Below, one piece after another: positions 1 through 64,000 of a stretch of DNA of 64,000 nt. Under the pieces are notes generated by a model, which saw only the letters and a program-made list of their open reading frames with translations, did not search any database and was not told the origin of the DNA. The stretch's first letter is position 1; the number at the start of each line of letters is the position of its first letter. The stretch is from Octopus sinensis (lineage: Eukaryota): the NCBI RefSeq assembly GCF_006345805.1, contig NC_043002.1, positions 38,316,001 to 38,380,000 on the forward strand. Reading direction: 5' to 3'. The position numbers were made by a program, and so were the translations under genes.

Positions 1-355
1 TCTCAGGCTCACCTTGATCATTTTCTTATTTTTTCCCAACAAACCTACGGTGTTTTATGTACAAAGCACCGCTCCAAATATTTCGCATAAACATTTCCCG
101 TTTGTTTCAATGCATAAACACTGGAACTCTATTGCTAGGCATGCTTTTTATTCCTACAACTTGAACGGTAAACTTCAAACTGAGAGAGAACGTCAGCCAT
201 CTCAACAGTTTGTAAGAAAGAGTTGCAACGTGATACAAAACATCCTTTACTAATTGAAGTGATCATATCAAATTGTATCCTTCTCCTTTATGTTGGTTTC
301 AGTACATTTCTCTCTCTGTTTCTGCATCCATTCATAAACTCACTAACAGTTGCAT

Positions 356-417
<62 letters not shown>

Positions 418-532
418 TTCACACGCACATACATACTCTCTTATACACACACGCACCTTTGTGTTGGGGGTCATCTTTACGTTGTTATCTCCCCTACTTT
501 CCTCCTCGTGTTTGACCCTTCAGTCCCGCACT

Positions 533-722
533 AGTCGCCATGATAGATCGTTAGCCACTACAAACATTTTTTTCTCTCCTTGTTTTTTCTGTGTCCCTTT
601 CTGTAGAAGAGCGTAGGCTCAAACGTAAAATACTTTTTCTATTCCTGAGCGTTATACTAATACATCTGTTTGTTTTGTACACCACCTGTTTTCGTCTTTT
701 GTTATTTTCGTAAACTCTCCCT
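533..722 (+). mobile_element. Short hammerhead-bearing PLE pseudo-LTR element, family A (copy 1)
   Basis: About 190-bp unit repeated at 34796, 53157 (minus) and, more diverged, at 38441 and 59087. Contains CTTT-CTGTAGA-A-GAGC-GTAG-GCTC-(G)AAACGT-A at 597-631 and ends in (TA)n. Confidence 0.7.
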
Positions 723-740
723 ATATATATATATATATAT

Positions 741-1090
741 GGGTACGAGAATACCCCCCACCTTTGCTAACTTAGTCATGAGGTACCTAGAAATCGCTCT
801 TTATCGTAACGTACTAGAAAAATGCAGAAACCCATTCGCCTTTACATAGAAAATAACTGTAAGAGATATCTAGATGATTGCTCCATTCTTTGGCATGAGA
901 GTATAGAGTGACTTAAAGAATTTCAAGCACTTCTAAATGGACTTGACATAAACATTCAATTTACGATAGAATATAGCCATCAACAACTTCCATTCCTTGC
1001 ATCCTCATTTAGAAATCCAACAGCAAAATAGAAACAGACACATGCTATAAGCCCACGGACTCCAAGCAATAAATAGCGTTCAACTAATGC
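741..1090 (+). pseudogene. Penelope-like element reverse transcriptase fragment (C-terminal RT motifs)
   Basis: Translates with stops to GTRIPPTFANLVM...CKRYLDDCSILW...NIQFTIEYSHQQLPFL...IETDTCYKPTDSKQ. Homologous to 16540-16900 of the long element in this window. Confidence 0.85.
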
Positions 1091-2030
1091 CAGAATACGT
1101 TTCCAACAACCCTTTCCTAAAAATAATAAAATCAAAGCAACACTCAAACATAGGTTCACACCCATCTAAAAAACAGAACCATCTCCTCTACCAAAAAAGA
1201 ATATAAGACCTAACCCTAGCTTCATAACTGCGCCCACCCCGCGAAGCAACAGCGGAGATTCCCCAACAACAAACAAAGAAATAAGAAATCACTACCCATA
1301 GGGTAGACATTACAACTCTTCCCTCATAAGGAGATACCAACGTAATTTTTATTCCAACAATCCACTTAACAACCACGCACAACAAACCTATACTACACGA
1401 AATAATTACTAACGACAGCCCACTAAAGCACCACATCCGAACATGGAATATAGGGACTTTCAATCCCTATCCAAGGACCCGCACCATAAATCACGACATC
1501 GGGGAACTTCACAACAACAGGGGGAAACTACATAACAGCTACCGTCCCAACCACGTCAATCCTTTTTTAGACCTAGTACACAGACACAGGGATACGAGAT
1601 AGCACCAGACCTACAGGAGAAACCAACATTGATAAAAGTCATCACGTTACCTCACAAAGGACTAACACCTTAACAAATCAACATATTCTCCAAACGGCTC
1701 AAATTTACACACTCCCCCCAACGTCCTAACCACAGCGAAATGAAAGATTTTGCAGTATTCTCTAGAAAATTCCGACTCGTCGAAGAACTGTACGACAAAT
1801 ACAAAGCGGACGAATTTTTAACCAGAAATAGGTAAGAACAAAATTCTTGACCTTTTCTGTGAACACATCACGAATTACCCATATCAAAACATACACAGAC
1901 AAAAAATACAACCCAAACTTCAGCAAAACAGAATGGGCTGAGCTGAACAGATTAAAGGATGGTAAGACAATAACAAACAAAGAGGCTGAGAAAGGGAGTG
2001 CATTAGTCTTAATGGACTACTATATACCAT
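1091..2030 (+). pseudogene. Penelope-like element N-terminal/pre-RT fragment
   Basis: NNPFLKII..., ...FSRKFRLVEEL..., ...ITNKEAEKGSALVLMD match the 14860-15890 region of the long element (TNNPFLKKI, FCRKLRLAE, ITIKEADKGSAVVIMD). Confidence 0.75.
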
Positions 2031-2329
2031 ACTATACTATATAACTCTAGTGCTATCCATATTGGAAGACATATCATACAATGAAAAGGCCGCCCAACAC
2101 TACAATCCTTTTTCCATTTGAAGACTATAGAAATATTTACAAAACATTTGATTTAATTTTTTCTTCAGCTTAATCATTTTTCCTCTTAATTAATATCCAC
2201 CTTTGTTTTACTCTCAGTTGAAAAAGTGGAAAAGGCTAAAACCGGTACTAACCGTTACAGAATGTATTTCACGCTAAAATTAATTCAGCATTTTCTACCT
2301 TATTTTCCTTACACACACACACATACACA

Positions 2330-2455
<126 letters not shown>

Positions 2456-2497
2456 TATTTATTAGCATGTCACATGGTTTTATAAATCATATATCAT

Positions 2498-2536
2498 AAT
2501 AAGCGCTTTCGTCCACTCTAGTGAAGTCGTCAGATT
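2498..2536 (-). ncRNA. Minimal type-I hammerhead ribozyme (stem III palindrome AGCGCU)
   Basis: Minus strand reads AAT-CTGACGA-C-TTCAC-TAGA-GTGGA-C-GAA-AGCGCT-T-ATT. Core is intact; C-C mismatch at the base of stem II; 3-bp stem I. Confidence 0.6.
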
Positions 2537-3070
2537 GAACTTTTTCAGGAATTTTGTCTCTTTTTATAATATTATTGAGTGTGTAGGGGGAAGTGAGATA
2601 TAAGATAGAACAAGAGGGTGAGAAATGGGGAGAAAGTGAGAGGGAGAGAACGTGTGTGTGTGTGTGTGATTTTGTATCTGAAAGAGGTTAAAGGAAAAGA
2701 GAAGGAAAGGAAGAAGAATGAGAGAAGGAAGAAAAATGTGTTGATATCTTTGCAGCTGGCCAGTCTTTCAATAGTAAATGATTCTTGGTTTTTGATCCCC
2801 TTGGAGTGACCAGCTGAGTTTGCCATTTCTAAAAGCCAAGAATCATTTACTATTGAAAGACTAACCAGCTGCACATTTTTTTCTTCTTTCTCTCCTTCTT
2901 CTTCCTTTCCTTCTCTTTTCCTTTAACAATTCTTTCAGATACAAAATCACACACACACGCTCTCTCTCACTTTTTCCCCATTCCTCACCCTCTTGTACTA
3001 TCGTATATCTCTCTCCACCCCTACACACTCAATAATACTATAAAAAGAGACAAAATTCCTGAAAAAGTTT

Positions 3071-3109
3071 AATCTGACAACTCCACTACAGTGGACGAAA
3101 GCGCTATTA
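3071..3109 (+). ncRNA. Hammerhead ribozyme, degenerate copy (G8A)
   Basis: AAT-CTGACAA-C-TCCAC-TACA-GTGGA-C-GAA-AGCGCT-ATTAT; mirror of the 2498-2536 motif. Confidence 0.5.
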
Positions 3110-3229
3110 TATGATATATGAATTATAAAACATGTGACATACTAATAAATATCTGTAAATATAAACCATCCAGATTTCTGAGTACCTCATTTCTTCTAAT
3201 ATATAATACCTGTACATCATCTCCAAACC

Positions 3230-3269
<40 letters not shown>

Positions 3270-5073
3270 ATTAGGTATTTAACAGTTACTAAAAGAAAGC
3301 AATTGTTAAAGGCTTACCGTATGGAAATTTTTTTTATAACATGATGTTCCAAAAATTTCCTATAATTTCGACTTCTGACGCTTATTGAATTTTTGAAGTC
3401 GAACTTTTCACAAATTTAAACATTCGTTGCATTCACTGCCGAGTATTCTGTTGCAATTTGCAAAGTCTGTCACTTTCTATTTCAATGTTTTCATTTCAAA
3501 TTTTAATTTGCTATTTGCAGAACACGCAGTTTATTTTATATAATTAATGTAAAGACAATATCGATTGAATGAAATTTTTAAAGGGATTTTGTTGTTATGG
3601 CTGTTTGTACGCTATAAGCCTTACAATAATAACTATCCGGACCGATTTTAGTCACTCTTTTCCATTTAGAAATCATGGGAGGAGCATTTTTGTTAAAACA
3701 AAATTGTAAATATTTTCAGGGGAAAAGGTGAACAATTCAAAAGAGGTTTCACAGTTGTTTCTAGCACATGCCAAACCACATTCCCTTTTCACTCTCACAT
3801 GTGTTGATGTTTTTTTCAATATTTTCCACCCATTAAACACATTTTATGGAATGATGATGCCGAAGTAACGCAAGCATGGTCCATTAGAATATAAGCAAAA
3901 ACAAAAAAAAAATTAATCTAAATTTTTACCTCCCAACTCAGTGAAGCGAAACCGTGTGTGTGTGTATAGGAAAAAATATTCTCTAACAGAAAAGTATGCT
4001 ATAAAAATAATTATCGTTTAGGTAAATCTTTTTCTTTTTTTAAATCACTGTGGATAAATGCCAGCAATGATCTTTTCAGGCTCTCCAGTATTTAAAATTA
4101 TAAGCAGAAACAATCGGGGGCAGGGAATGGGGTTGCAAACAATTCATAATTTTCAAATTTTATTTTTCATAGCACATAAATGTATTTATGGGGGAAAATA
4201 TTGAAAACATCAATACATGCAAGAATGATAAAGAAACGAGGAGGGTTGTCTTGGGATGTGATAGAAATAACAGCCAAATCTCCCTTAAATCACTCACTTT
4301 TTCCTCTGAAAATATTAACAATTTAAAAACAAATTACCCGAAGGGATCTCTCATGGTTTTCAAGTGCAAAAAGAAAAAAAGATAATCAAAATAGTTCCTG
4401 AGTGAGATGATGAGGGAGGTGGGGTGTTGTAAAAATATTTCAAAACTTTTCCATACAACCTCTGCCGTTCGAAAGGTATTTGCATAAACTTTCATGAAAT
4501 GATATTCATTTTCTTGAAAGTTATGAGGGAAAAAATTCGGATCGTGTGAAGTTTCTGAAAGTGCTTCTCGGAAACAATTCTTTGCCATAAATCCCTGTAT
4601 ACTCTGAAGCCGCAACATCTAAGCGGTATTGGTTGAAAATTTCGTTAAAACGTGTCCATTTTTCTGGATGTTATGAGGCAACAAATTCAGGGGTGTATAT
4701 ATCTGTAGTTATGCCCTTTTATCTATACGATTTCTTTATTTCATTCATTTTTTCCTATGCTCTCCCCCTCTCTCTCTTTCACACACACACACTCACACTC
4801 ACTGCAAAGCTTACAGATGGGCTGCTGAATTGAAATATTTAAGTTGCCTTGAGGGGAAGGTAAAACTTGACAAACAGCACCCCCTGCCTCCGCAGTTGGA
4901 CTACCTTGATGTTTGTTTAAAAAAGAGAGAATATGACTCTGATAAAATAATGAAGCAATATTTACTAAGCAAGTGAGTACTATTATACGCAAAAATAATT
5001 AGATGTAAAATATCATAAAAATTATTAGAAATGGGAATCAAATGTAAAAATATTATCAAGTGACCAACAGAAA

Positions 5074-5101
5074 ACTGCCCGGAGGGCGGTCTTCCTGCTA
5101 G
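5074..5101 (+). mobile_element. Helitron 3' terminus
   Basis: GC-rich hairpin ACTGCCC-GGA-GGGCGGT followed 7 nt later by CTAG and then T, the canonical Helitron 3' end. The 5' end was not identified. Confidence 0.55.
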
Positions 5102-5930
5102 TATTTATAATGACATCAACATCAGAAGTGTTGTCGTAGAGAACCGTTTAAAATCTTTTTAACCTTTTCTGCTACATTTTTACCGACTCTTCTAGTCTAA
5201 ATCAACTAGACTATTTCTCCAATTATCAATAAGAGAAACAACTTTTACTTACAAACGTAGTGTTATTCAGATTGGATAAAAAAAATATATTCCTGATACC
5301 ACGTGGAATTTCGCTAGCACGATGACGACCGAAATTAAAAAACAACATTACCGACATACATACAAGCTGTTCGTGCTAAATTTGAACATCTTGATGTATT
5401 AGCGAACAGTGAACGGCGTTGGAGAGCATAAAGACTAAAGATCTTATTGAGAAAACAAACGTTCGCTGTTGTCATGGAGGACTGGGAACCACCTGAATAT
5501 TGAAAAGGAGTTACTTTCAGTATGATGATTCGCGCCGTTTCCTTTTTTTTATGTAAACGCGCGCGTGTTAGACATTTAATGTCAGTTTAGTTATTATTTA
5601 CTCGTAAGCTATCATTCAGATACCCTCCGTTAACAAGCATCAGAAAAAAATAAACAACAATCTAATGTTCATAGTAAAGATTTCCTAAAATCCGAAGTGA
5701 ATTCAGTAGTGTTATATGCAAACGCAAAAGGGTAAGTCAATGCACCTGAAAATTCCACCAAAGGAAAAACACTCCAGACAACAAAGATCATTTATATGTT
5801 TGTTTCCCATAAGTTTCAAGATGATGCTAACATTTCAAGGAAAGGTTGCTTCTTGTTGACTCGTGAATGTTACATTACGTCATATATAAATTTAAACCTT
5901 TCTCTTTTCTTTCCCCTTCTCTTTTTCTCT

Positions 5931-5965
<35 letters not shown>

Positions 5966-7407
5966 GCATGTCTCTCCTTCTCAATCTTTCTTTTATTCTC
6001 CCTATTCTCTGCCGAACGTGCTTTTCTAATCTCATTGTAATTATCATTGTCAAAAATTTCAATACACATCAATGCGCATAGATCGCTAAAAAAGTCAGGT
6101 TTGCATATCCTCGAAATATCATTTTTCACATCAAACATTTGGCTACAACTTTTCTAAGAAGACCACGGCGCCTGTTCACAACCGGAAAATAAGTCTATTA
6201 TAATCTGAAGAAGTTTATCTATGCATATCCACAGAGCACTTTACACGATAAACGGTTAATGTATCATACTACGGAACTATTTGACTGCTTGGGTCTGTGG
6301 TTCACATTTAAACTTGACTTATTGACGGCATAAATGCTGTAAGTCTGATTGAAAAACACATTCATTCAGCAGTACTGGTGCAAAGAAACATAGTTCAATT
6401 AATTTCTTAATTCTCCGATACAATAATGTATTCTAATACACTGAAATAGTAATTTCCGTATAACAATGGAATCCTTTCTCCACTCATCGAATTTACTGTG
6501 AATCATTCCCACGCAATACTGAACCCGACCTCTCCGAGTCAGCAGACAATTTCTTTAAATTATCACTCTCTGCTAACATTACATTGTCCTATTCCTGCAG
6601 TACATATCTACATTATTCTCACCAGCCTGGAATAGCCTCTGTGCGTGATGGTATTGTTCGTTTCTCCACAGTAATTAAACAATTAATGACTGGAGTCAAC
6701 GGTAAAAGAATAAAACAGATTAAAGTAGTTAATAATATCACACTGAACAAAGTGCCAAGCCATTTAGCATTTGCCTATTCTAAAATAGCAGTAGCACATG
6801 CTGTTAAGGAACAATTTATTGGGTAGATAAAATAATGAAGTTCAAGAAAAGTCGATGGAGGTAGGAATGTTACTGTTGCAAATAAACTTCAATGGAGTTA
6901 AAAGCTAAAATATGCGCCGCCATTTTTTCATGGCAAGTTATATGAATATATTGAGTGTGAATGCTTGAGTAGCTTTGGGAGTGCAGGCGCGTGTGTTTAA
7001 GCAATTGGCAAGTCAATTTACCGGTCTCTACAAAGCATGTCATTCGAAAAAGGAATTCTTTTAGAATTTTCCCCTTTAGAATGCAATTTATATTAATATG
7101 TATCATATCCTGATGATTTATCTGTATTACTTTATTGTTACAAATAAATAAACATTTAATTTTGTTTTTCTCTATATTTTTATTAGCCATCGAAGCAAAC
7201 ATATCAAAAATTGAATCATACACAGGCACACACACACACACATATATACATACATACATAAATACATATATACATTAATACATACATATATATATATATA
7301 CATATATGTGTGTGTGTATAGATAACACAGAGATATACACACACTCAGGCATATGTATACATATATACAGATAGATATATAGATAGTCAAATAGATAGAT
7401 AGGCAGG

Positions 7408-7548
<141 letters not shown>

Positions 7549-7662
7549 TTTGGTATATCATTTAATAAATTCGCCCGTTTAATCTTTCTCTAAATCAAGA
7601 GTTCAAAGAAGCTATGGAATTACGTGTCAATGAAACATGAAATATATTCAGAATAAACGATC

Positions 7663-7865
7663 TGTATGTATGTATGTAAGTATGAATGTATGTATGTATG
7701 TATGTATGTATGTATGTATGTATGTATCTATGTATATGTATATCTATGTATATATATGTATATGTATATATATATATGTATATATATATATATGTATATA
7801 TATATGTATATATATATGTATATATATGTACGTATATATATGATGTATATATGTATATATATACA
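7663..7865. repeat. (TATG)n/(TA)n compound microsatellite
   Basis: Direct reading. Confidence 0.95.
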
Positions 7866-8734
7866 TAATGTAATTCCAGCTATTTTAAAAAGAAAGTGAT
7901 GTCGTTTATCACATAATTGTAATGTAAATATATTTGTATCCAGCTGATAATTTGATATCAGTCTTTTTAATAAAATTTCATTGTTTAGGACATATTTCTA
8001 TTCATATTTGTTTGTTTCTTTATTCGTTTAAATATTTATAATGATTATAAAGATAGCATCTAAATGTGCATATATGTTTCTATGCATCTATGTATGTATG
8101 TATGATCTCTCAATTGAATAATGTTCTCCTACATAACTTCTTTTATATGTTTCCAATGTAATTGCATTCGTTGTAATGAAAAATATTTATTACTTATTAA
8201 CGAACCATTACGAAATCCATTTAATACTAAAACATCAAATCAAATGCTTTGAAATAAATATTTATTTTAAACCACCAACTGTTTGGTTTGTCTAATGTTG
8301 TTATTCTTTAATCTGCAGGTCAGCATTGAATGAACAGATGTGTGAGAAATAAAAGACTATCTCGCTATGTTGGTTTTATCTTTTCCAATACAGGATTTTC
8401 TCAGACAATATTATCTTGTGTTATATCCCTTTTTATTCGAAGATAGTAGCACACAATCTCAAGGACGTTTTGCAGTTAATATATACACGTGGACACATAC
8501 AAACATATTAATATATACATACACTCCCATAAACACATAAAATACAAGCATACATTACCAAATTTCTTACAAATATCTCAGCAAAGGAACTAGTGCACAG
8601 CAATTACAGAAACTATGGAAACAGAATATTCAAGATCTCAAAACACGAAACCCCCTCTCAATGCTTACATGCAACTTACATATGGTAAACTCACAGAAAA
8701 TTTACAGCGTCATACAAAATGCAATATTTCATTA

Positions 8735-8830
8735 CGACTCTTTACATTCTGAGCTCAAACTTCATCGAAGTTCATGTTTGCGTTTCGTCTTCCGATATTG
8801 ATGTATAATGTACCGCCCATGAACTAGGTC
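8735..8830 (+). mobile_element. Degenerate SINE core fragment
   Basis: tttacattctgagctcaaacttcatcgaagttcatgtttgcgtttcgtc; a related piece lies in reverse orientation at about 50585-50685. Confidence 0.4.
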
Positions 8831-8904
8831 GATTTTATGGTCTGTTTCCATTATTAATGGGATGACCCAATATATTTAAGTGTATTTTTATATACATACA
8901 TAGA

Positions 8905-9311
8905 GACGCAGTCGTGGCTAAGAAACTTGCTTCCCAACCACATGGTTCTGTGTTCAGTTCCATTGCGTGGAACCTTGGGTAAGTGTCTTCTACTATAGCC
9001 TCAGGCTGACCAAAGCCTTGTGACCGTATTTGGTAGACGGACACTGAAAGAAGCCCGTCATATATACTGCATATATGTATATATATCATGCATGTGTGTA
9101 TGTATCTTCGTTTGTCCTACCCCCACACACACACCCTTACTTCACAACCGATGCTGGTGTGTTTATGTCTCCGTAACTTAGCAGTTCGGCAAAACAGACC
9201 GATATAATATGTACCAGACTTACAATGAATAAGTCGATTTCTTCAGCTAATACCCTTCACGGCGGAGCTCCAGCATGGCCGCTGTCAGATGACTGAAGCA
9301 TGTAAAAGAAT
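8905..9311 (+). mobile_element. tRNA-derived SINE, near full length (main family)
   Basis: Shares head (cttcccaaccacatggttc..gttcagt), body (gacggaaactgaaagaagcccgtc), internal microsatellite and tail (ctccagcatggccgcagtcaaatgactgaaac) with copies at 37969, 57509 and 19837. Confidence 0.85.
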
Positions 9312-9544
9312 ATGCATATGTAAATATATGTACGTATGAGAATATGTGTGCGTGTTTATATGTGTGCGCGCGCACGTACGCATTCGACCTGTGCAACATA
9401 ATGCAATATATCTTCCCCTTGATGATCCATTGTGGTTCAGTATGCAATTGAACATTGAACATCAAATATAGAGGTTCCAAACAAAAACATCGGGGAAACG
9501 TACTTACTGAACGAATGTTAAAAACTTGTTTACCATAATCTGCC

Positions 9545-10188
<644 letters not shown>

Positions 10189-10588
10189 CAGCAATTATCT
10201 ATAATGGCTCTGTATGCATAATTTTATTTATCTCGTCTGCTAGAGAAAGGGTGTCAGAATGTCTACGGTAGTAATTTCGTAATAATTTTATTAAATGCAT
10301 TCTCTTTAATATATTATCCCTACTGAACACACTCTCACTCCCGATTACATTCTTTAATCCAGCATAAAATAATTTTCTCTCTCTTTGTCTCTTTCTCATC
10401 TATGTTATTTTGTGTCTTTTTTCTCACTATTTCCCCTTCCCCAAGAGGCATAACGTTCTCACCCTCCACTTGTTTCCATGTTTATTATTTTCCTTGATAT
10501 TCCTATATTCCTATATTCCCCCTCTCTTCCTTTCAGAACGCCTATATCTACACTTTCCATTGGTTCTCTTAAAACTTATTCTTTCTCC

Positions 10589-10666
<78 letters not shown>

Positions 10667-11298
10667 CTCTCTCTCAACTTCCTACTCTGTCTCCCCTATT
10701 CTCTCTCTTACTGTTTATTTTACTGTTTTTCTACCTTCAATCTAATAGTGCATTTCTTGCTTAAGGACACTTTCTGTTTAACTTATTTTATCCAGGAAAT
10801 TTACATTTATAGATGCAGACACGCAGATATTCCCACATGCACTCACACACACACATGCACACACACACACACACACACACACATGCACAGACACTTCCAC
10901 GCACACACGCTCACAAACACATGCATACAAACTCTATTTCCATCCCTCTTTTCCTCAGAACTGTAAATGTCACTCGCTTAACATGTCACTTCCATACTAC
11001 ATAAACACTTGCGCGCACACTTTTCCCGCCTTCTCTGAACTTTCTTATCTCTGGCGTTTATTCTATCACGGAATTTGTGTGTATGGATGAGTATTACATA
11101 TACTGTTCTCTAGAGCTACTGGGTTCGTTGTGTATATAAACTAATTGGTTTGTTAATTCTCTAGGAATGTTCGAATGAATTAGACAACTCTGTTAAGAAT
11201 CCCAATAAAGGTCGAAATTCAATTAAGGTTGATCATAATATTTTTAAATCTATGGGAAAACAGTTAAATTTGCCATCCTTGTATGCCTAATATGTAGG

Positions 11299-11333
<35 letters not shown>

Positions 11334-11643
11334 ATATATATATATACATATACATATATATTTTTATATATATGACATTCAGTTGAATTAGGTACTTGAG
11401 TTGAAGCACCAAGTCTCCTGTATTTTCCGCTCGGCTCGAAGTAAGGTGAATATTCGAGGAAAATTATATTAATGCGTACGACTTGTTAAAATTCTATTTA
11501 TTTATTTGTGAAGCTGAAGATGGTATTGCATTTAAATTGACGTAATGATTGCATTGTTCAATTAAATGGAGCAGCTTGAAACGGTCGTACTGCATCCCTA
11601 TTTGATTATATATATATATATATGATATATATATAATATATAT

Positions 11644-11699
<56 letters not shown>

Positions 11700-11705
<6 letters not shown>

Positions 11706-12370
11706 GGCCCTCTCGTTATCGAGTATGCCCATTGCACGAAGCTAAACTGTTATTGGTGCTGTGATCGAATGTGAGTTTTATTTGCTTTTTAAGACTACAG
11801 CCATCCATTCACTTGAGACTCAGAGCACCATCAACAATCATGAACAATGTTGTTATCGTGCAATGCCTGTGCAGGGAGATTTTTTTTTTAAGTGAGGAAA
11901 GGCTGTGCACTGAGTCTATCCCACTCACTAAGCAACAGCAGCCATAATCCGAAAAGAAGAACAAGTCAACATCATCGGTAACCACTGAGCCGCAGGTTTT
12001 ATGTTGGAGTTATCCCAGTTACCTGAGTGACCTTCTCCTAGAAGGATGCCCTAACAAAGGCTAGGCGTCCTTCACTTCCAATGGTTTAACTGCGCGATCG
12101 GGTATTCAGTCCGATTATTTCTATGTCCACGCGCATGATAAAGCCTTAAGCCTTAAGAAAGAAAAATACACATTTATTGGATTGCCGTTGACTCTCAAGA
12201 GTTCCTCCGCCCTTTGATGGGTTTTGTTTTTCATCCCGCAAGGTGTCCAATAAACACCCTCCTCACCAAGCAAGCTTGGTGGGGTTGCCGGTTTTGTCGC
12301 CGACTGCCCGACCATGCAACAGGTTGTACTGGGTTACATGTTACCAGTAGCACTCGAAAGTGACCTGACA
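11700..12370 (-). mobile_element. Non-coding RTE-type retroposon derivative (5'-UTR-like)
   Basis: GC-rich non-coding block between two (TA)n tracts. Minus strand starts gtcaggtcactttcgagtgctactggtaac...ggcaaccccaccaagcttgcttggtgaggagggtg, which resembles RTE-clade 5' UTRs from recall only; no ORF. Confidence 0.45.
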
Positions 12371-12372
12371 TA

Positions 12373-12429
<57 letters not shown>

Positions 12430-12433
12430 TTAT

Positions 12434-12540
12434 ATTGGGTTGTCCGGAAAGTTTTTCCGATTTTTTCTTAGGAAAGAAAAAGGTAAATAAATACTTGCCA
12501 TTACATGTATGTATTTAGTGACTGAGCATATAGTGACTGT
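12434..12540 (+). mobile_element. Mariner-type terminal inverted repeat fragment
   Basis: TA followed by ttgggttgtccggaaagtt, typical of mariner TIR starts. No partner TIR found. Confidence 0.45.
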
Positions 12541-12902
12541 TTATTTTTGCATCACAATCTATCTACGAGACTGAAAATTCTTATTATAACACAACAATAA
12601 CTGTGGGAGATGGTGTGAGTGTATGTGTGAATGAGCTTGTGTGTGCGCCTTTCTGTCAGTGTATGTGTGTTCTTCTGCTTGTGTGTATGTTCTTTTGCTT
12701 GTGTCCACATTTGTTTATGTCCACATTTGTGCCTTGAATCACAATAAAAACCCCTGCATACTGGGTAAATCCACCACGTATTAACCTAAAAGGAATCGTT
12801 TAAGTAGTTTCCGGTCACTTTTTAATTCCTCGTCACTGAATACTTAGAGTTGTATCTTCTGATACTGCTAAGTAATCATCGTGATGCACGCATGTGCGCA
12901 TG

Positions 12903-12947
<45 letters not shown>

Positions 12948-13087
12948 ATGTATAAATATATATATATATATGTATATGTGTGTATGTATATATATATATT
13001 ATATATATATATATATATAATGTATACATACACACACACATATAATATATATATATACATATATATATTATATATATATATATATTA

Positions 13088-13127
<40 letters not shown>

Positions 13128-13483
13128 TATATATACGAGTAGACAACGAACAAAGGGGACTCAACACATTTATTGGGAGTCACATGTATAGATCAGAACA
13201 GTTTGATTCAGACTCGTTGGTTCTGTGTTTTAAGTCATTGGATTCTGAATTGGAGTTCGATTGAAGAGAGTCAATGCTTACTACTGGAAGTTAGCCTGCA
13301 GTTCGTCGAGAAAGGTCACACGGTATAGCAGTTTGGTATTGGTGTTTCAGCCACAACAATTAGTTGCAAAATACCGCATGAACAGGAAATCGACCGCGTG
13401 GTGGACAAGAAATCGGGCGTGTGGTCGGGAGGAAGTAGATGTGGGGGTATATATGTATGTATATACGTATATATATATATATA

Positions 13484-14037
13484 TATATAGAAAATAGTAA
13501 AAAGTGAAAAAACTACAGAAGGCTTAAAGGTTAAAAAAATATATATATTTGCGTCAATATGTCTGAAGAATATTAAAAAAAATTTTTTTCCCTTACAATG
13601 ACATAGTTTAGAAGAAAGACCGGTTTCGCGTTTAGCTTTTCAAATTTTCCTGCGACGTTATGTTTATGTTGAATAGAGTTATCGTTATGTTTATGTTTAA
13701 AAGAGTTCTAAATAAGGGGAGGTAATGAGTGATTTCTTCCGGTGTAAGGGAGATAATCGCTTAAAATTTTTTTCTTTTCCCTTGATGTGAATTTCTCTGT
13801 ATCAGTATGTTGGCATGGTTAAGTCTGGGCTTGTACTTTTCAATGAAGAATGTTTCCTTGTTTAGTCTAATTTGTGTTGATGATCCGATAGCACATTGGT
13901 AAAATGGAAAGATTAAAAATTGTGGTAGTAGTTGCTTTGCGCATTTCTCAATGTGCTCACTAAAAAGTATCATTCTGTATTCTGGGAATGCAATCTGTTG
14001 TCGATGCAGTGTGCATCTACGTCTGAGTGATAGTCCC
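13484..14037 (-). mobile_element. Inverted copy of the Penelope 3' end/pseudo-LTR
   Basis: Reverse complement of 17501-18050 with about 10 differences by eye. Encodes the same MILFSEHIEKC...GKRKKF peptide (ORF 13761-13973). Confidence 0.92.
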
Positions 14038-14134
14038 CTGTAGTTTTTTCACTTTTTACTATTTTCTATATATTCAACCACGTTCTTTCACAAACCAACT
14101 TTCTTATCTATATATTAAACACGTGAGACCGAAA

Positions 14135-17100
14135 ATGCCACAGAAGACCAACACCTCGGATAAAACTACAAATGAGGACATACTCAAAGAACTGAAAAGT
14201 ATCAATACACAGCTCATTACCCTGAACAACAAAATCGAGGAATCAAACCTACTCGCCCGGAAAGTAAAAGCAGTGAAGATACAACTCGCTACACTGACCA
14301 GGTTAGTAAGGATCTGCAACTGTTATACACAACACTAAATCCAATTTTCATCAACAAATCCGAAAATAAAAAACACACACCAAATGAAACACAGCAGGAC
14401 ATCATACGCACCCAAATTAACCCAGCAAAAAGAAAAATAGGAAACATTTGGAATACAAACCTGCACAATAGAAGACTCGCCTTCTGGAACATGATAAAAA
14501 AATTCCAACAAAGCAGATATATACGATGGATGGATGAACTCAACACCAATTATCCTCCCACGCAAATTCCAGATAAAATTAATTCCTACGAGCCTGACGG
14601 ACAGAGAACTATTAGGGAAAAGTCAGCTCTGTTCAATTTAAGATTAGAAATAGAGCTTCTAAGACTAAGGGCCTCCTCCACAAATGGGAAAATTTAAAAG
14701 CATCGACGAGGAGATGCATAATATAATACAAAAACATACCGAGGACAACCCCTCGAAAATACATTAGATCATTGGAAGGATACCTGTGAAAAAGAAGACA
14801 GAATTCTCTCCTGCGCTGGGAGAAAACATCGATTTCTTCCAAAAATATAGTTCAACTTTCAAAAATGAATTGGGTACAAATAATCCCTTCCTTAAGAAAA
14901 TTACAAAAAATAAAAAAGAAAAACCAACAACCCACGAACAACCCAAACTATCCTCCATACACTAAAAACAGAAATCACCCACAACCAACCTTTGCAACCC
15001 CGCAAGACCTAACAGAGAACTAGCTGACAGACGACGCGTCTATGAAATAAATTACACAAAAACAGAAACACACAACCAACAACATCCTAATACCAGACCC
15101 CACCACCATACAGCACAAAACGACACTAGAATAAGAAATACACCACACACAAGTCGCTACTACCCCATGAACCAAAATTACTGGTCTCCACTGAACACAA
15201 GACAAACGCAAAAAAAACACTATGTCAAGCAACATCCCACATACAAGCAGTTCGAAACAAAAATATTTCACATACAGAAATTTTACACACACCACAAACA
15301 AAAACAACCATAGATTCCCACACACACACAACGATCGGGGGCAACAATACCACCATTCGCCCGACCCAATATCACACAACCTCACAGACAACTCATACAA
15401 ACAAAATTACACCCAACATTTTTTAGCCAGGGACCAGTGACACCAGGACACAGTCTGGAACCTAGTAATAAGGAAAAACCGAAGATAATCAACCTTTCAA
15501 CCAAACCTCTCTCTAACATAAAAATTGACACCCTCTCAAAAGGGCGCAAATTACGCCAACTCCACGCAGAGCCAACCTAAATGAAATCAAGGATAATATA
15601 ACAGAATTTTGCAGAAAATTAAGACTAGCAGAAGCATCAACCAGTTTCAATACTGAAGATGAATCACTAGTCAAGAACAAAAGTGAACACATCCCACACA
15701 GAGGAAGAAATAAAGATCTTGATGAATTCTGTAACCACATTGAGAACTTTTCCTACCATACTATACATAAACAGAAAGTTAACTCAAATTTTAACACTAC
15801 ACAATGGAAGGAACTGATAGAACTTCAAAATGATGAGGATATAACCATTAAGGAAGCAGACAAGGGAAGTGCAGTTGTAATAATGGATACATCATACTAT
15901 AGAAATCTTGTAATTTCCTTGCTTGATGACGACCAGCATTATGAAAAAATTACCAACTACACCCCACAAAAAATAATCAAAACTCTATCTTCACTAATCA
16001 AAACCCATGAAAAGGAACTAACAACCAAAGAGACTGACTTTTTAACAAACTTTAAAAGCAAACCTAGCCTTTTCAATGGTCTTCCAAAAATTCATAAAAG
16101 CCAAATTATAAATGAAACCATTAAAAAATCACCAAAGACATACATACACACACCTAACCCGGGGGACCTAAAACTACGACCCATTGTAGCTGGCCCAACC
16201 TGTGAAACACACAGACTAAGTCTATTTATGGACATCCTCCTGAAACCCTTCCTTAAACATATGGATAGCCATATCAGAGATGACTTAGATATGTTAAACC
16301 ACTTTCCAAAAAAAGCCAAGGAAGAAACAATCCTGGTTTCATTTGATGTAGTTAACTTATATACCAGTATACCTCATAATTATGGACTAGAGGCAATACA
16401 GTTCTGACTGGGCCAATTTCCGGAAGAAATACCAAAAAGGATCAGTAAAGAATTCATTACTAAATCAATTGAATTCATCCTACATAATAACCACTTCATG
16501 TTTGACAATACATTTTACCGTCAAAAATCCGGAATTGCTATGGGTACAAGAGCAGCACCAGTCATTGCGAACCTAACAATGGGCTACATGGAAATAATCA
16601 TTTACCAGGAATCCTTATCAATCTTTGGAAACCCCCTTTCTCAATACATAAAAGAGAATTGGAAACGATTCTTAAACGATTGTTTTATACTCTGGAATGA
16701 AAACAAAGATAAACTCCTAAAAGTTTAAAGCCTATTGAACAGCATAAACCCAAATATACAGTTCATAATGGAATACAACCAAAAGGAGCTCCCGTTCTTG
16801 GATATACTAATTAAAAAAATTAACCTTAAAATAGAAACAGACATTTTTTTACAAAGCCACAGACGCCAAACAATACCTTCTTTTTAATTCATGCCACCCA
16901 AGACACACTAAAACAAACATCTCCTTCAACCTTGCAAGAAGGATATGCACAATAGTGTCAGAACAAAATACCAGGAACTTTACACTGCAAGAACTCAAAA
17001 ACACCCTAATTGACAGACATTACCCAGCTCAACTCATAGAGGATGGGATCAGACGTGCAACAGAAATCAACATAGAAACTTTAAGAAAAGTTCAACACAA

Positions 17101-17777
17101 CAACACACCTTCCCCGAAAATACTACCTTACATATCTACATACAACCCCAGAAACAAAGAAGCCTTCACCATCATCACCCAGAATTTACCAATACTTCAT
17201 AAGGACCCCAAATTAAAGGAAATTCTAAACATACACCAAATCATTAAAAGCTACAAACAACCTAAATCACTTAAAAAGATTCTCACAAAGGCAATATTGT
17301 TTTCTGAAATTACGGATGCAAAAGTAAAAAAAATGTGGTAGATCGAACTGTGCAACATGTCCAAACCTGCTAGAAGGATCAGAATTCCTCTTTAAAGAGG
17401 GACAGAAATTCAAGATCAAATCTAACTTTACTTGTGCCTCTGAAAACATAATTTATGTCATAAAATGCTCGGGCTGCCACCAAGACTACGTGAGATCCAC
17501 GGGACTATCACTCAGACGTAGATGCACACTGCATCGACAACAGATTGCATTCCCAGAATACAGAATGATACTTTTTAGTGAGCACATTGAGAAATGCGCA
17601 AAGCAACTACTACCACAATTTTTAATCTTTCCATTTTACCAATGTGCTATCGGATCATCAACACAAATTAGACTAAACAAGGAAACATTCTTCATTGAAA
17701 AGTACAAGCCCAGACTTAACCATGCCAACATACTGATACAGAGAAATTCACACCAAGGGAAAAGAAAAAAATTTTAA
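14135..17777 (+). pseudogene. Penelope ORF (coiled-coil N-terminus, RT, GIY-YIG endonuclease), disrupted
   Basis: RT: KEADKGSAVVIMD, GLPKIHKS, LRPIVAGP, LVSFDVVNLYTSIP, GIAMGTRAAP, KRFLNDCF, LPFLD. Endonuclease: CxxC (CATC), NIIYVIKCSGCHQDYV, terminal KETFFIEKYKPRLN. Several frameshifts and stops. Confidence 0.92.
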
Positions 17778-17886
17778 GCGATTATCTCCCTTAAACCGGA
17801 AGAATTCACTCATTACCTCCCCTTATTTAGAACTCTTTTAAACATAAACATAACGATAACTCTATTCAACATAAACATAACGTCGC

Positions 17887-17925
17887 AAGAAATTTGAAAA
17901 GCTAAACGCGAAACCGGTCTTTCTT
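17887..17925 (+). ncRNA. Hammerhead-like motif in the Penelope pseudo-LTR, U3:A8 core variant
   Basis: AAGAAA-T-TTGAAAA-GC-TAAAC-GC-GAA-ACCGGT-C-TTTCTT. The same core is in the inverted copy (about 13612-13650, minus). Confidence 0.5.
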
Positions 17926-18080
17926 CTAAACTATGTCATTGAAAGGGAAAAAATTTTTTTTAATATTCTTCAGACATATACGCAAATATATATATTTTTT
18001 TAACCTTTAAGCCTTCTGTAGTTTTTTCACCTTTTACTATTTTCTATATATTCAACCACGTGCTTTCACAAACCAACTTT

Positions 18081-18202
<122 letters not shown>

Positions 18203-19089
18203 CTCTTCATATATATGTATATCGTCGTAAAATACACACACAGGATGTCTTTTTCGCTATTTACTATTGTTAGTGAACAAGCTAATTAATTACCCAATTA
18301 ACTAATCAATTGCTTGATTGCTTGATTAATTGTTCAATGAATCAATCAGGGAATCACCTGCTTTGTCAGTATCCTTCCATCGCCATGCCATTTTTACAAC
18401 CTTTTCAATGACATGTCCGCGTTACTCTAGTTTTGTCTCATTGTCGCTGAGTTTCATTTTCATGTATTTAAACTTATGGAGAGTATATGTATTTGTATAC
18501 GTTTCTTTACCATTTTTTGTTTTTATTTTAGTCTTTTCTCTGTATCATACACAAATATTTTGTACAACCTAGTCTTTCACTTGTCACAAATTTCCTTCCT
18601 ATCTTTCCTAATATGTCTTGCTTCCACATAACCATAGTAACTAATATCTGAACTAGCTAAGAACTATTAATTCTATTATATCCAAAATAATCTCTCATAC
18701 ATTCTGTTACCGAAAAATGCAAGTTTCTTGCGAGGTGTTTCATTCTTGTATTTTTTTCTGCCAGAAAAATTAATTTATTGCAGCTATCTGTCAGATATAC
18801 AGGTAACTGTTTGTACATCTACTACATTACATTACTGCATTGCAAGGAAGCATTTTAAAATTTCTCCATTATAGATTTGTTGATGTGCTTTCTGAAGGAT
18901 ATCAAGGATAAGGTTAGGGAATAGGATGCGTAATTCGGAGACTAGGGAATCTTGCAAGGACGACCCACAATTTCTCCCCATTGGGAGGTCGCAGTTTCAG
19001 TACCACAGGCATGCGATCAGAATGCCGCAGGATAGAATAACAATCACAAGCTCAGTCAACCGGCTGGAGACCTTAGTATATACTGGCTT

Positions 19090-19315
19090 AGCTCTCCGCC
19101 GGTTACGATGCCGAGTGTTCTGGTTGATCAACAGAACGGCCTGCTCGTGAAATTAACTTGCAAGTGGTTGAGCACTCCACAGACTTAACGTGGTGTTCAG
19201 GGAAATTCAGTGTGACAGTGTGTGACAAGGTTCTCACTTTATATTACACACACAGCTCATTTTTGCAACCTGAGTAGACTGAAGCAATGAGAAATACAGT
19301 GTTTTGCTTAGAGCA
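19090..19315 (-). mobile_element. Degenerate SINE (second family), body fragment
   Basis: ctcatttttgcaacctgagtagactgaagcaatg matches the core at 50060 (ctcatttttgccagctgagtggactggagcaacg). Confidence 0.55.
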
Positions 19316-19627
19316 GTTACAAAATACATGAAGTAGAGAAAAAGCATTTTCGGGTTTCCGACATTAACGGAAATCTTTCAGTCAGCCTGTCGGCGGAGGG
19401 AAAGGGAGGGTGCAAGAGAAGGCTAATGTTTGATATAACAAGTATAAATACTAACAGACCTGTGGAAGGTCAAAGGACAGAGGTCTTTACATACAGAGTG
19501 ATTAACAATCTAGGAGACAAATCCTGTACACCAGAAACTTACTCTTACCTTACATCTTTAGACACATTTATAAACTGAACCTTTGACCTGTTACTGAGCT
19601 CAGAGAAATACCGAAAAGGAAATATTT

Positions 19628-19703
<76 letters not shown>

Positions 19704-19741
19704 TGTGTTTGTTTGTGTGTTTGTTTGTGTGTGTGTGTATG

Positions 19742-19798
<57 letters not shown>

Positions 19799-19836
19799 TC
19801 GTATATATATATATATGTATGTGGGTCCGTATATAT

Positions 19837-19975
19837 ATTCTTTTATTTGTTTGTTTCAGTCATTTGACTGCGTCCATGCTAGAGTGCCGCCTTTAGTCGA
19901 ACAAACCGACCCCAGAACTTATTCTTTGTAAGCCCGGTACTTATTATATCGGTCTCTTATGCCAAACCGCTAGTT
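19837..19975 (-). mobile_element. SINE 3' half (main family)
   Basis: Reverse complement of the tail seen at 9170-9311 and 38230-38375. Confidence 0.85.
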
Positions 19976-20790
19976 TCCCACCAGGTCATGAGACAGAAAA
20001 CTTAAGCAATACTTAGCAGAACAATCAATAACTCTTGTACTTTACAGTAGGTATATAGATGACATTAATATCATAGTTAAAACCAACTCTAGTAACGGTA
20101 ATGTAGAAACTGAGAGGAACATAATGGAGAGCATCCAGCAAATAACTCCATCCACCAAAGTATCAGGGTAACTATAGATTACCCCACTGGGAAACCCAGC
20201 AATAGACTCCCCGTCCTTGATACTGAACTTTGGTTAGAGACTGTAAACAACAGAGTGCAGCTCCTTCACTCCTATTAAATGAAACCCGTGGCTTCGAAAT
20301 ATGTTGTCCACAAGAACTTAGCTTTGTCACACAACATGAAAATTAACATACTGATGCAGATTTAGTTAGAATAATGAACAATGTGACCCCAGTATGCAGA
20401 CCATATGAAACGAAGAAACATGTACAGAACTTCATGCACTGCATGCAATTCTCTGGATAAGATCAGAAAGATAGGGTTCGAGTATACAGACGTGCTGGAA
20501 AGAAGTTAGATAACATTATATGTAATGAAACCAGTAGTACCTGCCTTAGATATAGAATCAAAGACTGGAATAGAATACAAAGAGCTTGTGACAAAGCAAA
20601 CAGGGTGAACACGTGGTATAAAACCGACAAATATCAAGGAGTGATGTTTGTAGAGGCCACACAGCTCATAGAGAACTGGCCAGTAGATTTAAGAAAACTC
20701 TGAAGGAGACCAAACACAACATTAAGATCGTTGAAAAGCCAGGGAGCTCCATCAGATCACAACTATGTAGGACGAAATTAACTATTTTAA
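19976..20790 (+). pseudogene. PLE RT/thumb fragment of a different clade (Neptune-like)
   Basis: RYIDDINII, IRVTIDYPTGKPSNRLPVLDTELW, MKPVASKYVVH, TWYKTDKYQGVMFVEAT, NIKIVEKPGSSIRSQL. Clade assignment is from recall and needs a phylogeny. Confidence 0.75.
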
Positions 20791-21456
20791 AAGTATTGAC
20801 GGCAATAGATGAAGGAAATTAGGGAAAATTTTATACAGAGCTTTGCAAATAATTCAAGGCCAAATTTGGAATAGCAAGTAGCAGCGAGTCAGCCATTATC
20901 TCTATGAAGTCCACCCCAAATTTGAAGGAAAATGTGTGTTGGTGGTATGGAAGAAGTAAACCAACCAGGTCGTCCACTAAATCAGAAGAGTTCATTGGGA
21001 TAAAAATGAAATTATTAGTGGAAGATCGGCACAAAAAATTAACATTGATTTATATAGATTTAAATTTTTATGTAATTATAATTTTTCTACTTATTCGATA
21101 CAAATCAGCACATAAATATACACACCATTTTGCTTAATACATATGGCTGGAAGCGATAATCACTGAATTATTGAAACAGCTGTAAAGAATATTGTAAGAG
21201 CTTTCTGTTCTTTCGAAAGTTATATTTTGATTTCAATCATGTCGTATTTTTTGCGCATATTACAAGGATACGATGCCATTTATGAGTATTTGAATATGTT
21301 TTACATTTTTTCTGCGGAATTATTTTTGCCTTGATCAGGAAGACGGATTTTAAAAACATTGAAGCATCCCCAGCACTAATCCTCTGCATTTCTGTTGTAA
21401 GCTTACATTAGTGCCTCCTCGTCTCCTCGCCCATTAGATATATAAATACATACATA

Positions 21457-21501
<45 letters not shown>

Positions 21502-22009
21502 GTGCATGTATATATATATACTTACATACATCCGTACATAAATTCATACATATTTATGTGTGTGTATGTATGTGTGTGTATTTATATGTATATGGATTTA
21601 TATGTAATTGCTTATCCGTGCCTACACATATTTTTTCAATATAGACACGCAGTAAAAGCTACAAATGCACTTGCATACCAAGAAATGAAAACACTAAAAA
21701 AAAAAAAATAGAAGATATGTAGTTTTTCTTGAAGATTGGAAAAGTAAAGCATGATGAATACAAACAATGAAAATAATGCATGAATAAATAATAAAAAAAA
21801 ACATAATATAAGTAATAAACACAAAAAATTAAAATTTGCTGAAACAAAGAATAGATGAAATAAAACGAATATTTTAGAGGAAATAAAAAGATAAAACGAA
21901 AGAAGAAATCAGATAAAAAATAATAATAACGAACAGGAATAACAAGAACGAAAGTAATAAAGATTCAATGTTTGAACTGTAAATAAAAGCGCGCACACAC
22001 ACATGTATA

Positions 22010-22421
<412 letters not shown>

Positions 22422-22899
22422 AAAGCACTATGTTTGCACGTTGGTTTATTGAAGTGTACTCAATATGCGCACTAGAGCAAATACATACTCTATTGCCAGA
22501 CAGCTCTGTGTATGTGTGCGATTCATGTATGAGTATACAAATGCATCTGTGAATTTGTGTTGTGTTTGTGTGTGTGCGTGTGTGCGTGTGTGCGTAAGTG
22601 TGTGTGTGTTTGCGTGTGGGCGTGTGTATTTGTGCGTACTTCTACGTGTGCTTGTATTTTTGTGTGTATACACAGCCACAAATACGAATACAGAAATGCA
22701 TAATTTCTTTACTGAGCACTCGTTTTGTAGCTTCTTCAATCCCTAATAAACATACACATGCGTGTTATCAGTCTAAATATGCAAAACGTCCATATTCTTC
22801 CGGACTAGTCTTCCATTTTGGTCGGAACGAACTTTTAGGATTCTTGACTAAAGACCGTATATTAGACTACATAAAAAACACATTGCGATACCGATATTG

Positions 22900-22904
<5 letters not shown>

Positions 22905-22934
<30 letters not shown>

Positions 22935-23040
22935 TGTATGTATGTATGTATGTATGTATGTATGTATGTATGTATGGATGTATGGATGGATGGATGGATG
23001 GATGGATGGATGGATGGATGGATGGATGGATGGATGGATG
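22905..23040. repeat. (TATG)n-(TGGA)n microsatellite
   Basis: Direct reading. Confidence 0.95.
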
Positions 23041-25061
23041 TGTGTGTATGTATGTGTGTATGTATGATACTATGTGTACATATATGTACACGTACATATA
23101 TGTATCTATGTATGAGATTTTATTATGTAATAAATGTGGCTATTAAAATAAGAATATTACATAAATCTTATCGTTTATTTTGTACCCTTTATCTTTGAAT
23201 TCTGCTTAAATATGCCCATGAAGCCTACTTGTGCTTAACATTCTTTTTACCCATTCTATCCACTGCACTCTGCATTTATTAGATTACGATGTATTTTAGC
23301 GTTTGATTGAAATACAAGACAAACAATAAAAAAGAAACATATTATCCATTGTTTAATCCCATTTCAACCCTGATCAAACAGTTCAATTAACCAACGCCAT
23401 TCCAACTTCCGTAGTCAAGTACTTTTTGTTTCGTAGCAGGTGGAGTTTTGAAATAGCTGTGTTCTTCGCATTCCCACATTTCCATTGAAGGAAACAGAGC
23501 AGTTTTTTCTTTCATTTTTTATTATCCATCTAGTATCCTTTTTCACACAACGGAAGATTCTGGAAATATGTTGTATTTTTTTTTCGTTTGGAAATATTTA
23601 AATGTTTCTATATTTTTCTTCACTTCCTCATATCCATAGATTTTTTCTTTCTCATAGGATTTAAGCGGCAGCTATTCCAAAACTCCGTTACATTTATATA
23701 GGGCTATATCATCCAATGCCTTCTTGCATTTGTAAGGCAATAGAGTGTGATATGAGGGAGATTTATCTATTATTTGTAACAGAGTGAGTGACGATGTACA
23801 GACCAGTGATTCTCTCATAGGTCAATGATTAAATGTAGAGAATCATGAAAGTTCAAAACATTATATTTTACTTAAAATACCAAAACTAAAACAAAATATT
23901 GTTTGCTATAGAAGTACTTCAATAGTCAGAAACATAGGAAGTCCATAATGCCTGCTGTTATTGCATCTCATAATTAAATACTTATAAGATAGCTCAATGT
24001 ATCTCCACACGAATTTTAACACTTTGACTGCGGAAAGAGGATGTAGACAGTCAAAATTTTATTACACTTAACTGCAGAAAACAGTTTTATATACCAATCT
24101 ATCTTTCTGAGGAGTGTCCTTTTTGAAACTAGTTTCTGTTGAGATATGTCAAGTTTACTGAGGAAACGTGACTTATAGAAAATACTAATTCTATTTTTGG
24201 TAGATATCTAACATCAGCATTGGAATAGCACCGAAATTTAATTTCGTAAGGTCGTGTATTAAAATGAAAGCTCTTTTTTACTTTGAAAACCGTGGGTGTA
24301 TATATATTGATTTTGCGCATGTCCAACAAGACACTGAGAATTCGGCGTTTATTCATGAGCACTTATCTTTATTTAAGAAAGCAGAAAAATCAAAAATTAT
24401 AAATATTTGGTGACAGTGAAGATAATAAACTCTTTATTTTAATATTTAATATACAAATAAATTGAACAATTGTAAAAGTACAATGGTTGAACCAAAAGAA
24501 AGAAAACAGAAGAGAAAGAGTCTGAAAGAAGAAAAGAGAAGTTATATAATCTAAATAACTTAAATGTATAATAGAGAAAGGGTCATAAACTAGTAAGAGA
24601 GAGAGAGAGAGAGAGAGAGAAGCGAAAGAGAAAGCGAGAGAAAGGAAGCAAAAAGGAAGCAAGAGAATACGACAGCTTAATTGTATCGTCGTATGATGTA
24701 CGATGTATTAGATCTATAACTATGTATGTATATATGTATGTATGTATGCATGTATGTATGTATGCATGCAAGCATGTATATATGCATGCATGTATGTATG
24801 TATATATGGATGCATATATGTGTGTAGCTATCTATGAATGTGTAAACGTGTATGCACATGTATATGCGTATGTTTATATATTATATACTAAATATATATA
24901 TATAGTATATAAACACATATATACAGGAAAATGTAAATACACACACTCACTGAAGCACACACACACACACACACACATAGAGTGAGAGAGAGGGTGAGAG
25001 AGAGAGAGAGAGAGAGATCATAGACATACATATGTATGTGTCCGCGTGTGTTATGTACAGG

Positions 25062-25071
25062 GGAAGAAGAA

Positions 25072-25106
<35 letters not shown>

Positions 25107-25192
25107 AGAAGAAGAAGAAGAAGAAGAAGAAGAAAAGAAGAAGAAGAAGAAGAAATGAAGAAGAGAAGAAGAAGAAGAAGAAGAAGAAGAAA
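25062..25192. repeat. (AAG)n microsatellite
   Basis: Direct reading. Confidence 0.95.
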
Positions 25193-25399
25193 ATGAGAGC
25201 AACCACTGCAACAGCAGCGATCACCTTTAAAATTGCGGAGGTGGTGCGAGATACAGAGAAAGGCGAAGGATTGTCAACCATAAGAACAAAGAATGGAATT
25301 ATTTAGTGAAGTAATATGGAGAGCAGGGAAACACCTGACAGTTGCTGACGTAAATATATCTATGGGAAAATCTTTGAAGCAAGTGTTACTGCTGCTGCT

Positions 25400-26120
25400 G
25401 CGACTTGTTGTTTAGCCCCGAGTCACGGCTGGTCCATCAGAAAACATTTAAGCTGTTTCCATCCCGTTTATTTTTATACATTTTTATACGTTTGTTTATT
25501 TTTATTATTGTGTAAACCTGTTTACATCATTATAACGTTTTCCCGCTTTTACTTTTTGTGTCTTATATTTTCTAAAATGTCCTTCCATTAAGGGTGTAGT
25601 TTGCGGAAGATTTAGCTACCGTACTTAATCAACCTATAATAGAGCCTCCCACGTTGGTTCGTTGAATCGGATGTTGTTTAGCCCATGCTCAGTCCTGATC
25701 GAGCAGAAATAGGAAATGATTTCCAAGCGTGACTACCGCATCATTTGGAAGACATCAACAGGTACATCGTCCGACGGTATGATGTACATTGAGGGAGAGT
25801 TGACTGCTTTTTCTAACTTGTTGATAGACCACATAGAGTCCCCTCCTTCCGTTCAATAGTGGAAGCGAGGGCGGTTATTGATTAGCTCCAGGTTATTGAA
25901 GTGGATTTTATTTTGTTTGTTTATATCGTTGTTGATTTTTGTTGTTTATTCTGATCTCGCACTCCTATGATCGAAAGTTTTCAAGCCGCGCCCATCCCTT
26001 CTCTGTCATATATGTAGGCAACCAAGGATCAAATCATTTAAAGCGTCCTTTTTTAAGACAGTTGGGTGGTATTTGAGGAAGATTTGTTTACTACTTCTAG
26101 CAAGATAAACAATCACGCAG
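25400..26120 (+). repeat. Cluster of degenerate dispersed-repeat fragments
   Basis: Recurrent motifs ttgttgtttagccc..gtc..ctgatc and gaagatttggc(t)gctatttctag at 25405, 25605, 25675 and 26080, and elsewhere (4260, 28505, 29410, 29630, 29775, 63235). Confidence 0.45.
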
Positions 26121-26544
26121 TTTCCCTTGATAGCACGCTGAATCGAATTTTCTATGTGTAGGTGTTGAATATATTATCAAATATCCACGTGGGTGGACAC
26201 AGATGTATCGAATTATAATGAACCGCCATCTCATGCTGTTTTACGCAAACTGCTAGATATAGCAGTCAAATCATCCTCAAATCATAATCTACTGTCATAG
26301 AAGGAAGAATATATATTGGGTAAGGTAGTCGAAGATATATCAAAAGAAAGAAAAAAGAAAAAGAAAACTTCGATGGTCATGTTAAGATTTCTTTTGATTA
26401 ATAGTACTGCTAATTAGTCAGAACAGCAATTCGTGTTTTAGTTTTGTTATTGTTTATTTTTGTATTCAGACTTTTATCTATGTATGTTTAAGTGTATATA
26501 TATGCCTACATTCATGCATATATATATCTGTATTTATAGAATAG

Positions 26545-26770
<226 letters not shown>

Positions 26771-27091
26771 GCAGGTACATACATAACACACACACAGACA
26801 CATGCAAATATACGTAGGTTTATGCATGGCCGCAGTCAAATGACTGAAACAAGTAAAAGAATAAAAGAATATGTATCTATCGTTCTAACCTCTGCTTACA
26901 AATCTATTTAGCAATCTATCTGTCTCTTTGTCTATCTATCTATCTATTTATCTATCTATCTTTTTTTTTACGATCCCTTTTGATCGGAAACCTACCCCAC
27001 ATTTTCTTCTTTTTTCTCCCCAAAAAGAAAAGCTCTACTTTTAATTTGCCCCCCCCTCTGTGTTCAACCCTGTGTGGCTAATAAAGAAACA

Positions 27092-27131
<40 letters not shown>

Positions 27132-27165
27132 ATCTATCTATCTATCTATCTATCTATCTATTCTA

Positions 27166-27208
<43 letters not shown>

Positions 27209-27228
27209 TATATATATATATATATATA

Positions 27229-27277
<49 letters not shown>

Positions 27278-27479
27278 CTATCTATCTGTCTGTCTGTCAA
27301 CATATGTACCTATCTAACTATTTACCTATCTACCTGTCTACCCGGCTACTTTGTTGTTTGCCTACCATCCACATAACTTGCTATTGCTATCACTGTGGTA
27401 TGGTATCGTCATTGTTGATGTTTTGGGGGAATTTTGTCGTTGTTGATTTTCATGCTGACTGTGGCATGTTTTTTTTTCT

Positions 27480-28260
27480 TTCGTAGTTGATAGCTTCCAA
27501 TCCTATTGACAACGATGTTGATGATGACGAAGGGGAGGAGATGGAGGAGGAGGAGGAGGAGGAGGAGGGAGCAGTAAGGAGAGAAAGGGGTGGGAAGAAG
27601 ATGGACGACGACGACGACGACGATGACAAGGACAATCATGACGTTGACAACGGCGACATCGTTCTTTTTGCTGATCTATACATTTCTTACGGACGTCGTT
27701 TATGTGCGTTATCAGTAGCAGTGGTTGGCAGTAGTTGTGGTAGTGGTGGTAGTGGTGGCGGCGTGCGGCGGCGGCAGCGGTGGTGGTGATGGTGTTTCGG
27801 TGGTGGTGGTGGTGGTGGTGGCGGTGTTTCGGTGGTGGTTGCGTTTGTAATGGTCGAGGTGGTAGGTATATCGGTAATAGTAGTGATAGTAGTAGTGGTG
27901 GTAGTTTAATAGTAGTAGCAATGTCCTTGCAGTGACGGTAGCGGTTACGTGGTTGCTGTTGTTGTTGTTGGTGGTGGTGGTGATGGTAATGGTACGACCA
28001 TCGTAGACTATGTTGTTGTTGTTGTTGTTGTGTGGAGGTGGTGGTGGTGGTGGTAGTGTTCGTAAAATTATCACCGTAATGGTTGTAGTGCTGGTGACCA
28101 TGATGCTACTACTGTTAGTAGTTGTGATGACGGTAACACTGATGATGGTGGTAATGGTAGCTCTGGTGGGGTGGTGGTGGTGCTGCTGCGCTGCTGCTGC
28201 TGATGATGATGATGATGAGGATGCTGGTGCTAGTTCTTTTGTAAGAGGATGATGATGATA
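27480..28260. repeat. Low-complexity trinucleotide region (GAG/GAC/GGT/GTT/GAT)
   Basis: Direct reading; the ORFs here are homopolymeric. Confidence 0.85.
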
Positions 28261-29205
28261 CTATTAATGTTAAATTTCAAGTCAACCCCTAATCAATAAA
28301 ACCTAAAAATCGAAGACACAATTCCAGCCTTGACCATCATGACATTTCCTCCAACATAGTATTAAAGGTTTCAGGATGTGAAGTAATCTTCTAATTTTTT
28401 GATGATCAAATATGAACGAAATTTGGCTGCTATTTCGAAGCGCTGAATGACCACCTTCAGGCCTATTTATTGCTCTGGGCGACATCTATTGGCGATGGTC
28501 CAAAGTCTGTTGTTGTGTCTGTTGTTTAAGCCACTGCCACCCGCAACCAGCACCAGATTAACCCTGATTGAGAATATTTAAGATCAAAGGCGTTGTTCCG
28601 GTAACCGTCTCTTTATCACAAAGCACTACATTGCTTTATATATTCCTTTCAAAACACTACAGTGTAATATGAAGGGGATTTTGGCTGCAATTTCTCGTAG
28701 ATCGAGCGTCCATAGACACATCTTGTTGGTAGTGATAATGTTGGTGTGGTTATTAGTGAAGATGGTGGTGGTGGTGGTGGTGGTGAAGGTGGTGGTGGTG
28801 GTAACGATTGTTGCTGTGGTGATGGTTGTGATGGTGGATCCTTGAGTTTTTGTTGTTTCAGTTTTAGTGGGGCAAGTTTGGTCATTCAAGGTTGATGTTT
28901 ATCTTTGTTTCTTTTGACAATAAATAATAACTGATTGTGCTGCTTCAACTGTTACCGATGCAATTGTTGATGATGGCCATGATGTTGATGATTAAGAAAA
29001 AAGATGAAGTGACAGTAAGAAACCGAGAGAGAGAGAGAGACGCAGTGAGAAGGAAAGAGTGATCGAAAGGGACAGAGGTAGAGAGGGATAGTGTGAGTGA
29101 AGAGGTAGGAGAGATATGTCAATGTATATGATGTTGATACCATTGTCAATGACGCTTTTAAATAAATTTTCCATCATGTTTGCACGTTTGCTAGGAGTAT
29201 TATAA

Positions 29206-29221
29206 TTGTTATTATTATTAC

Positions 29222-29294
<73 letters not shown>

Positions 29295-29320
29295 TGTTGT
29301 TGTTGTTGTTGTTGTTGGTG
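29206..29320. repeat. (TAT)n-(TAG)n-(GTT)n compound microsatellite
   Basis: Direct reading. Confidence 0.95.
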
Positions 29321-30244
29321 GTGTGGTGTCATTGTTTATAGCCGCCAGTTCAAGCCTTACCGAGGCTAGACAAGGGAGATCACTCAAAATAAGTAATTCA
29401 AATGAACTCTTAGAAACAACAGCCAAATCTCTCTCACATCAAACTATCATACCGAGGAAGAATTACCTATTGAATAAGGTACACCTGAGAACACTTTGCT
29501 TTGGGACACAGACAGTATCGTTAGGACTGGAATGGAATACCTGATGCCACAGTTCCCCTTTAACAAGATCAAAAACAACCACAGTTACTGAAAAAGTGTT
29601 GCGTCCTTTTGTAGAATTTGAAGGTGGTTTGGCAGCTATTTCTAAAAGATCGAGTATAAAATATACATCTGCCTCGCTGGTGTTTGTTTGCTAGCAGTAT
29701 TGTTGTTGATCTTGTAGCTATTGCTTCCGTCAATTTTTACGACACTTTTTTATGACATGGTGTAATTTTAAGGAGATTTGGCAGCTATTTCTAGGAGATT
29801 GAAGAAGCCAATAGAATCAAACTTGTTGTTGTTAGTGGTGTCGTTGCTGCTGTTGCCATTATTTCCGTGGTCTCCAGGTGTATTTAAACGTGTTGTAAAC
29901 TGCGACTATAGACACTGAAGATGCCATGGATGATGAAGGAGATTTAAAATATGCCAGAGATGCAACATTCTTACTCTATACACATTTCCATTTGTAACTA
30001 AAGTATACTGTTCACTGTTGTCATGGAAACAACGTGCTTCTAATCTTTACTCTCTGCCCTTTGTGACTTTTCTCCTTTCACTTACCATACAAACACTATT
30101 GTTAGAGGATTATGAACAAATCAAAACAAAAGTATAAAATACATGTAAAGCTAACCCCACCCCCGACAATACTACTAAAAGACACATAGATAGACAAACA
30201 TACATATATGGTAAGATAGATAGATAGATAGACAGAAGACAGAC

Positions 30245-30351
<107 letters not shown>

Positions 30352-30686
30352 CGTGTTCAAATATAATATATAGCGTATATGTTGTAGAATATGCTTTATC
30401 TTTTACTTGTTTCAAGCATTAGATTGCAGCTATGCTGGAGCACCACCTTGAAAATTTTAGTAAAATGAATCGACACAAGTACTTATATTTTAAGCCTAGT
30501 ACTTATTTAATCGGTTTACTAGGACATAAACACACGAACACCGCTGATAAAGCAAGAGTGGCAGAGAAACAAAGACCTACAGACATATATGTCTGTGCAT
30601 ATATATATATTTATATATAAACAAAATTACATATATATATATATAAGTGTGTGTGTGTATATATATATATATAATATATAATTATA

Positions 30687-30736
<50 letters not shown>

Positions 30737-31005
30737 CATACATACAATCATACATATAAGAGGGATGACTACTAAGTGGACATCTAACTTTGGATGTCCA
30801 CTTCGTGGTCATCTCTCTGCTATTAATGGAATATAATTTTTCTGAATCTTCAGATGTTTTCAATATGCAAGACCACTGGTTTTAAATTGATATTAATCAA
30901 ATTTATATTCAATTTTCCACCCTTATTATTTAAATTTAAATAACCATATATATATGCATATACACACACACACACACCACACACTACACATATATATACA
31001 TATAT

Positions 31006-31048
<43 letters not shown>

Positions 31049-31081
31049 TATATACATACATATATATATATGTATATATAT

Positions 31082-31309
31082 ATCAACAATCAAGGAACGG
31101 CCATGATAGGCCATTCACCCACTAGAAATAACAGCCAAAGCTTCAACCGCAAATAAAGATTAATTCCGTAACAGGAGAAATTTAAAAACATTTACCCTGT
31201 AATTTAAATTTTCTCCTGTTTACGGAATTAATCTTTATTTGCGGTTGAAGCTTTGGCTGTTATTTCTAGTGGGTGAATGGCCTATCATGGCCGTTCCTTG
31301 ATTGTTGAT
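31082..31309. repeat. Near-perfect inverted repeat (about 105-bp arms, about 17-bp spacer)
   Basis: atcaacaatcaaggaacggccatg...ggagaaatttaaa (31082-31185) is the reverse complement of 31203-31309; the arms differ only in homopolymer lengths. Confidence 0.9.
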
Positions 31310-31428
31310 GTTGAACTTAAAAATGGTCTATGACTATTTAATTTTTTCCTACTAGGCCGCTGGTGGCAAAAAGAATTCTACAAAATTTTTTTCTGCCACC
31401 CTATATTGATTATGTATATATATATATA

Positions 31429-31556
31429 TATTAAATTTACATCTAATATAGGTTAAAATTTTTTCGAAAAAATAAAGTTTTATCAATGTTATTTTTAATA
31501 TGCTTGCCCATTGATAATATTTTTGTTCGAAAAAAATTTATATCTCATAATAGATA

Positions 31557-31613
<57 letters not shown>

Positions 31614-31734
31614 TATTATGAGATAAAATTTTTCGAACAAAAATATTATCAATGGGCAGCATATTAAAAAATAACATTGATAAAACTTTATTTTTTCGAA
31701 AAAATTTTAACCTATATTAGATGTAAATTTAATA
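31429..31734. repeat. Near-perfect inverted repeat (about 125-bp arms) around a (TA)n core
   Basis: 31429-31555 versus 31611-31734; the differences are essentially small indels. Confidence 0.9.
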
Positions 31735-32150
31735 GTGTTCACTTCCGGACTCTCTCACTCTATTAGAGTTTTCAGTTCGAATCGCAACGCGTCTCGAATA
31801 GGCTGGAGAATTTCTATTTGGGATATATTTGGGGCACTTAATTGTGCTCATGACTTAGTCTGTGCTTCTTCCGTGGGTATATGTAAGTATTACATTTATT
31901 TCATTGCCGCATTTATCACTGATGAAGAGAAGGTTCTTACGAATTAACTCTGAAATCGGGTCCGATATGGTAATAACGAAATATTTTAGAAATCTCTGTC
32001 GGCTTTTTTGAGATGCGTGTTTGTAGTGATAAATCATACGGTTATCGATGATGTGTCTAGTTTCAGCATATTTGGCATTAGAAATTTTTTTCTTTTGCCC
32101 TTGTTTATAAGTTATATATATATATATATATATAATATATATATATATTA

Positions 32151-32651
32151 TATAAAACTGTAGTTGTGTGAGTGTCTTTCCCCTTCGATTTAGATTCCTA
32201 GCTACTCCCACATTTTGCGGTGCAGTTTAGCCAAATTCGGGTATCTTATAGTCGTGATTTATATCGAGCCCGTCTGAGTATTAGCGCGCGTCTACGATGA
32301 GTCTACGATTTTAAAAATAATCTAACATCATTTTTTATTCCATTTTAATGCATAATTTTTCGTGTGTCGATGGCGGCGGAGTTGGCGTCCATGATCACAC
32401 CTGCACCTGTTTGCTTCTCCCCCTTCTTCCCACCCTCGTGAAGCTGTGGGGAAGGGAGTGTAAGGAAATCAACGTCGTAAAGAGTTGTCAAGGAGACCAG
32501 CGTTCTTTTAGAACGACTTCATGGCTTGAAGACACCAAAACAGGAATAGCTAAGAAAGCCCGAATTGGCATCTATAAGGGAAGTAACTCTCTAAAAATGC
32601 TTATATAGTTATTTCCCTTACAAACCCGAGCAACGCCGGGCGACACTGCTA

Positions 32652-32652
<1 letters not shown>
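32151..32652 (+). mobile_element. Non-autonomous Helitron (about 500 bp)
   Basis: 3' hairpin CCCG-agcaacgc-CGGG (32625-32640) followed by CTAG|T at 32649-32653. The 5' end (tataaaactgtagttgtgtgag) emerges from (TA)n. Confidence 0.65.
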
Positions 32653-32703
<51 letters not shown>

Positions 32704-33139
32704 ACATTACATTCTGTTAAGAACCTAGTAGAAAGCTCCTCCACCTTCAGTTTTCACCCGCTGCTATCCAGTACTAGTGTTATACGTACTGCCAGATTTG
32801 CATTGGATCTTCTGTAGTGTGTGAATAGATAATTGAATAAGTTGGAGTCAACAAGAAAGAGTACAGTTGGACATATATTTGTAATCACCACAATTGTTTC
32901 CACGCAACGTAGTTCTTCAGGCTCGCAGGTATTTTGTTATGTAACCGTTTCCCTGCAACATGAGATCTAGTCGTTATTTCTCAAGCGATATAGAAATTCT
33001 CGCTGTAAATTCAAATTATTGGCCTCAAGAGCACCTTATCTGCCTGCCGTAGCCTGTGAGGTAGTAGCAGTCATTCAGTTTATCAAAAAATGTGTTGATA
33101 CATTGAGTAGCTGTTACTACCTCGCAGCCTAGAACATAT

Positions 33140-33285
33140 ATAGACTTTCTTCCCAATCCCATGATTCTGACTTCAGCCCCACTGCGTGGCAACTTAGGCA
33201 AGTGCCTTCTACTATAACCACGAGCCGACCAAACCCTAGCGAGTGGATTTAGTAGACGGGAACAGAAAGAAGGCCGTCTTATATA
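33140..33285 (+). mobile_element. SINE 5' half (main family), diverged
   Basis: cccactgcgtggcaacttaggcaagtgccttctactata...gagtggatttagtagacgggaac. Confidence 0.75.
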
Positions 33286-33309
33286 TATATGTTTTTGTTT
33301 TTTTTTTGT

Positions 33310-33519
33310 TTTTCCAGTTTCAGCTCTTGAGCTGTGGCCATGCTGGGGCACCGCCATTGTGGTGAAAGAGTACAGCAGGGATCACCACCCCCTGCCGGAG
33401 CCTCGTAGAGCTTTTAGGTGTTTTCGCTCAATAAACACACACAACGCCCGGTCTGAGAATCGAAACCGCGATCCTGCGACCGCGAGTCCGCTGCCCTAAC
33501 CACTAGGCCATTGCGCCTC

Positions 33520-33521
<2 letters not shown>
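33310..33521 (-). mobile_element. tRNA-derived SINE (third family) with clear A and B boxes
   Basis: Minus strand reads ggcgcaaTGGCCTAGTGGttagggcagcggactcgc...GGTTTCGATTCtc. Its tail, ggcggtgccccagcatggccacagc...ctgaaac, is shared with the main family. Confidence 0.8.
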
Positions 33522-33576
<55 letters not shown>

Positions 33577-33585
33577 TATTATATA

Positions 33586-33653
<68 letters not shown>

Positions 33654-33660
33654 TATATAT

Positions 33661-33900
33661 ATATAAATAATAAATATTAGGGAATAAATCCAAATTTACA
33701 GGGAAAAAATCAGATTTAGGATTAAATCCAATTTTATAGTAAAATATTATAAAATATTATTAGAGACAAAACCACTATTTTGCAAAACAAACAAGGAAAG
33801 ACTTAATCAATACATAAAATTTTAATAAATAGTCAAAAAAACCGCCACTACAATTGTTTCTTGTCTTGATCGACAATCTTCAGGTGGACTTCATTTTTTT
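33661..33900 (-). mobile_element. 5'-truncated PLE pseudo-LTR (family C) carrying an intact hammerhead
   Basis: AT-rich unit whose minus-strand 3' end runs into a long (TA)n, with the HHR near its 5' end; same architecture as the other pseudo-LTR units here. Confidence 0.55.
33845..33887 (-). ncRNA. Intact type-I hammerhead ribozyme
   Basis: Minus strand reads CCAC-CTGAAGA-TTGTC-GATCAA-GACAA-GAA-ACAATTGT-A-GTGG. All core residues and stems I, II and III pair; predicted GUA cleavage between 33849 and 33848. Confidence 0.8.
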
Positions 33901-33957
33901 GGTTGATTTTTCTGTTATCACATTTAGATTGTTAAAAAGTTCACTTTTCAACCAATA

Positions 33958-34695
33958 ATGATGCCTGTTTCCGCTTCCAGTGCGGCAACAGTGACAAACA
34001 CAGATAATGCAATTGATCACCAGGTTGATTACAAACGAAAATACAAGAATTTGAAAAGCAAGTTAAAGTTCTTGGTTTACGAACAAGAATGTTTCCTTGA
34101 AGAATTGCGAAGGGCCCAAAGAAAACTTCTGAAAGTTTCCAGGGACAAAAATTTCCTGTTGGATCGTCTATTATCATATGAAAATATCAACGACTCATCG
34201 GGCGACTCCGACGCGACAGCATCGAGTGAGAGCGACATAGAAATAAACAGAGAAAGCATTGTGACGAAAAAGAAAAAGACCATTAGCAGCAGCAGCAGTA
34301 GTGTTGGCTCCAGTGCAGCACCTGTGGTCACATCTCCACCATCATCATCGAATTTGTTAGGGACAGACACATCAACACTGTTTGTGAACCCTTCCTTTAC
34401 AAACTTGCTGTCACAAAACCCTGTTCTGCCATCTCCCTTAGTCACACCAGAAAATAAAAAGAAAACCAAAACCACAATTAAAAAATCAACCACAAAATCA
34501 AGTACACCCAAAGCCCCTGAACCACAGCCTGAAAGAATCGCTGGCCAGATGACCCGGGAAGAACTAGAAAGACATTTGGAGTCTCGACAGCATTCTTTCG
34601 GAATTGAGAAAGCACCTGCCAAGTTACCAATGGAAATATTAGCAATGAAAACTCTGATCCTGACAGTGAAACAGCCCAGGACGTTATATATATAG
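33958..34695 (+). CDS. INO80E: INO80 complex subunit E-like (CCDC95) ORF, uninterrupted, probable C-terminal frameshift; gene or retrocopy
   Basis: [53 protein letters not shown]...[13 protein letters not shown] matches the conserved INO80E N-terminus (human [53 protein letters not shown]...[10 protein letters not shown]). Confidence 0.85.
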
Positions 34696-34705
34696 ACTCA
34701 TATAC

Positions 34706-34795
<90 letters not shown>

Positions 34796-34798
<3 letters not shown>

Positions 34799-34980
34799 AG
34801 ATCGTTAGCCACTACACACATTTTTTTCTCTCCTTGTTTTTTTCTGTGTCCCTTTCTGTAGAAGAACGTAGGCTTGAAACGTAAAAGACTTTTTTTTTAT
34901 TCCTGAGCGTTATACTAATACATCTGTTTGTTTTGTACACCACCTGTCTTCGTCTTTTGTTTTCTTCGTAAACTCTCCCT
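34796..34980 (+). mobile_element. Family A hammerhead pseudo-LTR element (copy 2)
   Basis: Near-identical to 542-722; core CTTT-CTGTAGA-A-GAAC-GTAG-GCTT-GAA-ACGT-A-AAAG at 34852-34887; flanked by (TA)n. Confidence 0.75.
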
Positions 34981-35370
34981 ATGTATATATATAAAATAAT
35001 GAACGTGCCTAGATGCACTATAAAGCCAAAAAGGAAAACTTCAAATGTTATATTGTCACTAATAGAGACTGAGGGTGCAGAGTAGCACCTACATTGCTAG
35101 AAACAAGATCCCTATAACCACAAAAAGCATATTGTATACACTAACTGGAGAGATAACCGCCATACAGCGAGATCACTATACTTGCAAGGTTGGTTCGCTT
35201 GAAATTAAAGCTTACAGTAGTGACCATTCCATCGCTTAGGGTTAAGTAAAATCCCACCTGTCAGTATATAGTATTTACTATATGACTTAATGGCTGATTT
35301 AGCAAAATGGTAATGTCAAAATTATACGTACATACATACATACATAAATACACACTCACGCACACACACA

Positions 35371-35404
<34 letters not shown>

Positions 35405-35414
35405 CACGCACGCA

Positions 35415-35457
<43 letters not shown>

Positions 35458-36140
35458 CACCACACACACACACACACACACACATATAATTTGTAACGTT
35501 GCTATCAGTCCAAATATGCTTGATACATGGTTCAAACTGGGGAACACGCTACTCACCGCGATTTCTCACGAAAAATATATTCTGTTTGTTGAAAAATGAT
35601 GTGTATACACGTAGATCAGCAGGCAGCGCCACCTTCCCAGACCGTGAGGTGCAAGCATTTTAGCGTAGTTATCTCCTCTTCGGTCACAGACACCAGGCAG
35701 ACATCGCTACGAGGTGTGTGATGGGACTGACTCACTTATGCTATGCGGTGACTGGTAGCGCTATGCGGCGTCACACCGTAAGTATATTGCAGAGGGGGAG
35801 CGCTAAGCAGTGGTCAGTAAAATTCTAAAGTTATTATCAGTCTTTATATGCTTCAGGTACGTTCGATCCGATGAACAAACTACTCACTGCATTTTGACAC
35901 GGAAAATATATCTCGTTTGTTGACAAATGGTGTGCTATATATTGATCTCCTTTCTGTGATGGGTTCCGAATGAACTTACCTCAAGGCAAGAAACAAAGAT
36001 GAGGGCAGCAACGTGAAACTCCCTCGTCTATGAAATGTCATACATGAGAGGCGGTTTAGTGAAAGTATAGCAAAGTAAATGGCGGTGCTCTTGTATGGCC
36101 GCAGTCGTTGGACTGAAACTAAATAATACATATATCTATG

Positions 36141-36213
<73 letters not shown>

Positions 36214-36261
36214 ATATATATATATATATATAGATATAATATATATATTATTATATATATA

Positions 36262-36385
36262 AGTTTAATCCAAAAATGAAAAGACAAAAAGAAAACACAA
36301 CAACGCGAGGACGTGGAACAAGTATAGTGTTATTGGACGCTCAAGAAAGGAAGGAAAGAAGGAGATTTAACGTTTCGAGCGGAGC
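36262..36385 (-). mobile_element. Family B pseudo-LTR element, truncated inside the hammerhead
   Basis: Reverse complement of about 58891-59013; ends at gctccgctcgaaacgtt. Confidence 0.75.
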
Positions 36386-36391
36386 ATACAT

Positions 36392-36423
<32 letters not shown>

Positions 36424-36478
36424 ACATACACACACACACCCACACACACACACACACACACAACACACACACACACCC

Positions 36479-36551
<73 letters not shown>

Positions 36552-37619
36552 GCTCACACACATGTGTGTATGCATACAAACATAACGTGTGCCTCTGTGT
36601 GTGCCGGATAATTATAACTGCTGTGTGTGCAATTTGCCCACACCGTAACAACCTATCCAACAGTTGCGACCTCAAAAAAAAGGAAACGGTCGTGGAATAG
36701 TGACATTGAAGATGGCGATGATGATGACGACGACAACGAAGATGACGACGTTGTGATGTTTTCAAATGATGATGGTGTGGTGTTGATGGTAGTGGTGGTG
36801 CTGGTGCGGGTGAATGCATTTATATTTAATCAAGATTAGAACGTCTTTCTTCGTCACTTTTCCGAGAGTTTCCTGTATATAGTGATCTATATGCGACTGG
36901 CGTTTTTTTGTATTCTCGACAAACACACAATATACGTGCTCCACGCTTCAATGACGTTGTCGATTTCAATAGTTAGATGCAGTGATGTAGTACAAACGAG
37001 ATTATGGCTACAAAACTATTGTTCTGCGTATCAAAACAAAACAAAAGTATTCCAAAAGTTTAGTAAACGAATGAAATCCACTTCATAAAGAATATAAAGA
37101 AAAATACTTTTATTCAATATTTGATCGTTAACAAGCAGTAATTGTGAACTGGACGATTGAAAAAAAAATTGAATAAAATACTAATTTTAAATAAATTGAT
37201 AATAGATTTATCCCAGTAGCATAAACTTGTGGATTGGCAGAACAGTAAAGTGGTGGAAATTATATTTTCTGATATTTCCTTATGTCCACGGCTCTAGGTT
37301 TGTCTCGCCTATTTCATCCTTTCACATTGATATTTTAAGTGACTATTGAGTCACTGACATTTCTAAAAGCTGGTTCGATAGTGTGGATGTTTTGTAGAAA
37401 TGAGAAAGTGAGTTATAGTTGATTAGTCGAAGATAGATATGATTGACCTACATTTCGTATATTCCTGAATGCACTACCAAACGTATAAACACAAATGCTT
37501 ACGTATATTATATGTATATATATACATGTATATATATATGTGTACACATACACCTATAATCATATTTACACACACACACACGCACGCACACACACACACA
37601 TCTATATATTATATATATA

Positions 37620-37668
<49 letters not shown>

Positions 37669-37968
37669 TATTTTATTCGACACGGCTAGAAATATAGAAA
37701 AATTAGAAGTTGAAAATGCATTGAGAGTAGTTAAATATATTTCATTATCTTTAAAATTTAACCGGTTTCACAGTTTACACTCATTTTCGAAAGTTGACAT
37801 ACGAAGACGTCTTTCTCTCTCAACTTTTGAAAAGCAGTTAAATCGTGAAGCCGGTTAAATCTTTAAATATAATGGAAAGATTTTAGCTATTAATAACTAT
37901 TTAATGAAAAAATTTTAACTATTTATAATTATTCAATAATTTTTTTTTTAATTATTTAAATATTTGTA

Positions 37969-38375
37969 GGCGCAGTAGTTGTGTGGTAAGAAGATTGCTT
38001 CCCAACCACATGGTTCTGGATTCAGTCCCACTTCCTGGCACCTTAGACAAGTAACGTCTACTATAGCCTCGGGCCGATCATAGCATTGTGAGTGGATTTG
38101 GCAGACGGAAACTGAAGAAAGACCGTCGTGTATATATATATATATACACACACATTTATGTGTATGTGTGTCCTTGTGTCTGTTTTTGTCCCCCCACCCT
38201 ACCATCAATTGACAACTGATGTTGTCCCAGTAACCTAGCGGTTCGACAAATGTGAGCGAGAGAATAAGTAGTAGGCTTATAAAGAATAGGTCCTGCGTTC
38301 GATTTGTTTGCCTAAAGGTGGTTCTCCAGCATGACCGTAGTCAAATGACTGAAACGTGTAAAAGAGTAAAGAGTA
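37969..38375 (+). mobile_element. tRNA-derived SINE, full length (main family)
   Basis: ggcgcagtagttgtgtggtaagaag head through to the gactgaaac..taaaagag tail. Confidence 0.88.
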
Positions 38376-38440
38376 TTCTCAGTGTATTTTCAACTTCTAT
38401 GTAATATACATATATACATGCATACATATATTCTTTATTT

Positions 38441-38590
38441 TCCCTCCTTGTTTCTTTCTGTGTTCCTTCTGTGGAAGAGCGTAGGCTCGAAACGTTAAAG
38501 ACTTTCTCACTTCCCGAGCGTTATATTAACACATCCTTTTGTTGTCTACATCACCTGTCTTCGTCTTTTTTTTTTTTGTGAATTCTCTCT
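38441..38590 (+). mobile_element. Family A-related hammerhead pseudo-LTR element (diverged subfamily)
   Basis: CTT-CTGTGGA-A-GAGC-GTAG-GCTC-GAA-ACGT-T-AAAG at 38466-38500. Confidence 0.7.
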
Positions 38591-39025
38591 CTCTCTCTCT
38601 TTCTCTCTATGTATATATATATATATATATTAAAATCATCAGCTTTCAATTGAGTCTACAACACCCCAACCACGCACACACACATACGAGTACATGTGTA
38701 CGTGTGCTGTATGTAATGGAAATAGTATGATAAACAGCACAATATTGCAAGTACAGCTATTTTCACGTTGCAATAAGTAATATCAGCATAGTTTGTAGAG
38801 GGACTTACGTTGATACATCACATCTTACTTAGACTAGTGTACTTTCGCTGTCTAGGAACATGTTAGAAATATATGAACTTGTAACAATGTGGTCATTCAC
38901 TTACATGTGCTTGTAGCTTTTATGCATAATTTCACGTACTCTCCGCCTATACCTATATATATATATATAATATATAATTATATATATATATACATTTTCT
39001 AGTATATATATATATATATATATAG

Positions 39026-39059
<34 letters not shown>

Positions 39060-39063
39060 TATA

Positions 39064-39093
39064 CTAGAAAAATTTATCGTCACTAATGATAAA
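39064..39093 (-). mobile_element. Helitron-like 3' terminus
   Basis: Minus strand: hairpin TTTATC-attagtgac-GATAAA then tttttCTAG|T. Confidence 0.4.
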
Positions 39094-39447
39094 CGAGGTT
39101 GCCGAAGCGACCTATATTGCGAGGGATAAGAGTTAACTTTTATGGTCATAATTTTTTTATAAAAATATGTTTTCTGACAGTCGGACTTAGCCAGACCATC
39201 GAGCATTTGAATAGTCACTACTAACGTTCCTACTGCTGATAGGCGAAACTAATGTAGTCTGATCATCCTAGAGACGGTCACGAAGTGGTTATCTCCCCTG
39301 TCGGTGTATATATATTGTGCCCGTCTAACAGCATTAAGAGTTTGTAAGTCTTATTTCTTGCAATATAGCTGCTTCTACGCTCTCAGTCATATTAGTAACG
39401 ATAAAATGTTTCCTTTATGGTACTATATTTTGCCTACTGTTTATATA

Positions 39448-39493
<46 letters not shown>

Positions 39494-39806
39494 ATATAGC
39501 ACCACACACATGCATGCCGATCTATCTTTCAAGAACAGATCATAAAGCAGCAAGTATGCGAAGCTAAGAGAGGTGTAGAACCGTACTGAAAATGTTAAAA
39601 CCGGATTACGCTAAGCATCGCAATAAAACTGAAATTCTTACAATTACGTAAATATGCTATTTTATTTCTTTCAGTTCCAATCAATTTTGATAGATATAAA
39701 TTTGTATTTAGTCATATTTCCCTCATACAAGAAATCAATACACATATGTGTGCGGGCATACCGAAGATTATGAGCACGGACTCCATACTGGCATATATAT
39801 ATATAT

Positions 39807-39840
<34 letters not shown>

Positions 39841-39926
39841 ATTGGATACATAAAAATGATTTATAGTAATACACAAGCATACATTACACGCACATATATA
39901 CACATATATAAAAGAAACATATATAC

Positions 39927-39965
<39 letters not shown>

Positions 39966-41407
39966 TATACATATGCACCCACACACACACATGTATGCAC
40001 ACACATCATATGTAGTTATATTCAATTTATGTGTTTGTATATACATGACATTCACATATACATCAAATCATTTAAACAAAAATATAGACATTTGTAGCAG
40101 CATATACGATTCACTATTTAAAACTTCATAAAAATCAATCAGTCCTGCATATCTTTATTAACGTTCCTTTGAAAATGAAAGTGAAAGGAATATATAAGAT
40201 ATATAAAATATATTGAAATTTTTATAAATAGCAATCTTGCTCAATGGGAGAACAATAATGGAACAAAGAAGTTTGATTGCTCCCGCTCAAATTACAATTT
40301 AAAAAATAGAAAAGGCTGCAGTTTCACTGAATGTGAATTGATTTCAGTATAATATAAAGAGAAAGTTTGTTGATGCCTGCTGAACACTTTCCAATTGACG
40401 CGGCCTCTATGTTATTTGCTAGACAACTAAATTCGGAATATTTTTCTGCAGCTCAAATTTTTAAGAGCCATGAATAATGTTTTTCTTTACCTCATACTGT
40501 AATTTTTTTTGAAAATATAAAAAGTATTGTGAAGTAAACTAAAAAAAAAATTAATATAAAACGGAAATCCTGCAAAGAGCCCGTGCTAATTGTAGAAATA
40601 TATTTACTGTAGATTCGTTTTCATCTCGACTGTAAACAATTGCTGGTATTGATTTCCATGGAACTCCAGTTTTATGATGATCGGCTAAAATAAGAAGCGT
40701 GCATATTTGTGTTTAGAAAAGCTTCGACGTAACACCAAGAAATGTTGGTGACATTTTCAAGTATGCCAGACACTTGCAACACTCAATTTTTGATAGATTT
40801 ACATTCAATTGTCTTTGTGGAAATAGATCAGGAAAGAACAGATCTACTTTTTGAGATAATTGATATGAAAGCTTATTGGCTGATATTAAGAATTCACTCT
40901 CGAACTTGCTGCTATTATCATGCAAGTCATATCACCATACTGAAGAATGGTGATATGACTAACTTTAATTCTGGACTCAATGAAATATTTGCATGGCCCC
41001 TTTTCTACACAACATTGCGTGCACTCTGGTGTATCTATATGATACAAAATCTTCTTTATTACATGGGAAAGTCCATCACAATGGAACTAATAAGAAATTT
41101 CATTCGATAATTGTATATTGTTTTTCCAAGTTACAGATGAGCTGATAGTTTTATCGGTTACAAATATTAACAAGCGTATTTTTAGGGAGTGATATTGCCC
41201 GATTTAAGAATATTATAGTATTAATGATTTTAAAAAAATATTAATTTATCACTCTACGTTCATACAATACCACCTAAAAATTATTCGGAAAGTCAGTCTT
41301 GCCTATAGAGTTCTAATGTTTCTTGTTTTACAGTTCTATATGTAAGAGATGAGGAATTATGTACATTATTTGCATTATTTACATTCGACGGATTTTGTTT
41401 GTTATTA

Positions 41408-41453
41408 ACACAACGATTCGGATGATAAAAAACTTCCAGCCTTCATCAGGTGT
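41408..41453 (-). ncRNA. Hammerhead ribozyme, degenerate 3' core
   Basis: ACAC-CTGATGA-A-GGCTG-loop-CATCC-GAATCGT-T-GTGT. Confidence 0.55.
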
Positions 41454-41635
41454 CCTGGGTTCTCATTCCTAAGGTATTTTTCGATAACCACTACGCCATA
41501 TGCCCTTGGACAATTATGGAGTGAATTGTAGGCTTATAAATTATGGAGTGAATTGTAGGGCTTATTATTATATTAATAATAATAATAATAATAATAATTA
41601 TAATAATTATAATAATAATAATAATAATAATATAA

Positions 41636-41684
<49 letters not shown>

Positions 41685-41732
41685 TCGAAAAATACCCTAG
41701 GAATGAGAACCCAGGTTCAAAATTTCTCCCAG

Positions 41733-41776
41733 ACACCTGCTGAAGGCTGGAGGGTACATCAGCCGAAACGTTGTGT
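41733..41776 (+). ncRNA. Hammerhead ribozyme, A6C
   Basis: ACAC-CTGCTGA-A-GGCTG-gagggtacat-CAGCC-GAA-ACGT-T-GTGT. Confidence 0.6.
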
Positions 41777-42609
41777 TAACAACAAGCAAGATGAGGACAA
41801 ATATCCGTCGAATGTAAATAATGTACATGTTGTTGTTTTGTTAGTTCATGATCAAAGGAAAGAAAATTACCTTGTCATGGTTCTTTTGATTCTATGATCT
41901 TTTTTTTATTTAAGCTTAAGTTTTGTCACTCTCTCTTTGTAAATAATGGGTAATCATAATGTTCACAACAGCAATATTGTTGGCTTTATTTGCATCACGA
42001 AGTTTCAGTAAAATTCGCCCACAAATACGATAGTCATACAGCTACAAGTTGAATCATTTAGGAAAAGATCATGAGGTGCGGTGTCAGTAGATTCATTTAC
42101 GCATAGCAACACTCATACTGTTGTTTGAATTATATCATTTCCCTAGTTTGTTGTTGAAATAATTACGGAAAACAGAATTCTTGAATGAGTTGTTGAATCA
42201 GTTTTATATAACAATTGTGTCAGCTCTGTAAGTGCAACTGTGAGAATCGGCTGACTTTAGAATACTTCCTTATATGCAATACTTACTAAATTAAAGAATA
42301 TCATTCCGGAACCGCTGGAACTAGCTATAAAGATAGGCTGTCAACTTGAGCTCTCGATTTTCGCGGTATCCATTAAGTTATCTAATGTATACTGTCGTTA
42401 TTCGCTCTATGTTTTGCATTCCCTGTATATGTTATTGTTGGCAGTACAGAGAGATCATACAAAAATACGTTCCGTTACCTAAACGCAACTTAGATTTGAG
42501 ATGATGAGTGGAAGAAGGAATAGAAATCATCAAATATGAAAGAATTAGTTTTAAACGGTGACAAAGAGATCCAGTGGTATAGTCAGAACGCAGTAAACGT
42601 GCGCAAACA

Positions 42610-42663
<54 letters not shown>

Positions 42664-42789
42664 GCACATACACGTTTATATCTTCAAAAGATTTGGAAAA
42701 ACTTCTTGTGTATCAAGCTTATTTTATAAAAAAACTTTTCAATATAAAAGATTTTCTTAAAGGGAAACTTATTAATTATAGTGAAAAAT

Positions 42790-44165
42790 ATCTTAAGAAG
42801 AGATTGACATATACGTTGCAAAAAGAAGGTTTGTAGTTGATTAGTTTCTTCCTTTGTTAAAAATAAATGGCATATTCTGAAATTTACATTTGCACAACTG
42901 TCTAGATGTTCACCACATGAGACATTTCTGAAAGGAATTTTAGGATCTGGTGCGTATACACCATAAATGGTTCTATGAATTTTGATTTTAACTGACAGGT
43001 TTAATTTTCATTTTGGTGTGGATATGTAATACAGTAAATGAGATTTTCTTTTTGTAATTCATATTTGTACTAAATTTCAATTCCTTCCCATTCTTGAATG
43101 TTTTTTTTTTGCCATGTTAAGTTAATTCACAAATCCCAGTCTTTGTTACATACATTATTTCTATTTCTGAAGTTAATTTTACCTTTTCTAAGAGTCTTTT
43201 TAAATTTGATGATCATCTCTGGTTATTAATAAATTGTGACTCTTGAATTATTTTTCTAATATATTTTGATTGGTGCAAAACCGGAAGGTACTGTTTTGCC
43301 GAATATAAGATGTTATTTTTCCTAGAATTAAGCACGACTGTAAATGGAATATTCAATCTTTTCTTCCCCTTTGTTCTGGGGTTTCCTCCATAATTCAGGG
43401 ATTGAAATTCTTTTACCTTGGTTATAGTAAGATCTATGTTTTACATGTATTTTTGTTCCCGGGGGAATATCTTTCATTTCTTCTAGTCGTCCCTTTCATT
43501 TACATAAGTCTGTATCTCTTGAACATATTCCTCTTGCCCTAATAAATGGGATATTTCTTTTAATATGAGGCGAATGGCAAAATCTAAAAACCTAAGTTCC
43601 GATGTGTGTCCGGTCCTTACAGTAGAGGTCTACTATGAGAATTTTATTTTCTTAAATTACTAAATGTCCAGTAAAGGAAGCTCCAATTTCTTTTCCAGTT
43701 TTCTTTTGAATAGTTGTGAATATGCAGATTAGCAATAATCCTAGATCGAACATACTTTTATCTTCAAGAAATCCTATCACTAATGTATATAAACGTCGGT
43801 GAATTGCAGTCCTTTTATTTGAAAACTACTTTAGTTATCAAACAGGAAATAATTGTTTTCTAGCACCAATCGTACTACTTCTAGTATACATCGTTTTGGG
43901 AACTCGCCAGAATTGTGTGTGGGTATTTGTCTATCCAGAATTCTATTATTGATATCTTAATCCATAGGGTATATATTCAACCAGATTGGTCATGTCTAAA
44001 ACAAACAGGATATTCCAATACTTACTCTTTCTCGGAGGTAGTTTAGAAGGTCTATATGATGTCTGATGAAACCAGGAACTAATTTGCATAATGGTTTCAA
44101 AATTATGTCCAGTAAATTATTTAATTCTTGAGTGTTTCACGTTGGTCCTGCAGCAGTAATTGATA
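42790..44165 (-). pseudogene. Degenerate Penelope RT plus GIY-YIG fragment
   Basis: Minus strand: PITAAGPT...LLDIILKPLCKLVPGFIR, IEFWIDKYP, LVLENNYFLFDN, and downstream ENLIYCITYP plus GEHLDSCA; many frameshifts. Confidence 0.75.
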
Positions 44166-44413
44166 GCAATTATTTTAAATCAGATGATGTAGGAGTCATG
44201 GGATATGGTGCATGGGGGTCTTTTTAGCTGTCATGCTTTCTATCAAATACACTCGCGCACACACACACATATCGTTAGGGAGGGAGCTGTAGATATAGCT
44301 ATACATACATATAAACAAACAAACATACATACATTTAAATATGTATATATAAGCGATTATGAGAATGAGCAAAATAGACAAAATAGATACCTCAAATACA
44401 AAATATGTATATA

Positions 44414-45540
44414 CAGAGGTTGGATAAAATAAGGGAAAGACCCAAAAATTTCAAATAAATTATTTATGGCAGTAATTACAGCATGAATTCTACGAGGCAT
44501 GGTCTCGTACAAAGTTTGAATCGTTTCCAAAGGTATTTTTGTCCTTTCTTCAGGTGAAACTGTCTCCAGTTCTTGTAATGATGATGGTGGAGGATATCGA
44601 CTCCTTGTTTTTCTAAAATGCACTATAAACGTTCAATAATATTGAGATCTGGTGGCCAGATAAGGTGTTCAACTTCACTAGAATGTTCCTCGTGCCATTC
44701 AGTAACAACTTTAGCTGTGTGAATTGATGCATTATCATCCTGAAATATTGCGTTTCCCTCCGGAAACCCGGCAACCATAGGATGAATTTGATCAGATAAA
44801 ATGCTTAAAAATACCCCTAGATCCTCCTCCATGTTTATTAGTTGGAAGAAGGCAGTCTGTGTCAACCGCTTCTTTTGGATGTCCCCACACGTATACTCGG
44901 CCTGTGGTCGGAAATATAGTAATGGATGACTCATCTGAGTAAATAGCATTCTTCCATTGCTCTAGAGACCAGTTCGGTAGGTTTTTACTCCACTCTAAAC
45001 GCTTTGCAACGTCTGTTCTTGAAAGTAGTGGTTTTCTGATTGCAGCCCCCTGTAAAATCTGGCTTTGTGCAGCTCTCGGCAAAGAGCTCTTGAGGAAACT
45101 GGGTGCTCGAGGTGGTCATTAAGCTCTACAGTAATTTTGGGAGCAGTACTTTTGTGATCCTTTCAAACAATTCGCGTAAGAGTCCGACGGTCCCTTTCTG
45201 ATAGTTTTGGTTTTCATCCGGAGTTTCGTTCCGACGAGGAGGTTTTTCCCTCTGTCATTACTTTTGAGACAGTACTTCTTGATACACCAAACATTTCAGC
45301 TGTTTTCGTTCCGCAAGCGCCTGCGATACGCGCACCAACAATTTGAGCTCTTTGAGGGTCCGATAAATCTGTCATTTTAATGAATTTTAATTACCTTTTT
45401 CTGATGAGATCTGAAAAGAAGCAGCAATATTAGTCAAACATATTAAACAACACTCATAATAAATCATAAAAACATTAAAAAAACAGGCTTGTGACGGTTT
45501 TATAGATATTTCAAAATTATGATGCTATGATGCTAGGTGA
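44414..45540 (-). mobile_element. Tc1-family DNA transposon remnant (one TIR plus disrupted transposase, about 44450-45375)
   Basis: TA|cagaggttggataaaata TIR; MTDLSDPQRAQIVGARIAG helix-turn-helix start; YSDES, FQDDNASIH and WPPDLNIIE catalytic motifs. The second TIR was not found. Confidence 0.88.
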
Positions 45541-45548
45541 TATATATA

Positions 45549-45596
<48 letters not shown>

Positions 45597-46380
45597 ATAT
45601 ATATATAATACACACAAAGGTTCAATTACACAGAGTACAAAAAACAAAAAAAATTAAAGGAGTCCAAGTATTATAAGTCCAACAGCTGTTGTCGGGGCTC
45701 GGCTATCCATAATGATATTGATAGATTTAGTCCATCACAAAATGCGGCCATACGGATACATTTAACATAGGATGAGACGAGGCTCCGTCATTAGGGTAGA
45801 GAACAACTTACATTTGAAAACTTAATGCAGAGCAGTTCAAAGATGGAATGATTAAATGTGGAGAGCTAATATTAAATATGGAGCGTATTATAAATATGGA
45901 GCTGGAGGTATTAAAACAGGGAATAGTGAAAAGAGAAAAGATAGTTCAAGTACAATGAGATGTTAACAATGAGGCTATTAAGGGGTTAATAATGAGGCTG
46001 GTACAGCGGTATGCAGAGGTGTAACCCCCGCTATCTTCTCTCATACCTTGCTATAGACTTTAGTAATCTCCCTCTGTCACTGAACTACACACTCTACTTC
46101 CCTCAAATAATTGCTATTCCTTTTCTCATTATCTTAACCAATAATTCTATGGCTTTCATCCCTAAATTTAAAAAAAAAATTATGTAGCTGGTTTGAGAAG
46201 GAAAGCCTTGTGGATAAACATCATGATGAAAGATTGCTGTCTGAAAGGGGGTGGTTCTACAAACATAGATACTGTATTAATATTCTCTCATTCGCCCTCT
46301 AGTAATCCTTGTGGAATCTACAATTATGCATTCATAATTAGCACACATCATTGTTATCGTCGTCATCTTAGCCGTCATCG

Positions 46381-46480
46381 TCGCCGTTGTCGAAATCGCC
46401 GTTGTCGAAATCGCCGTTGTCGAAATCGCCGTTGTCGAAATCGCCGTTGTCGAAATCGCCGTTGTCGAAATCGCCGTCGT
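46381..46480. repeat. 15-bp tandem repeat (TCGCCGTTGTCGAAA) x6 plus a partial unit
   Basis: Direct reading. Confidence 0.95.
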
Positions 46481-46826
46481 CAGAGAGAGTGGAGAGCAAG
46501 AATAATAATAATGAGGAGGAGGAGGAAGAGGGGGGGAAGGGACGGAGATGATGATGATGACTTTACAGATGTAAACTAAAGCTGTCAAAAGTAGATACCG
46601 CAGCGCCTTTGTATATTTGGCATCAATGGACCAGTCCTTTGCCCAACTATGCATACTATTAGTGAATGAGAACAGCAGAATCGTGAATTTATTTTACTTT
46701 CTTATTCCTTCTTTTTGCCTGTGTTGCTATTTTATATATTTCATCTTTAATATTCATTACGTTTATCATCTACCGTTTTCCTTTTTGTTGCTGCTGTTAT
46801 CGTTGTTCCCCTCCTCCTCCTCCTCC

Positions 46827-46918
<92 letters not shown>

Positions 46919-48735
46919 GTTCTTCCTTCTCTCTTATTTCCTGATTAAAATCGATGAAAGATTTAATGTGTCTTTCCGTTTTGTTATCTTTTTTAAAATT
47001 ATTTAGCTCATTACTTGCTAGATATGTCCGTATATATCAGTTAGTTAATGAAAAAGAAAGAAAAAAAGGAACAAACATTTATGAAGCCAAAAAAAGAATA
47101 AAAATAAAAAATAACATAACATATATGAAAATGATGAATAAAATAAGATGCAACCGGTTTAATGTATAGAATCGATAGTTTGTATTCTTCAGAGGAAACT
47201 TCCATTTTTCCTTTTCAATGATTTTGATTTCAATGTTTACTTGTTCTAACAATGGTAACAAGTGGAGAAAGAAAAAAAAATGACTTTCTTTAAGGCGGAA
47301 AATAAGCAATGTAAAGCTGCTTCAAATTTTTTAAACACTTCTTGGATTGTGGAATCTTATAAGCAATATTAATCAAGAGATTATACCGCCTGGGAAATAT
47401 TTTTTCTTTGAATTTAAAAAAAAAATTCTATTTAATCATATTACCCTTTCTTTCTATCCACATCTCTTCACTATCTCTTTCTGCCTTTCTCTGTGTTTTT
47501 TTGTTTTTTTTTGATATCTCTCTTTTTCTCCCAGGTTTTTTTTTTTTTTTAGCTGTCTATCTGTGTATCTGGCTACAGAGCTAGCTCAAAAGATTTATTT
47601 TGCTTTTTCAAATTCATAAAATCAAATATTTTCTTTTGGAAATATATCCGCCGTTTCTATTCCCTAGTTTCTCTGCTTTGTATTTAGAACCATTTCAATA
47701 TTGTTTAAATCTATTCAAGGTTTTATATGGCACTCGTGTTTAACGATTCATCACAGAAAGAGAAAAAAAGCATGAGTTTTGAGAATTGAACATTTTCAAA
47801 CGTAAATGTCTTTATACGAATCGCCTTTTGTGATTGTTTATAAATAAAGACTACTTAAGATAGTAATATTTGTTGCATACAATCATTTATTATAAAGTAA
47901 AATTCATGTGTTTGGATATAAACAATGGCATGTTTATGTAAAACAATGAATCGAGACAAGATTAGAATATATACTTATATACATCCATATATATATATAT
48001 ATAGATATATATATATATATATATATATATTCGTATATTATAATATATATATATATAGTATAATATATATAATATGTATGTTTGGTTATATACATACATA
48101 TATATATATAACGTATATATATATATATATATATAATATATCTATATATATATATTATATATATATATTTATACGTATATATATATATATATATATATTA
48201 TATACATATATAGACAACAACCCCATATTTTATTGAATAATTGACACTGTGGTGCCAAGGAGAGGATATTATAAATACAACTGATGATTCAGAGGGTTTT
48301 CAAGAAAAACATATTAGAAACATATAGTATTTATGGAAACTTTAATAGGAGCAGTAGATGATCAGTTCAATAAATTATCTGTTTTAATTTTTTTTTAATA
48401 ACTGAAGATCGATATGTATAGAGATATAAGGCAACCGCTGTGTCGAGATCTATACCAATTCTACCACAATACGTGTGATTTTAATTGCGTCATATTTGAT
48501 TCTTGTCAGTAACGTAATTGTGAGAAATCCCTGTAGCGCAATGGAATTACTTTCACTATTAAATGTCTGTTATAAGCGTGCATATATACATACATACTTA
48601 AATATATAATGTAATATATGTATATGCATGTATATATCTTTGTGTATCTATTTACACATGCATATATACAAATATATATGTATATTTCTGTGTGTGTGTA
48701 TATATATATATATGTACGTGTGTTGTGTATAGGTA

Positions 48736-48810
<75 letters not shown>

Positions 48811-49329
48811 TGTGTGTGTGTGTGTGTTTGTGCTGTGCGTGTGCACTGTGTTATAGATTTTTTTGTTCCGATCAATGAAAATAAAACTAGCAGACAAAGT
48901 TTCTCGATCGAATTTGTAGCTGAAAATCTAATTAGCAGGATAAAAAAATGTTAAATGATATAATGTATTGCTAAAATTTCGAAATTCTTTGTGCCGGAAG
49001 TTTTTAATCTTTTACTTAAATGGTAAGATAAAATAAAATATATCTTCTGACTAACACATATAGTAAACGCATTAAGCGATTTCACTTCACTGGAAAACCA
49101 TATATTATTTTGTGGTAAAACATAATTCACATATAAAAACTAAATATGTTAAATACGCAGAGATACAGAAAAACTGCTTCTGTTACGAAAACCTTACGTT
49201 GGTCTAAGTTATAACTAATCGAAATAGAATAATTGGAATTTGAATTTAGCATCCTAATGGATGCCAGAATTACAGGTACTAGCACATTAATGCTCGAGTT
49301 CCAACCTTAAGTCCTCAGAAAGGTAGGTA

Positions 49330-49745
49330 AAAAGCCAAAGTAGCTATCTTCAATTTCATTTTTGTGCTTATCGTCACTTGTGGTCATGAATTTAGGCTAA
49401 TAACCGAAAGAGTGCAATCGTGAATGAAGGGTCCGAAATAGAGCTCCTCTGAGGATCTTTGGAGTAATGTCACTCGATAAGATCGTAGCACGGAGATCAG
49501 GGTATCTATCAAGTTCGAGCCGCTACTTCGCTTTCAGAGGTCATAGCTTCGGTGCTACGGACCTGCGATTGCAATGTCGCAGTTATGAATCGGAAGACGA
49601 ATTCTTCAAGCCAAGTCAAATGGAATGAGACTTTGGTGTAGAAAGAGAATGAGATGGTTGGCAAATATTTGGCCGGAAAATTTAATGACGGCTGCGTCCT
49701 TAAATAGAACACTATTGGGGAGTTGCTAGAAGGCGTTACTACCAT
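49330..49745 (+). pseudogene. RTE-clade LINE 3' fragment
   Basis: VTCGHEFRLITERVQS...DRSTEIRVSIKFEPLLRFQRS*LRCYG...ILQAKSNGMR...RMRWLANI, typical of the RTE post-RT C-terminus. Confidence 0.75.
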
Positions 49746-49972
49746 AACTTTAGGAGAAGAGTGTGGAAGAAGTTGAATAGCTGGAAATTTGAATTTAGTG
49801 ATAATCAGAAAGAAATATTCTTAACAACGGCTTTAAAAACAATTTCACAGCGATCAGTCTGGAACAAGTTAAGTGACTACTAACGAGTGTTTTACAATTA
49901 AAGCTATATTGTAGTCGATTTGTCTTATAATATCAGCGATACGGTTGTATAAACTTAACAGACGTTTAATAA

Positions 49973-50415
49973 AAATAAATGCGTCCTTTTAAAGCTTAGC
50001 CAGGCTCATGGGACCGGTTTCCCGGTTTCTATGGCGGGACGCCAGTCGATCGCAGCGTTACTCATTTTTGCCAGCTGAGTGGACTGGAGCAACGTGAAAT
50101 GAAGTGTTTCGCTCAAGAACACAACGCGTCGTCCGGTCCAGGAATCGAAACCACAATCTTACGATCATGATGCTGACACCCTAACCACTAAGCCACGCAC
50201 CTCCACAAATAAATGCGCCATTTTAAAGCCTAGCCAGGCTCATGGGCCCGGTTTCCCGATTTCTATGGCGTATGTGTTCCCCAGCTGGACGGCCACCAGT
50301 CCATCGCAGCGTTACTCATTTTTGCCAGTACAGTGGACTGGAGCAACGTGAAATGAAAAGTTATGCTCAAGAATACAACGCTGACACCCTAACCACTAAG
50401 CCACGCACCTCCACT
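49973..50415 (-). mobile_element. Tandem pair of tRNA-derived SINEs (second family)
   Basis: Minus-strand head gtggaggtgcgTGGCTTAGTGGttaggg...GGTTTCGATTCC; two copies, each with the same flank aaataaatgcg. Confidence 0.85.
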
Positions 50416-50749
50416 AACAAACGTTTACAACTTATTAAATTTAATTAATTTGTAAATGCAGAGATGGCTTTGCCCCTTAGTAAAGTTTACACTTCTATAA
50501 TATAAATTCCAATTTACTCATTCCTCACGTTCGCACAGTGCTGCAATTAGTCGAATAGGCACATAGCCGAATTTAGATTGAACTCTGTGTGATGCAATTT
50601 CGGTACTTATTTTATCGACCTTGAACGAATGAACAGTAAAATTACTATCTCCGTGATATGAACGCAGAACGTAAAAGTACTCGTAATTAATTAAGCAAAA
50701 TATTTATTATAGTTCGTTGCCTTGTCGCTCCAAGTTTGCAAATGCAAAT

Positions 50750-52450
50750 TAGGATGATGATGATGATGAAGAGGACGACAACGAGGATTACGATGTTGCT
50801 GCTGCTGCTGCTGCTGATAATGATGATGATGATGATGATGTGAATGATGATGATGATGATGATGATGATGAAGATGATGATGATGATGATGGTGATGATG
50901 TGAATGATCATGATGCTGATGATGATAATGATACAGGCACCGCTAACGACGACGTCAACAACGACGACGACGATGGTGATGAGGATGATGATTCATGACG
51001 ATGACGCCGACAGGGAAGAGAGCGAGTAAGTGGAGACTCGTCACCCTTACCAACAACATGCGTGTTGCTGAAGGAAAAGACAAAAGAGTAAGGTCTGACT
51101 AATTTATGACAGGATAATTTGAGAGAAACGAAATGAAGAACAAAGTCAAAGGAAAACAAAAATATAAATATTATTATTGATTGAGAAGAAGAAGAAGAAG
51201 AAGAAGAAGAAGAAGAAAAAAAAGAAGAAAAAAGAAAAGAATCAGTAGAAGCCAAAAAGAAGAATAATGGTGGTGGTGGTGGTGAGATGATGAGAAGAAA
51301 AGAAAAGAAGATGGTGTGATATGATTGAGGAGAAGGAAGAAGAAGGAGAAGAAAAAGAAGAAAAGAAGAAAAAAGAAAAGAGAAAGAAAAAAGACAATGT
51401 GTTAAAAAAAAGATTGTTGATGATGATGATGATGAGAAGAAGAAGAAGAAGAAGAAGAAGAAGGAGAAGAAGAAAAAAAAAAGAAGTAGAAGCAAAAAAG
51501 AAGAAAAATATGGTGGTGGTGATGATGATGAGAAGAAGAAAAGAAGATGGTGATGATGATGAGTTTGAGGAGAAGAAGCAGAAAAAGAAGCAAAAAAAGA
51601 GAAAAATGTTGATGATGATGATGAGAGAAGAAGAAGAAGAAGAATAAGAAGAAGGAGAAGAAGAAAAAAAGAAAAAGAACGTAGAAACAAAAAGGAATAA
51701 AACTGGTGGTGATGATGATGAGAAGAAGAAAAGAAGATGGTGATGATGATGATGTTGAGGAGAAGAAGAAGAAGAAGAAGCAAAAAAAGAAGAAAAAGAT
51801 GTTGATGATGATGATGATGAGAAGAAGAAGAAGAAGAAGAAGAAGAAGGAGAAGAAGAAAAAAGAAAAAGAAGTAGAAGCAAAAAAGAAGAAAAATATGG
51901 TGGTGATGATGATGAGAAGAAGAAAAGAAGATGGTGATGATGATGATGTTGAGGAGAAGAAGAAGAAGAAGAAGAAAAAAAAGAAAAAAAAGATGTTGAT
52001 GATGATGATGATGAGAAGAAGAAGAAGAAGAAGAAGAAGAAGAAGAAGAAGAAGAAGAAGAAAAGAAGATGGCGATGATGATGATGATGAGAAGGAGAAA
52101 AAGAAGAAGCAAAGAAGAAGAAGAAGAAGAAGAAGACGAAGACGAAGAAGAAAAAGAAGAAGAAGAAGAAGAAAAAGAAGAAGAAAAAGAAGAAGAAGAA
52201 GAAAAAGAAGAAGAAGAAGAAGAAAAAGAAGAAGAAAAAGGACAACAACCGGTGGAGAGGAGGGAGAATGAAAGGGGAGGTGAAGAGATAAATTGAGGAG
52301 CAGGGAGATATGGAGGGAAAAGAGGAGGGGAGAAAGCTGAGAGAAAAAGATGAAGAGAAGGAGGCGGAAGGGAAGGTGCTCTGATTGCTGTAAAGTGGGA
52401 AAAGTGCAGTGATAATGGTGATGATGAAGATGATGATGATGATGATGATG
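50750..52450. repeat. 1.7-kb (GAT)n/(GAA)n array with higher-order periodicity
   Basis: Anchor gtagaa(g/a)c...tggtggtg at about 51245, 51486, 51681 and 51874. The 527-aa and 352-aa ORFs are by-products. Confidence 0.9.
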
Positions 52451-53086
52451 ATGATTTCAAAAAATAAGGAGGTAGGAGTAAGAGACAACATTGTTTAGGG
52501 AAGGAGTGAACCTGGAGCCATATTTATTTGACAATGTTTGTCTTAGTTAACTGTTTACAAATGTGAAGAGAATGGTTAAACAAACTGAGATTTTTCCAGC
52601 TCTACTTCAGATAGACGTACACACGCACACACGCACATACACACTCACACACACACACAAATACACGCACGCACACTCATATACAACGACATACATGCAC
52701 AAATATCCGGGGAAAACAAACTTAAGCACTCGCGCGCGCGCGTACACAGATATCCTGCAAAACGTATACAAAATCAATCACTTGTGTATGCATATATGCA
52801 AGTATGGATGTTATTTGCGTATTTAAGTGCGTTTGTGTGTATGCGTTCATATATTTATGTATATAAGCATACACACATACACATACACATGCACACACAC
52901 ACATATGTATATATGAATGCATGTATGTATTTACGCGTACATTTGCGATACTACATTATCTGTATTGATATGATCATTTATTATAAAAAATAACTCCTCT
53001 GATTTTAGACCCTATATTTGAGTGAGTATTATTTTCCTGAATTTCTCTTCTTCCAAGATATATATGCATATATATATATATATATG

Positions 53087-53156
<70 letters not shown>

Positions 53157-53159
<3 letters not shown>

Positions 53160-53361
53160 AGATTTCAGGAAAAAAAAACAAAAGACGAAGATAGGTGGTG
53201 TGCAAAACAAACAGATGTATTAGTATAACGCTCAGGAATAGAAAAAGTCTTATACCTTTCGAACCTACGCTCTTCTACAGAAAGGGACACAGAAAAAAAC
53301 AAGGAGAGAAACAAGGAGAGAAAATAATGTGTGTAGTGGCTAAGGATCTATCATGGCGACT
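53157..53361 (-). mobile_element. Family A hammerhead pseudo-LTR element (copy 3)
   Basis: Reverse complement of 533-722; core CTTT-CTGTAGA-A-GAGC-GTAG-GTTC-GAAAGGT. Confidence 0.75.
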
Positions 53362-53998
53362 GATATATACACATATTTTAAAGATCTAATCAACCAAAAA
53401 CGTACTCAATACAATGAGAGATAGATATAAATTTAAATACACAACCGAAAGAGTTACTAATAGATTCATGATATTATGATACTTGAACAGGCACAGTTAT
53501 AAAATACGCTATGTATCTCAAGGCAATCTTCAGGCTCTGTTTATGCGTTATATACACTTTAAAAGTAAGTACGCCGGACAGTAAGAAAAAACGTAGGGAA
53601 AAACCTGAAGTTTAAAGCAAAAAATGGAACGGGAGAAAAAAAAAATCAAGAAAGCTAAGACCTTCGTTCTTCCTGATTGCAGAAAGTTTTTTTTAAATAC
53701 AACCGAAAATAAGTCAAAGTTTGCGAGACAGTAACTCAATCAGGAGCGGATACCACATTTCGGGGATTACGCTCGTAGTAGTTTTCCCAGATCGCCTTTC
53801 GTCTTCCAGGGACGTCCTTCCGCTCTTCGAAGCACCTGCATCACTCGAAACATAGCATATAACCATTGCCTCGTCACTGTAAGTCTATAGACGCACATAG
53901 AGATATAAGCATTCGCAAATGAAGACATACAATAGAAATACAAAATGGCTGACGGTTAGTAAGGAGAGACACAAACAAATAAGAAAGAAGAAAACAAA

Positions 53999-54043
53999 GG
54001 ACCACTGATGCGGTCACAGGAGTGTGACGAAAGAACTCTGGCC
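53999..54043 (+). ncRNA. Degenerate hammerhead-like motif
   Basis: GGACCA-CTGATGC-G-GTCAC-aggagt-GTGAC-GAAAG-AA-CTC-TGGCC; A9C, imperfect stems I and III. Confidence 0.4.
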
Positions 54044-54304
54044 GAAATAAGATTAAGATTAATGTAAAAAATAAATATCACTGAAGCAAAATAACACCAA
54101 ATATATAGTGCGTGTGTTTTTATTGGCTAAACTGGCAAAATGACCATTCCGAAATATAACAATATCTGTTTCACCACACGACTTCACATAAAAAATCTTG
54201 CATAACAAATATTTAAACGTATATATATATTTATATATATTTATATATATTTATATATATTTATATATATTTATATATATTTATATATATTTATATATAT
54301 ATAT

Positions 54305-54405
54305 ATTCCCTTCTTTCCTGAGCGTCAATAATACTTTAATTGTTCCACGTCCTGCGTTGCTGTGTTTTTTTCTCTTTTTTCTGTGTTTTCTTGTTTGGAT
54401 TAACT
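54305..54405 (+). mobile_element. Family B pseudo-LTR 3' fragment (lacks the ribozyme)
   Basis: Matches 58915-59013; embedded in (TA)-rich repeats. Confidence 0.7.
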
Positions 54406-55622
54406 ATATATATATATATACTATATATATATATATATATAATATACATATTTATATATATTATATATATATACATATTTATATATTTATATATATTCAA
54501 CAGGCACAAACCACCTAAAACGAAGTAAACGTTGAATAAGAGAGGAAACGCGAACATTTGAGAAGGAAGTTTATAGAAAATGTGGAATGTTAAAAAACGG
54601 AAAACGAAAATCGAAAAACGTAAAAAGGTAAAAGTGTTATCCATGTATATCACCTGTTAGAATTGAAACTTCGATTTCTATACATTCCTTTACCTAGCGG
54701 TCATTGACAACTATATCTGATCGATTGTACTCGATCTTCCTGGTTGCATGTATTGGTGCATTCGAGACTACAGTTTATTTATTATTTTATTTATTTATTT
54801 TCGTTCACTGGCACTTCTTTTTTGTTTCTCAGCATCTTAGCTTGGTTAAAGTGTTTTCTGAGACCGTTCCTGGTGTATGCTTTTACCACATTTTTCTGTT
54901 GAGATTTCATAATGAGACTTAAATTCCATCGTGTGCAAGACCAAACTCTGTCATGCCTGAGTTTAAATTCTCTGTTAACCAAAGCGGGACCGTCGGAGAC
55001 TAAGTAGTTTCTTCCTTATCTCCAAATATTTACTGTGCTCCTACTTGTATATTCTGCTTCATTATATGCCTATTGTGATTTCTGGTGGGGTGACCTAAAT
55101 CCTATGTTGCAATAAAGAACACTTCAATCTCAGATTAAAGTTCTACGTTTGTCAAGGAATGCTGTGCTGTCCCTTTGTCTACATTCACGTAGTACCCATT
55201 CAAGTATTGAGTACCTAAGTGGGTTTTTGCCATTGCTTTGTCATGGTATCCTATGTCACCACAACCACTTCCTTCAACTGCTCTCACCAGTTTCTCTTTT
55301 TTCTTCTTTTTCTCTTCACTTTGCTTCCATATGGAGATGGTCGTTATTTCATGACCACGAAACTTTAAGTAGCATGAGAATCTAGGTCAACCGGCGACTC
55401 AAAGAATATAACACTATACACTGAGTGCTACCTTTTATCTTATCGTTTGTTCACTGACTCGTTTCTAATATGTTTAAATACATACATACATACATACATA
55501 CTTACATACATATATACATACATTCATACATACACACACATACATACATACATACATACATACATACGTACATACATACATACATACATACATACATACA
55601 CACATACATACTTACATACATA

Positions 55623-55945
55623 CGTGGCAATGTAGTAAGAAGTTTGCCTCTCAACTACATGGTTCCAGGTTCAATGTCACAGCGTGGCACCTTGGTAAGT
55701 ATCTTTTGCTCTAACTCCGGAACAGCCAAAGATTTGCGATTGGATTTATAATAATAATGAAATTATTGTATACAGTGCTTAGGTGCTTTTGTTTAACGGA
55801 AACCGATAGAATTCCGCCGCATATATGTATATACATACACACGTGTGTGTGTGTGTGTCTTTGTATACGTGTGTGTGATTGTGTGTCATTATGGTTGTGT
55901 TTGTCTCACCGCCACCGTTTGTCAACCGGCATGGCCTCGTTTTAT
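55623..55945 (+). mobile_element. Degenerate SINE (main family)
   Basis: gtaagaagtttgcctctcaactacatggttccaggttcaatgtcacagcgtggcaccttgg head. Confidence 0.7.
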
Positions 55946-56869
55946 TTTTTAAACAAACAAAAGATAAACGAAGTTATCTTTAAAAAGAACCAAATACAAT
56001 GGGTATCATTATTAATAGCTTCCACAGCGAGTGTCTTGCGAGTGTCGCTCTCTCACAGAAAAATAGCACTACATCAATAGAAGTGCAACTATATACTACG
56101 CATAAAATAAGCTTAGTAGTGATATTACATCAATAATATCAACAAATTCTTCCCTTTCAGAGTTACTCAAGAATATTAGAGATTAACAGCGGGAAAGGGT
56201 TTCAAATACAAAGTGTATTCTGTCCCTGTATCAGAGATTATATATTTCTGACATGGATAATATTCTATATTTTAAACCTGCATCTAAGATGCTTGAAGTT
56301 GTATAACATAAGCAATTAAATTGTTTAAAGGAACTTGTTTAGATAAAAGTTTAATTGCTACGAGATTCGGTGGCCTACAGTGGGTGATTAAGATGAGCAA
56401 CCTAGCATAAAGGCATAAAAAAATTGTATATGCACAAACACTATAAAAATTCTGTAATGTATTGGCTGATATAAAAAGTGGACTCCTAACTTAGGTGGTT
56501 AAGGCATTATGTGCCTGGGACGTACATTATGCTGACGGTTGATGAATGTATAGCCGGTCTACAAGGAAGATACTTGATATCTTTCAATTCGGCTACATGA
56601 TGGTTTGGATGAGCAAATACGTAGAAGACATTCGACTCACAAAGGAGAAGAGTTCCTTCAATTTGCGTTCGAGAAGTATGTTCTGGAGAAGAATGTTTTC
56701 GGGGCTATGCGAACTGCCGCAGTCAGTTTTCTTTTTTCAAATTATTCACTCACGTTCGACCTGTGCCATTTTATTGTATTCATTTATTTTCTGTGTGTGT
56801 GTGTGTATGTGTTATCTATTTCCACTTTTGTTTCTGCTTTCATTCAAAGTTGTTTGGCTGTTCCTGCAT

Positions 56870-57425
56870 AGATATCGAGTGCACTTGTTGTCTAGGATAT
56901 ATTTCATGCCGGATAGGTGAAAGGAACCACTTTTGTCTGAAGCAGATATACCGAATTTCACTGCCGTTCGGCACGCCGTTAATTCACTGTTTTCGTGGAT
57001 TATATTTGTCAGCCTAAAAGCATTGAGACTAATTTCCAAATTCGGTGGTGAATCCCAGGCCAACATGAAACGTGGCTCGTGATAACGGAGCCAAAGTAGG
57101 CGAACTCATGCACTACTTCCAGTTTTCAGTTATTGATAGTAATAGGATATGATTCATCAACGCAGTTTCTTCTTCTTCAGGATGATGGCCAAATGGATGT
57201 CTTGAAAGTCTCATGAAAGACTCTCCAAGAGGTTTGTGGTTGCTCCTCCGAGTGTGATACAAGAGCCCCATCGTTTGCAAACAGCATATCACTGATAGAT
57301 ACTTTGCGTGTTCTGGTTTTCACCTCAAGTCGAAACAGGAAGAACAGTTTCTCATGCGGTTGTGTATGAAGGTAAACAGATTCCTTTTCTGTTTCGAAGA
57401 TGCCGAACAGAATGAGAGCATGCAC
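56870..57425 (-). pseudogene. RTE/BovB-like LINE reverse transcriptase fragment
   Basis: VYLHTQPHEKLFFLFRLEVKTRTRKVSISDMLFANDGALVSHSEE resembles the RTE-type motif (VYLHTRSDGKLFNLARLRAKTKVRKVLIRDMLFADDAAL); downstream SFHLSGMKYILD. Confidence 0.82.
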
Positions 57426-57472
57426 ATTTGCGTGCGCGCTTGTGTGAATAAGCAAGTGTGTGTGTTTGTGAG

Positions 57473-57508
<36 letters not shown>

Positions 57509-57510
<2 letters not shown>

Positions 57511-57722
57511 CGCAGGAGTGGCTATAGGCGCAGGAGTGGCTATAGGCGCAGGAGTGGCTATAGGCGCAGGAGTGGCTGTGTGGTAAGTAGCTTGCTAACC
57601 AACCACATGGTTCCGGGTTCAGTCCCACTGCGTGGCACTTTGGGCAAGTGTCTTCTGCTATAGCCCCGGGCCGACCAATGCCTTGTGAGTGGATTTGGTA
57701 GATGGAAACTGAAAGAAGCCTT
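57509..57722 (+). mobile_element. SINE 5' half (main family) with a quadruplicated 5' end
   Basis: ggcgcaggagtggct at 57509, 57527, 57545 and 57563, then the normal head. Confidence 0.88.
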
Positions 57723-58132
57723 TGTTCGCATAAACTGTCCCGTTTGTTGTATTTTTTTTTCTCATATATTACCACTTTTTTACATTCATTTCATGCTTTC
57801 CACAGTTTCCTGCATTTTTGTTCTCCTTTCCGTCTTTCTTCCCTCTCTGGATGTCCATACTCTGTTTCCTCTGCCTGCACCCCCTTTTTCTGCCTCCCCC
57901 TCTCTCTGCTTCCCTTCTTTCTTTCCCTTTTCCGTTTGCCCCGTCTTTTCTGCCCCTATCGCTTATTTATCTAATTTTTTCATACGATTATTATTTTTTT
58001 GTTTTTTTGAACGTTTGTTTCTTCTTTTTTTTTTCGCTATCCTTTTTTATCTATTTTTTTCATACGATAATTTTTTGTTTTTTGTTTTTTTTTTGTTTTT
58101 TCGAACGTTTGTTTTTTTTCTGCTATCCCATC

Positions 58133-58790
58133 ATGCCGGATCCTAGGTCTACCTCCTCACCCTCCATCATCGTTTGAAGGATCATCTCCGTTCACTTCCT
58201 GTATATTGCCTTCAGCCGTCCGTTAATCTCTCTTTACTTCTTTTTAAAAAAACCCGCTTCTCTAGCCATGTCTCTTTCCTAAGCCGCTGCCTACATCACC
58301 GACTCATCCCTAAAGGTTTCCGCCTCCACTTCCACCCTGCTCTCCACTCGGATTCTTCCATCTTACCCATACTCCGCACCACATCTTACCGCCTTATGCG
58401 GGCCACCATTCGCTCCAATCTCTCTAAACTACATACCATCAACCGCCTTCTTCCTCCTGCTTTCTCCACCTTCTTCTCCTCTCTGCCGCCTCTCTATGCT
58501 CCAAACACGCTACGCTTCATTATCCATTTGAATCAACTCTTCCATCAATTTCTTTCTGATACCAAACTTCGTAAACTCCAATCACTCTTCCATTCCACCC
58601 TACCCGACGCCACTACCCCAACTCCTCCACCACCCTTCTCCCCTCCCGATAGGCTCCATCCACCCACACCTAACCCCACTACCCCTCCCTACAACCCCTT
58701 CTCCCCTCCCGATAGGCTCCATCCACCTACACCTAACCCTACTGCCCCCCCAACCACCACCCCACACACCTCCCCAATCCCTCCCCCTCA
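58133..58790 (+). pseudogene. PLE ORF N-terminal region, 3'-truncated
   Basis: RFSSHVSFLSRCLHHRLIPKGFRLHF resembles PLE N-terminal motifs from recall. It is followed by a Pro-rich tract with an about 63-bp internal duplication, and cut by a SINE tail. Confidence 0.55.
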
Positions 58791-58792
58791 GA

Positions 58793-58845
58793 CCTCCAGC
58801 ATGGCCGCAGTCAAATGACTGGAACAAGTAAAAGAGTAAAAGAGT
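58793..58845 (+). mobile_element. SINE 3' tail fragment (also at 26824-26870 and 36079-36125)
   Basis: ctccagcatggccgcagtcaaatgactggaacaagtaaaagag. Confidence 0.8.
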
Positions 58846-59013
58846 ATACCCTTCTTTGGATCTTTCCTTTTCCTATGTTTCTGACGAAGAGCTCCGCTCG
58901 AAACGTTAAACCCTCCTTCTTTCCTTTTTTCCTGAGCGTCCAATAATACTATACTTGTTCCACGTCCTCGCGTTGTTGTGCTTTCTCTTTGTGTTTTCAT
59001 GTTTGGATTAACT
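58846..59013 (+). mobile_element. Family B hammerhead pseudo-LTR element
   Basis: Homologous to 36262-36385 and 54305-54405; 3' end in (TA)n. Confidence 0.75.
58877..58911 (+). ncRNA. Intact minimal hammerhead ribozyme (ACGU palindromic stem III)
   Basis: GTTT-CTGACGA-A-GAGC-TCC-GCTC-GAA-ACGT-T-AAAC; canonical core, 4-bp stems I and II. Confidence 0.75.
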
Positions 59014-59086
59014 ATATATATATATACATCGTCATATTGGACCACTGAATTCAACATTTTTTTCATTCTCCCAATTTAGTTCCTCT

Positions 59087-59210
59087 TATTCCTTTCTGTT
59101 GAAGAGTGTAGGTTCAAAACGTAAATGACTTTTCCATTTTTCCAGAACGTCAAACTAATACACACTTGCTTGTTCCTACACCACCCTTTGTCTTTGTTTT
59201 TCCATTTGAA

Positions 59211-59215
<5 letters not shown>
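59087..59215 (+). mobile_element. Family A-related pseudo-LTR element (diverged)
   Basis: CTTT-CTGTTGA-A-GAGT-GTAG-GTTC-AAAACGT-A. Confidence 0.6.
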
Positions 59216-59220
<5 letters not shown>

Positions 59221-59248
<28 letters not shown>

Positions 59249-59258
59249 CATACATACA

Positions 59259-59292
<34 letters not shown>

Positions 59293-59494
59293 CATACATA
59301 CACACACCACACACGTATGCGTATAGGTACATATGTGAATGCTTCTATATATTTGTGTTTAAACACATCACCATTCCGACAAACAAGCCGCCGCACTTGC
59401 GTGCTTCTACAGCGGTATGCGTTCATTTCATATAGATACATACATACATACATACATACATACATACATACATACATACATACATACATACATG

Positions 59495-59526
<32 letters not shown>

Positions 59527-59677
59527 CATACATACATACACACACCACACACGTATGCGTATAGGTACATATGTGAATGCTTCTATATATTTGTGTTTAA
59601 ACACATCACGATTCCGACAAACAAGCCGCCGCACTTGCGTGCTTCTACAGCGGTATGCGTTCATTTCATATAGATAG
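59221..59677. repeat. 240-bp tandem duplication containing (TACA)n
   Basis: cacacaccac at 59301 and 59541; the unique portions are nearly identical. Confidence 0.92.
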
Positions 59678-59989
59678 ATAAACTTTTTCTATCAGAGTAA
59701 AAGAAAAAAGAAACACCATCGACTATGCCACCGTCACTACCAACAACAACACCAACATCAACAAAGAAAATTATGTAACTGTGGCAGACTTTCAATAAAA
59801 AAAGAGAATTTAATTCTACTGATTTAATTTTCTTTTTCCTTTCATTTTATATAAATAATTTTATTCACATAATTTACTACTTTGTATTAGAAACATCCTC
59901 TTTGAAAAGCCTATTCCCTTTTATCTTTTGTCAACTTTCGATTGGAGACCACTGTCGCTACAAACTGTGTTATTCTTCTTCAAAACACC

Positions 59990-60004
59990 TGTTTTCTATC
60001 TTTT

Positions 60005-60037
<33 letters not shown>

Positions 60038-60790
60038 CTTCTCTTCTTCTTCTTCTTCTTCTTCTTCTTTCTTCTTCTTCTTTCTTCTTCTTCTTCTTCT
60101 TCTTCTTCTTCTTCTTCTACCCATCCCCTTCTTCTTCTTCCCATCCCCCTCTTCTTCTTCTGCTTCTTCTCCTTCTTATTTTTCTTCCTTTCTCTCGCTT
60201 CCTCCTGCTGTTCCTCCTCCTCCTCCTCATCATCATCATCATCATCATCTTGTTCTTGTTCTTGTTCTTCTTCTTCTTCTTCCTCCTCCTCCTTATCCAC
60301 ATCTTCCTCCCCCCTTGTTTTCTCCTGTCTCCTCTTCGTTTCTCCTTCCGCCTCCTTCTCTTCCTTTTCTTCTTACACTTCCTTCACTTCTTCCTTCTAC
60401 ACCTCTCCTTCTTCTCCCTCCTCCTGTTCCTCCCCTTCTTTCTCCCCTTTCTCCTCCTCGTCTTCTTCCTCCTCGTTCTCTTCTTTCTCATCATCATCAT
60501 CATCTCGTTGATTGCCCTAGCTCCTCTAACGCCATCATAACTTTTTCTCTGTCCTCTTTTCCTCGCACAAACACCACCCCACTTGTTTATTTCTCCACCA
60601 CAAAAAGCCAGCATCACTGTTATTCTCATACTCACTGCTTAGTTCATCCTCAACAGCAGCAACAACAATCACATGACTATGATAATAATGATGATGATGA
60701 TGATGATGATCGTCATCATCATCAACATCATCATCGACGTCGTCGTCATTATTATCGTTATCATCGTTTTCATCATTATTATCATGTTTG
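59990..60790. repeat. (CTT)n/(CCT)n/(CAT)n low-complexity array
   Basis: Direct reading; source of the 299/212/189-aa ORFs. Confidence 0.9.
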
Positions 60791-60934
60791 GTATTGCATG
60801 AGTAAGCGTGAAAAATTTGGTTTGTGAAACTAAACGTGTATATCTTTGTTAATCTATTTAGGCTACTATCGAGTACAAACTTGACTACAAAATCTGAGGG
60901 CAAATTATGCATTATTTTACATACACACATACAT

Positions 60935-60981
<47 letters not shown>

Positions 60982-63900
60982 CTTTGCAAATACCTTTGCC
61001 AAAGTTAACTTTCCATACACACATGGTAGAAATTTACAGATTTACCATAAACAGCATATAGAAGCGTTATTTATAAAGCTCTATTCATTAGTGTTTTTAA
61101 CTACTTGCCAGTTAATTAAAATTTATTATTTATTTTTAGATTCTGTAATCTATTGCAAATAACGACTATGGAAGGGAAGGTTAAGCTTTGCTATGGTTGT
61201 AAAATCTGTGAGAAGAAAATTAATTCATACTAACAAATGAACCACCATTCAACTAAAATTGGATAAAAAAAAAAAGTTTAAAGAAACTGGGTTAACGAAT
61301 GATAGGTTACGACCCAGCTACTCACCAATTAGTAGCATATGTGTGTCTGTGGATTGTTATCCAGTAAGCATGTGCCATAAGTCTAAGAAAATCATTCTGG
61401 TTTGCATCTGCTTAGCTAAATATTCCTCCGTTGGCAGTGTACAATATTCTGAAATAAAACTAAATAATGTTCGCAAGTAAATTGACATGATTACAAAATT
61501 CATTGAATAAATCTTACAAGAATATTATTATAAAAGAGTGGATTCCCGTTAGCAGATAATTTCTAAAAATTGTCAATGTCAGTGATTGTTTTAGTCAAGA
61601 CGAAATTTTGTGATGAAGCATATTTTCACATTAGTAGTGAATCACTACAACTATCACATTCAGAGGAAAAGCAAGAGAAACCCTAAGAAGTCTGGCAACG
61701 TGATTCTCTGCAAATCAATGTTTCGTGCATCCTTAGGAAGCCATGCATTATATACATCCCACATTTGTTCTTTTTTTAAACAAACATTGTGAATGCTACC
61801 CTGCATTTTTGTAGAATTTCATCATGGCTGAGATAGCGAATCTTCTTTCAGATAACACCTGTTTTAATAAGACGGCACGCCATGACATTATGGTGTTTGA
61901 ATGATTACTTACCAGATTAGCGTATTGGTTTTGCCGGCCCAAATGCTTGGCAACTACTTCCCCTATGCTGACCCCAGTGGTCTGTTTTTATAGGGGTCAT
62001 AGCAACGCAGTTATCTATTGAGAAACAGCATTATCAAGATAATAGTATGGTAAAATCACTGAAGTAATCCCAAAAAGTATTGAGCAGTAAGAGAAAATGT
62101 TTTCTCTGAGTTAGAAAACATATTACACGATGTGCCACAAAGGAATGCTGTCAAGTTGAAATAAGAGTTGATATCGCATAAGAAATGTATAAATAAAGTT
62201 CTTAAAGACAGTCAGAAGTGTATTTGTATCATATGTAGATCCAAAATTATTAACATTTATATCTGAATATTAATATATATCTGAATATCAATATATGTCA
62301 ATATGCAAAACGGTACCTAAGGAATGAAGCAGTAACATAAAAAGGATACTTAACACGGGTATTTCTAATATTTTAATAATCTGAGTGGCAAGTACAAAAT
62401 AACATAGTTTTTAAAGGCTGTCATGTGGTAGAGGCAAAATTCATGATCTTCCTCTGAGACTGATCTAATCAGCACTGTTAATATTCTGTGAAGTCGACAA
62501 AAGACTTTCAATGTAGCCGTTCAGTATGCTACAAGTCAAATTTCTTTCAAATCACCACCACTATTTTCAAAAATATAATATAAAAGTAATATCACGGAAA
62601 ACATACACATCTCTCAATCCTTATGTATGGTATATTTCTATATTAAAAGTCAGAATGACATTTTTTCTCGCGAAAAGATTCCAAACGCTTGAAACTTGTA
62701 ATTTTGCACGTGGATAAGAACTATAATGGTTATCAGTTAATTTGGCTCAAGCCTCCCCAACCGCATCACGACTCCAAATTCATCTATTTCACCTACTGCA
62801 CTCTGGATGTTTCGATCCTTGAGCAAATTTCTTCATTCCCCAAGTATACCTTTTCACATCAACCCTACTTGATATCGATGACCTCGGATAATTCAGCACT
62901 CAAAAAACTTACTGAGCTTCTACTGTAGGTGCAGAAACCGAAATTAGGCCGTCCTAAAACTAGTTTTATCCTTTACAATGATAGACACACATATATTCCA
63001 GACACCTTTGATATTTTTCTTTACATCCAGACAGAGCTTCTTCCAAAACATCGACGTCATTATAATTATCTCCTCGTCCGTCACAGTGTTAAGGTAATTA
63101 ACTTTTACACACTTGCATACTACGCAACACATTCGTCGTTAGCTGCTATCGGAATGTGTTTCTCGTTTTTTATGATCTTACACATTCAGATTACACCTCG
63201 AATTAATTAATTTTGCACATAAAATATTTGTTGTTGTTATTGCCTAGCCTCAGTTGAGATTTGACCGAACAGTATTATAGTCAAATCATTCTTGTCTTAC
63301 AGTTGAGTTGTGAATATCCAGTAATTGAATAGGGATGCGCCCGTATACACGCACACTCACAGGCACGCACACACACACAAGATAGATAGATAAGTTTCTT
63401 TATTGGCCACACAGAGCTGCACACAGATGGGACAAGTTACAAGGTAGAGCTTTTCTTTTGGGGGATGAAAAAAAACCAAAAACAAAAGAAACAAAAAAAA
63501 GGGGGTGGCGTAGGTTTTCGATCAAGAGGGATCGTAAAAGGGAAGAAAAGAACAAAAAATAAATAAATAAATAAAATAAAAAAGAAAAAAAGAAAAAAAA
63601 GAAAAGGAAAAGGAACAAAAGAGAAGAGAAATGAAAAAAAGAAGAAAAAGGGGAAAAAAAGGGGAAAGGAAAAAAACGATCAATAGGGATCGTGTTATGA
63701 TATATGGTGTAAAGCAAGTAAGGTTTATCCGTGGGAAGAAAAGCCTACGAAAAAGACCACGTTAACCTTGGTCAATATTGTTATATGTTACCACATTTGT
63801 TTGCAAGTGGGCAACCCTCTGTTTTCAATTTCTGGGTTCATAGGATTATGCTCAAGGTGGCTTCATCATTCATACGTGCCATCCTTGCTACATTCACCCA

Positions 63901-64000
63901 TCTTTTTTTTAAACATTCGCTAGACAAAACTTGCCTCTCTACTCTCACTTTCCTTTTCAAGTGGTACTTGAATAAGTTGATGAGAGATTGACCAGAGAGG

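What the first reader, a model, noticed from the sequence alone, without database searches (positions are those of the whole stretch)
33661..34980. Uninterrupted INO80E ORF joined head-to-head to an intact hammerhead pseudo-LTR and capped by a second one
Seen: an unspliced INO80E-like ORF with no poly(A). About 70 bp upstream of the ATG is a perfect antisense type-I hammerhead (33845-33887) in a unit ending in (TA)n; downstream lie (TA)n and a family A hammerhead unit. The layout [inverted pLTR][body][pLTR] mirrors the Penelope at 13484-18085. Inference: a host mRNA may have been retroposed or captured by PLE machinery through template switching at a ribozyme-cleaved end, a route to retrogenes not usually credited to PLEs. 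Counter-evidence: the two flanking units belong to different families, and ttttctgttatcacatttAG (33926-33927) looks like a splice acceptor. This could therefore be the native coding exon, with the antisense HHR able to cut only antisense transcripts.
Basis: partly seen in the sequence, partly recalled or inferred. Interest (0 to 1): 0.75.

Follow-up and report, generated by a model that had tools for sequence, protein, structure and literature searches.

The report
Young truncated INO80E retrocopy in octopus
This is not the native INO80E gene but a very recent, intron-free, tail-less copy of its messenger RNA, pasted into a TA repeat of the Octopus sinensis genome head-to-head with a small ribozyme-bearing mobile unit, which may show how Penelope-type elements build their odd inverted insertions.

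Summary
The window is Octopus sinensis chromosome CM016864.1. The ORF 33958-34695 is a processed retrocopy of INO80E. The real gene lies on CM016883.1 and has 8 coding exons. It keeps the same flanking genes in O. sinensis, O. vulgaris and O. bimaculoides.

- **Extent:** the copy spans 62 nt of 5'UTR, exons 1-7 and only 17 nt of exon 8. All 7 introns are removed exactly. There is no poly(A).
- **Age:** it shows 0 substitutions in 787 nt against the O. sinensis parent, plus one missing T that shifts the frame. It carries two O. sinensis-specific alleles, so it is younger than the sinensis/vulgaris split.
- **Hammerhead:** the antisense motif at 33845-33887 has a complete consensus core. It was found in 0 of 100 shuffles, but no Rfam family matches it. 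It sits in a 235-nt unit ending in (TA)n.
- **Junction:** unit and cDNA meet head-to-head through a 7-nt microhomology (CATTTTT), about 47 nt from the predicted cleavage site.
- **Downstream unit:** "family A" is an unrelated, independent repeat with a core deviation.

The retroposition is proven. Template switching at a ribozyme-cleaved end is not supported. Involvement of a Penelope-like element (twin priming in a TA tract) is plausible but unproven. Rivals are a pre-existing unit, a TA-targeting LINE, or cDNA capture at a break.

The parts
33523..33665 (.). Left (TA)n tract. It serves as the tail or target of the hammerhead unit and as the outer left flank of the composite.
   Evidence: Tandem Repeats Finder reports period 2, 80 copies.
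33666..33900 (-). Unit U1: a 235-nt AT-rich unit on the minus strand. The hammerhead sits at its 5' end, followed by about 183 nt and then (TA)n. It resembles a Penelope-like 3' fragment or a retrozyme. It is low-copy or unique in the DNA sampled here.
   Evidence: Sequence. No other copy in the window or in the other ~170 kb of octopus loci fetched, about 230 kb with the window. A decayed unit with the same architecture lies at 32705-32925.
33834..33900 (-). Type I hammerhead motif. The core is 33845-33887. The A7/U7 closing stem of helix I reaches 33900. The predicted cleavage site lies between 33849 and 33848.
   Evidence: Descriptor scan gives 1 hit and 0 of 100 shuffles. The minimum-free-energy fold reproduces helices I and II. 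The 8-nt palindrome ACAAUUGU gives a dimer at -29.2 kcal/mol against 2 x -10.1 for monomers. No Rfam match.
33892..33900 (.). Head-to-head junction. CATTTTT (7 nt) is shared by the U1 end and the 5' end of the INO80E mRNA. The window has T7 where the parent has T5.
   Evidence: Alignment of the window with three parent loci. The T7 run pairs within the ribozyme's closing stem.
33896..33957 (+). Retrocopied 5'UTR of INO80E (62 nt). It includes the 'acceptor-like' TTTAG at 33923-33927.
   Evidence: Identical to the sequence upstream of the ATG in the O. sinensis and O. vulgaris parents.
33958..34683 (+). Retrocopied coding sequence. Exons map as follows: exon 1 33958-34003, exon 2 34004-34080, exon 3 34081-34151, exon 4 34152-34271, exon 5 34272-34428, exon 6 34429-34501, exon 7 34502-34666, and the first 17 nt of exon 8 at 34667-34683.
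   Evidence: Exon-by-exon BLAST against L004, L003 and L001. Splice sites solved against the annotated proteins. 0 substitutions in 787 nt against the O. sinensis parent. The rest of exon 8, the 3'UTR and poly(A) are absent from the window.
34639..34640 (+). Frameshift site. The window has TT where all three parents have TTT. After it, the reading frame leaves the parental one.
   Evidence: It could be a real mutation or a homopolymer error of the long-read assembly.
33958..34695 (+). The resulting ORF of 245 aa. The first 227 aa are identical to the parent protein, followed by 18 out-of-frame residues and a stop in the TA-rich flank.
   Evidence: It is annotated as a gene in the O. sinensis assembly.
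34684..34795 (.). Right TA-rich flank: TTATATATATAGACTCATATACAT followed by (TA)n. The cDNA stops here with no microhomology to the mRNA.
34797..34985 (+). Family A unit: about 190 nt with a minimal-hammerhead-like motif at 34853-34886 and a TA tail. It is a neighbour, most likely an independent and older insertion into the same TA tract.
   Evidence: Five copies in the window and three in other loci at 72-93% identity. The core reads CUGUNGA. It is unrelated to U1.

Best explanation
This is a very young processed retrocopy, probably a retropseudogene, of the Octopus sinensis INO80E gene.

What is shown:
- Spliced INO80E mRNA was reverse-transcribed from an internal start 17 nt into the last exon up to its 5' end, so the copy has no poly(A).
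- The cDNA sits in a (TA)n microsatellite.
- Its 5' end is joined head-to-head, through a 7-nt microhomology (CATTTTT), to the 5' end of a 235-nt, TA-tailed unit that carries a complete type I hammerhead.

What I infer as the most likely course is one composite insertion by a TA-targeting Penelope-like (PLE) machinery, analogous to twin priming.
- One DNA end of the break primed on the TA-tailed hammerhead-unit RNA.
- The other DNA end primed internally on a bystander INO80E mRNA.
- The two cDNAs annealed at their 3' ends.
- INO80E thus took the place of one of the two PLE-derived arms of the inverted-plus-direct pair that PLE insertions normally show.

The hammerhead played no cleavage role in the join. 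As a single copy with a 1-bp helix III it is unlikely to cut efficiently.
For: Retrocopy (shown):
- The window is GCA_006345805.1 CM016864.1. The parent lies on CM016883.1 and has 8 coding exons over 18.3 kb. It is flanked by RPL6 and a gene of 586-593 aa in O. sinensis, O. vulgaris and O. bimaculoides. The Argonauta gene spans 5.6 kb.
- All 7 introns are removed exactly. There are 0 substitutions in 787 nt, and two O. sinensis-specific alleles are shared.
- Intron divergence between O. sinensis and O. vulgaris is 3.15%. About 12 substitutions would be expected if the copy were as old as that split.
- The remainder of exon 8, the 3'UTR and poly(A) are absent.

TA-targeted insertion:
- The composite 33666-34683 abuts TA tracts on both outer sides, whereas TA tracts cover only 4.1% of the window. 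Neither part has TA on its inner side.

PLE-type layout (circumstantial):
- It shows (TA)n, then an inverted 3' fragment, then a direct copy, then (TA)n.
- Related copies in L005 and L007 also lie next to TA tracts.
- The literature describes an inverted 5'-truncated copy at the 5' end of PLE insertions, a (TA)n bias, and hammerheads in pseudo-LTRs (PMC8557442; PMC4209133).
- The hammerhead has the architecture of metazoan type I motifs, which include PLE hammerheads: helix III of 1-2 bp with a 2-4 nt palindromic loop.
- Twin priming explains internal priming, inversion and junction microhomology (PMC2912911).
Against: - U1 has no detectable relative in about 230 kb of octopus DNA and no similarity to any PLE copy examined. 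Its PLE origin therefore rests on the hammerhead and the TA tail alone.
- The PLE family that does show TA flanks in this window has no canonical hammerhead.
- There is no microhomology at the 3' priming site.
- Target-site duplications cannot be read inside TA repeats.
- Other reverse transcriptases were recently active in the sister species, including Dong-R4, CR1, L1-Tx1 and RTE LINEs (PMC13282606).
- The empty site and the age of U1 could not be examined.
- Only one locus was studied.
Confidence: 0.42

Rival explanations
1. Two separate events. The hammerhead unit U1 was already at the locus as an older TA-targeted insertion. Later a TA-targeting retroelement enzyme (PLE, or a Dong-R4, RTE or CR1-type LINE) nicked the adjacent TA tract and copied INO80E mRNA. 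The 3' end of the cDNA then annealed by microhomology (CATTTTT) to the upstream target DNA inside U1, which deleted the TA and any sequence in between.
For: - This stretch is a nest of TA-tailed retroposons in both orientations: X, an abundant SINE, a tRNA-like SINE, family A and U1.
- Microhomology-mediated 5' attachment and target-site deletions are known for LINE-1 (PMC2912911).
- Several LINE clades and PLEs were recently active in O. vulgaris.
- U1 has no demonstrable link to the retrocopy other than adjacency.
Against: - It needs an extra event plus a deletion that removed exactly all TA between U1 and the cDNA while leaving the ribozyme and its closing stem whole.
- It does not explain why the primary template was primed internally on an mRNA with no poly(A) and no homology.
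- U1's hammerhead is undecayed, unlike the older unit X about 960 bp away.
Confidence: 0.33
2. Endonuclease-independent capture. A spontaneous double-strand break in the long, fragile (TA)n tract was repaired by end joining, with two free cDNA fragments used as filler. One fragment came from a hammerhead-unit RNA and one from INO80E mRNA. They were joined to each other by microhomology.
For: - The cDNA is 3'-truncated and has no poly(A), no readable target-site duplication and no homology at the outer junction.
- Two unrelated cDNAs lie in opposite orientation with a 7-nt microhomology between them.
- From my own knowledge: endonuclease-independent LINE-1 insertions and cDNA capture at breaks show these same features.
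Against: - U1 ends outwards precisely with its own TA tail merging into the tract, as expected for TA-primed reverse transcription rather than random ligation.
- The same outward-tail, inverted layout is seen for the bona fide PLE in the window.
Confidence: 0.14
3. This is the native INO80E coding exon, preceded by a splice acceptor at 33926-27, and the flanking hammerhead units are later insertions.
For: An AG preceded by a pyrimidine-rich stretch is present at 33926-27. The ORF is annotated as a gene.
Against: - An 8-exon INO80E with the same neighbouring genes exists on another chromosome of the same assembly and in two other Octopus species.
- The window copy joins those exons without introns.
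- The 'acceptor' lies inside the parent's own first exon and 5'UTR.
- The last exon is missing.
Confidence: 0.01
4. Assembly artefact. A cDNA-derived or chimeric long read was built into the chromosome, and no such insertion exists in the animal.
For: - Identity to the mRNA is 100%, and the only difference is a homopolymer indel typical of long-read errors.
- The locus lies between long TA repeats, which are hard to assemble.
- No independent assembly or read set could be consulted.
Against: - The copy lacks poly(A) and the last 140 nt of the mRNA, so it is not a full-length cDNA read.
- It is joined by microhomology to a non-genic unit and embedded in a 120-Mb chromosome.
- These are the marks of a biological insertion.
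Confidence: 0.04

Closest known systems
Processed retrocopies or retropseudogenes made in trans by LINE machinery (the mammalian L1 paradigm)
   Same: An intron-free copy of a spliced mRNA sits on a different chromosome from a multi-exon parent. It starts at or near the mRNA 5' end. It is a disabled copy, frame-shifted and truncated at the C-terminus.
   Different: It has no poly(A) tail and is 3'-truncated 17 nt into the last exon. It was inserted in a (TA)n microsatellite rather than at a TTTT/A nick. No target-site duplication can be read. An inverted ribozyme-bearing unit is fused to its 5' end.
[quoted passage not shown] 2013, PMC3846280)
   Same: A host gene copy sits next to an inverted PLE-type terminal unit, in a layout that recalls inverted pseudo-LTR followed by body.
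   Different: In A. vaga the genes keep their introns, are framed by pseudo-LTRs of one family, and have an 8-bp target-site duplication. Here all introns are gone, only one unit is attached, the downstream unit belongs to another family, and no duplication can be read.
LINE-1 twin priming (5'-inverted insertions; PMC2912911)
   Same: Two head-to-head cDNA arms are each primed from one end of the target, one of them internally, and are joined at a microhomology.
   Different: The two arms come from two different RNAs. The enzyme is unlikely to be L1 (TA target, no poly(A)). There is no microhomology at the internal priming site.
Metazoan type I and PLE hammerheads, and non-LTR retrozymes (Cervera and de la Pena 2014, PMC4209133; Li et al. 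2026 preprint, 10.64898/2026.07.22.740005)
   Same: The conserved core is complete. Helix III is 1 bp with a 4-nt palindromic loop, which favours a dimeric active form. The motif sits in a short (about 230 nt) non-coding unit. Related roughly 190-nt units in the same window occur in tandem.
   Different: The 10.1-11.1 pair is U-A rather than the usual G-C. It is a single copy rather than a tandem. No family members were found for a covariation test. No Rfam family matches it.
Chimeric retrogenes formed by RT template switching (U6-L1 and mRNA-L1 chimeras; own knowledge)
   Same: Two unrelated RNAs end up fused in one insertion.
   Different: Template switching gives both parts in the same orientation with a 3' poly(A). 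Here the parts are head-to-head with no poly(A), so this mechanism does not fit.

Membership tests
Processed retrocopy of INO80E | Multi-exon parent gene elsewhere in the same genome | tested here: met
   The parent of 8 coding exons lies on CM016883.1; the window is CM016864.1.
Processed retrocopy of INO80E | Exact loss of the introns covered by the copy | tested here: met
   All 7 exon-exon junctions are seamless, with 0 substitutions in 787 nt.
Processed retrocopy of INO80E | 3' poly(A) tail | tested here: not met
   The copy stops 17 nt into exon 8 and is followed by TA repeats. The rest of the mRNA is not in the window.
Processed retrocopy of INO80E | Target-site duplication | tested here: inconclusive
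   Both outer flanks are (TA)n, so no duplication can be recognised.
Hammerhead ribozyme, metazoan type I | Conserved core C3 U4 G5 A6 N7 G8 A9, G12 A13 A14, A15.1-U16.1, H17 | tested here: met
   CUGAAGA, GAAA and UA are at the right places. There is one hit in the window and none in 100 shuffles.
Hammerhead ribozyme, metazoan type I | Helices I and II, plus a short helix III with a palindromic loop | tested here: met
   Helix I is 4 bp plus an A7/U7 closing stem. Helix II is 5 bp. Helix III is C-G with an AAUU loop. The dimer fold is favoured (criterion from PMC4209133).
Hammerhead ribozyme, metazoan type I | G10.1-C11.1 pair typical of canonical hammerheads | tested here: not met
   The pair is U10.1-A11.1.
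Hammerhead ribozyme, metazoan type I | Match to a curated covariance model | tested here: not met
   No Rfam hammerhead family matches, even at E<=10 on 91 nt. A canonical minimal hammerhead used as a control is also missed.
Hammerhead ribozyme, metazoan type I | Covariation among homologues, and self-cleavage | not testable with these tools
   No other copy of U1 was found in about 230 kb. Cleavage needs a bench assay.
Penelope-like element terminal unit or non-LTR retrozyme (U1) | Sequence continuity with, or similarity to, the terminal region of an RT/GIY-YIG-encoding element | tested here: not met
   There is no similarity to the window PLE or to three other O. sinensis PLE copies. The sample is far too small to be decisive.
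Penelope-like element terminal unit or non-LTR retrozyme (U1) | Hammerhead inside the unit, and a microsatellite target or tail as in local PLEs | tested here: met
Penelope-like element terminal unit or non-LTR retrozyme (U1) | Repeated family, or tandem arrangement | tested here: inconclusive
   U1 is a single copy in the DNA available. The family A-like units do occur in tandem, at 58840-59205 and at L005 11744-12144.
PLE-mediated host-gene mobilisation (A. vaga type) | Host gene framed by pseudo-LTRs of one PLE family, with target-site duplication and retained introns | tested here: not met
   U1 and family A are unrelated. The introns are absent. The target-site duplication cannot be read.
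Twin-priming-type inverted insertion | Head-to-head arms, an internally primed arm, and microhomology at the inversion junction | tested here: met
   The arms are in opposite orientation. The INO80E arm starts internally in the mRNA. There is a 7-nt microhomology at 33892-33900.
Twin-priming-type inverted insertion | Both arms derived from the same RNA | tested here: not met
   The arms are U1 and INO80E, which are unrelated sequences.

The most novel reading that the evidence does not exclude
A Penelope-like insertion complex, or the hammerhead-bearing non-autonomous unit it mobilises, can seize a spliced host mRNA at its second priming step. This would create intron-free, poly(A)-less retrocopies inside TA microsatellites, by a route that was active very recently in Octopus sinensis.

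If so, this locus is a natural experiment. It would show that the two arms of the enigmatic inverted PLE insertions are primed independently on separate RNA molecules, rather than by self-priming of a single template.
Probability: 0.33. Interest if true: 0.7.

Novelty: new variant of a known kind. Interest (0 to 1): 0.5.

Why it matters
A retrocopy in itself is ordinary. This one is unusual for three reasons.
- It is essentially brand new, with 0 substitutions, so its junctions are still pristine.
- It has none of the L1 hallmarks: no poly(A), and it was primed internally.
- It sits in a TA microsatellite, fused by microhomology to an inverted hammerhead unit. That matches the architecture of Penelope-like insertions, whose integration mechanism is still undefined (PMC8557442).

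If the two parts arrived together, the locus would show that the two arms of a PLE insertion can come from different RNAs. That favours two independent priming events over self-priming models (PMC3846280). It would also add spliced mRNAs to the cargo that PLE enzymes can copy; until now only intron-containing genes framed by pseudo-LTRs in a rotifer were reported.

There are practical consequences too. The annotated 245-aa 'INO80E-like gene' of O. sinensis should be treated as a truncated retrocopy. It is predicted to be absent from O. vulgaris and O. bimaculoides and may be polymorphic, which would make it useful as a marker of recent reverse-transcriptase activity.

Tried and rejected
- **Rfam:** searches of the whole window at gathering thresholds, of 4 kb at E<=10 and of 91 nt at E<=10 found no hammerhead. 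A control on the canonical minimal hammerhead at 58881 also found nothing. Rfam is therefore uninformative for these minimal metazoan motifs.
- **Last exon:** searches for it and for the 3'UTR in the window (six-frame motif search and sensitive BLAST) found them absent.
- **U1 and X relatives:** BLAST against the window and 8 other octopus loci (about 170 kb more) gave no relatives, so U1 could not be classified. Aligning U1 with X shows similarity only in the ribozyme core.
- **Metagenome scan:** a scan for the ribozyme pattern gave one hit, inside a bacterial glycosyltransferase-like gene. It is a chance match.
- **PLE ORFs:** Pfam gave only a weak RVT_1 hit (E 0.075). PLE identity rests on RT homologues, on the GIY-YIG motif read directly and on the repeat layout.
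- **tRNA-like SINE head:** ARAGORN found nothing.
- **Orthologous empty site:** I could not reach it in O. vulgaris or O. bimaculoides. No called gene lies within 10 kb and no eukaryotic genome search is available.
- **Rejected, native exon with a splice acceptor:** refuted.
- **Rejected, template switching at a ribozyme-cleaved end:** the junction is 47 nt from the cleavage site and the orientation is wrong.
- **Rejected, family A as the matching second pseudo-LTR:** it is an unrelated family with a core deviation, and other copies also sit behind TA tracts.
- **Rejected, later deletion of a once-complete retrocopy:** possible, but unparsimonious for a copy with 0 substitutions.
Full report
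**What the ORF is**

Window 33958-34695 (+) is an open reading frame of 245 aa. It carries the Pfam INO80E domain at residues 24-71, with E 2.3e-22. Its best database relative is INO80 complex subunit E of Octopus bimaculoides: 262 aa, 99% identity over 93% of the query.

An alignment with cephalopod and other mollusc orthologues shows that the window protein follows them up to ...LPMEI. It then diverges and lacks the conserved C-terminus ...[35 protein letters not shown]. tblastn shows that [14 protein letters not shown] is still encoded, but one base out of frame. The last 19 residues are encoded nowhere in the window.

**Where the window comes from, and where the real gene is**

An exact look-up of the 245-aa product places the window on chromosome CM016864.1 of assembly GCA_006345805.1, where this ORF is a called gene. 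The same 90% cluster holds a 262-aa INO80E of O. sinensis (XP_029651064.1) and O. vulgaris.

That protein is encoded on a different chromosome of the same assembly (CM016883.1, locus L004) and in O. vulgaris (L003). In both, as in O. bimaculoides (L001), the gene spans 14-19 kb. It lies between a ribosomal protein L6 gene and a gene of 586-593 aa. The Argonauta hians gene also spans 5.6 kb for 265 aa.

Solving the splice sites against the annotated proteins gives the same 8 coding exons and 7 introns in all three Octopus species. Six introns are GT-AG, and intron 5 is GC-AG.

**It is a processed retrocopy**

Exon-by-exon BLAST tiles the window sequence 33896-34683 onto parent exons 1 to 8 with no intervening sequence. 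In a four-way alignment with the spliced parents, the copy differs from the O. sinensis parent at no substituted position over 787 nt. The only difference is one missing T in a TTT run at 34639-40.

The copy shares the two positions at which O. sinensis differs from O. vulgaris (34005 and 34080). It differs from O. bimaculoides at 16 positions. Introns of the parent differ by 3.15% between O. sinensis and O. vulgaris, and by 6.1% from O. bimaculoides.

A neutrally evolving copy as old as the sinensis/vulgaris split should therefore have collected about 12 substitutions, whereas it has none. I infer that the insertion is much younger than that split. I predict it is absent from the other two species, and it may be polymorphic.

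The single-base deletion could be real, or it could be a homopolymer error of the long-read assembly. Either way the conserved C-terminus is lost, because the parental frame runs into the TA repeat.

**The ends of the copy**

At the 5' end, homology to the parent begins 62 nt upstream of the ATG. The native-exon reading is therefore refuted.

At the 3' end, the copy matches only the first 17 nt of exon 8 (34667-34683). It then continues as TTATATATATAGACTCATATACAT(TA)n, where the parent has CCTCAGG.... The missing part is about 62 nt of coding sequence, a short 3'UTR with AATAAA, and the poly(A). There is no microhomology at this end.

**The hammerhead and its unit**

On the minus strand, 33887-33845 reads CCAC-CUGAAGA-UUGUC-GAUCAA-GACAA-GAAA-C-AAUU-G-UA-GUGG. 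A strict descriptor requires the core, helix I of at least 4 bp, helix II of at least 3 bp, and a helix III hairpin. It finds this site alone in the window, none in 100 shuffles, and none in 111 kb of other octopus DNA.

The minimum-free-energy fold reproduces helices I and II and adds an A7/U7 closing stem that reaches 33900. Helix III is one C-G pair with a palindromic AAUU loop. This is the architecture that Cervera and de la Pena describe for metazoan type I hammerheads, which work as dimers (PMC4209133). Two copies co-fold through the 8-nt palindrome, at -29.2 kcal/mol against 2 x -10.1 for monomers.

Against full membership, the 10.1-11.1 pair is U-A, and no Rfam family matches. However, Rfam also misses a canonical minimal hammerhead at 58881-58907.

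The motif sits at the 5' end of a 235-nt AT-rich unit (U1, 33666-33900, minus strand) that runs into (TA)n at 33523-33665. U1 has no other copy in about 230 kb of octopus DNA. A decayed unit with the same plan lies at 32705-32925: a hammerhead-like core sharing CTGAAGA...GAAACAATTGT, then about 180 nt, then (TA)n.

**The junction**

The window reads ...GGACTTCATTTTTTTGGTTG..., and the parent reads ...GTTTGCATTTTTGGTTG.... The 7 nt CATTTTT can be assigned to either partner. The T7 run belongs to the ribozyme's closing stem.

The join is head-to-head, meaning the 5' end of the U1 RNA sense meets the 5' end of the mRNA sense. It lies about 47 nt upstream of the predicted cleavage site (33849|33848). 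The complete ribozyme is retained, so the template end was not produced by cleavage at this ribozyme. A head-to-head join also cannot come from a simple jump of the enzyme from one RNA to another.

**The downstream unit**

Family A (34797-34985) has 5 copies in the window and 3 in other loci, at 72-93% identity. It ends in (TA)n and usually also sits behind TA-rich DNA.

Its motif fits the PLE minimal hammerhead: a bulged base after A9, a G10.1-C11.1 pair, and the ACGU palindrome. However, it has U at core position 6 in all copies. A relative with the canonical CUGACGA lies at 58881-58907, in a tandem pair of such units at 58840-59205.

Family A is unrelated to U1. I regard it as an independent neighbour, not as a second pseudo-LTR.

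**Context**

TA tracts cover 4.1% of the window in 62 tracts. The composite 33666-34683 abuts one on each outer side, and neither part has TA on its inner side. The chance of both ends abutting a tract is about 1e-4.

The Penelope-like element at 13483-18093 is supported by several observations.
- Its RT has mollusc RT relatives.
- It has a C-terminal GIY-YIG motif, IIYVIKCSGCHQDYVRSTG, preceded by a CxxC.
- It shows (TA)n, then an inverted 3' fragment (13483-14040), then a 78-nt partial direct repeat, then the body, then (TA)n.
- The inverted arm is 31 nt shorter at its outer end. This is comparable to the 30-40 bp 'tail' described in the literature.
- Diverged copies in L005 and L007 also lie next to TA tracts at their projected ends.

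Craig et al. describe these features for PLEs: 5' truncation, an inverted 5'-truncated copy at the 5' end, microsatellite bias including (TA)n, and hammerheads in pseudo-LTRs (PMC8557442).

**Mechanism**

I favour one composite event, at about 0.4. This is inference. A TA-targeting PLE-type complex opened the TA tract. One DNA end primed on the TA tail of the U1 RNA. The other end primed internally on a bystander INO80E mRNA. The two cDNAs annealed at CATTTTT.

This follows the logic of twin priming (PMC2912911). It accounts in one step for the missing poly(A), the internal start, the head-to-head orientation, the TA on the outer flanks only, the inner microhomology, and the undecayed ribozyme.

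The main rival, at about 0.33, is that U1 was already there. In that case the INO80E cDNA, made by any TA-targeting enzyme, attached to U1 by microhomology with a target deletion. Dong-R4, CR1, L1-Tx1 and RTE LINEs, as well as PLEs, were all recently active in O. vulgaris (PMC13282606).

Capture of free cDNAs at a break in the fragile TA tract comes third, at about 0.14. An assembly artefact is unlikely, at about 0.04.

**Comparison with known cases and novelty**

PLE enzymes have been reported to move host genes in trans in Adineta vaga. There the genes keep their introns and are framed by pseudo-LTRs of one family with a target-site duplication (PMC3846280). Those defining features are not met here.

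My literature searches found no report of PLE-linked processed retrocopies, and none of octopus retrocopies of this kind.

The safest label is a new variant of a known kind: an ordinary retrocopy in nature, with an unusual, non-L1, TA-microsatellite and ribozyme-unit architecture. Its interest depends on the untested single-event reading.

Noticed in passing
window 13483-18093: A decayed Penelope-like element with frameshifted RT and GIY-YIG ORFs. TA tracts flank it on both sides. It has a 558-nt inverted 3' fragment (13483-14040) and a 78-nt partial direct repeat (14038-14115 = 18016-18093). The inverted arm stops 31 nt short of the direct copy's 3' end, at an internal TATATA. No canonical hammerhead was found in it.
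   Followed up: partly
window 58840-59205: A tandem pair of family A-like units of about 190 nt, each ending in (TA)n. The first carries a canonical minimal hammerhead (58881-58907, CUGACGA-A-GAGC...GCUC-GAAA-CG-UU) of the PLE/retrozyme type. Another tandem pair lies at L005 11744-12144.
   Followed up: partly
window 32705-32925 (minus strand): Unit X has the same plan as U1: a hammerhead-like core sharing CTGAAGA...GAAACAATTGT, then about 180 nt, then (TA)n. Helix II is disrupted and G sits at the cleavage position. Otherwise it has no sequence similarity to U1. On its inner side lie 218 nt of unique DNA and then a SINE-like repeat that ends in TA, so it may be a second inverted-unit-plus-cargo composite.
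   Followed up: partly
window 33144-33292 (+) and 33293-33522 (-): An abundant SINE-like repeat of about 150 nt ends in TATATATATA; it gave 19 further hits in the ~175 kb searched. Beside it lies a minus-strand element whose head looks tRNA-like by eye, but ARAGORN does not call it. Both are inserted in or next to TA tracts. This suggests that TA-tailed retroposons seed and target the many TA microsatellites here.
   Followed up: partly
L004 18592 / L003 18705 / L001 15657 (parent INO80E intron 5): Intron 5 of the parental INO80E gene uses a GC-AG splice pair, and this is conserved in O. sinensis, O. vulgaris and O. bimaculoides.
   Followed up: yes
window, whole: Microsatellite density is extreme: 62 TA tracts (4.1% of the window), plus many AC, ATAG/TATC, GAA and CTT arrays. 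A 527-aa low-complexity ORF at 50908-52491 (-) lies over AGA/GAT repeats.
   Followed up: no
L001 32488-32517 (+): A further complete hammerhead consensus (CUGAUGA...GAAA, helix I 6 bp, helix II 5 bp) lies in O. bimaculoides, inside the range of the gene downstream of INO80E. Consensus-complete motifs therefore occur roughly once per 30-60 kb in the octopus DNA sampled.
   Followed up: no
L008 255-297 (metagenome contig MDTD01181953.1): An exact match to the relaxed ribozyme pattern lies inside a bacterial glycosyltransferase-like coding sequence (...ETIVVDDGS...). This shows that the bare pattern turns up by chance in very large databases.
   Followed up: yes
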